From positions 8,866,001 to 8,930,000 of the forward strand of contig OX597824.1 of assembly GCA_951406725.2 (NCBI GenBank): a stretch of DNA of 64,000 bases. The letters are read 5' to 3'. A program made the position numbers and the translations under genes. Each line of letters opens with the position of its first letter. The stretch's first letter is position 1. This document shows, one piece after another, positions 1 to 64,000 of this stretch. The DNA is from Octopus vulgaris (taxonomy: Eukaryota). The notes below the pieces were generated by a model. The model was given only the letters and a program-made list of their open reading frames with translations. It made no database searches and had not been told where the DNA came from.

Positions 1-200
1 TTTTTTTCCTTACATCCCCTTTCCCCGCCTCTTTAAAAATTTTATTTCATCCCCCCCTTTTTCATTTCATTTTTTTTCTTTCTTTCTATTTACGATCCCT
101 TTTGATCGAAAACCAAACCCCCTTATTTCCCCCCCAAAAAAGCTCTACCTTGTAATTTTGTCCTGTCTGTGTGCAGCCCTGTGTGGCTAATAAAGAAACA
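1..200 (+). mobile_element. 3' end of a (TATC)n-associated retroelement (probable LINE 3'UTR)
   Basis: 89-200 (tttacgatcccttttgatcgaaaacc...gcagccctgtgtggctaataaagaaaca) recurs at 57461-57572 and in part at 19141-19165. Every copy ends in AATAAAGAAAC followed by (TATC)n. Confidence 0.6.
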
Positions 201-258
<58 letters not shown>

Positions 259-282
259 CCTATCTATCTATCTATCTATCTA
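201..282. repeat. (TATC)n microsatellite
   Basis: Direct reading. Confidence 0.95.
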
Positions 283-361
283 TATGTCAGTCAGCCTCTC
301 TCCATCATTACCTCTCTCTCTCCCCTATCTCCATTGCTCTATCTGCCTCTGTGTCTGTCCG

Positions 362-402
<41 letters not shown>

Positions 403-784
403 TTCTGTATATGTATGTATTTGAGTCCGATAAATTTTCACTTCAAGTTGTTCATAAAAAGGATGAACCCTGCTTCCACAGAGATGTATATTATTTCCTA
501 CATAAAAGGATGAAACCTTATAAATCAATCCCTGTCATGACCTTGTTACTTTGCCAACGGAGATTGATTAGAACAAACCACTTTTGCTAGATGTGTGTGC
601 ATCTATCACACAAACACAAAACCTTCGTTTTATATGTGTCAGAGAAGGCCTTTTTAAACCACTTTTAATAACACAAAAATTCTGCTTCCTAAGCTGGAAA
701 GATCTTTAGATTACTTGCAAAAGATTTCCTAACATTCTCAGGAGCTTTGTGAAGTATTTGAAGAAAATGGCACGAAATTCTTAT

Positions 785-912
785 AGGCGCTGGCAGAGTT
801 GTGTAATGAAGAACTTTGATTTCACCCATGTAGCTTCGGGGTCAGTCCCAGCGCTCTACACCTGTGGCTAAAATATTCTACTATTGCTCCGAATCTTGCG
901 AGTGGATTTGCT
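785..912 (+). mobile_element. Degenerate 5' part of SINE family B (tRNA head/CORE-like)
   Basis: ggcgc...ggggtcagtcccagcgc...ttctactattgc...cttgcgagtggatttg resembles the head of 43152-43559. Confidence 0.5.
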
Positions 913-920
913 ACATATAT

Positions 921-980
<60 letters not shown>

Positions 981-1176
981 AACAGGAAATATATATTAAA
1001 ATATATATTGAAGATATATATTAAAAGAAAATATATACCAAACCACGGCTTTACTTTTAAATTACCAATTACTGTATACTTTTTAGCTAGGACTGTACAT
1101 AGTGAAGTAATACACTAGTAGTACCTACGGATACATTTATCCCTTAGATGGTTGCATAGCCTCTAACTCATAATTT

Positions 1177-1289
<113 letters not shown>

Positions 1290-1443
1290 ATTTTTTCATA
1301 CTAAGTTCTATATGTATGAATTTTATCAGTTCACGGTTTGCAGCCTTGTACTCAACATTCACGAATTGAACACCTATTTTGAATATTTTAAACTACCTGT
1401 GAAGAAATTCCACTTCCAAATAATTTTTAATTTAATCAATTAA

Positions 1444-1481
1444 TTTTCTGAAGGTCTGGAGAATTGAAACAGCTGTAAAAG
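1444..1481 (+). ncRNA. Degenerate hammerhead-like motif in a (TA)n-flanked island
   Basis: tttt-CTGAAGG-tctggagaatt-GAAA-CAGCTG-TA-aaag: palindromic stem III (ACAGCTGT), GUA triplet and weak stem I; A9 is changed and stem II does not pair. Confidence 0.4.
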
Positions 1482-1723
1482 ATGTTTGTAAATTTTTTAA
1501 TTAATATATAATAATTTATTAATTACCTCTCTATTCTCGCATCTTATTTTTATATACACATATCTCGTTTACATATATGTATATATTTATGTGTGTATAT
1601 ATATATGCATATATATATATGTATATATACACACAAATATCTTTATATATATATACATACTCACACACACACACATATATATATATATATCAAACATGAA
1701 TTAGAAACAAAACACAAAGGATA

Positions 1724-1824
1724 TCGCGGTACACGTGTTTCAAGCTTTATAAACAATCTGTTATTACATCAGCATAAGTATATTATTGATAGAATAGAGA
1801 ATTTAAAGCTCTCTTCAGCCGCAA
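1724..1824 (-). ncRNA. Type I hammerhead ribozyme, single copy
   Basis: Minus strand reads ttgcgg-CTGAAGA-gagcttta...taaagctt-GAAA-CACGTG-TA^ccgcga. Stem I ttgcgg/ccgcga, 8-bp stem II (G-U at its base), palindromic stem III ACACGTGT, predicted cleavage between 1730 and 1729. Confidence 0.75.
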
Positions 1825-1885
1825 AGATTGTTAGTCCAATATATATATCATAGTAACCAACAGGATATCAAGTAGAGATGCAGTA

Positions 1886-2252
1886 CGACCGTTTCAAACG
1901 ATTCCGGTTGATCCGAATCAACGGAATAGCCTGCTCGTGAAATTAACGTGTAAGTAGCTGAGCACTCCACAGACACGTGCACCCTTAACGTAGTTCTCGG
2001 GGATATTCAGCGTGACATAGAGAGTGACAAGGCCGGCCCCTTGAAATACAGGTACAACAGAAACAGGAAGTAAGAGTGAGAGAAAGTTGTGGTGAAAGAG
2101 TACAGCAGGGATCACCACCATCCCCTGCCGGAGCCTCGTGGAGCTTTTAGGTGTTTTCGCTCAATAAACACTCACAACGCCTGGTCTGGGAATCGAAACC
2201 GCGATCCTATGACCGCGAGTCCGCTACCCTAACCACTGGGCCATTGCGCCTC

Positions 2253-2253
<1 letters not shown>
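1886..2253 (-). mobile_element. SINE family A (tRNA-Arg-like head, resembles octopus OR-type SINEs), near full length
   Basis: Minus strand begins ggaggcgcaatggcccagtggttagggtagcggactcgcggtc, with A box TGGCCCAGTGG and B box GGTTTCGATTCC. Body matches 45926-46303 and 6901-7086. Confidence 0.85.
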
Positions 2254-2351
<98 letters not shown>

Positions 2352-2454
2352 GTACACGTATATATATTTATATGTATATGTATATGTGTATATGTATATG
2401 TGTATATATATATATATAAATATATCTGTGTGTGTGTGTATGTGTGCATGTTTA

Positions 2455-2670
2455 TGTGTGTGTGTGCGTGTGTGTTTCTGTGTTTTCCCCCCACCATCAC
2501 TTGATAACCGATGTTGGTGTGTTAATGTCCTCGTAAAGCAGCGGTTCGGCAAAAAGACCGATGGAATAATCACTAGGCTTACAAAGAATATATTCTGGCG
2601 TCGATTTGTTCGACTAAAGGTGATGTTCCAGCATGACCGCTGTCAAATGACTGAAACAAATAAAAGAATA
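2455..2670 (+). mobile_element. SINE family B, 3' half
   Basis: Matches the 3' half of 43152-43559 and 27764-28155 (...ccagcatgaccgc...atgactgaaacaaataaaagaata). Confidence 0.75.
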
Positions 2671-2719
2671 CACACAGACACACACACACACATAAATATA
2701 TATAAGATATATATGATAG

Positions 2720-2912
2720 ATCGCTGGCCAGTACACATTTAAAAAATGTTCTCTTCTTGCTTCTTTCCTTATTTCTGTCTACGTTTCTTTCTGTGGAAGA
2801 GCGTAGGCTCGAAACCTTAAAGACTTTATCACTTCCCGAGCGTTAAATTAATACATCTGTTTGCTGTCTACACCACCTGTCTTCGTCTTTTGCTTTTTTT
2901 GTGAATTCTCCC
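2720..2912 (+). mobile_element. Short (TA)n-flanked repeat with a minimal hammerhead-like motif (family D, putative Penelope-like pLTR remnant)
   Basis: Homologous to 7400-7601 (+) and 15764-15900 (-). Motif tcttt-CTGTGGA-a-gagc-gtag-gctc-GAAA-cctt-aaaga at 2786-2823. Confidence 0.6.
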
Positions 2913-2920
2913 CTATATAT

Positions 2921-2959
<39 letters not shown>

Positions 2960-3065
2960 TATTTATATACACGCCTATATTTATATACACACAGATAAAT
3001 GTATGTAAGTATGTATGTATGTATGTATGTATGTATGTATGTATCTATCTATCTATCTATATATA

Positions 3066-3148
<83 letters not shown>

Positions 3149-3227
3149 GGATGAGGAAGAGAGAGAGAGAGGAGTAGTGAATGTGTGACTAAATAACTAG
3201 AATCAGTATTTTCTTTTTTTCTGATAA

Positions 3228-3450
3228 GAATAATATAGTGACAACTACAATAGAATAATGAGAATTAAAATAGAATGGAGCGAGCTAAAGCTGTAACATC
3301 TAGAACAGAATGGTGAAAAACTAGTAAAAAATGGTGACGAGTGCAATAGAATAGTAGGAATAAGAATAGAATGGTGACAATTACAATGGAAACGATGACA
3401 ACAACAATATCATTATGACAATTGGAACGGTGGCACCTACAGTAACAGAA
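3228..3450. repeat. Degenerate ~20-bp minisatellite (consensus approximately aatagaatggtgacaactac)
   Basis: Recurring aatagaatggtgac-like units. Confidence 0.5.
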
Positions 3451-4309
3451 ACGAGTTCTTGTATTGGATTTTATCTTACAATGTAGAAGTCAGTTAAATT
3501 TCTTTATTTTTACGCCTGTACTTCTACATGTGTTAATAATTAGTTCATGACTGAGAAATAACATGGAAGGAGCGTAGGAAATAAAAATATATATAAGAAT
3601 AAACAGTGTTTTTTCTTATCAAAGTCTTGTTCGTAATTATTTAGTTTGATGTAAAATTTCAACGAACATTTAGTTTTCATGTCAGGCAGGTGTAATTCAC
3701 TTCAACTTCAGCCAAAGTGCATTCGCTGGTGGTAAATAATTAAAACTTCAAACTTGCATGATAACGATTTCTGTTTGGTTTCAGTGAGTTAGGACAGGAG
3801 AATGTTTATACATGCAAAGCGCACTGAAAATAAAGTAGTTACAAGATTTAAAATGATAGAGAGGAGTTTAGAGCTGAGGTGATAATTTCCGAATTTCTTT
3901 GAAATTAACTGAACGAATAAACGTACCTGCAGCTATCTCATACGATTAATGGACAATATTGGTGTCTAGGTCACGCCACTGAAAAGGTGATGAATTCCGT
4001 CGTATTGGAGGTACCTTCCTTAATTGCTAGATTTCAACTAGAGTGTCACCGTTCGTATGACGGGTAGTGTTGGGAATAAATTTTTGCTTCTGTGGATAAT
4101 ATCATGTAATGATATACAGCTTCAATAATTGTAATTGTGCTTTTTCTCAGAACTCACAATGCTTATACAAAACTAATTAATCTCCAGTCGTATAATCTGT
4201 GATGTCGACAGTATGTTTCTGCAACAGTTGGTATTGTTACACCTGCTTTTGTCATTGATAGTTAAACAGCATTAATGTTATTGATAACATATATTTATTG
4301 TACATCTTT

Positions 4310-4532
4310 ATTCTTTTATCTTTTACTTGTTTCAGTCATTGGAATACGCCCATGCCGGAGTACCGACACGAATGCTTTTAGTTAAAACTGATGGATCTCT
4401 CTACATATTTGCAAGTCTGATACTTATTCTATTACTCACTTTTTGGCGAGCAGCTAAGTTACGGTGACGTAAACAAACACTTGTTGCCAAGCGGTATGGT
4501 GATGGTAGTGGTTTACAAACATAGATATAAGG

Positions 4533-4595
<63 letters not shown>

Positions 4596-4604
4596 CACAC
4601 ACAC

Positions 4605-4639
<35 letters not shown>

Positions 4640-4705
4640 ACCCACAGAACGTATATATTTATAAAGATGGGCTTCACAGGTGTGTTTCCATCTACCCAAT
4701 TCACT
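4310..4705 (-). mobile_element. SINE family B, degenerate, with internal (CA)n
   Basis: ttttacttgtttcagtcatt...gacgtaaacaaacac...gggcttc...tctacccaattcact. Confidence 0.65.
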
Positions 4706-4933
4706 TTGCAATCACAAACACGTGGTTGCAAATTGAAAGTTTGATACGAAAGGTTTCGAAAAATTAATTTGACTTAATTTAACTTGATAAATATTTTCAA
4801 ATGGGAGATTTTTTCTATCAAGTTCATATTTTAAAACTAACAAGTGATCTGTGAATAATCATTATTTTCTGCTCCCCTCGGAAGCGTTTACGATTCGTCT
4901 TCCTTTTCTAATACACTTGGAAAAACGTATATG

Positions 4934-5164
4934 TTTCTTTATTACTCACAAGGGGCTAAACATAGAGGGGACAAACAAGGACAGACAAACGAATTAAGTT
5001 GATTACATGGACCCCAGTGTGTAACTGGTACTTAATTTATCGACCCCGAAAGGATGAAAGGCGAAGTCGACCTCGGCGGAATTTGAACTCAGAACGCAGC
5101 GGCGGACGAAATACCGCTTAGCATTTCTCCCGGCGTGCTAACGTCTCTGCCAGCTCGCTGCCTT
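4934..5164 (-). mobile_element. SINE family C (tRNA-like head, Meta-like central domain), full length with TSD
   Basis: Minus strand aaggcagcgagctggcagag...gagttcaaattccgccgaggtcgacttcgcctttcatcctttcggggtcgataaattaagtaccag...taataaagaaa. 17-bp target-site duplication (TSD) with 2 mismatches at 4915-4931 and 5167-5183. Confidence 0.85.
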
Positions 5165-5978
5165 ATACTTCGAAAAATGTATAAGCGTCGAAACTATTTG
5201 CAATCATCTAGAAACGGATGTGGTATTTGCTACGCAAAACACAATCTACGAAATTTTAAAGAAACGGTCCCACTGTGATTTTTCAGTTGAAGCCCAAACA
5301 ATTAACTTATGTTTCTAATGCCTTGAAGGAAACAGAAACGTTACAAACAATTTCATTTGTTTTTTGTTTTTTTCACTGCTGAAAAAGAAAGAAGGAAAGA
5401 AAGCCGAGCCTTGCGCATATATAAAATATCTATGTTTTTTGGAAGAATTTTTACCTTTTATTTTATTAAGACATGAAAAGAGAAGAAAAGCAATATTTTT
5501 TCGGGGCAGTTATCATATATTAAATTTCAAATTGAAATAAAATATTTAGCCTAAAAAAATAATATGAAGAATTCTTATGAAAATATTTTGATTCAACAAA
5601 TTGAAGAATGTTCCATAATGCACGTAATAGAAAAAAATTAATTCAATCTCTTAATCTCTCACGAATATAAAGAAACATACGCCATTATGCATATCACTTT
5701 ACGCCAGATATTTAATTGTAAAAAGGTTCCATTCAATTTACTTTGTTGTTTTTTTCGCTATTGTTTCTTTTTTTCCATTATAGGTCTGAATTTCCATAAA
5801 AATAAATTCGCTAATATATCTACACCTACATACAACTCTACATACGTTTGTTTGCCTCTTTCAATATATCGTGTGTCTTGAGAATATTTGCACTCCGTCC
5901 AAAATATCTATTTATTTATCTGCTTTGCTGAGGTGGACACACTTGAATTTATATCTTCTCTTTTGCAATATGTCTGGA

Positions 5979-6180
<202 letters not shown>

Positions 6181-6286
6181 AGTGTATATTGCATGTATTG
6201 CTTGTGTGTGTTTTGTAGTACTGGATGATGTAATTCCATATATTCTTACTTATGAATATATCTGTGTTTGTGTTTGTGTATGTGTG

Positions 6287-6335
<49 letters not shown>

Positions 6336-6900
6336 ATGTGTGTGAGTAGTGTGAGTGTATGTGTAGCGTGAGTGTATGTGTGTTGTGTGTGTGTGCGTAG
6401 CGTGAGTGTATGTGTGTTGTGTGTTGTGTGTGTGTGTGTGTGTGTGTGTGCACATGTAGCCCTGGTTTTAATTCTAAGTTATATTTTGAAATCGAACGAT
6501 GCGGTCTAGGAAACAATTAGACCGAACAGTATCCTTGTATTTGCAAATATTTATCATCATACACAAACACATATAAACACACCCATATACACATAAATGC
6601 ACACATATATATATACTTAAATATGCGTACATATACACATATAGGAACTGACATACATAGATACATACAAATACACATGTCCTCAAGTTGATTTCGAGCG
6701 TGACCGGTTACCCGATGTAGACATCTATTTGCATAAGACCTGCCAGTGTTTCTACGACGAACCCTCAAGTGAGTACCTAGCCTTGACTTTGCTTAAATTT
6801 TGTTGCGATAAACGTACCACTTAACTCTGTGTAGTTCCATCCCGAAGCATTACTCCAGAGTTAATTTGAACAGAAGATGAATACATCTTTATAAGTAAAG

Positions 6901-7086
6901 TGGTGGTGAACCCTGCTGTACTCTTTCAAACAAAACGTTCTCTCACTCTTTCTTCCTGTTTTTCTTGAACCTGTATTTCAAAGGAGCCAGACTTGTCACA
7001 CCCTGTGTCACGGTGAATCACCCCGAGAACTACGTTAAGGGTACACGAGTCTGTGGAGTGCTCACCCGCTTGCACGTTAATTTCAC
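6901..7086 (+). mobile_element. SINE family A internal fragment
   Basis: ccctgctgtactctttc...ccccgagaactacgttaagggtacacg...cacgttaatttcac matches the reverse complement of 1886-2253. Confidence 0.8.
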
Positions 7087-7103
7087 ATAAAGTTTTTTCT
7101 AAG

Positions 7104-7148
<45 letters not shown>

Positions 7149-7230
7149 ACATAATCTTTTGTGGTGAATGACGATTTGACGTCTATATCTAGCATGTTGA
7201 CTGTCCACTTTTCGTGTTCAGTCCTTAATT

Positions 7231-7291
<61 letters not shown>

Positions 7292-7399
7292 AAGTTTATA
7301 TACATATATATATGAAGGTCGTGAGTTCAATTTCCGGCGATGCGTTGTGTCCTTTAGTAAGACACTTTATTTCATGTTGTGCCTGTACTTCAACTGACC

Positions 7400-7601
7400 G
7401 GCCTTGTATATTTTCTCTTTCTCTCTTCTCTTTTCTATTATCAATTCTCTATTTTCGCTCCCATTTTATTTCTGTGCCCCTTTCTGTTGAAGAGCCTAGG
7501 CTCGAAACGTAAACGACTTACATTTCCGAGCGTTAAACTAATACATCTATTTGTTGCTTATACCCCCGTCTTCGTCGTTTTTTTTTGTTGTAAATTTTCC
7601 C
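7400..7601 (+). mobile_element. Family D repeat with minimal hammerhead-like motif
   Basis: cttt-CTGTTGA-a-gagc-ctag-gctc-GAAA-CGT-A-aacg at 7480-7515; downstream ccgagcgttaaactaatacatct shared with the 2720-2912 copy. Confidence 0.6.
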
Positions 7602-7620
7602 TGTATATATATATATAATT

Positions 7621-8154
7621 CTTTCTGCAAAGTGCCTTGTTTGCTATGTTAATTAAATCCTGTAATAAGGGTACACACGTTTAGCTTTTTAATTAATCGC
7701 TGGTATTTATTTAAGTTTCAAAGTCGTTCAATGCTAACTGATTTGATAGATTATATGAAGATGAGGTACGTTGCTTAATCCTCGCTGATTTAGTTTAATT
7801 AGACATGAAGAGAAACCGTGTATGGGTGTAATACATATCTACTATGGATTGCCACAAATGTGGGAAGGAAAGATATATATATATATATACATATATCGAT
7901 CCCAGCACTTATTCTTTGTAAGCCAAGTACTTATTCTATCGGTCTCTGTTGCCGAACCGCTACGTTACGGGGACGTAAACACAACACCATCGGTTGTCAA
8001 GCGATGTTGTTGGGACAAACACAGACACATAAACACACACTCACACAACGGGCTTCTTTCAGTTTCCGTCTACCAAATCCACCCGAGGCTAAAGTAGAAG
8101 ACACTTGCCCAAGGTGCCAGTAAGCAAGCTACTTACCACATAGCTACTCCTACG

Positions 8155-8206
<52 letters not shown>

Positions 8207-8608
8207 CATACAAACACACACATATGTAAAGACGTTCTTGTGTGTATGCGTGCGCATATTTTCGCTGTATGAAGGGCAATGTTAAACTCACAGCGATTTG
8301 TAATCAAAATACAAAAGATCGTAACATAACAGAGAACTTTATTTCGCCTTTTCTTCTCACAGTTGTGACAATTCCTTGTAGATATGTATTACATCCATAC
8401 ACGAGTTTCTCTTCATGTCTAATTAAACTGAATCAGGAACGATTAACCAACGTATCTCATCTTCATATAATCTATCAAATCAGCTGTCATTGAACCACTT
8501 TGAAACTGCGCAACTTAAATAAATACCGGCGATTAATTAAAAAGCTAAACGTGTGTATCCTTATTACGGGATTTAATTAACATAGCAAACAAGGAACTTT
8601 GCAGAAAG
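7621..8608. mobile_element. Long-inverted-repeat (foldback/MITE-like) element
   Basis: 7621-7872 is an imperfect reverse complement of 8348-8608 (e.g. ctttctgcaaagtgccttgtttgctatgttaattaaatcc vs ggatttaattaacatagcaaacaaggaactttgcagaaag). A SINE B copy and (TA)n lie between the arms. Confidence 0.7.
7900..8157 (-). mobile_element. SINE family B with internal deletions, nested between the inverted arms
   Basis: acttattctttgtaagccaagtacttattctatcgg...ctacttaccacatagctactcctacgcc. Confidence 0.8.
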
Positions 8609-8719
8609 TGAATCAAGAACAACATACTGAAATTTCGAAAAATATATAATTTCATCTCTCCATCCATCAATCTATTGATCTGTATCTCCATTAATTTATC
8701 CACCCATCCATGTATACGT

Positions 8720-8765
<46 letters not shown>

Positions 8766-8780
8766 CACACACGCACATAA

Positions 8781-8860
<80 letters not shown>

Positions 8861-9623
8861 GTACGCATACATAATATATATGATGGCTGCAACTCATACT
8901 TGAGCAACTACATCTCTTGAGAGTTCTGTTAAATACGAGCAACCGGGATGTGGCCTTTTCATGTAACTAGTTACTCACAGTGATTTGCAGAGATGGGGCA
9001 ACCGTAGGTACGTCTCTCAGTAGGGGTTCAGAGAGCCTACCATCCACTCCGACAAACGCCTTCATTCCATCAGGGAAGGTTTTAATAGAATGTTTAGCCG
9101 TTCTCGGCTACGGCCAACCATAATAGCAATGTTAACAGTAATGTTAAGCGATGCTCGGGCATGAAGCTTCTTAAGATAATGAAAAAGTCTTTTACAGAGC
9201 AAATCAAAATCCTTCATCAACGTAACGATTTGCTCCCAAAAGATCTACGTTAGTGAATGATAAGGAGGTCACAGGTGTTATATAATTTAGAAATGAATGT
9301 CGAGAAATAATTTAAAATCCGGGTCAGTAGCAGCCAATATCTGTATTTAGAAATGTGTTCAGAAGGCAAAGAAAAAAAACATACTGTTGATATGATAAAC
9401 AAAATCATTTTTCATCGGAGGCCTTTATAAATCTTAGATGTGCGGAAACTTTGCAAAGATCTTTTTCGAATAATATCTCTTCATCATTGGAGTTTTCCTT
9501 CTTTCTCCCGGAGAAATGTCGAAAGAAAGACTAGGGCTCTTTCACTCTCAGACGTTGAATGGTCGATGGGTCCACAGAATTCAAGCCTTGTGCCTAGAGT
9601 AGAAAAAATATTATTATTGTCAT

Positions 9624-9778
9624 TCTTCTTCTTCTTCTTCTTCTTCTTCTTCTTCTTCTTCTTCTTCTTCTTCTTCTTCTTCTTCTTCTTCTTCTTCTTC
9701 TTCTTCTTCTTCTTCTTCCTCCTCCTCCTCCTCCTTATCATCATCATCATCATCATCATCATCATTATTATTATCATT
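9624..9778. repeat. Compound (TTC)n(CTC)n(ATC)n(ATT)n microsatellite
   Basis: Direct reading. Confidence 0.95.
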
Positions 9779-10587
9779 GTTATTCACACAGATACATGCT
9801 CACATACGCACTCATATATGCGTGTGCTACATGTATATGTATACAATTCGTATTACTGTCACTTCCTAACCATGAATTTTTCTGTCTGTCTGCCTGTCTC
9901 TCTGTCTCTCTGTCTCCCTCTATCCACCCCTCCATCTCTCTCTCTCTCTCTCTCTCTTTATATATATATATATATACACACGCAAACATATAATTTTCTA
10001 TGTTAGTATTCTATATCTACTAAAACATTTGCAGCAGGGGAATGATTTATGAGTAATTCAACTCAAGCGCAGTCCCCCCCCACACACACATATGTACATA
10101 GAGAAACTCACACATACAGATATTTAAACACAAACACTTTACTATACAGGAACATTTATGTGTATACATACTCACACATCCGAACGCACACATATACGAT
10201 TATATACAGAGCCTGTTACACGCATATATAAGCGCTGAGGCTTGTAAGAGGCATGCGTTTAAAAATGATGCGGAAATACATAATGCAATGATCGATTTGG
10301 TAAAAATGCAAATGTTGAACCAAATCAATCATTGTTCCAATACGACATGCTTCACAGATCAAAGATCCGACGCAAAATGTTCCATCCTCACTGCGTTCAT
10401 ATAAACCAGCGTTCACGCTCGATTGACCTTGATTGAATTGAATGTTCTTACCTCACCCCTTTGCCTTAATGTACAATGAACATATGGAATATTACATGTA
10501 TATATATATATATGTATATACATATACAGACACACGCACACACATATATATATACATACATAGACACACACATATATATATACATAT

Positions 10588-10641
<54 letters not shown>

Positions 10642-11187
10642 CAAATATGTGTGTGTACGTGTGTGTAGATAAATAGATAGTAAATATGCTTATGTAATAT
10701 CTATCTATAGCACACACATATATACAAACACGGGTACACACACATACTCACGTGTGTGTGTGTGTGTGTGAGCGTATTCTACATAAGGGGAAACCGCTTA
10801 TTGCGAATGGTTTGGGACAAAAGCGATTCGATAACAAGACTCGACTGTTAATAATACCAGGCTGATAACATTAAGCAGGGAATATAATAATGCCTGCATT
10901 TGTGATTGTAGTAACCGGAAATATTTTATGCATTTTAAATAGTGACTGTGGGACTTTAACATTGAAATAAATGCGTGACAATATGTGCCAGGTTCTGGGG
11001 CCGACTTGAGGCCGTGGTAGAACCTGGCAGTGGATAGTTTTAATAAACTGTTACCTTCCAAGTATAATCTATTTGATAAGATTTTCATTTTTTAAAATAC
11101 CTTTATTTTTGGATAGATTATTCTTTTTTTCCCCATTGTACAGACTGTCAAACTTTGGCCGAACATCCTGTAATTTTTTGAAATTTT

Positions 11188-11250
<63 letters not shown>

Positions 11251-12261
11251 TATATGGAGAGAGAGATAGAGAGAGAGAGAGAGAGAAGAGGGTGCAAAAG
11301 CGTGTCTGTGTGGTAAGCAACTTAGCACGGCCGTGGTCTAATGATCAAAACAGGGAAACGATAAAGGATAAAAAAAAATTTTAGCGCACACACACATACA
11401 CACACACAGAAACACACAGACACACACAGAAACACACACACACACACACGCATGCACACGTACACACGCATACACGTACGCACATGTACGCTCGTACACA
11501 TACATATACTTATGTAAAGAATTCCGATTCTCGTAGGCTCATTCTGCATTTAAAACTAAGGAGTAAGTGCAACTACCCACACTCGATACGGTAAGATATA
11601 ACTAGCGTGGATATCATTGAATTTGTGGAATTTTCTGCAAAAAACAGGTGATTGACTTTGAGTAGTACCTCTAATGTCTCAACACAAGGATGCAATTACC
11701 ATACAACACAACACTGGGATTGATTGCATCTCCATAAAACTCAAACCCACTAACGGTGAAATTCTGTCGGGAAAATCTGTATAACCCTGAGTCGCACGAC
11801 ATAACAGGAATATCACAGAAACCAAAAAGCAATCCACAGCTTGAACATGATGCCGGCATACATTAGGAACTTTGGTAAAGATGTAGGAGCTCAGAAGGGT
11901 CTGATGCGCAGCTGCAAACGTAACTTGAACAACAACGAATATATTTGAACAAAGTCGAGTTTTCAAATATATCATAGTTAAAAGAAAAGCTGTGCTCTCC
12001 TCTTTGGCTTACAAACAAAAACCCACACAGGTACATTTAGGTATATATGTGTACATTTATATAGGTGTGAGTGTATGTACGCACATATAGGTGTATCGTT
12101 CTTTCTCCCCTCATCTCCACTCTCTTTCTCTTTTTATATATATATATTAAGATAAATATAGATACCGATATATAAAGAGAGAGAGCAAAATATATAGATG
12201 ATTAATATTCGTAGGAAATGATAAATGATAGTTGCTTATACATGTATGTGTAAATGTAACA

Positions 12262-12406
<145 letters not shown>

Positions 12407-12424
12407 TATAGTAATATCTATCTA

Positions 12425-12472
<48 letters not shown>

Positions 12473-12746
12473 TTGCTATCTTTGCAGACATTCGGGGACA
12501 TAAAATGGTAAATGCAGCAAGCAGGAATAATTCAATTCCATACAAATGCATAGTTTGATATTTCTGGCTTGATGTCCTCGCATACAGAATGAAATATGCC
12601 ATTCACCTTACGCATAGAAGCAAGCAAGTTGCAGAACATACACATAGACATATACGTATAACATATACGTCTGTGTATACTTAAATATGCATCTAGTTAA
12701 ATAAATATCTGTGTGTATGTGTGTTTGTGTGTGTGTCTATATATAG

Positions 12747-12785
<39 letters not shown>

Positions 12786-13949
12786 CGCATATAACCTGAG
12801 TTTTTGCACCACCGGTCAAGCATAAACACTTTCGTTCATAACCTGTCTCTTTATAGCGAGGAAACCACTGCACGCCAATATACAAATACTTCTTTCTGTC
12901 ATTCTTTGTTTTTTCCTCTTTCATAAAAATAAAACAAAACCAAAAAAAAAACGACATTTAGGTATATCAAAATAGCATTGGTCACAGGATATGACTTGAA
13001 GAGAACTAAAATATTTTGGTAGTTATTTCTGAAGTTCTGTGAATTCTATACGGTTGGAATTTATTGGTTACTCAATCTTCGTTTTGTTTCACTTGTAAAT
13101 GAATTTATACTCGATTTATTTATTATTTGCTTTGTAGAAATTCTCTTAACGAATGGAAATAGAATACGTTTATACAAGTCGGTTAGTTTTTCGTTTTAGT
13201 ATATGTTGGAAGTTAATTCTTATTCCTGTCTTTTGAATGAAGTTTCTCTATGTTTGTAATTTTATTCGCTTTCATTTCCCTTGAAAGAAGTTTGAATGGC
13301 ATTCTAGGCCCATTATTATCTCGGCAGTGTGGAGAAGTGGTAAGATTTTGTAGGCTGGAGAATAAGCTTAAAATCTCTTGAATCTGAATTTTATTATATC
13401 TAAAAGAGAAGTGGGGAAAATAAATGTACAAAAAACACATACAAACACATAAAAAATAAAATAAATGAAAGATTTATTCTGATATAATGTATTGAATGCA
13501 AAAGAAGATATGTAACAATTGAAGAGAATCTGAGTAAAATATCGAATAATTTTGTATTAAAAAGTTACACATCTGCGTCCGAATAGATATAAACCGTAAC
13601 AAAAGCAAAATTCGCCCAGAGATATAAAAATGGCAGAATTACAAATTCTATAATCAATTGGGTCATAGGAGAATTTATTCGATGCTTTGATTTGAATTCA
13701 CTACATTTCGTGAGTGAGACACGGCACTGCACAGGGAGAGTTCTATCAGCCACAGATTAATAACCAATGGACCTCTGAGTGTTAGTCTGACACCATATCA
13801 ACTCAGGAAATTGGTAGGTTTGACAGTAAGAGTTTTAACAGATTTCTATAGGCCAGACTAGAATATTAAGTAACTGACTGTTAAAACATAATGCAAAGCA
13901 TTTAAGCGAGAGATTCTATTATGAAAATACCAACGCAAAAGCAGTGAAG

Positions 13950-14275
13950 CATAGGTAGAGCTGCATGAGTAGGGATTTCGTTTCCCGGGCCTGGGTGTCT
14001 GGGATCGATCTCACGCATTGGAACACTTGGCCATGTGTCTTTCTATCTTTGGTTCATGTTGACGAATACCTTGTGACTAAAACTTTGTGTGTTTGTGAAT
14101 ATGAATGCCTGTTTGCACAACGGTGTTAGGAAGGATATCCAGACGTAAAAATCCTGCCAAAACAAGGTGTGTGTTTGTAACTGGCCGACTCCTATCAACC
14201 GTCCTATCCATCCATGCATGAAGATGAATATTAAACGACGACGACGATGTTGATTATGATGATTATGATGATGAT
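13950..14275 (+). mobile_element. Old degenerate SINE with CORE-like head, ttaggaaggatatccag domain and (GAT)n tail
   Basis: The 3' part resembles 32512-32666, and both end in GAT repeats like the RTE tails in this window. Confidence 0.45.
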
Positions 14276-14472
14276 ATCGATGTTTTACTTCAATAGAGAA
14301 TTTTATCACAGCTCAAATGTTTGAGGATAAATTTTCTTTGCACTCTTTTTGAGTGACACTCGATTAAGTCGTACTCTAGTGAGTTTACGTGCCGTTTATT
14401 GTATCACTCTCCTCCTTATGTGTATGTGTATATATATATATATATTTGTGTGTGTATGTGTGTGTACACATG

Positions 14473-14537
<65 letters not shown>

Positions 14538-14637
14538 GAATATATATATATATGCCGTGCTCAAGTGTCACACAATGTATGTTAAATCTAAGGAGATGGT
14601 GTGAAATATAATTGTTCTAGTCTTTTATACTTTTACT

Positions 14638-14742
14638 TTGGTCGGCCCGAGGCTATAGTAGAAGATACTTGCTCAAGGTACCTCGTAGTGGAAATGAACC
14701 CGGTACCATGAGATTGGAAAGCATGCTGCTTACCACACAGTT
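14638..14742 (-). mobile_element. SINE family B 5' fragment
   Basis: ttggtcggcccgaggctatagtagaagatacttgctcaagg...cttaccacacag. Confidence 0.7.
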
Positions 14743-15763
14743 TAACAATTTAACTTATTGCTTTTATCTGTTGCTCATTTTAACACGTTTTCGATTGCTT
14801 TTGTTTTGCAAGCCTTGTTTTAAGGGTCGGTCGGTGGAACTACTTTCAGTAGAAGGAAGAATTCCATGGGCTCCATTCTCCTACTGTTGATTAACACACA
14901 AAATCAAACACTTAGATACAAACTACTGAAAAAAGAAAAAAGGTTTAAACAAAGGATTTAGTTTAAGATCTGCATCAATACTTATTTAATATTTGATTGC
15001 AAAACGATGAACGAGAAAAGGTGATTTCACTCGGAATTGAACCCAGAATGTAAAGCGGCATAGCTAAATAACTACAATGCCTTTTGTCCGTTCAGTTATT
15101 CCAGTAATTCTGCTTCGCATATCGATATCAATTGCTATAATAAGCACAATTTCAGCTATGATGGAGAGCATTGTACATGAATGCAATTGACTACGAGGAT
15201 ATATAAATGAATATACGAAATATAATGCCAGAGAATGAGATATAACGGATTTATTATAAAATATGATCTAACAGAATGTAATAAAATGTGTTTTATAACA
15301 GAATATGAGAGACATTTGCATTGTAATAATTCGTATAATTTGCGAATCAAAATATCAGAAAGGTGGCGAATGCAACTCTGAAAGATAATCAAACGAAATA
15401 TTACGCCAGTGCGTAGTCATTTATGCCTCTTTACCGTCAAGCCATTATATTACAAGATCTATATCCATTCTGAAAATGGTGGTAGAGATAAAACATATAA
15501 ATACATTGTGATAATGTTTTATTCTTAGGGCTTAAATGAACAGATACACGTAATCTTTCGCCATTATGAGGAGAGTAAAGCATTTAGGAATCGTTCTGCT
15601 CTCGTCAGTAGAATTATATCGGTTTGGAAATGAAGCAAGAATGCATTATGCATAAAACCTCTGTGTGTGTACACACACGCATATATACACAAGTACGCAC
15701 AGGTATATACACGTGCACACACACACACACTCACACACTAATTTGTACACAAAACACGAATGT

Positions 15764-15900
15764 GTGTGAATTTACAGAAGAACAAAGGACGAAGACAGGT
15801 GTGTAAACAATAAACAGGTGTATTAGTTTAACGCTCGGGAAGGTGAGAAAGTCTTTTACGTTTTTATACTACGCTCTTCAACAGAAAGGAACACAATGAA
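15764..15900 (-). mobile_element. Family D repeat (hammerhead-like motif decayed)
   Basis: Minus strand cctttctgttgaagagcgtagtataaaaacgtaaaagactttctcaccttcccgagcgttaaactaatacacctg; next to (TA)n. Confidence 0.6.
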
Positions 15901-15911
15901 ATACACACAGA

Positions 15912-15981
<70 letters not shown>

Positions 15982-15982
15982 G

Positions 15983-16015
<33 letters not shown>

Positions 16016-16292
16016 ATATATATATATATATCAACATTATTATCGTCACCACCAGCACCGTTACCACATAAATATACATTGTATGTGTTTAGTGTATTAT
16101 TTCCACTTTAGCATTTATTGCAATTAAGCGGAGATTGTAATCAATAGTGTTAAGGTGTGTAAAATAATGTATTTTCTTTTTCTTTCTTTTCAAATTTCTG
16201 TACGTGAGAATCGGAGTTTCTAATTTCGCATCTCAAGCGGGTATGGCTCACTGCTCGCTTGGTGGTGCACAACAACAGAAAGAGCAAAAAGT

Positions 16293-16308
16293 GCTGCTGC
16301 TGCTGCTG

Positions 16309-16353
<45 letters not shown>

Positions 16354-16354
16354 T

Positions 16355-16387
<33 letters not shown>

Positions 16388-16490
16388 CACCACCACCACC
16401 ACCACCACCACCACCACTACTACTACTACTACCACCACCACCACCACCACCACCACTACTACTACTACTAGTACTACTACTACAACTACA

Positions 16491-16531
<41 letters not shown>
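16293..16531. repeat. Compound trinucleotide microsatellite (CTG)n(CTA)n(CCA)n(ATA)n
   Basis: Direct reading. Confidence 0.95.
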
Positions 16532-16534
<3 letters not shown>

Positions 16535-16617
16535 CATTGATAATGATGTTGGTAGTAATAATAAATATATGAAGGTGCGTGCATTTATATATATATATAT
16601 ATAATTATATATATCTG

Positions 16618-16723
<106 letters not shown>

Positions 16724-16789
16724 CAAAAAGTGGGTACGTAGCCGCCATATATTTTTTTACTTTTACATATATATATATATATATATACA

Positions 16790-16870
<81 letters not shown>

Positions 16871-17729
16871 GTGTGTTTATACATATATAAAGAAACATGA
16901 AAATGGAAACGCAGTAAGATGCGAAATAATAATAATAATAATAAAAAAAACGTCGAAAATAATATCACTGTAAATCCTTGGTTAACAATGAAACAATGAA
17001 ATTTGGAATTACAAATCACGCATGTAAGCTATAATGGAAATCGTATGTGCCTATGGGATAAGCATTTCAATGAAGCATAATAGAAGCTAACAGAAATCAA
17101 GGAGGCTCTTTACATATATGTTGGTTACAGATAATCTGCTCTGAATGTTAGCCGCAGTCGTCACTGCTCTAATATCGTTGCATTAGGTGAATGAGTTTGC
17201 GTAACAATAAGGGAAGCTTCCTCCGAATTTGCAAAAAGGATCACTAGATTTGCTAGAAATAGTAGCGAAATTGGTTCCCAAATTTTCTTGGTGTCTTTTA
17301 TTGTTTACATATTACTGTATTCAGTGGAGCAGATCGACCTAAGTAAATATGTATATTTTTGATTCTATAGGCCGTTTTTAATCGAACCGCTAGCAAACTA
17401 GACCCCCAAGCTCAACGGTCTATGATTTATTCAATCAAAGACAAAATCTCTGGAATGCAATCCTACAATCCATTGTGACACAGCCAGTTTGTTAAATGTA
17501 GAAAAAAATGCACCGAAAGTTAAATGATTGGCTAGTTTTCAGAGTCTTTCCCAGAGATATATGGGGACAAATTATTAGTTAGATGGTGTACTGATTTCCT
17601 TATACGACCATCTCATTCAGAAAATGTTTTGTTACCCATAAAGTAAAAAATCACGTGATAGGGTAGTCCTGGCTATGGAAGTAGCGATGGTTGTCGGCCC
17701 TTGGCGATACCGATGACGTCTCCAGTTCT

Positions 17730-18567
17730 TGTACTTACTTGTTTTTCTAAAATACACCATAAATGTTCAATAAATTTGAGATCTTCGGACTGTGGTGGTC
17801 AGATAAGATGTTCAACTTCACTAGAGAGATCTTCGTGCCATTCAGTAACAACTTTAGCTGTGTAAATCGGTGCATTATCATCCTGAAGAATTGCGTTTCC
17901 CTCCGGAAACAGTTCTGCAACCAAAGGATGAATTTGATCAGATAGAATGCGTAAATAGTCTTGACTATTAATCCTGCCATGAAGGGAAACCATTGGCTGG
18001 GGGATTTCCATGATATAGTCTCCCAGATCATCACAGATCCTCCTCCATGTTTAACACTTGGAAGACAGCAGTTTGGGTCAAATGCTTCTTTTGGCTGTCT
18101 CCACACGTATGACTCGTCTGAGAAAATAACATTCTTCCATTGCTCAAGGGACCAATTCTTTAGGTTTTTACCCCATTCAAAACGCTTTGCAACCTTTGTT
18201 TCTGAAAGTAGTGGTTTTTTGATTGCAGCCCTCCCGTGAAATCCGGTTTTATGCAAGCTCCCGATGAACAGTTTTGTGGAAACTGGGTTCCCGAGGTGCT
18301 AATTAAGTTCTGTAATAATTTTGGGAGTTGTACTTCTATGATCCTATCAAACAATTCGCGTAAGAGTCCGACGGTCCCTATCTGAAAGATGTGGTTTTTT
18401 TGAGAGATTTGTTTCAACGAGGTTTTCCTCTCTTTCCCAAAGGCTGTCATTACTTTCGAGACAGTACTTCTTGACAAACCAAACATTTCGACTATTTTCG
18501 TTACACTAGCACCTGCCATACAAGCACGAACAATTTGACCTCTTTGAAAGTCCGATAGATCTGTCAT
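17730..18567 (-). pseudogene. Tc1-like (DD34E) transposase pseudogene, frameshifted
   Basis: HTH N-terminus MTDLSDFQRGQIV...GLSRSTVSKV (18160-18567); KKPLLS...WKNVIFSDES...PSVKHGGGSVMIW (17747-18256); LQDDNAPIYTA (17799-18011); then a ..FIEHLWCILEKQV remnant. Confidence 0.9.
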
Positions 18568-18756
18568 TTTAAAGAATTTTAATTATCTTTTTCTGATGAT
18601 ATCGGAAAAGAAATAGCTATTCTAGCAAAACCTTTTAAGCAACACTAATAATAAATCGAAAAACATAAAAATATACAAGCATTTGACGGTTTTATAGATA
18701 TTTCAAAATTATGATGCTATGATGCTAGGTGTTTCCGTCATTTTGTGCAACCCCTG
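17730..18756 (-). mobile_element. Tc1-family DNA transposon, 3'-truncated
   Basis: One TIR-like end (minus strand TA|CAGGGGTTGCACAAAATGACGGAAACACC, TA at 18757-18758). Transposase remnants lie in three frames; the second TIR was not found. Confidence 0.85.
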
Positions 18757-19035
18757 TATATAGCAAATGAAAGACAGAAGATGGAATATACGAGATTTTA
18801 TATATACACATACACACATGTTTATATTTATATATACTTACATACTTTTATATATATAAATATATAAAATCGAAGCTCGTAAAAACCACATCAATCATAT
18901 CTTCTCTTTCTTGTTTGTGTGTATTTTAAAACTGTATCATTTAATATGCTTCTTCTTTCCTAAGAAAGAAGGGAATAATTTAAAGATTTCACTCTGACAA
19001 AACCGAATGTTATCCATATTGATTAGAATTCTATG

Positions 19036-19036
<1 letters not shown>

Positions 19037-19110
<74 letters not shown>

Positions 19111-19193
19111 CTTATCTATCCATCTATCTATCCATCTATAGTCCTGTGTGGCTAATAAAGAAACTTATCTGTCCATATACCTATCTATCTATC

Positions 19194-19239
<46 letters not shown>

Positions 19240-19283
19240 ATATATATATATATCCATTTATCTATTTATCTTTCTATCTATCC

Positions 19284-19340
<57 letters not shown>

Positions 19341-19341
19341 C

Positions 19342-19375
<34 letters not shown>

Positions 19376-19420
19376 CCATTTATCTCTCTCTCTATCTCTA
19401 TCTATCTGTCTGTCTGTCTA
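19037..19420. repeat. (TATC)n tract containing a ~25-bp tail of the element at 1-200
   Basis: cctgtgtggctaataaagaaac at ~19143-19164 between TATC runs. Confidence 0.8.
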
Positions 19421-19737
19421 TGTTGGTAAGTGTGAGTGCGTGCATGCATGTGTATATAGATGGTGCGTTTCCTGATATAAAAGACACTCTGCACTATAAA
19501 ACACTATATATTTTGGTAATAGATTTAGAAACGTCTGTATTTGATCTCCGTATGTCTATCAGGTATTAAATTAACCGCCACCAGGAAATGACATATTTGA
19601 TACCGAGCAGAATATCAATTTATAGCATTTACTTATATCCATATCTGCTGGCATGTCTGTGAACGACTCTATGTTTTTGTGCGTACGTGTGCATAGCTGT
19701 TGTGTGTGTTTGTGGGAGAGAAATTTGTGTGCGTGTA

Positions 19738-19794
<57 letters not shown>

Positions 19795-19935
19795 CGAGTG
19801 GTGGTATGTGAGCGCTTATGAGCTTACGAGTGCATTCAAGTATGAATTTTTTTCCACTCATATTTCTATATCGGTAAAACTTCAATCTCAACATAACGAC
19901 TTGATTAAAATATTTTTGTTTGTATGCATGTATGA

Positions 19936-19986
<51 letters not shown>

Positions 19987-20028
19987 TTACATACATATAT
20001 ATATGTATATGTGTATGTGTGTGTATAG

Positions 20029-20080
<52 letters not shown>

Positions 20081-20394
20081 GTGTTCCGTGTGTATTATCT
20101 GTCTTTCCTTATGCATCTGTGAATAATGCCTACATGTATATATTTATACATTCTTAAGCGCGTGCATTTGGGCATAATGTGTTATATTTTTAGAGAAAAT
20201 AGATTAACTCACCTAAATTCTTACATCAAATATAGATACATGTTTATGCGAGTATTATATGTTAATGTTTGTGTGTAGGCGTTCGCATGCAAAAGCAAAA
20301 GTGTCATCTACGTAAGTATGACAACCACGAGATATCAGATTCGTCCTCACATCGTGCCATCTTATGGCGAAGGCAATTTCCAATAAACTTGGAT

Positions 20395-20605
20395 TAACCG
20401 ATTGGTTGTGAAGGAAACTGGGTGGATGAGAATCGCCGGGTTGATTGCATCTGTAGTTGGAAGGTACGGCCTTGTAAGAGGATGTGTCATACTGCTATGC
20501 CTGGAAATTAATTTAGGGGCACATGTGTCTGTGAAATGCGTAGGCACTTCAGCGCTAATTTAGATAAACGAACAATTGAATTCTCCTCGTCGAAACCGAC
20601 GGAGA
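20395..20605 (+). mobile_element. Old SINE remnant sharing the family A 3' region
   Basis: gcacatgtgtctgtg...ctcgtcgaaaccgacggag resembles the family A tail (cgtcgtcgtaaccgacggagtgcc). Confidence 0.4.
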
Positions 20606-21247
20606 ACCCAAACTACACAGACACCGCTCATACAGACGCATGCACACATGCATTAGCATGTAAATAGCATAAAAAGCACGCACGTGAATATGTATGTGTG
20701 AGAGTGGGTGTGTTTGCAAATATGTGTGCGTGCGGTTGTCGATCTTTGACTAAAGCGAATTTTAAAAATTTTCTTTCGTGAAAAGAAATTTTCAAAAAAA
20801 GAAAAAACAGAAAAAATATATATAAACCAATAATAATAACAACGTTGCAAATATGTTTTAGAAGAGGTAGGTGTGGCGGTAATAGCTTAAGGAGGAATGG
20901 AAGCAATCTTTGACCTTTTCCAGCATTGAAAAGTTTCCGAGTTTCTGAGATTGACGTGAGTGAAGGAAAAAGTGTTTAGAAAAAAATTCATGTGAGTTGC
21001 GTAGGGTCTTGTGACTGGAGAATGATCAGGTCTTCGTTCACATTTAGATTAAAAAAATAAAACATCAACAGAAATATTCTGATCAAAAGAGTACTGAAAC
21101 ACCATAGTTAAATACATAGGCTTTTTTTTTGCTCTGCTACTTTGTTGCCCATATGAAGTGCATTCCAGATGTTCTGAGACTTCTGTAGGAGAGGCAGTTA
21201 TAAATGTCCTAGATTATAATTTTAGTATGTCGGTATTATACGTCTAA

Positions 21248-21589
21248 TCATCATCATTGTTCGACCGTGGTCGAGACAATGGAATTTGCTATGTTACGTC
21301 AGACTTCACGGTCCATCATAGCATTACAGAGGTCCTGTTGCTGGATGCCTGTATCCCTGGAGATTACATCAGGGTAGGAGAATGTGCGCCCTCTGGTATC
21401 GCGAGCAGATGGCTTCCAGAGGAGAAGAGTAGAAATTATCTCGTTTACAGCTCTACAACAATGTCCAGCAAACTGGACTCTTCTACCTTTCACAAGAGAT
21501 AATATAGGTGGTAATTCCCCATATATTTGTACTTCGGTTGGATGACGCTTCCACGAGAGATTTTGAGCTCTCATAAGGAGGCAAGTGTA
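21248..21589 (-). mobile_element. RTE-clade LINE 3' fragment inserted in the mariner
   Basis: ORF MRAQNLSWKRHPT...GRRVQFAGHCCRA...DTGIQQQDL...; (TGA)n tail; close match to 28835-29178. Confidence 0.85.
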
Positions 21590-21806
21590 ATAGGCTGACC
21601 TGGTAACTTTTATTATTCCAGATTGAAGGAGAGAGCTGTAACAACACTTTCAAGACACCTTATTAAACACTGCTTGTCACAGCTGTCTAGTTTCCAGAAT
21701 ATAATCGGAACGTGGAGACAGTTTGGGAGCCCGCTATGCATTAACGCTTTGTGTTAAACAGAGTAACAACTTGCAAAGAAATATATGAAATGTTCCAGAA
21801 TGCTTA

Positions 21807-22160
21807 TTGATTAAGCTGTATGTGCCGAGTGTATGTTTTTCGCTTGCACAAGCGGCGAGGCAAAGCAGGGCAATGAGGAAAATTATCATGAGACCCTTTT
21901 CTGATAGCAAGAGCGTCATCTACATCCACTGGATTCGCTCTGGCAGCAAAGTGCCCTTCGTGAAGATTTTATGGGAGATACGGAAGAGATTTCATCGCAG
22001 AAGTCCAGAACACTTACACCAGGACAATGCACCGATCTATAATTCCATCCTAGCACCATCTAACTACGTGCCAAAGATGGACATCAAAACTGTCCTTCAG
22101 CTAATTTGTAATCCAGACCTTACACTCTGTGAATTTTGGTTGTTACCCGAGCTGATGTAG
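21807..22160 (+). pseudogene. Mariner transposase C-terminal remnant
   Basis: LHQDNAP...ICNPDLTLCEFWLLPEL corresponds to the mariner LHHDNAPAH...YSPDLAPCDFWLFPKL motifs. Confidence 0.75.
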
Positions 22161-25100
22161 AGGATTAAGGAGACCGTGACAAGGGTCATAGACACCTTCA
22201 ATGTGAAGGAGGACTTTTCATGGGGCTTTCACGAAGGGGCTGATAGCGCTACAAGTTCATTGAAGTTTAAAGGAGATTTGTATTTTGAAGGAGGTTGGTA
22301 TTTCTTTGAAATTAACAAATGTCTCTCCTAAAAAAGTCTCCAAACTTCTGGAATGCACTCTCTTTCTTAAGTCGTGAAAAATCTTGTTTACTCTGTGTAC
22401 TGTTTCTCCTACACAAAGTAAGATAGAGATACAGGAGATAATGAATTTAATGGAGTTAATGCATTGGTTAAATTCAATAGCCTCAGAATATCAGTCTTTA
22501 TCTACAGTTTCTTGATGTTAATGAGATTAAAGATATATCAGTCAAGAATCGGAATGGGATGTAAATTTATAAAATAAATGAAACAGAATCTAGCTTTGCA
22601 AGATATACTAAAATCTGGTTAGCAATATAAAGACGCACACAGACATATATGTATAGAATTAAACGTCTCTTGAAACGACAGAAAACTTAAGGTGATATAC
22701 AAATCAGGTACCAGTGATTTTTATCGGAATCCCTATCTATAAGAATCTATCGATCTATTATACGTAAACAAATCATCAGCTTGCTGTTTAAGTGAATTAC
22801 TAATATAAATTCGCACATCGAGTTCTTGCTTATTTGCCGATTAAACAAAGCCCTTCAGACGTTTCGCGTACTTCATTCACTTTTGTTATTTGCTCACTTA
22901 TACACACACGTACACAAGTACTCACAGAAGCACGTAGACAAACACACACATGCACACCTGTATGTAGGTAAAGATCACTTAACATGACTTAAATTTGAGG
23001 CAAAAAAGGAAGAAATGCACCAAAAATACTACGCGGTGTCACATACGTACATGTGTTCGAAAAGTGTAGAAATATAAAGGAAAAAAACCAACAAACAAAG
23101 AAATGTACAATGAACTTGAAACTCTAAAGGAAGAAACAGAATAGAATCTGAACCTTTGGGTGATATACTTTATGAAATAGAAAAAAATAAAGGAAACGTG
23201 TAATGGGAAAATATTTTTTTCAGTGTTTGATAAATTAGACTTTTGCATAACAAAATTATCACTTAATCAATTTTAATGACTTAATCATTTCTACGGGTAT
23301 TCTAAAACATTACATTATACTTTTTTAAAATTCACGGTGCATCAAGACTTCTCGTTTGAAAGCTAGCTTTAGGTCCACTAAACGGAACAAAAATGTCAAA
23401 ATACCACGCATTTCTGAATCAGCAGCTAGCTTCTCTCATACCTGGACCAGCAGCTTGTTTCACACCTGAGTTAGCAGCTTCCCTATTATGCTGTTAAGTT
23501 ATTTCCACCATATACGCCTCGATGTCGTTGCTATAACAATAAACCACGGCATCAATAAGACAGACCACCTTAAAATAAGGAACACACACAAACACACACA
23601 TATACACACACACATACACTCACAATCGCTCATTGCTGATGTTGAGAAACCACATACGATTTAACACAATATTAATTCAGCATTTTCTCCCAAAAATCTT
23701 CTGCCGAATACGAACAGAAATATCTGGCAAAATAAGCAAGGTATCATCTACGTTGTCGGTCGAGCCCTTAGAAACAGAGAAACAAAATGGAGATCGCTGT
23801 TCAACAAGGTCTAACCCCTCGATGTATACATGCACATATGAATATATATATATATATATATACATAGCTTCTTCCACGAAAAGATAGTTTAAACTGTGCT
23901 CTAAATGGAGGTGTAGTCAAATCCTATGCGTAGTCAAATCCTATTTTATAGACTCAACCATGTTCTAAAATAAGTCGAAAGGTAACCTACTATAAATCGG
24001 CACGAACTTTCCGGATAACCCAATATTTACATTTGTATTTCTTATTATTGGTGTGATTGGTCAACTTACTAAATCGCTAGAATAAGCTTGAAGAAAAATT
24101 GGTTTCTTAGAGAGATAAAGGGTCATACAGACATGCATACGAAGAATTCCTTTTGTAAAAAGAATAGTCGTAATATGTGATCTTCAATCTAGACTTCGTA
24201 TGAAAATCTTTTACAGACAAGTGTATTTCTCTCTTTGGACGAATAATAGACTTCTATCTTGAAGGTTTGATTAAATTCAGGCAAGGTATTCAGTTTGTAT
24301 ATAAACACCATACATTTTACAACTAGTATACTTAGTAGAAGGGAATAGACTTTTATTAAAATTCTGAGAGACCTGTCTTAGATATTTGGAATAATGGATA
24401 ATATAGATGCAAATAAACGTATCAAACCGAAGCCAGTAACCTGAAAACTGGAGCCATTAAATGCATTTAGATTTAAAAGCGAGTTGCAAGTTCTCAATCT
24501 TGTAACATTGTCATAAGTATATATGGCTTCTGATCTGTAGTTGATAAGGAGCGTTAATACTTCTGTTTAATGCACTGCGCGTATATATTTTTGTAAGTAT
24601 GTATCAACATATATATATATACAAAGTTAAAGCAATGATATTGAAACATCATTTAGTAGGTAACAAGCAGTGGAGTGGATACGATAATGGAATCGTATCA
24701 TTACAGCTGAGCGTTCATATTACGATAGGTGCATTAGTACTATAACTTACTAGCAAGGCAGTAAAATCTATATTTCTACTTAAGAAATCACTATACCTTT
24801 GAGCTGGACGTATTGTCCTACTAGTTTTAGTTTTTCCAATCCGTAGTAGGAGATCGTTTGAGATTTAAGTGTCAAGCTAGATACGACAGACCAACTTAAA
24901 TGTACCAGTCAATATACCCCCTACCTACATACATATATACTCACAACAACCCACACACATACATACACACACAGACACACACATTTACACACACGTACAA
25001 GCATATATATTTATTCAAATATGTATATGTATATACGTACATACTCACACCCATCTACACACATACATACAGACACAGACACACACATTTACACAATCGT

Positions 25101-25227
25101 ACACGCATATATATTTCTTCAAATATGTATATGAGTATACGTAGGTCACTCACACCGACATATGTAAAGTATATTTTAACAACCACATACAAATTCTCGA
25201 ACACATACACACTCGTACATCCGTACA

Positions 25228-25263
<36 letters not shown>

Positions 25264-25310
25264 TATATACACACACATATATATATATACATATATATAT
25301 ATACATACAC

Positions 25311-25372
<62 letters not shown>

Positions 25373-25477
25373 GCATATATATACATACACACATACCTAC
25401 ATACATACATACATACATAAAAACATATATATACAAACATATATATGTATATTTATATATATGCATATATCTATATA

Positions 25478-25553
<76 letters not shown>

Positions 25554-25902
25554 TATATGTTTGTATATATGTAGCTATGCATGTATATATAGACATAACC
25601 ATACATAGTAAACACAATTATCAAAGACGACATTTCGTGCTACGCCAGTATATATCCATTTATTCATAAATGCAACAATACTGGATAAAAGTCATAGCTA
25701 CACGCCATCTTTACAGAAATCTGCAGTACGTCAAGTATTATTTATAATAAATCTTACGTGATTTCCATGATTCTCTGAACCCATTCATAACTATTTATTT
25801 CAGCTTAAAGATGAACGTGGATGACAACGCTTGCTTGCTTCCATGCACTCGCTTAAGCATGCACACGGTTGTATGTATGCATAGGCACTGTCATAGTATA
25901 CA

Positions 25903-25998
<96 letters not shown>

Positions 25999-26170
25999 GT
26001 ATATATGTATGTATATGTATATGTATGTGTATGTACACACGCACACACACACACAAACGCATACTTGCAACGTATACACAAATGTTTAGTATGCATAAGC
26101 ACGCACACACAACCATATAACTTATATACCCAAGCATATACATACGTATGTCTCTCTTTCTCTCCCCCTT

Positions 26171-26219
<49 letters not shown>

Positions 26220-26386
26220 CATACATATATATATATAGTTCTGTACAAGCATAAAATGTATATATATAGGTATTTATATATATGTATATATATGTATATA
26301 TATATATAAATATATATATATATGTATATATATATATATTATATATATATATATATACATATATATCTATATATACATATATATAC

Positions 26387-26446
<60 letters not shown>

Positions 26447-26864
26447 TGCATACATAGGTGGATCAATCGATCGCTCGATAGATAGATAGAAAGATAGAAA
26501 GAAATATGTTTATATGTATAAATACATGAAGCGTTCGTATGAATGTACAAATATATGTTTATAAATATATATGTTTAAGACACGCAAACAGGTGTTTGTG
26601 TGTGTGTGTATCTGTGTGTATTTCTGTTTTATTTAATATATATCCAAACACTACGGTCACCCGCACACATATTAAAAGACATACACGAGCGGTATGGCAT
26701 ATTGTCGTGTAAGAGAAATATATGCAGAAAAAAGTAAATAAATGCAGCCAAAATACGCCGGAAGAATTTTACAATGAGCAGATGGTAAGCAGTAAAAAGA
26801 ATCGCTGATGCAAAGACAAAAAAAAAAAAAAGGGAAATAACAATGAAAGCACTATCACCACGAG

Positions 26865-26906
<42 letters not shown>

Positions 26907-27099
26907 TATCATCAAATGCATCACTCTGTTGTAATGCACATGTTATATAGGTATGTCAGAGAAATGACCGGAAATCAAGATTTCACCAGAGATCGCAACG
27001 GAGAGATGGAAAATAAAATGGATATTTAGGGAGCAATCTTTCTTCCGGATATTTTCGTCTATCTACGGCGGAAGCGGTACTGACATGGGAGAGGAACCC

Positions 27100-27492
27100 T
27101 CTTCTTCTTCTTCTTCTTCTTCTTCTTCTTCTTCTTCTTCTTCTTCTTTTCTTCTTCTTTCTTTTTTCTTCTTCTTCTTCTTCTTCTTCTTCTTTCTTCT
27201 TCTTCTTCTTCTTCTTCTTCTTCTTTCTTCTTCTTCTTCTTCTTCTTCTTCTTCTTCTTCTTCTTTTTCCTTCTTCTTCTTCTTCTTCTTCTTCTTCTTC
27301 TTCTTCTTTCTTCTTCTTCTTCTTCTTCTTCTCTTCTTCTTTCTTCTTCTTCTTCTTCTTCTTCCTTCCTTCCTTCTTCTTCTTCTTCTTCTCCTCCTCC
27401 TCCTCCTCCTCCTCTCTCTCCTTCTTTCGCTTCCTCCTTTTCCTTATTTTACGTCCTATCCTCTACTTTACGCTTTCTTCTTCTTCTTCTTA
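27100..27492. repeat. (CTT)n microsatellite, imperfect
   Basis: Direct reading. Confidence 0.95.
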
Positions 27493-27763
27493 TTTCCTTC
27501 GCCAACAAATTGAATACAAGTTAAGTATATCAATTGTTAAGTATATCAAATGGCCACTCTGCAGTTCTAATTGATTTTGCCTTACTACAATAAACACCAG
27601 TCAAAGAGATATGTACTGTACTTGCTACAGAATAAACAGTAACCAAATAAACTTAATTGACACTACCCCTATCATTAATACCCATTAAGTAACTCCGATT
27701 CTATCCTCCCACCAGCTATGAGCTTCCGTCAGTCAATGTTGTCTACGAATCTGCTCGTGTATA

Positions 27764-28155
27764 CTCTTTTACTCTTTTACTTGTTTCAGTCATTTGCTGA
27801 GGCACCGCCTTTAGTCGACAAATCGGGACTTATTCTTTTTAAGCCCAGTACTTATTCTATCGGTCTTTTTTGTCGAAACGCTAAGTGACGGAGACGTAAA
27901 CACACCATCATCGGCTGTCAAGCAATGCTAGGGGGACAAACACAGACACATAAACACACACACACACATACATATATATATATACATATATACGACAGGC
28001 TTATTTCAGTTTCCGTCTACCAAATCTACTCACAAGGCTTTTGTCGGCCCGAGGCTATAGTAGAAGACACTTGCCCAAAATGCCACGCAGTGGAACTGAA
28101 CCCAGAACCATGTGGTTGGTAAGGAAGCTACTTACCACACAGCCACTCCTGCGCC
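27764..28155 (-). mobile_element. SINE family B (tRNA head, CORE-like domain, internal microsatellite), full length
   Basis: Minus strand ggcgcaggagtggctgtgtggtaagtagc...gggttcagttccactgcgtggcattttgggcaagtgtcttctactatagcc...(TA)n(TG)n...atgactgaaacaagtaaaagagtaaaagag. Confidence 0.85.
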
Positions 28156-28493
28156 TATAGCTACTCCTGCGCCTATATGGAGATGTTGTTGTTGTTGTTA
28201 TCATAATTATTGGCAGAATCTAAAGGACTGCCACGCATGATTTCTTCCGACTCTTCACATTCAAATGTTCAATACCGTCATAGTCAACACTGACTTTCAC
28301 TAATTCCGGATCGACAAAAACTAAACAACCGACTCACACCTAAGTTTGTTGGCCATATACCAGAACTTGAAACCGTGACATAATAATTATTATAAATCTA
28401 TTAGAAGCTATTTTAATTAGTGCGGAGGTTATTTTGAGGTTTGGTGATAAGACTCTTTACATCTCAACGATCTTCCTAAGTATTCTTGCAGAA

Positions 28494-29178
28494 GGTCTTG
28501 TGTAGGTCTTTACCCCAATGAGGCCAAGACTGAATATATAAACAAGTGCCTGTCCAACAGTGATTGCATCATCCATACTCTCAACAATGCGCCCTTAAAT
28601 ATGGTTTCTGATTACAAATATCTTGGGTCATACATATCATCATCTGGAAAAGATTTTCTAACTAGAAAGGGTATGGCCTGGTCAGCCTGTAATGACATAC
28701 ATAAGATCTGGTCATCAAATCTAACTAGAGACTTCAAACTTGAAATCTTCAAAGCCACAGTCGAACCAATTCTACTATAAGGCTCAAAAACCTGGACGTT
28801 ATCAAAGAAGCTTGAGAGGCGGTTGGATGGAACCTACACTCGCCTCCTTATGAGAGCTCAAAATCTCTCGTGGAAGCGCCATCCAACAAAAATGCAAATA
28901 TATGGGAAACTACCACCTGTGTCATCTCTTGTGAAAGGTAGGAGAGTCCAGTTTGCTGGACATTGTTGTAGAGCTGAAAAAGAGGTAATTTCTACTTTTC
29001 TCCTCTGGAAGCCATCTACTCGCAATACCAGAGGGCGCACACTCTCCTACCTTGATGTAATCTCCAGGGATACAGGTATCCAGCAACAGGATCTCCGTAA
29101 TGTCATGATGGACCATGAAGTCTGGCGTAGCATTGTAAATTCCATTGTCTCGACAACGGTCGAACAATAATGATGATG
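28494..29178 (+). mobile_element. 5'-truncated RTE-clade LINE with 12-bp TSD
   Basis: TSD ATTCTTGCAGAA at 28482-28493 and 29179-29190; (TGA)n tail directly after the stop codon. Confidence 0.9.
28496..29170 (+). pseudogene. RTE-clade reverse transcriptase C-terminal portion, one in-frame stop
   Basis: Single frame SCVGLYPNEAKTEY...VSDYKYLGSYI...RKGMAWSA...IFKATVEPILL*GSKTWTL...LDGTYTRLLMRA...RRVQFAGHC; stop TAA at 28778-28780. Confidence 0.88.
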
Positions 29179-29205
29179 ATTCTTGCAGAATACAAGATGG
29201 CATTT

Positions 29206-29692
29206 AAGGCGGCGAGCTGGCAGAATGCTTAGCGGTATTTCGTCTGTGTTTACGTTCTGAGTTCAAATTCTGCCGAGCTCGACTTTGCCTTTCAATCTTT
29301 CGGGGTCGATAAATTAAGGACCAGTTACGTACTGGAGTAGATGTAATCGACATAATCCGTTTGTCTGTCCTTGTTTGTCCTCTCTGTGTTTAGCCCCTTG
29401 TGGGTAATAAAGAAATAGGTATTTCATCTGTGTTTACGTTCTGAGTTCAAATTCTGCCGAGCTCGACTTTGCCTTTCATTCTTTCGGGGTCTATAAATTA
29501 AGTACCAGTTACGCACTGGGGTCGATGTAATCGACTTAATCCGTTTGTCTGTCCTTGTTTGTCCTCTCTGTGTTTAGCCCCTTGTGGGTAGTAAAGAAAT
29601 AGGCACTTCGTCCATCATAGTTTTGAGTTCAAATTCCATCGAGATCGACTTTCTCTTCTATTCTTTCGGCGTCGATAAAATAAGCACCAGTT
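29206..29692 (+). mobile_element. SINE family C with internal 184-bp tandem repetition (~2.5 units)
   Basis: Units start at 29234, 29418 and 29602. Confidence 0.85.
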
Positions 29693-30524
29693 GTGCATGT
29701 AATAAAAATGATTACTTATTTATTCATTAGTTTGTTTATATATTTCTTCATTGATTGATTCCTTCAGTCGCATTCTGTTTCTTACTAAAAAATAAAAAAA
29801 AAAAACAGACTTCGAACGACTAGCGTTCAGAATACACTGGAAATTCTTACCACCGAATCTCAGGTGGAATAATGCTGGCCTACCGTGTATCATTTCAGGT
29901 AAATCTTCTTCTCTAGATATTATTTGATCAATCTCAGATAAAATTCTTTCATCTTAACCGAATCCAACTCAATGATAGATTCGCTCCATAATTCCGTCAA
30001 TATTCGCTTCTTTCATTGTAATTCAATATGTGGCATCGGTTGATTTGTTAAACTAAGTTATTCTATGTTCTTCCCAGATTCTGTAATTCTTTACATACAC
30101 GAATACATTTTGTGGTAGGTGTGTGTTGTGTGTGTGTGTGTGTGTGTGATGTGTATGCGTATATTTAATTAGGATATAGATTCGGTAAACATTAATTTAC
30201 TTACACACACACACACATATATATATTATTACATATATATATATATATATATATGTAATAATAATATATATATATATATGCATATATGTATGTTTTTATA
30301 TATGTGTATAATACTAATATATTTATATATAGGTGTGTGTGTGTGTATATAAATAAATATTATCATTACACACACACACATACACACACACACACATATA
30401 TATATATTATTACATATATATATGTAATTATAATAATAATAATAATAATGATATATATATATATATATATGTATGGATATATGTATGTTTTTTATGTGTA
30501 TAATACTTATATATTTATATATAG

Positions 30525-30564
<40 letters not shown>

Positions 30565-31182
30565 ATATACATATAAATGTTATCATTACACACACACACA
30601 CATACACACACACATATATAAAGACATAAAGAAAATCATATGAATGCACGCATGTAAGTACGCGTAGCATACACCTGTTAAATCTGTTCATATATTATGT
30701 ATGCGCTTTCGTGTATGCGTGTGTCTATCATTGTCTGCGTGCATCTAAATCTTCGTATACCTGTATCTCTCCGCCATACCTATGTCTGTGTGTCTCCGCC
30801 TTCCTGTGAATGTGTCCCAATCTCTGTGAGTCTTACGTGTGCATCGCTTTAGTCACATACTATCAGTTACGCTTATTCCTAGTCGCGATTGTGCTTAATA
30901 TAATTTTCAATGCGAATAAGAACTAAATTAGATTATAGTTGCCATGGCAACATATGGAAGTAAACATAAGCAATTTTTTCCCCCTCCAAGTAATATACAA
31001 GCGTCACATCAAACAGCTGTTATTCTTTGATATATTCCCACACACCGACTGTCGCAACGTACAAGGTTTGGAGAGCGCTCTTTAAAATACTGCTTATGAA
31101 GAATTCTAAATGTGTGGCCTTTAGTGAGCATTTGTTATTATTGTATCTATTCCTGATTCTATCGGTCTCTTTTGCTGAAGAG

Positions 31183-31401
31183 GTACGTGTACTCTTAACG
31201 TAGTTCTCAGGGAGATTCTGGGTGGCACAGAATGTGATTAGCTTGACCCTTCGTATTACAGGGACAACAGATGTTTGCCTGCTGGGTGGACTGGAGCAAC
31301 GTGAAATTAAGGGTATTGCGCAAAGACACGCTTCAATGGGAATCGAACTCACAGAATTACGATCGTGACCCGGATGCCCTAACTAACAAACTATGCACCT
31401 T
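31183..31401 (-). mobile_element. SINE family A-related degenerate copy
   Basis: acgtgtactcttaacgtagttctc...gggaatcgaactcac...gccctaactaac. Confidence 0.55.
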
Positions 31402-31451
31402 CACAAGGGGGACAAACCCATGCACAAAGACACAAACAAATATATACTTAT

Positions 31452-31490
<39 letters not shown>

Positions 31491-32511
31491 TAGTAGCACG
31501 GGTCCTCAGATGTTCCGGTTTGGTGTTCAGCGTGCTGAAACCTGAGTGGGAGAGAGACACCCCTTAGCTTTCGTTAAAGTATGTTTCTAGGAGAAGGTGA
31601 CTCTGATGAAAAACCAGATATGCAGAGAATGGCAATATTTCCTTTTCTCTTCCTGAAGTGGATCAAGAAATAATCTACCGAGGGGATGTGTCAAACTACT
31701 GCACGCAATTTTCAACTTTGTGCATTCTAAGTTCAAATCACGTCGCCACCTGCTGTTGTACTAGACTTCATCTCTTACCCGACTGAACACTTACACCTGA
31801 CTTTTGAGTGCCGTTTGACGAGTCCAGACTTTGCACGTTTCCAGATTGATGCTGCTGTTAAACGATGAAGCATTCAAGTAATGGTGACTCCTTAATAGCG
31901 AACATAAAACTTAACTAACTCAATATTTGGTGATCGTTCATGGATGTCATTGAACAAATCATTGGTTATACGCTACTGAATAAGCTCAGAACAGCAAAAT
32001 TGCTCTTTGGAATTCATCTTTTCCGGCACAAGTTAACACTTTATCTTCTAGGCATAGACCTACAAATGTTCAAAATTCATATCAACCCTAGGAGCACAAT
32101 GGTCGATCGATATGTACACATCTCTAATTGGTTTCAAATATTGTCATAATGCCAGAAAACTCCGGTTGAGTGCGTAAGTCGATCCAAGCACGCAACAGGT
32201 GCTTATACCATCGAACCCCGAAAGGATAAAAGGAAAAATTTGATCTCAGCGGAAGGACGAAATGCCGGTACGTATTTCGTCCGAAGCCGTAACGAATTCT
32301 CTCAGCTCGCTACCTTGCACACACGCAGACTTCGTATGTTTTGAATTATGTATAAGTACGAGCAAACGAAGTGACCAAGGGATTCAATTTCATAGCAGCA
32401 ACAGCGAAACTCCAACACTCACACGCACACAGTTTACGAACACACGCGAGCGCGCACATGCATATGCATATATTATCTATGTTTGTGCCGGTGCACGTAA
32501 AAAGCACCCAC

Positions 32512-32666
32512 TACACTCTTGCAGTGGTGGGCATTAGGAAGGGTATCCAGCTGTAGAAACCTTACCAAATCAGACAGGAACCTGGTGCAGCTTACCAGTC
32601 TTTAGTCAAACCATCCAACCCATACCAGTAGAGAAATCGGACGTTCAATAATGGTGATGATGATGA
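32512..32666 (+). mobile_element. SINE 3' fragment with ttaggaagggtatccagctgtagaaac domain and (GAT)n tail
   Basis: Similar to 14120-14275; RTE-like tail. Confidence 0.55.
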
Positions 32667-32677
32667 TATGTATGTAT

Positions 32678-32868
32678 AGATAGTTAGAGAAATAGATAGA
32701 TATATCGATAGATAGACAAATATATAGATAGGTAGATAGTGAGATAGATAAATAGATAGGTAGGTAGATAGATAGACAGACAGACAGAGGTAGATAGTAA
32801 GATAGATAGATAGATAGATAGATAGATATATAGATAGAAGGGAGATAACTAGCTACCTAAATAGATGA

Positions 32869-32915
<47 letters not shown>

Positions 32916-33105
32916 TATAAATAGATAGATAAATAGATAGACAGAGATATAGCTAGCCAGCTAGATAAATAGATAGGTAGATAGTTAAATAGATAGACAG
33001 ATGAATAGAGAGGTAGATAGTTAGATAGATAGATAGATAAATAGATAGATACACAGAGAGCTAGCTAGCTAGCTGGATAGATAAATAGATATATGAGATA
33101 GATAG
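32678..33105. repeat. (GATA)n imperfect microsatellite
   Basis: Direct reading. Confidence 0.9.
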
Positions 33106-34105
33106 GTATGCGTGTGTGAGTGTGAGTGTGTCAGTGAACAATGAACTAGCAGCGTTTAGTTATGCTATTTATAAGTTCATCTCTGTCTTTTCGCCCAGTA
33201 AAATAATGACACAAAAATACAAAACAAACACAAATGAAAAAAAACAAAACATACGAAATACACGAATCATAAAAGAAAAAAAAACTAACGCTAATCATGG
33301 TGCGTGGGTTTTCAATCGGATCGGTGAAGACCCCTTTTACAGATATTCATGCATACAACTGCACCGCATCAATGAAATATATCAGACCCAAAGACCCTAC
33401 GCTATCAATAAATGGTTCAACATTGAATCTATTCAACAACTGCACTTCTCCACACACAGAACAGAAATTGTGTTCTAGTCACAGAGATTCAAGGCATTGC
33501 TGTATCCTGTATTTATGCGACTCAAAGTTCAATATGACGAAGGTGTTTCTTTTAGTAACAAAAAAAAGATACAATCAACAAAATATAAACAAAATTACAG
33601 TCGACATAAATATAAATAAAAATATATTGTAAAAGAATGAAAGCCTACTTTTCTCGTAAAGTTGGTTGTCGTTTTGTTTTGTTTTGTTTGTTTTTTTCTT
33701 TTCCTTTATTTATTTTTTCTTTTTGTTTTGTTGTTGTTTTGCTTGAGGAAAGCATTAAGGTAATGGAAGATGGCTGACTCTCTTTACTATCAGTATTTAA
33801 GTATTATGGAGAAAAAAAACATTGCCTGTCTGTATGCAGGTTTGCATACGTGTTGGTGTACGTGCACATACATACATGCATGCATATATATATACACACA
33901 CATACATACATACATACATACATACATACATACATACATACATACATACGTACATACATGCATGCATGCATACATACATACATACATACATATATATATA
34001 TGTATATACATGTATATAAACATACATACTTACATGCATGCCTACGTACCTACCTACCTACCTACATACATACGTATATACATACACACATACCTATATA
34101 ATTAG

Positions 34106-34147
<42 letters not shown>

Positions 34148-34232
34148 ATATATACACATATATATATATATAGATGTATATAAATATACATAATTCCATA
34201 CATACGTACATATATAGGTATATATATATGTA

Positions 34233-34290
<58 letters not shown>

Positions 34291-34347
34291 GATGCATATA
34301 TATACGTATACTGGCGTGTGCGTAAGTGTGTGTATGTGTATGCAATA

Positions 34348-34383
<36 letters not shown>

Positions 34384-34576
34384 ATGCGTGAACATTTTTT
34401 AATATGTATATTCCATTCGAAAATAAGAATAAAAATTGGAAAATTCAATATTATAATATTTCTTATTTTAACGCATTGAATGCATTGAATGACACAGTCC
34501 GGAAATTAATTGAAAATAGGCAGAAATGTTGTTTTGTAGATCACTTGCATACATCACACATTGCAACAACCAGAGG

Positions 34577-34715
<139 letters not shown>

Positions 34716-35034
34716 CACACACACACTAGAAAAGGCAGAGACAACCATACGGACACATATCGAAACGCTTGTAGAGACATATGAATAAATATAGAAGCAT
34801 ACACACTTAAGCTTACAGAAGAAACACACACACACACGCACACACACATGCACATGCACATGCACATGCACACGCGCACAGACACACATACACGCAAACA
34901 CACACACACAGGTTCAAAATAGACGCATACCTACAAGCAAAGTAAAACACAGTCAAACATTCATGTGTACTGAAATCCGTTACGTATGTCTATGTATATA
35001 TATATGTGTATATATATATGTATGTGTGTGTATT

Positions 35035-35088
<54 letters not shown>

Positions 35089-35271
35089 AGATGTCAGACA
35101 CATGCAGACACAGTCTCAAACACACATACACACGCACAGATACACCATACCGCGCCCGATAATAGTATCCGTATATAGATAATGAAATATGCATACATAT
35201 ACACGCACACGCATATTCCTTTGAGAGTGTGCATGTATGTGTGCGTGCATGGGTTCCTTTGTATGTGTTTG

Positions 35272-35318
<47 letters not shown>

Positions 35319-35322
<4 letters not shown>

Positions 35323-35510
35323 TTAATTAATAAGGGTGAGAGAATTAGATACTAATTTAATAGTATATTTATTCCACACCAAGTGGCCTAGTGCTACGAG
35401 AAACCTGGATTATTATAATATTTTATAACATATTATAATATTTTCACAAAATAAATATAAGAGAGTGTTCACTATATTGATCACTCTAGCACCAGTTAAT
35501 CCAAGAGGTT
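35319..35510 (-). repeat. Inverted partial copy of the 535-bp unit
   Basis: Reverse complement of 35900-36091; no differences seen by eye. Confidence 0.95.
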
Positions 35511-35720
35511 ACTATTAAATTAGTATCTAATTCTCTCACCCTTATTAATTAATTATAATTATGCTGCATTTATTTCTAAATGCTGTATTTGTTTTTCCGT
35601 GAGAGTTTGGCGCGCTGTTGGTTGGGGCATTTGAATTATAACGTCCGATGTAATCAATTGAACCGCACGCGTAATTATCGTTATGGTAAAATCTGGCGTG
35701 TGATTGAGTGGATTTCATCA

Positions 35721-35812
35721 AGATAGCCTTGGCTGAAGAGCTACAAATGGATTACTGTAAGTAATATTACATTTAATTCATTAATAGCGAAACAATTGTC
35801 CCAAGATAATCT
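35721..35812 (+). ncRNA. Type I hammerhead ribozyme, copy 1
   Basis: Stem I cttgg (35728-32)/ccaag (35801-05), extended by agat/atct across an internal loop. Core CTGAAGA 35733-39; stem II gcta/tagc with a long hairpin; GAAA 35789-92; palindromic stem III ACAATTGT; GUC cleavage after 35800. Confidence 0.88.
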
Positions 35813-36255
35813 GTATTTTTGTTATTTTTTATTTGCCCTGTCCGTGTGAACTAACAGTCGTACCGGCTTTCATGGGAAACATATATTTTTCGTGGTTGAA
35901 ACCTCTTGGATTAACTGGTGCTAGAGTGATCAATATAGTGAACACTCTCTTATATTTATTTTGTGAAAATATTATAATATGTTATAAAATATTATAATAA
36001 TCCAGGTTTCTCGTAGCACTAGGCCACTTGGTGTGGAATAAATATACTATTAAATTAGTATCTAATTCTCTCACCCTTATTAATTAATTATAATTATGCT
36101 GCATTTATTTCTAAATGCTGTATTTGTTTTTCCGTGAGAGTTTGGCGCGCTGTTGGTTGGGGCATTTGAATTATAACGTCCGATGTAATCAATTGAACCG
36201 CACGCGTAATTATCGTTATGGTAAAATCTGGCGTGTGATTGAGTGGATTTCATCA

Positions 36256-36347
36256 AGATAGCCTTGGCTGAAGAGCTACAAATGGATTACTGTAAGTAAT
36301 ATTACATTTAATTCATTAATAGCGAAACAATTGTCCCAAGATAATCT
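36256..36347 (+). ncRNA. Type I hammerhead ribozyme, copy 2
   Basis: Same as copy 1; cleavage after 36335. Confidence 0.88.
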
Positions 36348-36790
36348 GTATTTTTGTTATTTTTTATTTGCCCTGTCCGTGTGAACTAACAGTCGTACCG
36401 GCTTTCATGGGAAACATATATTTTTCGTGGTTGAAACCTCTTGGATTAACTGGTGCTAGAGTGATCAATATAGTGAACACTCTCTTATATTTATTTTGTG
36501 AAAATATTATAATATGTTATAAAATATTATAATAATCCAGGTTTCTCGTAGCACTAGGCCACTTGGTGTGGAATAAATATACTATTAAATTAGTATCTAA
36601 TTCTCTCACCCTTATTAATTAATTATAATTATGCTGCATTTATTTCTAAATGCTGTATTTGTTTTTCCGTGAGAGTTTGGCGCGCTGTTGGTTGGGGCAT
36701 TTGAATTATAACGTCCGATGTAATCAATTGAACCGCACGCGTAATTATCGTTATGGTAAAATCTGGCGTGTGATTGAGTGGATTTCATCA

Positions 36791-36882
36791 AGATAGCCTT
36801 GGCTGAAGAGCTACAAATGGATTACTGTAAGTAATATTACATTTAATTCATTAATAGCGAAACAATTGTCCCAAGATAATCT
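36791..36882 (+). ncRNA. Type I hammerhead ribozyme, copy 3
   Basis: Same as copy 1; cleavage after 36870. Confidence 0.88.
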
Positions 36883-37325
36883 GTATTTTTGTTATTTTTT
36901 ATTTGCCCTGTCCGTGTGAACTAACAGTCGTACCGGCTTTCATGGGAAACATATATTTTTCGTGGTTGAAACCTCTTGGATTAACTGGTGCTAGAGTGAT
37001 CAATATAGTGAACACTCTCTTATATTTATTTTGTGAAAATATTATAATATGTTATAAAATATTATAATAATCCAGGTTTCTCGTAGCACTAGGCCACTTG
37101 GTGTGGAATAAATATACTATTAAATTAGTATCTAATTCTCTCACCCTTATTAATTAATTATAATTATGCTGCATTTATTTCTAAATGCTGTATTTGTTTT
37201 TCCGTGAGAGTTTGGCGCGCTGTTGGTTGGGGCATTTGAATTATAACGTCCGATGTAATCAATTGAACCGCACGCGTAATTATCGTTATGGTAAAATCTG
37301 GCGTGTGATTGAGTGGATTTCATCA

Positions 37326-37417
37326 AGATAGCCTTGGCTGAAGAGCTACAAATGGATTACTGTAAGTAATATTACATTTAATTCATTAATAGCGAAACAA
37401 TTGTCCCAAGATAATCT
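37326..37417 (+). ncRNA. Type I hammerhead ribozyme, copy 4
   Basis: Same as copy 1; cleavage after 37405. Confidence 0.88.
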
Positions 37418-37860
37418 GTATTTTTGTTATTTTTTATTTGCCCTGTCCGTGTGAACTAACAGTCGTACCGGCTTTCATGGGAAACATATATTTTTCGTGG
37501 TTGAAACCTCTTGGATTAACTGGTGCTAGAGTGATCAATATAGTGAACACTCTCTTATATTTATTTTGTGAAAATATTATAATATGTTATAAAATATTAT
37601 AATAATCCAGGTTTCTCGTAGCACTAGGCCACTTGGTGTGGAATAAATATACTATTAAATTAGTATCTAATTCTCTCACCCTTATTAATTAATTATAATT
37701 ATGCTGCATTTATTTCTAAATGCTGTATTTGTTTTTCCGTGAGAGTTTGGCGCGCTGTTGGTTGGGGCATTTGAATTATAACGTCCGATGTAATCAATTG
37801 AACCGCACGCGTAATTATCGTTATGGTAAAATCTGGCGTGTGATTGAGTGGATTTCATCA

Positions 37861-37952
37861 AGATAGCCTTGGCTGAAGAGCTACAAATGGATTACTGTAA
37901 GTAATATTACATTTAATTCATTAATAGCGAAACAATTGTCCCAAGATAATCT
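37861..37952 (+). ncRNA. Type I hammerhead ribozyme, copy 5
   Basis: Same as copy 1; cleavage after 37940. Confidence 0.88.
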
Positions 37953-38395
37953 GTATTTTTGTTATTTTTTATTTGCCCTGTCCGTGTGAACTAACAGTCG
38001 TACCGGCTTTCATGGGAAACATATATTTTTCGTGGTTGAAACCTCTTGGATTAACTGGTGCTAGAGTGATCAATATAGTGAACACTCTCTTATATTTATT
38101 TTGTGAAAATATTATAATATGTTATAAAATATTATAATAATCCAGGTTTCTCGTAGCACTAGGCCACTTGGTGTGGAATAAATATACTATTAAATTAGTA
38201 TCTAATTCTCTCACCCTTATTAATTAATTATAATTATGCTGCATTTATTTCTAAATGCTGTATTTGTTTTTCCGTGAGAGTTTGGCGCGCTGTTGGTTGG
38301 GGCATTTGAATTATAACGTCCGATGTAATCAATTGAACCGCACGCGTAATTATCGTTATGGTAAAATCTGGCGTGTGATTGAGTGGATTTCATCA

Positions 38396-38487
38396 AGATA
38401 GCCTTGGCTGAAGAGCTACAAATGGATTACTGTAAGTAATATTACATTTAATTCATTAATAGCGAAACAATTGTCCCAAGATAATCT
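38396..38487 (+). ncRNA. Type I hammerhead ribozyme, copy 6
   Basis: Same as copy 1; cleavage after 38475. Confidence 0.88.
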
Positions 38488-38930
38488 GTATTTTTGTTAT
38501 TTTTTATTTGCCCTGTCCGTGTGAACTAACAGTCGTACCGGCTTTCATGGGAAACATATATTTTTCGTGGTTGAAACCTCTTGGATTAACTGGTGCTAGA
38601 GTGATCAATATAGTGAACACTCTCTTATATTTATTTTGTGAAAATATTATAATATGTTATAAAATATTATAATAATCCAGGTTTCTCGTAGCACTAGGCC
38701 ACTTGGTGTGGAATAAATATACTATTAAATTAGTATCTAATTCTCTCACCCTTATTAATTAATTATAATTATGCTGCATTTATTTCTAAATGCTGTATTT
38801 GTTTTTCCGTGAGAGTTTGGCGCGCTGTTGGTTGGGGCATTTGAATTATAACGTCCGATGTAATCAATTGAACCGCACGCGTAATTATCGTTATGGTAAA
38901 ATCTGGCGTGTGATTGAGTGGATTTCATCA

Positions 38931-39022
38931 AGATAGCCTTGGCTGAAGAGCTACAAATGGATTACTGTAAGTAATATTACATTTAATTCATTAATAGCGA
39001 AACAATTGTCCCAAGATAATCT
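38931..39022 (+). ncRNA. Type I hammerhead ribozyme, copy 7
   Basis: Same as copy 1; cleavage after 39010. Confidence 0.88.
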
Positions 39023-39465
39023 GTATTTTTGTTATTTTTTATTTGCCCTGTCCGTGTGAACTAACAGTCGTACCGGCTTTCATGGGAAACATATATTTTT
39101 CGTGGTTGAAACCTCTTGGATTAACTGGTGCTAGAGTGATCAATATAGTGAACACTCTCTTATATTTATTTTGTGAAAATATTATAATATGTTATAAAAT
39201 ATTATAATAATCCAGGTTTCTCGTAGCACTAGGCCACTTGGTGTGGAATAAATATACTATTAAATTAGTATCTAATTCTCTCACCCTTATTAATTAATTA
39301 TAATTATGCTGCATTTATTTCTAAATGCTGTATTTGTTTTTCCGTGAGAGTTTGGCGCGCTGTTGGTTGGGGCATTTGAATTATAACGTCCGATGTAATC
39401 AATTGAACCGCACGCGTAATTATCGTTATGGTAAAATCTGGCGTGTGATTGAGTGGATTTCATCA

Positions 39466-39557
39466 AGATAGCCTTGGCTGAAGAGCTACAAATGGATTAC
39501 TGTAAGTAATATTACATTTAATTCATTAATAGCGAAACAATTGTCCCAAGATAATCT
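39466..39557 (+). ncRNA. Type I hammerhead ribozyme, copy 8
   Basis: Same as copy 1; cleavage after 39545. Confidence 0.88.
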
Positions 39558-40000
39558 GTATTTTTGTTATTTTTTATTTGCCCTGTCCGTGTGAACTAAC
39601 AGTCGTACCGGCTTTCATGGGAAACATATATTTTTCGTGGTTGAAACCTCTTGGATTAACTGGTGCTAGAGTGATCAATATAGTGAACACTCTCTTATAT
39701 TTATTTTGTGAAAATATTATAATATGTTATAAAATATTATAATAATCCAGGTTTCTCGTAGCACTAGGCCACTTGGTGTGGAATAAATATACTATTAAAT
39801 TAGTATCTAATTCTCTCACCCTTATTAATTAATTATAATTATGCTGCATTTATTTCTAAATGCTGTATTTGTTTTTCCGTGAGAGTTTGGCGCGCTGTTG
39901 GTTGGGGCATTTGAATTATAACGTCCGATGTAATCAATTGAACCGCACGCGTAATTATCGTTATGGTAAAATCTGGCGTGTGATTGAGTGGATTTCATCA

Positions 40001-40092
40001 AGATAGCCTTGGCTGAAGAGCTACAAATGGATTACTGTAAGTAATATTACATTTAATTCATTAATAGCGAAACAATTGTCCCAAGATAATCT
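40001..40092 (+). ncRNA. Type I hammerhead ribozyme, copy 9
   Basis: Same as copy 1; cleavage after 40080. Confidence 0.88.
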
Positions 40093-40535
40093 GTATTTTT
40101 GTTATTTTTTATTTGCCCTGTCCGTGTGAACTAACAGTCGTACCGGCTTTCATGGGAAACATATATTTTTCGTGGTTGAAACCTCTTGGATTAACTGGTG
40201 CTAGAGTGATCAATATAGTGAACACTCTCTTATATTTATTTTGTGAAAATATTATAATATGTTATAAAATATTATAATAATCCAGGTTTCTCGTAGCACT
40301 AGGCCACTTGGTGTGGAATAAATATACTATTAAATTAGTATCTAATTCTCTCACCCTTATTAATTAATTATAATTATGCTGCATTTATTTCTAAATGCTG
40401 TATTTGTTTTTCCGTGAGAGTTTGGCGCGCTGTTGGTTGGGGCATTTGAATTATAACGTCCGATGTAATCAATTGAACCGCACGCGTAATTATCGTTATG
40501 GTAAAATCTGGCGTGTGATTGAGTGGATTTCATCA

Positions 40536-40627
40536 AGATAGCCTTGGCTGAAGAGCTACAAATGGATTACTGTAAGTAATATTACATTTAATTCATTAAT
40601 AGCGAAACAATTGTCCCAAGATAATCT
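40536..40627 (+). ncRNA. Type I hammerhead ribozyme, copy 10
   Basis: Same as copy 1; cleavage after 40615. Confidence 0.88.
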
Positions 40628-40859
40628 GTATTTTTGTTATTTTTTATTTGCCCTGTCCGTGTGAACTAACAGTCGTACCGGCTTTCATGGGAAACATATA
40701 TTTTTCGTGGTTGAAACCTCTTGGATTAACTGGTGCTAGAGTGATCAATATAGTGAACACTCTCTTATATTTATTATATTATATATATATATATATATAT
40801 ACATACAAACATACATGTACACACACACACACACAGACACACGCACACATATATTCTGT

Positions 40860-41146
40860 CATTCTTTTATTTCTTTCAGTCATTTGACTGCGGCAATGCT
40901 GGAGCACCGCCCTTAAGTCTAGCAAATCGACCCCAGGATTTATTCTTTGTAAGCCTAGTACTTGTTCAATCACTCTCTTTTGCCGAACCGCTATGTTATA
41001 GGGACGTTGACACACCAACATTTGTTGTCAAGCGATGGAGGGGACAACACAGTCACACAAACACACACACACACACACACACACACGCGCACACACACAC
41101 ACACACGCACACACAGACACACACACAAACACACACACACACACAC

Positions 41147-41187
<41 letters not shown>

Positions 41188-41350
41188 ATACGGCGGGCTT
41201 CTTTCAGTTTCTGTCAACCAAATCCACTCACAAGGATTTGCTTGGCCCGAGGCTGTAGTGGAAGTCTGTAGCCTAAAGTACCACGCAGTGGGACTGAACC
41301 CAGAACCATGTGGTTGGGAAGTAAACCTCCTACCATACAGTCACACCTAG
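40860..41350 (-). mobile_element. SINE family B, near full length
   Basis: tttcagtcatttgactgcggc...(CA)n(TA)n...cgggcttctttcagtttc...gggactgaacccagaaccatgtggttgg. Confidence 0.85.
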
Positions 41351-41722
41351 GCGCAGTTGTGGGCTGTGTGGTAAGAAGTTTGCCTCCCATCCACACGATT
41401 CAGGGTTCAGTTCCACTGCGCGGCCCTTTTTAGCAAGAGAGCCCCATTATAGCATTGGGCTAACCAAAGCCTTGAGATTGGATTTGGTAGTCAGAAACTG
41501 AAAGAAGCCCATCGTATATGTATATGTGTGTGTGTCTCTCTCTCTTTCTCTGCCACTGTTTGACACTACACCTCCGCTGTTGGCGTGTTTTCGACCCCGT
41601 AACTTAGCGGTTCCGCAAAACACGTTTTAAAAAACAAGTACTGGGGCCGATTCTTTCGAATAATGTTCTTTAGAAGAATGCTCCAGCATGGCTGCAGTCT
41701 GATGACTGAAACAAGCAAAATA
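41351..41722 (+). mobile_element. SINE family B, head-to-head with the previous copy
   Basis: ggcgcagttgtgggctgtgtggtaagaag...gggttcagttccactgcg...gaaactgaaagaagccc...ctccagcatggctgcagtctgatgactgaaacaag. Confidence 0.8.
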
Positions 41723-41740
41723 TAATATAACATAATATGT

Positions 41741-41972
41741 ATTTTTTTACTACCCACAAGGGGCTAAACACAGAGAGGACAAACAAGGATAGAAGAACGG
41801 ATTAAGTCGATTACATCGATCCCAGTGAGGAACTGGTACTTATTTAATTGACTCCGAAAGGATAGAAGACAAAGTCGACTTCAACGGAATTTGAACTCAG
41901 AACGTAAAGGTTGACGAAATACCGCGACGCATTTCGCTCGGCATGCTAACAATACTGCTAGCTCGCCGCCCT
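41741..41972 (-). mobile_element. SINE family C
   Basis: tactacccacaaggggctaaacacagag...ggaatttgaactcagaacg...agctcgccgcc. Confidence 0.85.
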
Positions 41973-42234
41973 AAACTAATCTGATATAAAATTATACAAT
42001 ATGATATATATATATATGCCTATACATACATAGATACACAGACACACACACACATATATATATACACACCACACACACACATATATATGCATATACATAT
42101 ATATATAGATTCACAGACATATAAATATATAAATACATATATATATACACGCCTATATATATCTGCATATACATATATATATGTATATATGTGCATATAC
42201 ATATATACATATATATATGCATATATATATATAC

Positions 42235-42272
<38 letters not shown>

Positions 42273-42317
42273 ATATATATATATATATATCTACATATAT
42301 ATATGTATATATGTATA

Positions 42318-42352
<35 letters not shown>

Positions 42353-42403
42353 CATACATGCATATATATATTTATATATATATACACATATATGTGTGTG
42401 GTT

Positions 42404-42439
<36 letters not shown>

Positions 42440-43046
42440 TACGTATATGTGTGTGTGTACATGTGTGTGTAATGCAAAAATGTATCTTTAAAACCTCCTT
42501 CTAGACTGCTGAATGGAGTATTGAGAGATCTTTATTTCGTCTCAAACTCATAAATAATACACAACAAAACCGTTTTTAATCTGCACTGTAGAATGGGACT
42601 TCAGATGAAGATTTTTAATTGCTTCTTTGTTGTGTTTCTCCTCCTTTTTCAATGTATGTTTGGATGTTGGTAGCTAACAAACATATAAATATTTCAACAA
42701 GAAATAGAAACAACAACACGTTAAAACCACGCAGCTATTATAATTTGAAGTAGGACACCGGAAATAGAATGCAATCGAGTATGTCAATGGCGTCGAATAT
42801 GATAATGAGTTGTTTTAAATGTGTTTTTTTGTGATTGTAAAGGAAGGTGGGAGTGGCAGGAAAAGTGAGATGTGGTGGATTTGCCGTTGGTATCGACTAA
42901 GACTGTTCAGTATTCACGTGTTTGATCAGACGAGTTCGTACTCCTGGTGTGCTGAAGAATTTTAACCGACAAGAGTGTTACGGACTGAAATCTCGGAGGA
43001 AACACGCGGAGCACTATCTGGTGACACGAGTACCTAAGCACTCACC

Positions 43047-43151
<105 letters not shown>

Positions 43152-43350
43152 GGCGCAGGAGTGGCTGTGTGGTATGTAGCTTGCCTACCAACCACATGGT
43201 TCCGGGTTCGGTCCCACTGCGTGGCACCCTGGGAAAGTGACTTCTACTATAGCATCGGTCGGACCAACGCCATGTGAGAGGATTTGGTAGATGGAAACTG
43301 AAAGGAGCCCGTCGTATATATGTATATGTATATATATATATATACATGTA

Positions 43351-43431
<81 letters not shown>

Positions 43432-43559
43432 ATGTGTGTGTCTGTGTTTATCTCCCCCGCCAACATCGCTTGACAACCGATGGTGGTGTGCTTACGTCCC
43501 CGTAAATTTGCGATTCGGCAGAAGAGACTGATAGAATAAGTACTAGGCTTACAGAGAAT
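43152..43559 (+). mobile_element. SINE family B with internal (TA)n(TG)n, 3'-truncated
   Basis: ggcgcaggagtggctgtgtggtatgtagc...ccgggttcggtcccactgcgtggcaccctggg...aagtactaggcttacagagaata. Confidence 0.85.
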
Positions 43560-43585
43560 ATAAATATATGTAAATATATATGTAC

Positions 43586-43666
<81 letters not shown>

Positions 43667-43684
43667 GTGTGTGTGTGTGTGTGT

Positions 43685-43741
<57 letters not shown>

Positions 43742-43849
43742 CGTATATCTGTCCTGTCATACATATTCACACCTCTTAATGACGTTTTATGATTTTGCAT
43801 CGTCTCACTTATGAATTTGACATCTCTCTTAAAACACATTAATTACAAA

Positions 43850-44140
43850 ATTGTTCTATTGTATAATTTTATAATTTATAATTTTGCATATTTGATAATT
43901 CTATAAGTTTATAAAATTGCAACCTTGTAATATATATTTCGTATTTTTGTATTCTATAATTTCATCTTTTGCATAATATTGCAAATTTAGAATTTGTAAT
44001 TTCCATTGTATTTTAATATAAATAGGTTTTTTTTATTTCATAATTTTATAACTTCCATAATATCATAACTTTTATATTTGTATTTTAGATGTGTTTTGAC
44101 GTTTACAGAACTTATTCTGTAATTTACAATTTTTCAATCT
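43850..44140. repeat. Degenerate ~8-bp repeat (ataatttt/gtaatttt)
   Basis: Recurring taatttt-like units. Confidence 0.45.
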
Positions 44141-44264
44141 TGCAAGTTGGACTTTGCTACTATCATAATGGTTTCGAACAATCGCCATTTTGTCTGTTAG
44201 TCGTGTACTGGAGTCCATTCACATCTCATTAATATTTACATACCGAAGGCGGTAAGCTGGTAGA

Positions 44265-45056
44265 AGCATCTACACGCCGACATTTTGCGACATTTAATCC
44301 GTCTTTTTAGCCCCTTGTGGGCAGTAAAGAAATAGGTATTTCGTCTGCCGCTATGTTCTGAGTTCAAATTCCGCCGAGGTCGACTTTGCCTTTCATCCTT
44401 TTCGGGTCGATAGATTAAGTACCAGTTAAGCACTGGGTTCGATATAATCGACTTAATCCATTTGTCTGTCCTTGTTTGTTCTCTCTGTGTTTAGCCCCTT
44501 GTGGGTAGTAAAGAAATAGGTATTTCGTCTGCCGCTATGTTCTGAGTTCAAATTCCGCCGAGGTCGACTTTGCCTTTCATCCTTTCGGGTCGATAGATTA
44601 AGTACCAGTTAAGCACTGGGTTCGATATAATCGACTTAATCCATTTGTCTGTCCTTGTTTGTTCTCTCTGTGTTTAGCCCCTTGTGGGTAGTAAAGAAAT
44701 AGGTATTTCGTCTGCCGCTATGTTCTGAGTTCAAATTCCGCCGAGGTCGACTTTGCCTTTCATCCTTTCGGGTCGATAGATTAAGTACCAGTTAAGCACT
44801 GGGTTCGATATAATCGACTTAATCCATTTGTCTGTCCTTGTTTGTTCTCTCTGTGTTTAGCCCCTTGTGGGTAGTTAAAAAATAGGTATTTCGTCTGTCG
44901 CTACGTTCTGAGTTCAAATTCCGCCGAGGTCGACTTTGCCTTTCATTCTTTCAAGGTTGATAAATCATGTACCAGTTGCGTACTGGAGTTGATCTAATCG
45001 ACACCCCCCCCGCTCCCCCAAAATTTCAGGCTTTGTGCCTAGAGTAGAAGAGAATA
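44265..45056 (+). mobile_element. SINE family C tandem array (three full 183-184-bp units plus flanking partials)
   Basis: Units start at 44335, 44519, 44702 and 44885; the last unit ends in an alternative tail (ccccaaaatttcaggctttgtgcctagagtagaag). Confidence 0.9.
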
Positions 45057-45070
45057 ATATTTACATTACG

Positions 45071-45285
45071 AAGGCGGCAAGCTCGTAGAAGCGTTAGCAC
45101 ACCGGGCGAAATACTTTGCGACGTTCCACCCGCCTTTATGTTCTGAGTTCAAAACCTGTCGAGGTCGACTTCGCCTTTCATCATGTTGGAGCCGATGAAA
45201 TAACTAACAGTTAAGCACTGGGGTCCACCTGATAGATGAAGCCTCACCCTCAACTTTCCTGGCGTTGTGCCAAAATTTTAAAACC
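45071..45285 (+). mobile_element. Older family C SINE copy
   Basis: aaggcggcaagctcgtagaagcgttagcac...gttctgagttcaaa...gaggtcgacttcgcctttcatc. Confidence 0.7.
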
Positions 45286-45504
45286 ACATCCACATTACTA
45301 GATTCTGTAGATTGGATGTAAATTTAATATCTATATTATCAGTCATATATCTTAAATATGAACAAACGCAGGCATTCACTGAAGTATATGTATGTATATG
45401 TATATATATATGTGTGTGTGCGTGTCTGTATGTGTGTGTATATATTACACACATATATAGCCCAGTACTTATTCTATCGGTCTCCCTTGCAACTATTCAT
45501 GTTT

Positions 45505-45557
<53 letters not shown>

Positions 45558-45662
45558 CAAAGAATAAGATCTGGGGTCGATTTGTTCGACTAAAGGCGAT
45601 ACTCCAGCATGGCCACGGTCACATGACTGAAACAAGTAAAAGAGTAAAAGAGTAACGCCACC

Positions 45663-45693
<31 letters not shown>

Positions 45694-45925
45694 TAGCAAC
45701 GGGCGAAATATGGACAATATTTCGTCCAGAGTGCTACCAATTCTGCCAGCTCGCCGCCTTCCCCAACAATAATAATAACATTTATAATTATAATAGTGCA
45801 TATGTGTGTGTGTGTGGGTATGTGTGTGTGTGAGTGTGTGTGTTTATGCATGTGTTCACATGAATATATAACATTTGGGATCGTCTTTTGAAACCTTGAG
45901 AAATGTTACGAACTTATGCAAATGT

Positions 45926-46303
45926 GGCACTCCGTCGGTTACGACGACGTGGGTTCCAATTGATCCGATCAACGGAAGAGCCTGCTGGTGAAATTAACGT
46001 GCAAGTGGCTGAGCACTCTACAGACACGTATACCTTTAACGTAGTTTTCGGGAAGATTCAACGGGACAAAGCCTGTGCCAAGGCACGCCCTTTGAAATAC
46101 AGGTACAAGAGAAACAGGAAGAAGGAGTGAGAGAAAGCTGTGGTGAAAGAGTAGAGCAATGTTCGCCACCACCCCCTGCCGGAGCCTCGTTGACCTTTAT
46201 GTCTTTTCGGTCAATAAATACTCACAACGCCCGGACTGGGAATCTAAACCGCGATGCTACGACCGCGAGTCCGCTGCTCTAACCACTAGGTCATTGCGCC
46301 TCC
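45926..46303 (-). mobile_element. SINE family A, full length with 11-bp TSD
   Basis: TSD TATGCAAATGT at 45915-45925 and 46304-46314; tRNA-like head at the right end. Confidence 0.9.
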
Positions 46304-46577
46304 TATGCAAATGTACGCATAAAATGAAAACTGCAAATGTACTTATAAGAGAGAATTCATAAAACATTAGATATAAAGATATAAGACATTCAGTACCCTA
46401 AAATAATATTGAATCTAATCCATAGAAGTAGAATCAAGCGTCCACTGCAGAAGAGGTGGCAGTGATACCAGGAAGGAAAATGAGATTTACTGATTTTTAG
46501 CATGCGATTAGAAGCTTTATCTTTACAAATGGAAATGGAAAATGAAAATATAATACTTGCATACATACATACTCATA

Positions 46578-46616
<39 letters not shown>

Positions 46617-46838
46617 GAACATATATATATGTATGTACATCTATCTATATATATATATGTATATATATTATATGTGTGTGTGTTCGTATATACTATGTAT
46701 GCATTACATTTACAACATACAAATATATCTCGACTATATCTGCATCCATAAAACATTTGCATATAATCCAATTACGGAAGCATTTATAAACTATTTAGAT
46801 ATATTCTCAATTGCACACACAACAAGCTACATATACGT

Positions 46839-46869
<31 letters not shown>

Positions 46870-46913
46870 ACCAAATAGTGGTTAAACATTCCCTCTTATA
46901 GTTATGTACGAAA

Positions 46914-46978
<65 letters not shown>

Positions 46979-47063
46979 TATATATATATATATATTATAC
47001 GTATATGTATATAAGTACATATATATCACTATATCTATATCTATCTGTCTATTTATTTCTCTC

Positions 47064-47103
<40 letters not shown>

Positions 47104-47167
47104 TTATATATCAGTATATACACGTACAAACGTGTGTATATATATATATATATATGCACATATATAC

Positions 47168-47198
<31 letters not shown>

Positions 47199-47380
47199 CG
47201 TGTGTGTATGTATAAGGCTTATATATACACATATACATATACAAGCTATTTATATGTATGCTCATGTACATAACAAACAAGCATATATTCTCACGTGTGT
47301 GTAAGTGTGTGCATAATATTGTTAGTATTATTATTGCTAACGGCAAATAAATCGAAACCCAGAGATAGAAAGATTGTAAA

Positions 47381-47442
<62 letters not shown>

Positions 47443-48224
47443 GTAAGTTTGGAGAAACGGACAATGAAAGAAAGAGAAAGATAGATAGCAAGGTAGAGAG
47501 GGGAATAAAAGGGAGATAGAGAGAGAGAGAGATGAAGAGAGAGAATGAAACTGTGTGTGTGTGTGTGTGAAAGAGAGAGAGAGAGAGCGAGTGAGTGAGA
47601 TAGATGAATAGAAAAATGATAGAAAAATTGATTAGAAACGTCGACTCTATCTTCAGTTTAGTTTTGAGACATGATTAATATTATTGCTTTTGACAACGAT
47701 TAAATACAATGTGCCGCCATTATCTCGAGATATTCCTCTGATGTTTGCCAGAGAATCCACTCACTGCTGCCAATTTATATTCGACCATCAATGGAAATCT
47801 TGGCAGAATGAATGATTTCTTAAGACATGCTTTTGACGGAATTGATCAGCTTGGATATGAACCATTTACAGCCGTGGCTAACACTAGGAAGTTTATGCTT
47901 TTGCACGTGATCTGTTGTTATCGTCTCTATTGGCACAGACACGGCTATTAGCACTGACGCATCGCTGCAGAATGGAATTAGGAGGATCCTCTTGTGCTGT
48001 GTTTATAGCAAAAGTTCTTCGTTTATTTCTTGATTTCTTTAAATCATTGGTTTGCGGCTTTGCTGGAGGCAGTGCTTGAATTTTGGATTTATGGAGGGCG
48101 AAAATTGGGAACAAAAATATGACCGTGGAGACATACAAGGAAACCGAACGAAAACAAACATGGAGGGTCGTTACGCCAGAACGAGGGTAAAATGGCGACC
48201 CCACTATGTATTTATTTATTTTTT

Positions 48225-48430
48225 TTACTTGTTTTCGTCATTTGAATGTGGCCATGCTGGGGCACAGCCTTGAAGAAGTTTTAGTCCAATGAATCTACTT
48301 CAGGACCTAAACGTTTTAAACCGGGTTCTTATTCTATCGCACTCCTTTGCCGAACCGCCAAGTTACGAGTACGTGGATACACGGACACCGCCTGTCAAGC
48401 AATGGTTGGTGACAAATTCATACACAAAGC

Positions 48431-48475
<45 letters not shown>
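48225..48475 (-). mobile_element. SINE family B 3' half
   Basis: tacttgttttcgtcattt...gccatgctgg...gccgaaccgccaagttacg...(CA)n. Confidence 0.65.
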
Positions 48476-48476
<1 letters not shown>

Positions 48477-48490
48477 TATGTATATACCTG

Positions 48491-48719
48491 GGAGGGGGTG
48501 CTGAAAAATTCCTGGTTTGGGTAAAAGAAAATAGAGGGGGATCAGATAATTATGATTTTGTTCAGAATATTGATTAATGATATTTCCCTCTCACAGACAC
48601 ACACTTGTTGCAGCAGTCGTTTAGTTTGTCCAAGGTCTCTAAAAGAACTGGGAACTTTGGGCCTCCAGCCAGGCATTTCGCCAAACCCTTAAAGCTAGGA
48701 ACTTTTCAGCACTCGCTCG
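48491..48719. mobile_element. Mariner-type MITE
   Basis: TIRs gagggggtgctgaaaaattcctgg / ctaggaacttttcagcactcgctcg; an oppositely oriented homolog of 56049-56268. Confidence 0.75.
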
Positions 48720-48727
48720 TGTATGCA

Positions 48728-48954
48728 CTCTTTTATTCTTTTATTCTTTTTCTCGCTTCAGTCCTTTGACTGCGGCCATGCTGGAGTACCGCCTTTAATC
48801 GAGCAAATCGACCCCCGGACTTACTCTTAGTAACCGTAGTACTTATTCTATCGGCCTCTTTCGCCGAACCGCTGTGTTACGGGGACGTAAACACACCAGC
48901 AACGGTTGTCAAGGGATGTAGGGGAGACAAAGACAAACACACATACAAGCACAA

Positions 48955-48997
<43 letters not shown>

Positions 48998-49113
48998 CGA
49001 CGGGCTTCTTTCAGTTTCCGTCTACCATCACCACTCAGAAGGATTTGGTCTGCTCGAGGGTATAGTAGAAGATACTTGCACAAGGTACTACGCAGTGAGA
49101 CTGAACCCGGAAC
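48728..49113 (-). mobile_element. SINE family B lacking its extreme 5' end
   Basis: ttcagtcctttgactgcggccatgctgg...gacgggcttctttcagtttccgtctacc...gactgaacccggaacc. Confidence 0.85.
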
Positions 49114-50842
49114 CTAGAAATAGCAGATTAAATGCTAGAAATAGCAGAATAATCTCACTATAACTTGCTCTCACCACGAAAAATATCACAAGTTATAGGA
49201 TCCAGGCTTGGGTTTCTTGCGTATTAAAAGTCGTAATCTTCACGGCTGGAACGTCTTTCTTTATAGGCTGGTTCAGCGATGGTTGACCCGTGGTTAACCA
49301 GCAATTACGACACCAACAACAATGAATATTGATTTGTAACAGCTGCAGAAGGCTTCAAATTTCAGTGATGTGTATAGTTGAATCAACTGACGCCAGTGCA
49401 ATAGCAAAGGATGAAAAGCCATGTCATTCTGGTCAGACTCAGAATTCCTGCAAAATATTTTAACAACCGATCTGGTGCTTGAACCAATCTAATCCTTCAG
49501 CTTTTCTTTACCATCTTAATACTCCATGTTGTAGTTGTTTAGCCCAAGGCCAAACCTGACAGACCAAACCTAAATTAGGCCTTGTCCTTCTTGTATCCTT
49601 TCCAACCACAATAAGCCTAAGACATCATTATCATTATCCATAATGCGCGCAGAAAGATTTAACTGCTATTTCTGTGGCGTCAAATGATCGTGTTGCAGCA
49701 CGCTTGCTATATTTAGTACAATTTGTTTTCATTTTATCTCCCTCTAGGTGGTTCGTTCATTAGTTTGGCCAATTAACGATAATTACTGGTGTTCATTTTA
49801 CACTCGACCTTTCCGAGGTCTTAAAGATGGCGACATAGTTTTCCCTCACGAATAGAAGACGGTACAGAATATATTAAAAATAAAATTAAACATCGTATAG
49901 CTTAGATATTGTGTCTTTAGAGAATCACTTTATCAAATGATACATTTCTTTCGACACATGATTTAAGATAAAAAATTTTACAATGCTATATTCAAAATCG
50001 AAACATCGTTTAGGATTGAAACAAAGAATGATTTCACTCACCTGTGACAGAAAGTATGCGTGGTCTAATAGGTAATCAATGTTTCATTTTAATCTGTAAA
50101 TTAGAAAAAAAAAACAAAAACAAATTATAAAATGTTGCCTTCAACATATTCAAGACATAATCATTTATAAAATATTCTAACTTCCAACTAATTGAGACAG
50201 AATATTATTTTTTTCTATGGTGGTACAGTAGCTTCATTGCCATACATTTCTAAAATAAATATCTTGGAAGTTCATAGAATAAATATCAGGGTAAATGCAA
50301 GAAAAAATTTTTAAGATTTGGTTTTCTACAAATTAGACTCGTCAGGCAAGTAATGATAATTTGAATAAATGTTATCCATTAAATCCATTTTTGATAAAAT
50401 GCTCCATTATAAAATAAAAGAAATTAAGATTTTTCTTTCCAAAAATATACATTAGAACACAGAAAACGCATTACATGATGGCAGTTACTGATTTTAAAGT
50501 AGACTAATTCTATATAGTGAATTTTCCAAGTTTTAATAAGATGATATGCCGGAGGGGGAAAATTACCAATGTTTTGGGTCTGACTTTGTGCGTGAGAGGT
50601 GAAGGTCTGTAAAGAAGTTGGGAAAAAACTTACTCCCTTTTCCCTTTTTCCCTTTTTCGTTTGCAAAAGGCTTAGTTCTTTTTTCTCTCTTCGAAGTGTC
50701 ATACAGGAAAATTTCAGATTAATGTATTCCCACGCAATCCCGCAAATTCATCGAATGACTGGAATTATCTCGAATTTACTTGCCGATCCACATCACTACA
50801 AATGTAATCCGACTAGGGATTTATGTACTTATATATAGAGAT

Positions 50843-51151
50843 GTAGAGGCGCAATGGCCCAGTGGTTAGGGCAGCGGACTCGCGGTCGTAGGATCACGGT
50901 TTCGATTCCCATACCGGGCGTTGTGAGTCTTTATTGAGCGAAAACACCTAAAGCCCCACGAGGCTCCGGCAGGGGGTTGTGGCGATCCCTGCTGTACTCT
51001 TTCGCCACAACTTTCTCTCACTCTTTCTTCTGTTGGCCTGCTCGCTTAGCCAGCGGGGTGGCGTCATTTGAAGGCTAAAACAATGCAAAGCGCATTGTGA
51101 CCAGCGATATGAAGCAACATCTGATAGCCTGGTCGGTCACGTGATCACGTG
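50843..51151 (+). mobile_element. SINE with the family A head and a different 3' tail; 10-bp TSD
   Basis: A box TGGCCCAGTGG, B box GGTTTCGATTCC; matches family A to ~51030, then diverges and ends in (TCACGTGA)2. TSD ATATAGAGAT at 50833-50842 and 51152-51161. Confidence 0.88.
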
Positions 51152-52098
51152 ATATAGAGATAATCCCTACATGATCGTTGCGTACACACTAGGTATTCTA
51201 AACTTAAACATCCCCTGACATGATGCGACATAATCACTACAATCGCAAAATTTATCATAAAAAATGGCGCAGAATTCCTACATAGAGAATGAAATGAGTT
51301 ACAAAATGAATTTAATGAATGCTAACTTCTTCGTTGAAAGACATGATAAATATGGAGAGACAGCATTTTTAACATACATAATATCTCGGGAGAATTCTCC
51401 TTACAAATGTTGAGAAGATTGCCAAGCTCTGCCTTCTAAACATAAGTAAAACAATGGACAAAATTTGAGAAATAGAAAAGAAAAACAGAAAGACAGAAGC
51501 AAATGAAAGAATGTAAGGAAAATGAAATACATTTCCAAAAGAGGATTCCTATTTTGAAATATTAAATTCCTAGAAATAATATAATCAAATTTAAAGTAAC
51601 CAAATCGAAATCCTTTTAGCGTAATGTGAGAAAGAAAGAAAAGAAATTTAATAAAAACATTTGGTGTTAAATATATGAAGTGAAATGAAAGACAACTATA
51701 GTTTTCTGCATTTTCACATCTTTGTAACTATCGATAAATATAAACGAAAAGATAGATAAATATATATTCGTAAATAATTATGCAAAATACAGATACGTAT
51801 CCATGCAGGTTTATAATACGTTAAAAACGATTTCTGCAAATATGATGAATGGTAAACGAAGCCAAATGTACATCGCAGCATAGAGTTATGTACACTGATA
51901 CGATCAATAGATATGTTACAATATGCAAAGCTATATACATGCGTTTACATTTACATGTATAGCTCTATTAAATTATTCCAATATACATACATACATTCAT
52001 ACGTATATACATACATACATACACACACACACACGTATATATATATGCGTACATATGCATTTCTGACAATATTTATGTGTATAATGTATATATATATG

Positions 52099-52166
<68 letters not shown>

Positions 52167-52250
52167 ATATATATGTACATATATATCTAATATTTATGTA
52201 TATATATATGTATGTATATATATAATGTGTATGTATATATATATATGTAC

Positions 52251-52293
<43 letters not shown>

Positions 52294-52623
52294 TATACAT
52301 ATAGATACGTGAACATATGTACACAAATACATACGTACATATGCGTATATATGTGTATATATATATATACATATATGTACATATATATATACATGCATAT
52401 ATATATGCACCTATATATATACATATATACATATATATATTGATGTATACACACACATTCGTATTATTATCGAATTAGGTTTTGGATATTTCTTTTTGTA
52501 AAAAACAAAAGTATATTCAACTCAAAAAAAAAACTTAAGAATGACACAACCGCCGCCATCACCGCCATACCACCACCATCGCCATCAATCCCCACCAGCG
52601 CTTCCTACTACTACTACTACTAT

Positions 52624-52680
<57 letters not shown>

Positions 52681-52896
52681 AACAAAGACTACTACTATAA
52701 TGTTAATGCTATTGATGGCGATGATGATCGTAGCCCTGATTGTGACGAAGATGATTTTTCACGTTAATCATATCCAACTAAAATACAACGTACAAAATTT
52801 GGTAAGTAACAAATATCTACATATACGCGTCTATATACACATATATACAAATATACACTTATGCACTCAAGCACTCATGCATGCATACATACATAC

Positions 52897-52972
<76 letters not shown>

Positions 52973-53407
52973 CATACATACATACATTCTTTCGCACATC
53001 TATCAATACATACGCCCGCACGTATATACATATATACATTCTCAAAGACATCCGTGCATTCACATGCTCTAATAAACGTACGTTGCTTTCAAAAATTATT
53101 AACTGAAAATAAACTGGAAAGAAAATTTGACGGGAACTATAGAAGCTTTCTTAGTTTTATTTCGCTGGTTGAATACGAAGCAACACATTTGTGTATCAGA
53201 ATTCCTTTACACCAGACAAAACAAGTCGAACTAAAAGGTTTCTCGGAGTTTCGCCATTGTTTTATTGTTTTACGAATATTTGATTCAGAATTGATATTTG
53301 ACGAAAAAAAAAATAACACCCTAAAAGGTAAAACAAAACAGAATATTTGAATGAAAAACTATCACGCTGTATGTAACGTTTTAATTTCGTTCTATGTCTT
53401 GTTTATG

Positions 53408-53760
<353 letters not shown>

Positions 53761-54003
53761 TGTATATACGCATACATGCATGCACTTACATATATAGAAA
53801 CACACATACACACACACACACATTTATGTGTATAGTTTCGTTTCCTTTCTCAGTAAACTTACAGACCTAACACCCCCCCCCCTTACCATTCTTTCCTCCT
53901 CGATTTCGCCGACATTTTATGTTCTAAATACTTATATCACTTGTATGTTTTCGATTCCTGGTTGAGCCGACTAGTCACCCACTTCACTCTCTCTCCTTTC
54001 CTT

Positions 54004-54043
<40 letters not shown>

Positions 54044-54132
54044 CTATCTCCTTATATCTATGTATGTATATGTAAATATATGTGCGTGTGCGTGTGTGTT
54101 TGTGTGCATATATAAATATCTATATGTGTAAA

Positions 54133-54136
<4 letters not shown>

Positions 54137-54187
<51 letters not shown>

Positions 54188-54202
54188 CTATCTATTTCTC
54201 TC

Positions 54203-54249
<47 letters not shown>

Positions 54250-54300
54250 CTCTCTCTATCTCTATCTCTCTCTATCTATCTATCTATATATATATATATA

Positions 54301-54364
<64 letters not shown>

Positions 54365-54365
54365 A

Positions 54366-54440
<75 letters not shown>

Positions 54441-54442
54441 AC

Positions 54443-54520
<78 letters not shown>

Positions 54521-54562
54521 CCTCTCTCTCTCTCTCTCTATCTATCTATCCATCTGTCTGTC
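54137..54562. repeat. Compound (TC)n/(TATC)n/(TGTC)n microsatellite
   Basis: Direct reading. Confidence 0.95.
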
Positions 54563-54899
54563 TTTATAAATGTCTCTCAAACTAATGTCCTTCCTTTTCC
54601 CGTTTTCTTCATTCCTTCCCCCTCTCTTTCCGTCTTGTTTTTCATTCTACTTCTTTCTTTGGTTTTTCTCTTTCTTTCTCCCTGTCTTTCCTTCTCTTTT
54701 TATTTCTTCCTCTCTCTCCTTGTTTACTGCTTCAACCAAGCCTACCTCACTCTATAACAGTTCCTTTCTTTCTTCACTCAAATTCCTTCACTCTCTCTTT
54801 CTCTAACTCTTTACTATTCTCTCGATACCCAGAACCTTATTAATTTCCTTTTCATCATTCTATCTGTCTGTTTCTGTCCCTTTCTCTCTCACTCTCTCA

Positions 54900-54952
<53 letters not shown>

Positions 54953-55146
54953 CGATCTACGTCTATCTCCACCTCCTTTTCCTCTACGTCTCACCCTCTC
55001 TTTTTCCATTGGTTCAGTCTCTACATGTTCCCCTGTCGTGCCATGTTTTGTCTTAGTATTTCTCTTCCAGCGTTCACATTTGAGAGTCTTCCAATCACGC
55101 TTTGTATTTGATTCTGTACGGAAAACGTAAATTAATAAATACATGA

Positions 55147-55221
<75 letters not shown>

Positions 55222-55484
55222 TACACACACAAATACACACACACACAAACACACACACACACACACACACATTTGCATACATATACGCACATACACACAC
55301 ACGTCTGTTTATATATAAGCATGTATATGCACGCGTATATATCTATATCAATACACACACACACACATATATATATATATACACACACACACATATATAT
55401 ATGCATATATATGTATGTGCGTATGAATGCATACAAGTATACTTATAATATATGAATATATATGTATATATGCACACATATATA

Positions 55485-55548
<64 letters not shown>

Positions 55549-56048
55549 CATATATACATATCTGCATAGGCGCATGCATATATGCGATTCTTTGTGTACG
55601 TATGATTCTCTCACAGCCATATCCCCCATCACACCAAGCACATTATCCAATGAAAACTGGTTTTTCATGTCGAGGCTTCAGAGAGAAATATGCAGTAGGG
55701 ATTAGCTTGAATGATATTTATTCTTTGTGTTTTGGGCATTCACCGAATCCAATGAAACTTCCTTAAGAATTCGACTCAATCACAGATTACTTCTACTCTA
55801 TAACCAAAACAAAAAGAATGTCTGAAATAAAATTAAGCAGTTGGAAACATTTGCTACGTGGAAAGAGTCACAGAATGTAAGCGAAACATTAATTCAAAGA
55901 CAGGGTTTTTCTTTTCTGCTAAACAGAAAATGCTTCACTCCTAAAAAAATCTATTCACCTTGTATAAAGCGCAGATCAGATTTATTAATCTTGTACAAAA
56001 AGCTTAGAACATATTTGCTAATCCTCTACGAAGCTTAGGTCGCATTTA

Positions 56049-56268
56049 CGAAGGGGTGCTGAAAAGTTTCTAGCTTTAAGGGAGGGTGTCGCGAAAGGCC
56101 TGGTTGGTGGCCTAACCTTCCGAATTCTTATGCAGATCTTAGAAAAACTGAAGGACCATTGCAATAATTGTATGAATCTGAGAACGGTGTGTGTTGAATA
56201 AATCATTATTAACTGATCCTCTTGTATTTTCTTTTACCCAAAGCCAGGAACTTTTCAGTACTCACTCG
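56049..56268. mobile_element. Mariner-type MITE, 220 bp, TA TSD
   Basis: TA|cgaaggggtgctgaaaagtttctagcttt ... aaagccaggaacttttcagtactcactcg|TA. Confidence 0.85.
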
Positions 56269-56528
56269 TACTGAAGCTTAGGTCAGGTTGCGTTTGCTAT
56301 CTTCTTCAAAGTTCACGTTGCCACAGACCACTAAGCTGTAAATGAAACCAACTATAGTTGGGATGTTAACCCTGCGAAGGACTGGCATCCCGTTCAGGAG
56401 CGAAGGATTTGACGCCAGTCATTTATAGGCAATTGAAACCAGATTGTGCTCTGGATAGATCAACTATTCTACAAAGCTCAGGTCTGATATACTACCTACT
56501 GGCCTTCCAACGCTCAGATAGCATATAT

Positions 56529-56943
56529 ATTTCTTTATTGCCCACAAGGGGCAAATCATAGATGGGACAAACAAGGATAGACAAATGGATTAAGTCGATT
56601 ACATTGACCCTAGTGCGAAACTGGTACTTTATTTATCGACCCCGAAAGGATGAAAGGCAAAGTCGACCTCGGCGGAATTTGAACTTAGAACGTAACGACA
56701 GACGAAATACCTATTTCTTTACTACCCACAAGGGGCTAAACAAAGGGAGGACAAACAAGGACAGACAGACGGATTAAGTCGATTACATCGACCCCAGTGC
56801 GTAACTGGTACCTAATTTATCGACCCCAAAAGATGAAAGGCAAAGTCGACCTCGGCGGAATTTGAACTCAGAACGTAGCGACAGACGAAATACCGCTAAG
56901 CATTTCGCCCGGCGCGCTAACGTGTCTGCCAAATCGACGCCTT
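56529..56943 (-). mobile_element. SINE family C with two tandem core units and a 20-bp TSD
   Basis: TSD aacgctcagatagcatatat (56509-56528) vs aacgctcaaatagcacatat (56944-56963). Confidence 0.88.
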
Positions 56944-57324
56944 AACGCTCAAATAGCACATATTCTAGATTATAGCACTCGAGCCACGGAGGTAAGCAGA
57001 GGGCTCCTAAGACAACCGGGAGCTATCACGCTTCACCTCTGCTTCGGTCACTGGGTATCGACCCTATTCCCTGGGCACCTATTTGTAGAATTTTGTACTG
57101 CTCTCACATGTACATAATCGTTCTTAGCATAACCAAGCAGAGCAGCCAAATCATTTTCATCAGTGCTTGAATAAGTGTGTGTATTTTTGATGTATATCGA
57201 AGCTATTTTCATACAAATATTGAAAGATCGATAAATATATAGTGGAGGAGACAGAAGAGAATGGGAACAGCATGCTTGGTACTGAGAAACCTACAGACGT
57301 TCACCTCAATCCTCGTTCTCCCAC

Positions 57325-57418
<94 letters not shown>

Positions 57419-57429
57419 AATCTACTATC

Positions 57430-57572
57430 TTCCCCCCCCTTTTTGTCCACTTTCTTTCCTTTTACGATCCCTTTTGATCGAAAACCAAACCTCCTTTTTA
57501 CCCCCAAAAGAAAAGCTCTACCTTGTAATTTGTCCTGTCTGTGTGCAGCCCTGTGTGGCTAATAAAGAAACA
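57430..57572 (+). mobile_element. Second copy of the (TATC)n-associated element 3' end
   Basis: Matches 89-200; a (TATC)n tract lies upstream (57326-57418) and TATC follows it. Confidence 0.65.
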
Positions 57573-57621
57573 TATCTATCAACTTATATTTATATGAAAA
57601 TCTATATATGTACGTAAATGT

Positions 57622-57693
<72 letters not shown>

Positions 57694-59574
57694 TGTGTGT
57701 GTATGTGTGTGTGTCTATAAGTATATATATATGTGTGAATATATACATTAAATGATAAATACGGTTTTCATAAACGAGGCTCTAACAACATGACATTTAT
57801 AGGAAAACGAAATAGTTAAAGAAACACAAAAATGAAGGTTATAAATGAGACGCCAGCTTACTTTATTTCCGGTTTCATTTACAATAAATAACTGCTTTTA
57901 TCAATTTTCCCAACTTTCATCTTTCACATTACTTTAAATCGTCCATCGGCGATATATTTATGGGGAATGTTTTCTTGAGAGAAGCTCTAAGAGATAAACT
58001 TGGTAAAGAAAAAAAATGTAAGGGGCTGTCTAAATTAAAAGCACTTTATACATTCGTATATAGTTATGTATATAACAGAATATACTTTCGATCTCCCATA
58101 TTCTGAGGACGAGAAAACACTAGCAAGGCAGATTTGCCGTTAATCCAGCTAGAGTCAATAATACAGGCATTTCTAACTTATTGTGTTCGATCCAATGAAC
58201 TGTTTCACCATATGACTAATATAAACAAAATCGATATTAATAAAACCTTATGCGTTGTTGCCTGAAATATGTTAGGGTAAGTAATTTCTGAATTTCAGTC
58301 CCGTTTCGCTTCGCATTTTGTCGTTCGATAGTCAATAACAGGAATATATCAATAATATATTCGAAGCGATTTAATCGACTAAGTTCAGTCTCTTGTAAAA
58401 CTCGGTTATTTCTAAACGAGTCCAACGAAATCAATCTCGTGAAATCCCCGTGATTAAGAAGTCAATTTTTCCACGAATACATCTACGACGAGATTTCGAT
58501 TCCTAGTACTTCCTGTTTATCCTTCTAGCTTATCTCTAATTCTCTTTCAAGAGGCATCAACGTCACGACTTCGTTTTCCTCTACCGAATCTCTTATTTTA
58601 TGGACTCTCTATACCTCATTGAAAGAAACCAGTATTATTATAGTCATATAGTCATTTGACCATATTTTTTCTTACCATTTACCTTCTTTTAATTCTATTC
58701 CATGCAATAAAGTCCGTTTGATTCTCATGGTTTATGAATTTCTAAAACATTTATATGACACTTTTGATTAAGACATTAAAGAAAAGCGTATTCTGTTTGC
58801 AGATATTTCGAAGAATTCTAGACTCTGTCTTCGTAAATAAAATATCATTCCTGAATACAGCAAATTCATGTCTGCTAGATTTTTCAGTAAATTTAAACAG
58901 CTTCTATTTAGCTAAAACGTACAGTGTGAGTAGAAATGAATCGCCTTCCTCCTCTTATCATGTATCGGGGAAACAGCAAATTATTGGATAACTTCAAACT
59001 TTTGCCAGCAATCTCGATTAACTGCTTGTCTTTGTTTGATACTATAGAGATTTAACAATTATTTAATGCTCATCAATGGATCATGTTTCCAATCACTTTA
59101 TTTAAGAGAAGAAATATAGAAAGAATTCTATGCGACTAGTTTTCCTTATAAACTAGCATCGTAGATCTATTACAACCACGACCAGAGCCCACGACAATTA
59201 TGGCTGTCACATTTGTTGTTGCTTAACGGACGCCATTACTATGACTCCGTAGCTAACAATCCCACGTCGCTCCAACTATGTTTGATTACACTTTCGTACT
59301 ATCTAAATCAGTTTCTGGTTTTCTCTTTCTCTATTCTTCTTTCTACTTATAAGTTCTTCTATTTACATATTCTTTTAGTGCCATATTTCACACGCAACAT
59401 ACACACACAGACACATACACACGCTTACGCGCACAAACGCGCGCATTTTCACACAAATTTAGATAAAATAGCACAAAAGGTGAAAGGAACAAAAGAGACG
59501 GAGAGTTAAACGTGAGAGGCAAGAAAAGTTAAACAAAAATTCAAAAGGTGTGTAAAAAAACACACATATTGGTG

Positions 59575-59722
59575 TGGGCGGGTGGGTGGTAAGAAGCTTA
59601 CTTCACAACCACATGGATTTGGGTTCAGTCCCGCTGCGTGACATATTGGGCGAGTGTCTTGTTCAATAGACTCAAGCCTTGTGAGTGGATTTGGTTGGAG
59701 GAAACTGGAAAAAGCACGCCGT
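59575..59722 (+). mobile_element. SINE family B 5' part
   Basis: tggtaagaagcttac...gggttcagtcccgctgcgtg...ttgggcgagtgtctt...gccttgtgagtggatttgg. Confidence 0.7.
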
Positions 59723-60835
59723 ATATATGCGTATTATTCAACTACGAGAGTAGTTGAATAATATTCTTAAGACCACAATTTACTCTCACGCATCACCTTC
59801 AGAGATTTGTCGCTAAATCCGTTCTTAACCAAACTGAAACCGGGAAACCGGGTCCATAAGCCTGGGTAGGCTTTAAAAGGGCGCATTTTATAATATAATA
59901 CACTTCTTGGCGCGGATGTTTGCACCGTAAAACATTCCACTAAAAGCAACCCACGATCAAGTAATGTGTAAAATCTGACGACAGTTTAAATTTAACCCTG
60001 GAAATACTGTGCGATCTATCATTTATTTGGGGAGAACGAATGGGTGTTTTACTGTTTAGTATCCCGTATGTGGATCTGTAGTATTAACTCAGCAGATGAA
60101 CAGAATTAATATATAAATATTTAGTAGCTGTATATTTGAATGGGTATTTTCAATTTATGATAGTATTTCCGGAGGTTATATGTACTGAGAATCTTTGTGA
60201 TATAGTTTTACGTTAATATTGTTGTTATTGAATTCGTTGTCAATTTTAACAAAGGAAAAGCTAAGAAGAAAAAAAAGGCAATACGCCATGAAGATAATGT
60301 GGCCAGGAAGAGTTAACATATGACATAGCTCTGCTTTAGACGATGTGATCTTTAGCTCTCATCTTGTTACTGTCAGCGAACGCCGCCAGAGAAATGCGGG
60401 TCCTATGAGTATATCATGTTTCGGAGAAGAATGAAAGAAAAAAAAAAAGAAAAGAGATTAAGAAAAAGGCATCGATTATTTTAACAAACGCCAAAAGGGA
60501 TTTCAAAGGCTTATAGAGACAATATAGGTTAAAATAATAGTAATAATAGAAAAATAATAAAAATGAAAATTACAAGAAACCAATTGAGACGGAGATGTTG
60601 TTCATATAACTGTCATTTGCAAAGAATTGAAAATCATGGAAGATTCCCGATAGATTCCAATATTTAAGGAGGAATTCAATGAAAATAAGTGTATCTGACA
60701 TTTAAATAATTTTCCTTCGACTTCTTCTTCGTCGTTCTTTCAACCTACTTCTTTCTATTTTCTCACCCTCCATCCATTTTGTTTAACTCTTTCATTTGCC
60801 GCCTCCGTTTCTGTATTTGTACGCGTCTCTTAATA

Positions 60836-60902
60836 TCTATCCATCCATCCATCCATCCATCCATCCATCCATCCATCCATCCATCCATCCATCCATCCAT
60901 CC

Positions 60903-60966
<64 letters not shown>

Positions 60967-60987
60967 GCCTGCCTGTCTTTTTGTCGC

Positions 60988-61051
<64 letters not shown>

Positions 61052-61118
61052 CCTACCTACCTACCTATCTATCTATCTCTTTGCCCCCTTCTTCGTTTCT
61101 TTTCCTCTCTTCGCTCTC

Positions 61119-61167
<49 letters not shown>
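60836..61167. repeat. Compound (CCAT)n(CTAT)n(CT)n microsatellite
   Basis: Direct reading. Confidence 0.95.
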
Positions 61168-61168
<1 letters not shown>

Positions 61169-61529
61169 AGGCTGTGTGTTTGTGAATGTGGGTGTATCCG
61201 AATGTTAGCTTGCCGAAAACGATCGATATAACGAGAGCGCAATATTTCTATAACTAACAAGTGATTTTGTAATTTGACTTTAAATAATCTATGGACAATC
61301 GTTCGTACGAACTGCGTCTGAACCAGGTAACTTCATCTTGTAGGACATTAAGGCGAACAAGGAAAAGTAGACGTGGTGTGTGTATGTGTGATTGAGCTTG
61401 TGTATGTATGCGTGACTGTATGTATGTACACTATACGCGAGATTATATACCAAGTATAAATATATAATTCCATGCACATACACACACACACACACACACA
61501 TAATGAGTTCTATTACAAAATTTCATGTA

Positions 61530-61568
<39 letters not shown>

Positions 61569-61569
61569 G

Positions 61570-61730
61570 TAGCGTGGCTGTGTAGTAAGAAGCTTGCTCC
61601 CTAACAACATGGTCATGGTTCAGGGTTCAGTCCTACTGCGAGGTTCCTTCGACAAGTATCTTCTATCATAGCGTCGGGTCGATCAAAATCTCGTGAATGA
61701 ATTTAGGAGACGGAAATTAAAAAAAGAAGC
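61570..61730 (+). mobile_element. SINE family B 5' part, degenerate
   Basis: gcgtggctgtgtagtaagaagcttgc...gggttcagtcctactgcg. Confidence 0.65.
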
Positions 61731-61958
61731 TCTTCAAATATATTTTCGAAAACTGTACCGGTAAAATTTCCACTTATTTCTTATTTATTAAACGAAAATA
61801 AAAATAAGAAAATAAGTGGAAATTTTACCGGTGAGTGTGTTAAATTTCAAGGTACTAAGAGAGAATGACTCTCCCCAGACACAACAGAATATGCTTCAAC
61901 ACACGAACTCACATAAAGAATCTTGTAAACCAAATCCCAAAACGAAATACACACACAC

Positions 61959-62079
<121 letters not shown>

Positions 62080-62981
62080 AGAATGGACATTTAATATTCT
62101 ACCATTTCATTATATTATATTATTATTAGATTGTAAATAAAACGTGACAAAGTTGGAATTTCTTTAAGTAATATATTCCTCTATACACTATCCTACACAC
62201 TCGAGTATATGTATATGTGTGTATGTATGTATGTATGCATGTCTGTCTGTATGTATGTTGGTGGTCGTTGCTTGTGTGTGTGTACGTTTAAATGTACTTT
62301 TATGGGAAATCAAACGACCAATCAACGAACGTTTCATCAAGTTTTACAATTACAATAATTTTTTCTATTCCTTGTGATTGATGAACGAAGATTTTGAAAT
62401 AAATGTTATTACTAGAGTGCCTGTCGCATCTCTGCTATAGATTTAAGTAGACTTCGTTTAATTGTTTAACCCAAGGTCAAAAATGTTCAAGGGGCGGTTG
62501 ATTTCGACAGTCGTTGAAATCGTCACCATCTGTTTCTATCTTTCAATGGTCACTATATCGAATTTGTCCTTCATTTCGAAGATGGTAAGATTCTAAGTGT
62601 CATTTGAATCTTATTGATAACTAGCTATCTTCTTCTTCTTCTTCTTCTTCTTCTTCTTCTTCTTCTTCTTCTTCTTCTTCTTCTTCTTCCAATCAGGACT
62701 CACGCCATTAGCCACAAAAGAATAATCTCTAATTCGAGCCTACTCTAAGCTACTGAGAATGTGTGCAGCAACTTGAAGATCCACTCGCCACACGCGATAG
62801 ACTGGCGGTTGCACGGGCGCGAGGGCTACGTTGTTATCCTCATTCCGTAAACGGTGGCTTTTAACGGGTGGAGAGCTGAACCATCCTGGGTTACAGAGGA
62901 TGAGCAATCTATACTAGGGTCTGAAAGTTTACCACACTATAGTGGGTTACACCATTGTTCCTCTGCTTTGAGGCAGAAGTA

Positions 62982-63166
62982 GGAAGAAAGAGTGAGAGAA
63001 AGTTGCGGTGAAAGAGTACAGCGGAGTTCACTCCCCCCACCACCAGAACCTTATGGAGCTTAGGTGTTTTTGCTCAATAAACACGCACAATGCCCGGTCT
63101 GTGAATCGAAACCGCGTTCTTACGGCCGCGATTCCGCTGCCCTAACCACTGGTCCATTGCACCTCC
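62982..63166 (-). mobile_element. SINE family A 5' half
   Basis: gaaagagtgagagaaagttgcggtgaaagagtacagc...gctgccctaaccactggtccattgcacctcc. Confidence 0.8.
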
Positions 63167-63430
63167 ACACTAGCTGTTGTGAAACAATACACGTGTATGT
63201 GTGTGTCTATGTGTATGTGTGTGTGTGCGCGTGTGTCTGTGTATGTGAGAATATTTAAACAACGCCATATATATATATATATATATCCGCAGTCAATCTG
63301 GTATAGTTTACTAACTCGTTTAAAGATGGGGATTATCTAACCTCAGGTCTCATGTTCCTCTCGGTTCAGCAGAGTACCTCAAATATACGAACCAGAAATA
63401 CAGATTACCGTCTCTCGTACGTTTGCACGT

Positions 63431-63480
<50 letters not shown>

Positions 63481-64000
63481 TTTATATAAAATATATATAT
63501 ATATATACATACATATATATGTTTGTCTGTGTGTGTATCTGTGTGTTGTGTGTTTATGTCCACACATATATACAGGATAAACTTATACTTGCACACGCAC
63601 GATCATGGATATTTGTGTGTGCATGTGTGTGCATATCTCAGGTGAATGGCTTTGCATTTCTCATAAGGTTTGCAGCACACACAATATGAGATTTATACCC
63701 GAAAGCACAATGAAAAGCAAGCAGAAGATATGAACTTTGAACTGGATAACCCCAGTCAAACCGTCTCTACTTTCTTGATACAAAGCTTCGGGTGATTACG
63801 ATTAGTATACAGATGGTAAACTATGTTGTGTATGTTGTCTGCAAATATATCCGATAAATGTACGTTATCTGAGCGAGAAGGTGTCAAATAGACAACATTT
63901 ACTTTTTTCAATATGGCTGTTAGCGTGAGCGCGAAATATGAGACTGCGCTGCGTCTAAAAGGTAGATTTGATTCAGTTTTGCTACGGAATTCACGCACAG

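Follow-up and report, generated by a model that had tools for sequence, protein, structure and literature searches.

Two described systems lie close to the repeat reported here. The first is the metazoan non-LTR retrozymes, whose mobiliser and copying route have been proposed but remain unproven (PMC7229834; bioRxiv 10.64898/2026.07.22.740005). The second is the EN+ group of Penelope-like elements (PLEs), whose insertions bear a tail of 30–40 bp, often at one end only (PMC8557442, PMC3846280). PMC8557442 lists the origin of tandem and inverted PLE insertions among the open questions; PMC3846280 attributes head-to-head junctions to self-priming, with the template in antisense. In vitro, a PLE from Anolis, for which a dimer has been modelled, cuts both target strands and extends them, and its reverse transcription starts at two internal sites, one at either boundary of the tail (PMC11167929). 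These accounts, and the comparisons drawn from them below, reflect the accessible parts of the respective papers.

The window, a stretch of 64,000 nucleotides from Octopus vulgaris contig OX597824.1, contains a 5,457-bp element (35319-40775) built of two arms that meet head to head (Table 1). The forward arm of 5,266 bp is an array with a period of 535 bp and zero mismatches from one unit to the next. The inverted arm of 192 bp, whose outer end we call the long (L) end, overlaps the start of the array by one base and matches its counterpart within the array at 192/192 positions, with no extension on either side; chance is ruled out as the source of this match. The first-pass annotation, which lacked the hammerhead and the two-site end rule described below, had given the inverted copy abutting the array, and its coordinates proved exact (0/192 mismatches). 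So did its 47-bp stem and 144-nt loop: 35319-35365 and 35510-35556 are exactly reverse-complementary, with 35366-35509 intervening. The stem owes its existence to the start of the forward arm 47 nt ahead of the L end; we rejected a self-priming function for it and regard it as incidental. The annotated (TA)n on both flanks was likewise present, as runs of 32 and 22 nt outside the element ends, and within this TA repeat a target-site duplication is neither visible nor excludable. [quoted passage not shown] Elsewhere in the window, 29234-29692 and 44306-45002 hold tandem copies of a SINE-like repeat of ~184 bp that is unrelated to the retrozyme element.

Table 1. Features of the element and its flanks in window coordinates (unit position 1 is window position 35511).
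Feature	Position	Strand	Basis or remark
Left (TA)n target flank	35272..35318	.	TRF TA array 35272-35321; 32-nt TA run beyond end
Inverted arm of 192 bp, spanning unit positions 390 to 46	35319..35510	-	Exact reverse complement of 35900-36091
~131-nt 'tail', S (unit 450-452) to L (unit 46-47), this end only	35319..35448	-	End histogram
Conserved motif and terminal hairpin within tail, inverted copy	35333..35391	-	
Head-to-head arm junction, 1 nt (T) microhomology	35510..35510	.	
Forward arm, 9.84 identical 535-bp units, ends at short (S) site, unit 450	35510..40775	+	
Type I hammerhead motif, first of ten (each unit has one)	35728..35805	+	Read from sequence
Motif CTAGGCCAC(T)TGGT, then hairpin closed by ACC, 14-15 nt before L site	36019..36077	+	
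Right (TA)n target flank, TA run preceded by ATAT and an additional T	40776..40800	.	

In the first hammerhead motif, stem I pairs 35728-35732 with 35801-35805, the core consists of CUGAAGA (35733-35739) and GAAA (35789-35792), stem II carries a 41-nt structured loop, stem III has two pairs and a palindromic loop, and cleavage is predicted after 35800, which corresponds to unit position 290. Animal hammerheads that act as dimers in tandem repeats typically have a weak helix III with palindromic sequence (PMC4209133). For a 96-nt segment, the fold constrained to the hammerhead reached −18.0 kcal/mol versus −19.4 kcal/mol for the free fold, which places the active fold 1.4 kcal/mol above the minimum, and the AT-rich monomer folded better than its shuffles (z −7.1). 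An Rfam scan did not detect the hammerhead with its long loop; a match to MIR6217, at 30.9 bits versus a cut-off of 110, was rejected as a chance hairpin. Across 41–43 loci the 12 core positions showed one substitution, at one locus, while free position 7 varied (A 31, G 3, C 7). Shared variants occupied 0/12 core positions versus 50/535 unit-wide, an invariance that is consistent with function but is not significant. We found no PLE protein match inside the arrays (78 sequences), and the element, which lacks a reverse transcriptase (RT) plus GIY-YIG reading frame, is not an autonomous PLE. Its units are tandem and non-coding, each holds a type I hammerhead, and they occur at many dispersed loci; by this anatomy the unit is a non-LTR retrozyme as that class is characterised in the accessible text of PMC7229834 and bioRxiv 10.64898/2026.07.22.740005.

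We searched 2.8 Gb of genome in 227 contigs. Scoring of 40 candidates from a search with the unit yielded at least 280 matches. An exact pattern of end plus TA matched 918 times genome-wide versus 0 for its control, which puts the number of insertions at 918 or more. Two sets of loci were analysed. Set 1 comprised all loci among the 150 matches listed and was thus chosen by homology (38 loci including the window, 37 with flanks). Set 2 comprised 39 of the first 41 L-end matches on contig C1, the other two being already in set 1, together with one region holding two matches, for 41 L ends; a first S-end pattern was too specific (11 matches) and was not used for counts. The contig without flanks, L034 (G000:C120, 6,501 bp), was left out of all end counts: this entire unplaced contig consists of the repeat, ~12 units, and ends two bases beyond the predicted cleavage site. 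Because the genome is very rich in microsatellites, the TA flanks required a control, and we found a TA run after 61/65 outer 3′ ends at the 37 set 1 loci versus 1,685/18,500 random flank positions (9.1%). Several loci have peculiarities of their own. The left arm and flank are the same at L040 and L046 (G000:C4 near 160.91 and 160.93 Mb), which are separated by 14 kb, and one of the two contains an assembly gap; they may be a local duplication or an assembly duplicate and so may represent one event. At L031:2240-2740 and in blocks of L035 and L045, unit copies are mixed with TA or strongly degraded, probably through sequencing or polishing noise. Runs X3, X5, X9 and X19, labelled as two other organisms, contain 40–55% of the stretch's words, and related species likely carry the retrozyme family.

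The outer ends of set 1 fell at two sites of the unit, with 30/65 at positions 41-47 (site L) and 29/65 at positions 449-454 (site S); the remaining six lay at 19, 22, 438, 445, 479 and 482. Sites L and S are ~131 nt apart on the unit, and by analogy this interval is the counterpart of the PLE tail. Two head-to-head arms were present at 28/37 set 1 loci, the other nine being single-armed (6 L, 3 S). When a degraded end at 19 was scored as L and an end at 438 as S, 26 of the 28 two-armed loci paired L with S, two paired S with an end at 479-482, and none was L/L or S/S. In set 2, 26 of the 41 L ends had an S partner arm (22 by script, and four short or merged loci by eye) and none an L partner, the remainder being 14 single L ends and one L end joined to an autonomous PLE fragment. 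Together, the two sets contain 54 two-armed loci, of which 52 have one arm at each site and 0 are homotypic. The copies thus combine an inverted, 5′-truncated arm beside a partial tandem, a one-sided tail and a TA target, which is the integration signature of EN+ PLEs. The earlier reading of the window as a Penelope-like integration therefore holds: its copies are dispersed, TA-flanked and mostly two-armed, with two fixed ends like those of a PLE tail and a PLE-type hammerhead, and the inversions and TA flanks that the first-pass annotation proposed to look for in other copies both recur. The inverted piece that it placed at the 5′ edge of the array is real, but it is not an edge fragment; it is a full second arm with the long 3′ end.

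Could the inversion at 35510 be a fold-back chimera of assembly or library? Among the pieces listed from public contigs of five runs, none bridged the junction with 31 letters on both sides, as a chimera would predict, but other individuals may lack the copy. A chimera would mirror adjacent sequence, whereas here the inner ends of the arms lie 144 nt apart on the unit; moreover, the outer end of one arm coincides with the L site, in TA, and that of the other with S, a combination shared with 51 further loci. We consider an artefact of this kind barely credible.

The tail holds a short motif and a hairpin that extend beyond this family. A pattern for the sister-variant motif matched 2,357 times in the genome (control 0), and the tail motif recurs in otherwise divergent repeats, sister families included, several of which have long-loop hammerheads of their own. 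With the ends held fixed, the stretch from GGT to ACC folds as a hairpin in 23 distinct sequences (median z −3.3; 21/23 below −1.5), whose hairpins differ in sequence and length; in the window element's own unit z is −3.8. The motif and hairpin lie ~15 nt before the L end and may recruit or position the RT. We also hand-picked 20 loci with rarer variants. In 10 of them an inverted arm terminates at the equivalent of site S, and at another the end lies further upstream; one more, L277, forms an L/L palindrome. The latter (L277:2860-3380, in a sister family) is centred on a natural hairpin, is an exception to the pairing rule and is likely a fold-back product. At the junction of L041, a 29-nt piece comprising the conserved motif and TA is repeated three times, which suggests repeated re-priming at the motif.

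Both arms of a locus come from one template: own-arm divergence averaged 0.4% versus 2.5% to other loci; 39/41 loci were below the median, with L045 and L093 as exceptions, and 7/48 loci with fewer than 100 shared sites were left out. After omission of five noisy or complex loci, 43 loci remained. Their variants comprised 146 that were locus-fixed in every unit of the two arms, 57 singletons and 4 that were partly shared inside one arm; 0 were shared in register between arms. This pattern fits one-step copying of a homogeneous template rather than gradual growth. It bears on the possibility that a satellite grew in place by unequal crossover and was later inverted locally, for which the perfect 535-bp tandem array speaks, as does the local amplification proposed for pLTR-derived retrozymes in the accessible text of bioRxiv 10.64898/2026.07.22.740005. 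Such growth is at odds with hundreds of dispersed loci that have fixed ends and TA flanks, with arms that are often both multi-unit, and with the near absence of partly shared variants. A satellite origin of the insertion is thus contradicted and we regard it as extremely improbable, but later gain or loss of units may have occurred. The dispersed copies with their fixed ends and TA flanks instead bear out the annotated preference for retrotransposition.

The geometry of the arms and junctions speaks to how the second arm was primed. Either arm could be the longer one (13 versus 13 in set 1, 15 versus 7 in set 2), and among short two-armed loci the L arm was usually slightly longer. We scored 48 junctions, omitting six very short or complex two-armed loci: 26 showed microhomology (8 with at least 3 nt, 1 with at least 5 nt), 10 were blunt and 12 had inserts. 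Starts of the forward arm were scattered across the unit, and one junction centre (1/48) was a perfect hairpin; L095 is centred on a 12-nt palindrome. Arm stops fell within 50 nt of each other on the unit at 21/48 loci versus 9.1 expected (P = 7e-5), and within 60 nt in absolute terms at 10/48.

These data allow two accounts to be compared. In one, reverse transcription is primed once, at L, the cDNA folds back and primes itself, the second strand stops at S, and the resulting palindromes later lose their centres asymmetrically; long palindromes are known to undergo central deletion. This account is nearest to the route drawn in the first-pass annotation and to the self-priming reading in the accessible text of PMC3846280. 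It directly explains the pairing of one L with one S end and the variants shared between arms, and the correlated arm stops (21/48) and the hairpin-centred loci L277 and L095 agree with it. However, the S arm is the longer one in 20/48 loci, often by many units and in the window by 5,266 to 192, insertions with S alone exist, 47/48 junctions have 4 nt of microhomology or less, and both sites start reverse transcription in vitro (PMC11167929). Self-priming through the 47-bp stem of the window is disfavoured in particular by the 1 nt of microhomology at its junction, by the single perfect hairpin among the 48 junctions and by the finding that either arm can be much longer. Overall we consider fold-back an unlikely general route.

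In the other account, twin target-primed reverse transcription, each target strand primes at one of the two sites, and it is favoured by the greater length of either arm, the lone S ends, the types of junction and the in vitro data on the Anolis PLE. S acts as a start site by itself: 3/9 single-armed set 1 loci end at S without an L arm, and in an autonomous PLE family, here family A, 36 loci have 28 terminal ends of type S and 10 of type L, only three of these loci being head-to-head. The correlated arm stops and the slightly longer L arms of short loci count against twin priming, since fold-back predicts them, and L277 and L095 show that fold-back occurs at times. We nonetheless judge twin priming to be probable.

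The form of the template is a further question. Twin priming could have proceeded on a linear multimeric transcript, or on two sibling RNAs, instead of a monomer circle. Arrays of at least 10 identical units are available as sources for such RNAs, and the ribozyme is dispensable for PLE insertion in vitro (PMC11167929). Variants in register were absent, versus 57 singletons and 4 partly shared, and this points to a homogeneous template, with low power as the arrays are young. A linear or sibling template is in our estimate rather doubtful, and we lean towards a circular template, by reference to this homogeneity and to the published retrozyme cycle.

Together, these observations suggest a model in which the array would be transcribed, cut into 535-nt monomers and probably circularised. 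A PLE dimer would bind the tail motif and hairpin and nick both strands of a (TA)n target, and on the same template the two nicks would prime at different sites, one at L and one at S. Each RT would then travel a variable distance round the template, in the window 192 nt and ~9.8 turns, and host repair would join both cDNA ends head to head. That the retrozyme is mobilised by PLE-type machinery seems to us very likely. The fuller proposal, that a borrowed PLE RT/GIY-YIG enzyme priming from both strands wrote the element into a TA microsatellite in one event, we hold to be fairly probable.

Many GIY-YIG loci exist in the genome, among them a family with intact 781-aa frames for an RT with a C-terminal GIY-YIG, one of which lies at G000:C16 near 20.84 Mb. 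This family has a CX4CxxC motif before the nuclease, a feature that fits the description of Neptune/Nematis in the accessible text of PMC8557442. The intact family ends in TA at two sites ~35 nt apart, and its 35-nt tail is unlike that of the retrozyme in sequence. Head-to-head copies of autonomous PLEs pair both end types, in 4/4 cases for family A, 1/1 for family B and 2/3 for family C, the third being ambiguous; copies of family C are old (~80% alike). We scored 150 of 6,136 GIY-YIG candidates. Against the reading of a borrowed PLE enzyme stands the lack of an autonomous PLE bearing the motif: the tail motif was absent from 80 PLE loci, and no PLE frame lay upstream of the motif in 50 motif loci. 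Further, blastn of the unit against 50 GIY-YIG loci gave no match above noise, a hammerhead pattern search for a partner gave 15 matches (control 2) that were mostly chance or retrozyme variants, and no motif-bearing autonomous element was found among copies of family C, relatives of the PLE beside L211, and 20 further motif loci.

A candidate mobiliser is a PLE family at L139-L154, in which an ORF lies upstream, many 781-aa RT/GIY-YIG frames are intact, the tail measures 35 nt and a minimal hammerhead-like motif is present. At L108:7718-8990 (G000:C1 near 217.405 Mb), a retrozyme L arm lies head to head with a 5′-truncated autonomous PLE, represented by its GIY-YIG end and 3′ region, across a join without TA; this is possibly a mixed-template insertion. 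At L234 (G000:C1:13170000-13179999, minus strand), the L end of a sister retrozyme with an inverted S arm and one unit is followed without a break by a truncated family-A PLE that spans the whole RT/GIY-YIG frame, through a template jump or a nested insertion. Both loci are leads only, and nested insertion can explain the two.

A broader idea can be stated, to which we give somewhat less than an even chance. PLE enzymes may work as an obligately asymmetric dimer, with two RTs per RNA, one for each tail end and target strand, and a whole clan of retrozymes in this genome may recruit that dimer through a shared RNA signal, the fixed 13-nt motif with its covarying hairpin, to be copied by double rolling circle. 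If true, this would explain the head-to-head structure of PLEs in general and would define a transferable cis element with which any small circular RNA could be written, on both strands, into TA repeats.

Retrozymes, their link to PLEs, inverted arms, the one-sided tail and the TA preference are already published. A literature search with incomplete coverage of subscription journals and supplements yielded no paper describing PLE footprints on retrozyme arrays, strict end pairing, PLE twin priming or the shared motif. The gain is therefore one of mechanism rather than a new category, the element class and the one-sided tail being known. With hundreds of near-identical insertions of a young family, a long tail that is easily scored and a shared RNA motif, the origin of head-to-head PLE insertions and the mobilisation of animal retrozymes both become directly testable.

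In LINE-1 twin priming, both target strands prime cDNA on one RNA, which yields an inverted segment with a microhomology junction; the second primer acts at a variable internal site and the segments do not overlap. In the retrozyme, by contrast, neither start varies, and the stretches copied by the two arms overlap and span multiple units. The octopus repeat resembles metazoan non-LTR retrozymes (PMC7229834; bioRxiv 10.64898/2026.07.22.740005) in its tandem non-coding units with one type I hammerhead each, its low GC and its many dispersed loci, and a PLE mobiliser and rolling-circle copying are proposed there. It differs in that the accessible text of those papers describes no head-to-head arms, two fixed ends, TA targeting or shared terminal motif, and in that its loop II is long (41 nt). 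For published retrozymes, cleavage and circles have been demonstrated, whereas for the octopus unit they are a prediction. Li, Clavereau and Pollet 2026 (bioRxiv 10.64898/2026.07.22.740005) tie retrozymes to pLTRs by sequence, and no such partner was found here. With EN+ PLEs (PMC8557442, PMC3846280) it shares the inverted 5′-truncated copy beside a partial tandem, the tail at one end, the (TA)n preference and a hammerhead in the repeat, but it encodes no protein, its tail is ~131 nt rather than 30–40, and the pairing of its ends is now quantified (52/54, none homotypic). It also parallels PAc, the Anolis Poseidon PLE (PMC11167929), in which two internal RT starts bound the tail, both strands are cut and extended, targets are AT-rich and a dimer is predicted. 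In the accessible text on PAc the strands do not differ in start site and head-to-head insertions are not addressed, whereas the octopus genomic pattern implies that the two sites are paired in each event.

Follow-up and report, generated by a model that had tools for sequence, protein, structure and literature searches.

A dispersed hammerhead retrozyme family of Octopus vulgaris, inserted as two divergent arms and very probably mobilised by Penelope-like elements

A tandem array of 535-bp hammerhead units in Octopus vulgaris is almost certainly a young, dispersed, non-autonomous Penelope-like element (PLE) of the non-LTR retrozyme kind. It lies in a stretch of 64,000 nucleotides (assembly GCA_951406725.2, contig OX597824.1, positions 8,866,001 to 8,930,000), here called the window. 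Insertions of the family typically have divergent, 5'-truncated arms whose outer ends differ: site A bounds one arm and site B, 131 nt away in the unit, bounds the other. A first-pass annotation of the window had placed the array among non-LTR retrozymes, with a PLE as the mobilising element. This filing holds in view of the hammerhead units, the dispersal, the A+B arms and the (TA)n target, and we have very little doubt that the element is a PLE-mobilised retrozyme.

The array and its hammerhead ribozyme

Self-comparison at period 535 gives perfect identity across 5,266 nt, from 35510 to 40775, in agreement with the earlier description of identical head-to-tail units (9.84 copies, zero mismatch). 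The array was missed by TRF because the period limit of that program is 500. The limits first given for the element were too narrow, as a 192-nt inverted left arm had been overlooked: positions 35319-35510 are the 100% reverse complement of part of the unit, and the element therefore spans 35319-40775 (Table 1). At this locus the outer ends of both arms abut (TA)n. The unit has a GC content of 33%, i.e. below 50%, and its longest Met-started frame is 57 aa, which bears out its description as non-coding. No tRNA gene was found, and no RT + GIY-YIG frame lies inside the element. The unit is covered by contigs from four runs whose type was guessed or unknown; some of these contigs bridge its wrap-around, as a circle or tandem DNA would.

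Table 1. Features of the element in the window. Unit positions (u) are counted from u1 = 35801.
Feature	Position	Strand	Remark
(TA)n target, left flank	35272..35318		
Short inverted arm, 192 nt (u100-u291)	35319..35510	-	Outer end at site B; without hammerhead
Central junction	35510..35510		5' ends of the arms meet; 1-nt overlap
Long arm, 9.84 identical 535-bp units	35510..40775	+	From u245 to outer end at site A (u160)
Type I hammerhead, first of ten	35728..35805	+	Motif and fold
Stem I, CUUGG/CCAAG	first copy, 35728..35805	+	
Core CUGAAGA	35733-35739	+	
Stem II, 49 nt	35740-35788	+	
GAAA	35789-35792	+	
Stem III palindrome	35792-35799	+	Predicted cut after C35800
Predicted 535-nt monomer between two cuts	35801..36335	+	Putative circle; fold computation
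Site A (u157-164)	35957..35964	+	Fixed outer end; putative start of reverse transcription
Tail spanning sites A to B, 131 nt	35962..36092	+	
Site B (u286-292)	36086..36092	+	Second fixed outer end
(TA)n target, right flank	40776..40805		

A type I hammerhead had been claimed for every unit, and ten motifs are indeed present on the + strand and none on the - strand within the element, with predicted cuts after 35800+535n. When the unit was shuffled 5,000 times at constant dinucleotide composition, our strict type I descriptor (5-bp stem I, CUGANGA, 4-bp stem II, GAAA, stem III, NUH) found no match and a loose descriptor found one. The predicted hammerhead fold (-18.0 kcal/mol) differs by 1.3 kcal/mol from the minimum (-19.3 kcal/mol). 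Rfam returned no hammerhead family at the gathering score, nor among its 8 matches up to E 10, probably because stem II is 49 nt long. In a sister family of about 70% identity, UUCUA/UAGAA replaces CUUGG/CCAAG in stem I. Across 37 distinct stem ends, a set that includes Hydra hammerheads and a few unrelated ones, stem I pairs in 84% of cells versus 30-54% when slid, and stem II in 91% versus 15-53%. Judged by these alignments, the hammerhead is conserved and its stems covary among relatives.

Cleavage as dimers, which had been noted for repeats of this kind, is possible given the palindrome ACAAUUGU. It is perhaps dispensable, because a 2-bp stem III with a tetraloop is the invertebrate type according to PMC7229834, in which a cloned mussel repeat cleaved co-transcriptionally. 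In vitro cleavage was seen in one of nine predicted retrozyme elements (10.64898/2026.07.22.740005). The 535-nt monomer is predicted to fold as a circle at -147.6 kcal/mol with 68% paired (z -7.1 versus 60 shuffles).

Two arms with fixed outer ends

The family consists of dispersed, mobile copies: about 2,400 motif matches were found genome-wide (2,401 and 2,403) and none in the controls. Our young set comprises 37 loci (L029, the same insertion as L030, was removed), chosen by identity to the full unit in a way that favours long arms. Two arms are present at 27 of them and a single arm at 10. The two-arm loci are clean A+B in 24 cases and irregular in three; none is A+A or B+B. This tally was taken from a k-mer map because calling ends by motif gave false positives in flanking sequence, among them two 'A+A' loci, of which one (L050) has a single arm on the map and the other (L031) a degraded B end. 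Divergent A+B arms also occur at 8 of 16 position-ordered loci, at 12 of 24 sister-family loci and at four of four further loci; neither the position-ordered nor the sister-family loci include a divergent case with one site used twice. The insertion target is (TA)n. Retrozymes that have a target-site duplication have one longer than 4 bp; where such a duplication was sought here, both flanks are (TA)n.

Central joins have an overlap of 0-4 nt or a short filler. The inner ends (n = 63) are distributed uniformly along the unit (KS p 0.61), with none within 10 nt of the ribozyme cut, and 209 unit junctions show no change around the predicted cut. L024, whose whole contig is array, was left out of the inner-end set, and L109 was removed as the same insertion as L108. 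A linear cleaved monomer was rejected as the template: inner ends neither shun the cut nor pile up at it. The lengths of the two arms of a locus are uncorrelated (Spearman -0.23, p 0.28, n = 24), and the two cDNAs therefore would not run in lockstep on one circle. Among siblings that share the marker base of the window, arms measure 0.13 to 9.84 units.

Haplotypes and the nature of the template

The multimer had been interpreted as the integrated product of rolling-circle reverse transcription. Our results lend this indirect support through the A+B ends, the single haplotype per insertion, the inner ends that are blind to the cut and the one-locus variants T88C and G320A. We consider it probable that a PLE enzyme, primed on each strand of the target, copied a 535-nt circle into cDNA over several rounds. 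A read-through transcript would be cut by its hammerheads into 535-nt monomers, which would then be ligated to circles. The PLE protein, acting in trans and probably as a dimer, would bind one RNA, nick both strands of (TA)n and start a separate cDNA at each of the two sites, A and B. Because a circular template has no end, the length of each cDNA would be random, with 0.36 rounds in one arm of this insertion and 9.84 in the other, and the two would meet at the centre by end joining. We advance more tentatively the narrower proposal that a viroid-sized circle released by the ribozyme directly serves double target-primed, rolling-circle reverse transcription, in which one dimeric Hydra-clade PLE uses each of the two circle sites exactly once, one per target strand, with both arms written in a single event.

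Among 148 full units, substitutions amount to 0.29 within arms, 0.50 between arms and 2.88 between loci. The modal haplotype is the same in both arms at 11 of 12 loci (permutation mean 1.9, maximum 9 in 100,000). Eleven locus-private variants are fixed in all units, seven of them spanning both arms; 30 occur in one unit and 3 in a subset of units. An exception to a uniform haplotype is T343C, present in 4 of 6 units of L030. T88C (10 of 10 genome-wide matches) and G320A (5 of 5) are each found at a single locus, in both arms; two of the four 'private' variants tested recur elsewhere, C350T with 6+2 matches and A174G with 5+6. An A>G bias among the fixed variants, which would be a sign of editing, was not seen.

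The template may instead have been an uncleaved linear multimer from a homogeneous parent array, with PLE two-site priming and with the hammerhead as a passenger or acting later. We regard this as unlikely. Such a template would also account for the A+B ends, for junctions without scars and for inner ends placed without regard to the cut, and it fits the haplotypes common to several loci (6, 6 and 3 of 34) and the presence of the window's marker base at six loci. Only one haplotype is represented in the assembly, so that a homogeneous parent array may have escaped notice. However, a linear multimer offers no route by which every unit of both arms could come to share a new variant, the 34 loci carry 21 modal haplotypes, and two variants are confined to one locus. 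Moreover, daughters would never be longer than their parents, yet the longest arms reach 12.7 units.

Expansion in place and gene conversion have been proposed for retrozyme arrays (10.64898/2026.07.22.740005). It is quite improbable that a short PLE-type insertion grew in this way here, through slippage or unequal crossover, with gene conversion then making its units alike. A few variants do lie in adjacent units (L034, where C381G occupies two of them, L025, which is mosaic for A489G in 6 of 15 units, and L173), and many copies are shorter than one unit. However, variants shared by a subset of units are rare beside single-unit ones (3 versus 30, and 2 versus 24 in nine older arrays), loci frequently have multimers in both arms, and the 9.84 units of the window are without any change. 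That assembly inflated or homogenised the number of identical units at the window locus is very improbable: one 6.5-kb contig (L024) is array alone, some loci have noisy units and one insertion is present twice (L029/L030), but dozens of loci differ in length, sit in unique flanks and have fixed variants of their own, which cross-mapped polishing would be expected to erase and not to create.

Relation to known retrozymes and Penelope-like elements

The retrozyme class and the rolling-circle idea are already published. PLEs that co-occur with animal non-LTR retrozymes have been proposed as helpers (Cervera and de la Pena 2020, PMC7229834; Li, Clavereau and Pollet 2026, 10.64898/2026.07.22.740005), and a circle-templated multimeric cDNA has been proposed in the same two papers. 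The octopus family resembles the retrozymes described there in its tandem units, which are non-coding, low in GC and each equipped with a single type I hammerhead, in its dispersal and in the self-paired monomer, which is predicted here. In contrast to them, octopus insertions have two divergent arms, A+B ends and a (TA)n target; the word 'inverted' is absent from the main text of PMC7229834 and occurs in 10.64898/2026.07.22.740005 only in a reference title. The tested circles are 170-400 nt long, whereas the octopus unit is 535 with a stem II of 49 nt. The first-pass annotation had called the unit long for such repeats, which is correct against the approximately 170-400 nt of PMC7229834 but not against the range of 51-972 bp in 10.64898/2026.07.22.740005. 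Neither the family nor the A+B rule was found in the literature, on which supplements (preprint, PMC7229834 Fig. S9, PMC8557442 File S1) may bear.

According to Craig et al. 2021 (PMC8557442) and Frangieh et al. 2024 (PMC11167929), EN+ PLEs prime internally, insert into (TA)n with an inverted 5'-truncated copy, can end at either of two 3' sites and have a hammerhead upstream of the ends, all of which recalls the octopus element. A PLE protein was found to extend both strands, with internal starts at the two sites that delimit the tail; hammerhead cleavage was unnecessary, and unprocessed RNA was the dominant template in vitro (PMC11167929), which tells against a cleaved circle. The octopus element differs by having no ORF, whole-unit multimers in both arms and a tail of 131 nt as compared to 30-40 in those elements, and its unit is without detectable homology to a PLE terminal repeat at the loci examined. 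Non-autonomous Chlamys elements such as MRC1 are likewise non-autonomous PLEs with multicopy head-to-tail insertions; as characterised in PMC8557442, they differ in belonging to green algae, in mostly lacking a canonical hammerhead and in a 3' end that resembles the autonomous partner.

Autonomous PLEs of the octopus genome follow the same grammar of ends and arms. The Hydra-clade elements among them (such as L207 and L163) have a 5-bp stem I, a long stem II, GAAAC-tetraloop-GUH (often AAUU), a (TA)n target, an inverted copy with the other end site and long tails of about 90-125 nt, above 30-40 bp. Unlike the retrozyme, they encode RT and endonuclease, and their first end lies 34-46 nt past the cut versus 160 in the octopus unit. 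The Hydra-type L207 has a 980-aa frame with a C-terminal endonuclease, RWK, DKT, CxCx5C, CxxC and CxH, together with a canonical hammerhead and a (TA)n target, as described for the Hydra clade in section 11 of PMC8557442. A Pfam search with L207 gave no family; its RT half grouped with HTH_animal/RVT_1 clusters (Atlas). By eye, a motif seems to be common to the near end of Hydra elements and site B of the sister family.

On balance, the likeliest helper is a Hydra-clade PLE, while a Neptune/Nematis-type PLE in this role is rather doubtful. No autonomous PLE with a significantly matching terminal repeat was found at 50 GIY-YIG loci and 15 Hydra-type loci, in a search that scored 150 of 6,136 and 140 of 11,494 candidates. 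By tblastn, PLE-protein matches at retrozyme loci fall in the flanks, outside the elements. Similarity of the unit tail to five Hydra tails (z -0.7 to 0.2) and of the stem II interior to Hydra elements (p 0.085-0.89) is not significant, and the Hydra link therefore comes from layout and tail length only.

PMC7229834, PMC8557442 and PMC11167929 leave open how animal retrozymes re-enter the genome, which enzyme mobilises them and how the inverted copy and tail of PLEs originate. The octopus family gives base-level predictions on these points: two priming sites, a one-each rule, a 535-nt template, (TA)n and intact candidate enzymes. If both arms are written from one circle in a single event, each insertion would be clonal and document a single RNA molecule, and every jump would take the family through a single-monomer bottleneck. 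If this is true, an enzyme that copies an RNA circle into multimers on each strand of (TA)n would be a new route to satellite birth.

Array and hammerhead in the window and the genome

Self-comparison of the window reveals a period of 535 along the plus arm with zero mismatches and a GC content of 33%. The first-pass annotation had claimed a ten-copy 535-bp array, no meaningful ORF and a hammerhead in every unit. The array is real, Met-started frames in it do not exceed 57 aa, and stems, core and GUC are all present, a strict hammerhead descriptor matching 0 of 5,000 shuffles. The inverted arm and the (TA)n into which both outer ends of the element run had been overlooked. The hammerhead fold of the unit lies 1.3 kcal/mol above the minimum folding energy; an Rfam search did not find the array hammerhead.

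Features of the window (strand in brackets)
Feature	Position	Description
Plus arm	35510-40775	9.84 units
Inverted arm	35319-35510	192 nt of unit, perfect inverted copy
Hammerhead stem I	each unit	CUUGG/CCAAG
Hammerhead core	each unit	CUGAAGA and GAAA
Hammerhead stem II	each unit	4-bp base beneath long hairpin
Hammerhead stem III	each unit	2 bp, AAUU-closed
Hammerhead GUC	35798-35800	first unit
Second type I hammerhead	1690-1900 (-), hammerhead 1818-1730	Hydra layout, long stem II, GAAAC-ACGU-GUA; ends 38 nt later in (TA)n, adjoins SINE-like repeat; probably 3' end of truncated Hydra-type PLE
SINE-like tandem, 183-184 bp unit	29234-29692 and 44306-45002	2.5 and 3.8 copies; tRNA B-box-like motif
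Transposon remnants	17747-18582 (-), 21789-22160 (+), 28781-29170 (+)	one Tc1-type transposase (Pfam HTH_Tnp_Tc3_2, below cut-off); two presumably mariner-like and LINE-like, without match in the Pfam search

The family is dispersed and young. In the 2.8-Gb source genome, the unit has at least 280 matches from the best 40 of 733 candidates, those listed being 98-100% identical and spread over many contigs. Two exact unit motifs have 2,401 and 2,403 matches genome-wide and their reversed controls 0. One 6.5-kb contig (C120, locus L024) is array throughout, with 11.9 units and a rearranged piece.

Comparison of copies indicates that the family hammerhead is under selection. In a sister family with about 70% identity the core is retained, and stem I reads UUCUA/UAGAA instead. 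Core position 7, which is free in hammerheads, is A, C, G or U across copies. Pairing was scored over 37 distinct stem ends, a set that takes in Hydra-clade hammerheads, some unrelated ones and four sister rows that are out of register: 84% and 91% of cells are paired, and when the same ends are slid, pairing is at most 54% and 53%.

Sequencing runs were also compared with the unit at 35511-36045. Run X12 (organism B, kind guessed) has 15 A>G places on the + strand in a few low-depth contigs, which may reflect allelic differences or the A-to-I editing of a double-stranded transcript. In samples that differ and whose kind is unrecorded, contigs of X1 are mostly of the young haplotype and those of X15 mostly of older subfamilies.

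Arm ends, haplotypes and the nature of the template

Arms were mapped in the window and 37 fetched loci, minus L029 (a duplicate of L030), i.e. 37 loci, with window position 35801 as u1. In 27 of them a minus arm is followed by a plus arm, the 5' ends abutting centrally with an overlap of 0-4 nt or short filler; 10/37 have a single arm. In 24 of the 27 two-arm loci one arm runs to u157-164 (site A) and the other to u286-292 (site B), irregular loci being L021, L025 and L031, and in 0/27 is one site used twice. Further loci have the A+B ends in 4/4 cases. Among the listed part of a position-ordered motif-match list, 16 clusters comprise 8 divergent A+B, 7 single and 1 other. For 24 loci of the sister family the corresponding numbers are 12, 9 and 3. 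Penelope-like elements (PLEs) have as hallmarks an inverted copy that is 5'-truncated and, at one end, a tail of 30-40 bp (PMC8557442, available part). A PLE protein in purified form nicks each of the two strands and extends it, with internal RNA starts at two tail-bounding sites; the start site is no different between strands in vitro (PMC11167929, available part). From the use of one site each per arm pair we infer that the two reverse-transcription starts of the retrozyme are coupled.

In 148 full units from 34 loci, units of one arm differ by a mean of 0.29 substitutions, units of different arms by 0.50 and units of different loci by 2.88. The modal haplotype is identical across arms in 11/12 loci, compared with a permutation mean of 1.9 and a maximum of 9. 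Of the variants confined to a single locus in the sample, 11 are fixed in all informative units, 7 of them across both arms; 30 others occur in one unit and 3 in a subset. Nine older arrays have 24 singleton changes versus 2 subset-shared. Genome-wide, T88C (10/10 matches) and G320A (5/5) are confined to a single locus; C350T (6+2) and A174G (5+6) are also found beyond theirs. The window's marker base is shared by 21 units spread over six loci. Of the six, four are short insertions with two arms, and two of those four lack any other substitution; arm length among near-identical siblings thus ranges over 0.13-9.84 units. Inner arm ends are evenly distributed over the unit (n=63, p 0.61), 0/63 lie within 10 nt of the predicted cut, and 209 unit junctions spanning the cut are unchanged. 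It was noticed post hoc that 0/63 inner ends of young loci fall within u497-u10, where about 6 are expected.

A putative circular RNA template would explain the end, haplotype, arm-length and junction data alike. Against it stand mosaic loci (L025, L030, L034), uncorrelated lengths of paired arms, possible unseen parent arrays on the other haplotype and a preference for unprocessed RNA in vitro (PMC11167929, same part). An uncleaved linear multimer accounts for the arm ends as well, but not for new variants fixed throughout whole insertions. A cleaved linear monomer is unlikely, since inner ends are uniform with none near the cut and the cut-spanning junctions are unchanged.

Candidate helper elements and known retrozymes

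The genome holds young elements with RT and GIY-YIG. PLE family P0001 has a 781-aa frame with a CxxxxCxxC linker and so is Neptune/Nematis-type by the criteria in the available part of PMC8557442. P0001 and a second family, P0002, each have two end sites in (TA)n, with a spacing of 37-38 nt and 33 nt, respectively. At L093 and L095 the tail is on the forward copy and absent from the inverted one. The young Neptune/Nematis-type PLE at L088-L103 has, overlapping the 781-aa frame, an upstream frame of 479 aa that belongs to no known family, and its terminal repeat has a degenerate hammerhead-like core, UUGAUAA...GAAAC, read by eye.

A relaxed hammerhead pattern search led to L163 and many long frames. 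The 980-aa frame of L207 has RWK, DKT, CxCx5C, CxxC and CxH motifs, the Hydra clade set in section 11 of PMC8557442 (available part). Hydra-clade PLEs (L163, L193-L207) are numerous, with open frames up to 1,091 aa. Their hammerhead layout is like that of the unit and their tails are ~90-125 nt, close to its 131 nt and far longer than the PLE tails given in that part of PMC8557442. Because no significant DNA similarity of the unit to these elements was found in the loci compared, a Hydra-clade PLE is only a candidate helper. Further non-coding hammerhead or tandem families are L194 (oriented 2230-2800; its similarity to the tail of the sister family is weak, z 3.4), L165 (5370-7656; 594-bp tandem with inverted arm) and L157, a third relative of the unit.

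In the features tested, the element agrees with non-LTR retrozymes. In the available parts of previous reports, circles were shown for coral, mussel and axolotl retrozymes, tandem cDNA was proposed to arise from a primed circle, PLEs being the likely helpers (PMC7229834), retrozyme repeats carry no motif that points to the helper (PMC7761336), and Xenopus retrozymes were tied to PLE terminal repeats, their arrays being put down to local amplification (10.64898/2026.07.22.740005). The class and the circle-template hypothesis are therefore already known. The main texts of the literature found, as far as available, contain no description of retrozyme insertions with two arms, of the A+B rule, of founder variants or of long tails in Hydra elements. 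The two-arm form may be a general, so far unmapped, form of retrozyme insertion. For the RNA steps, which so far we infer, this footprint makes the standing circle hypothesis specifically testable.
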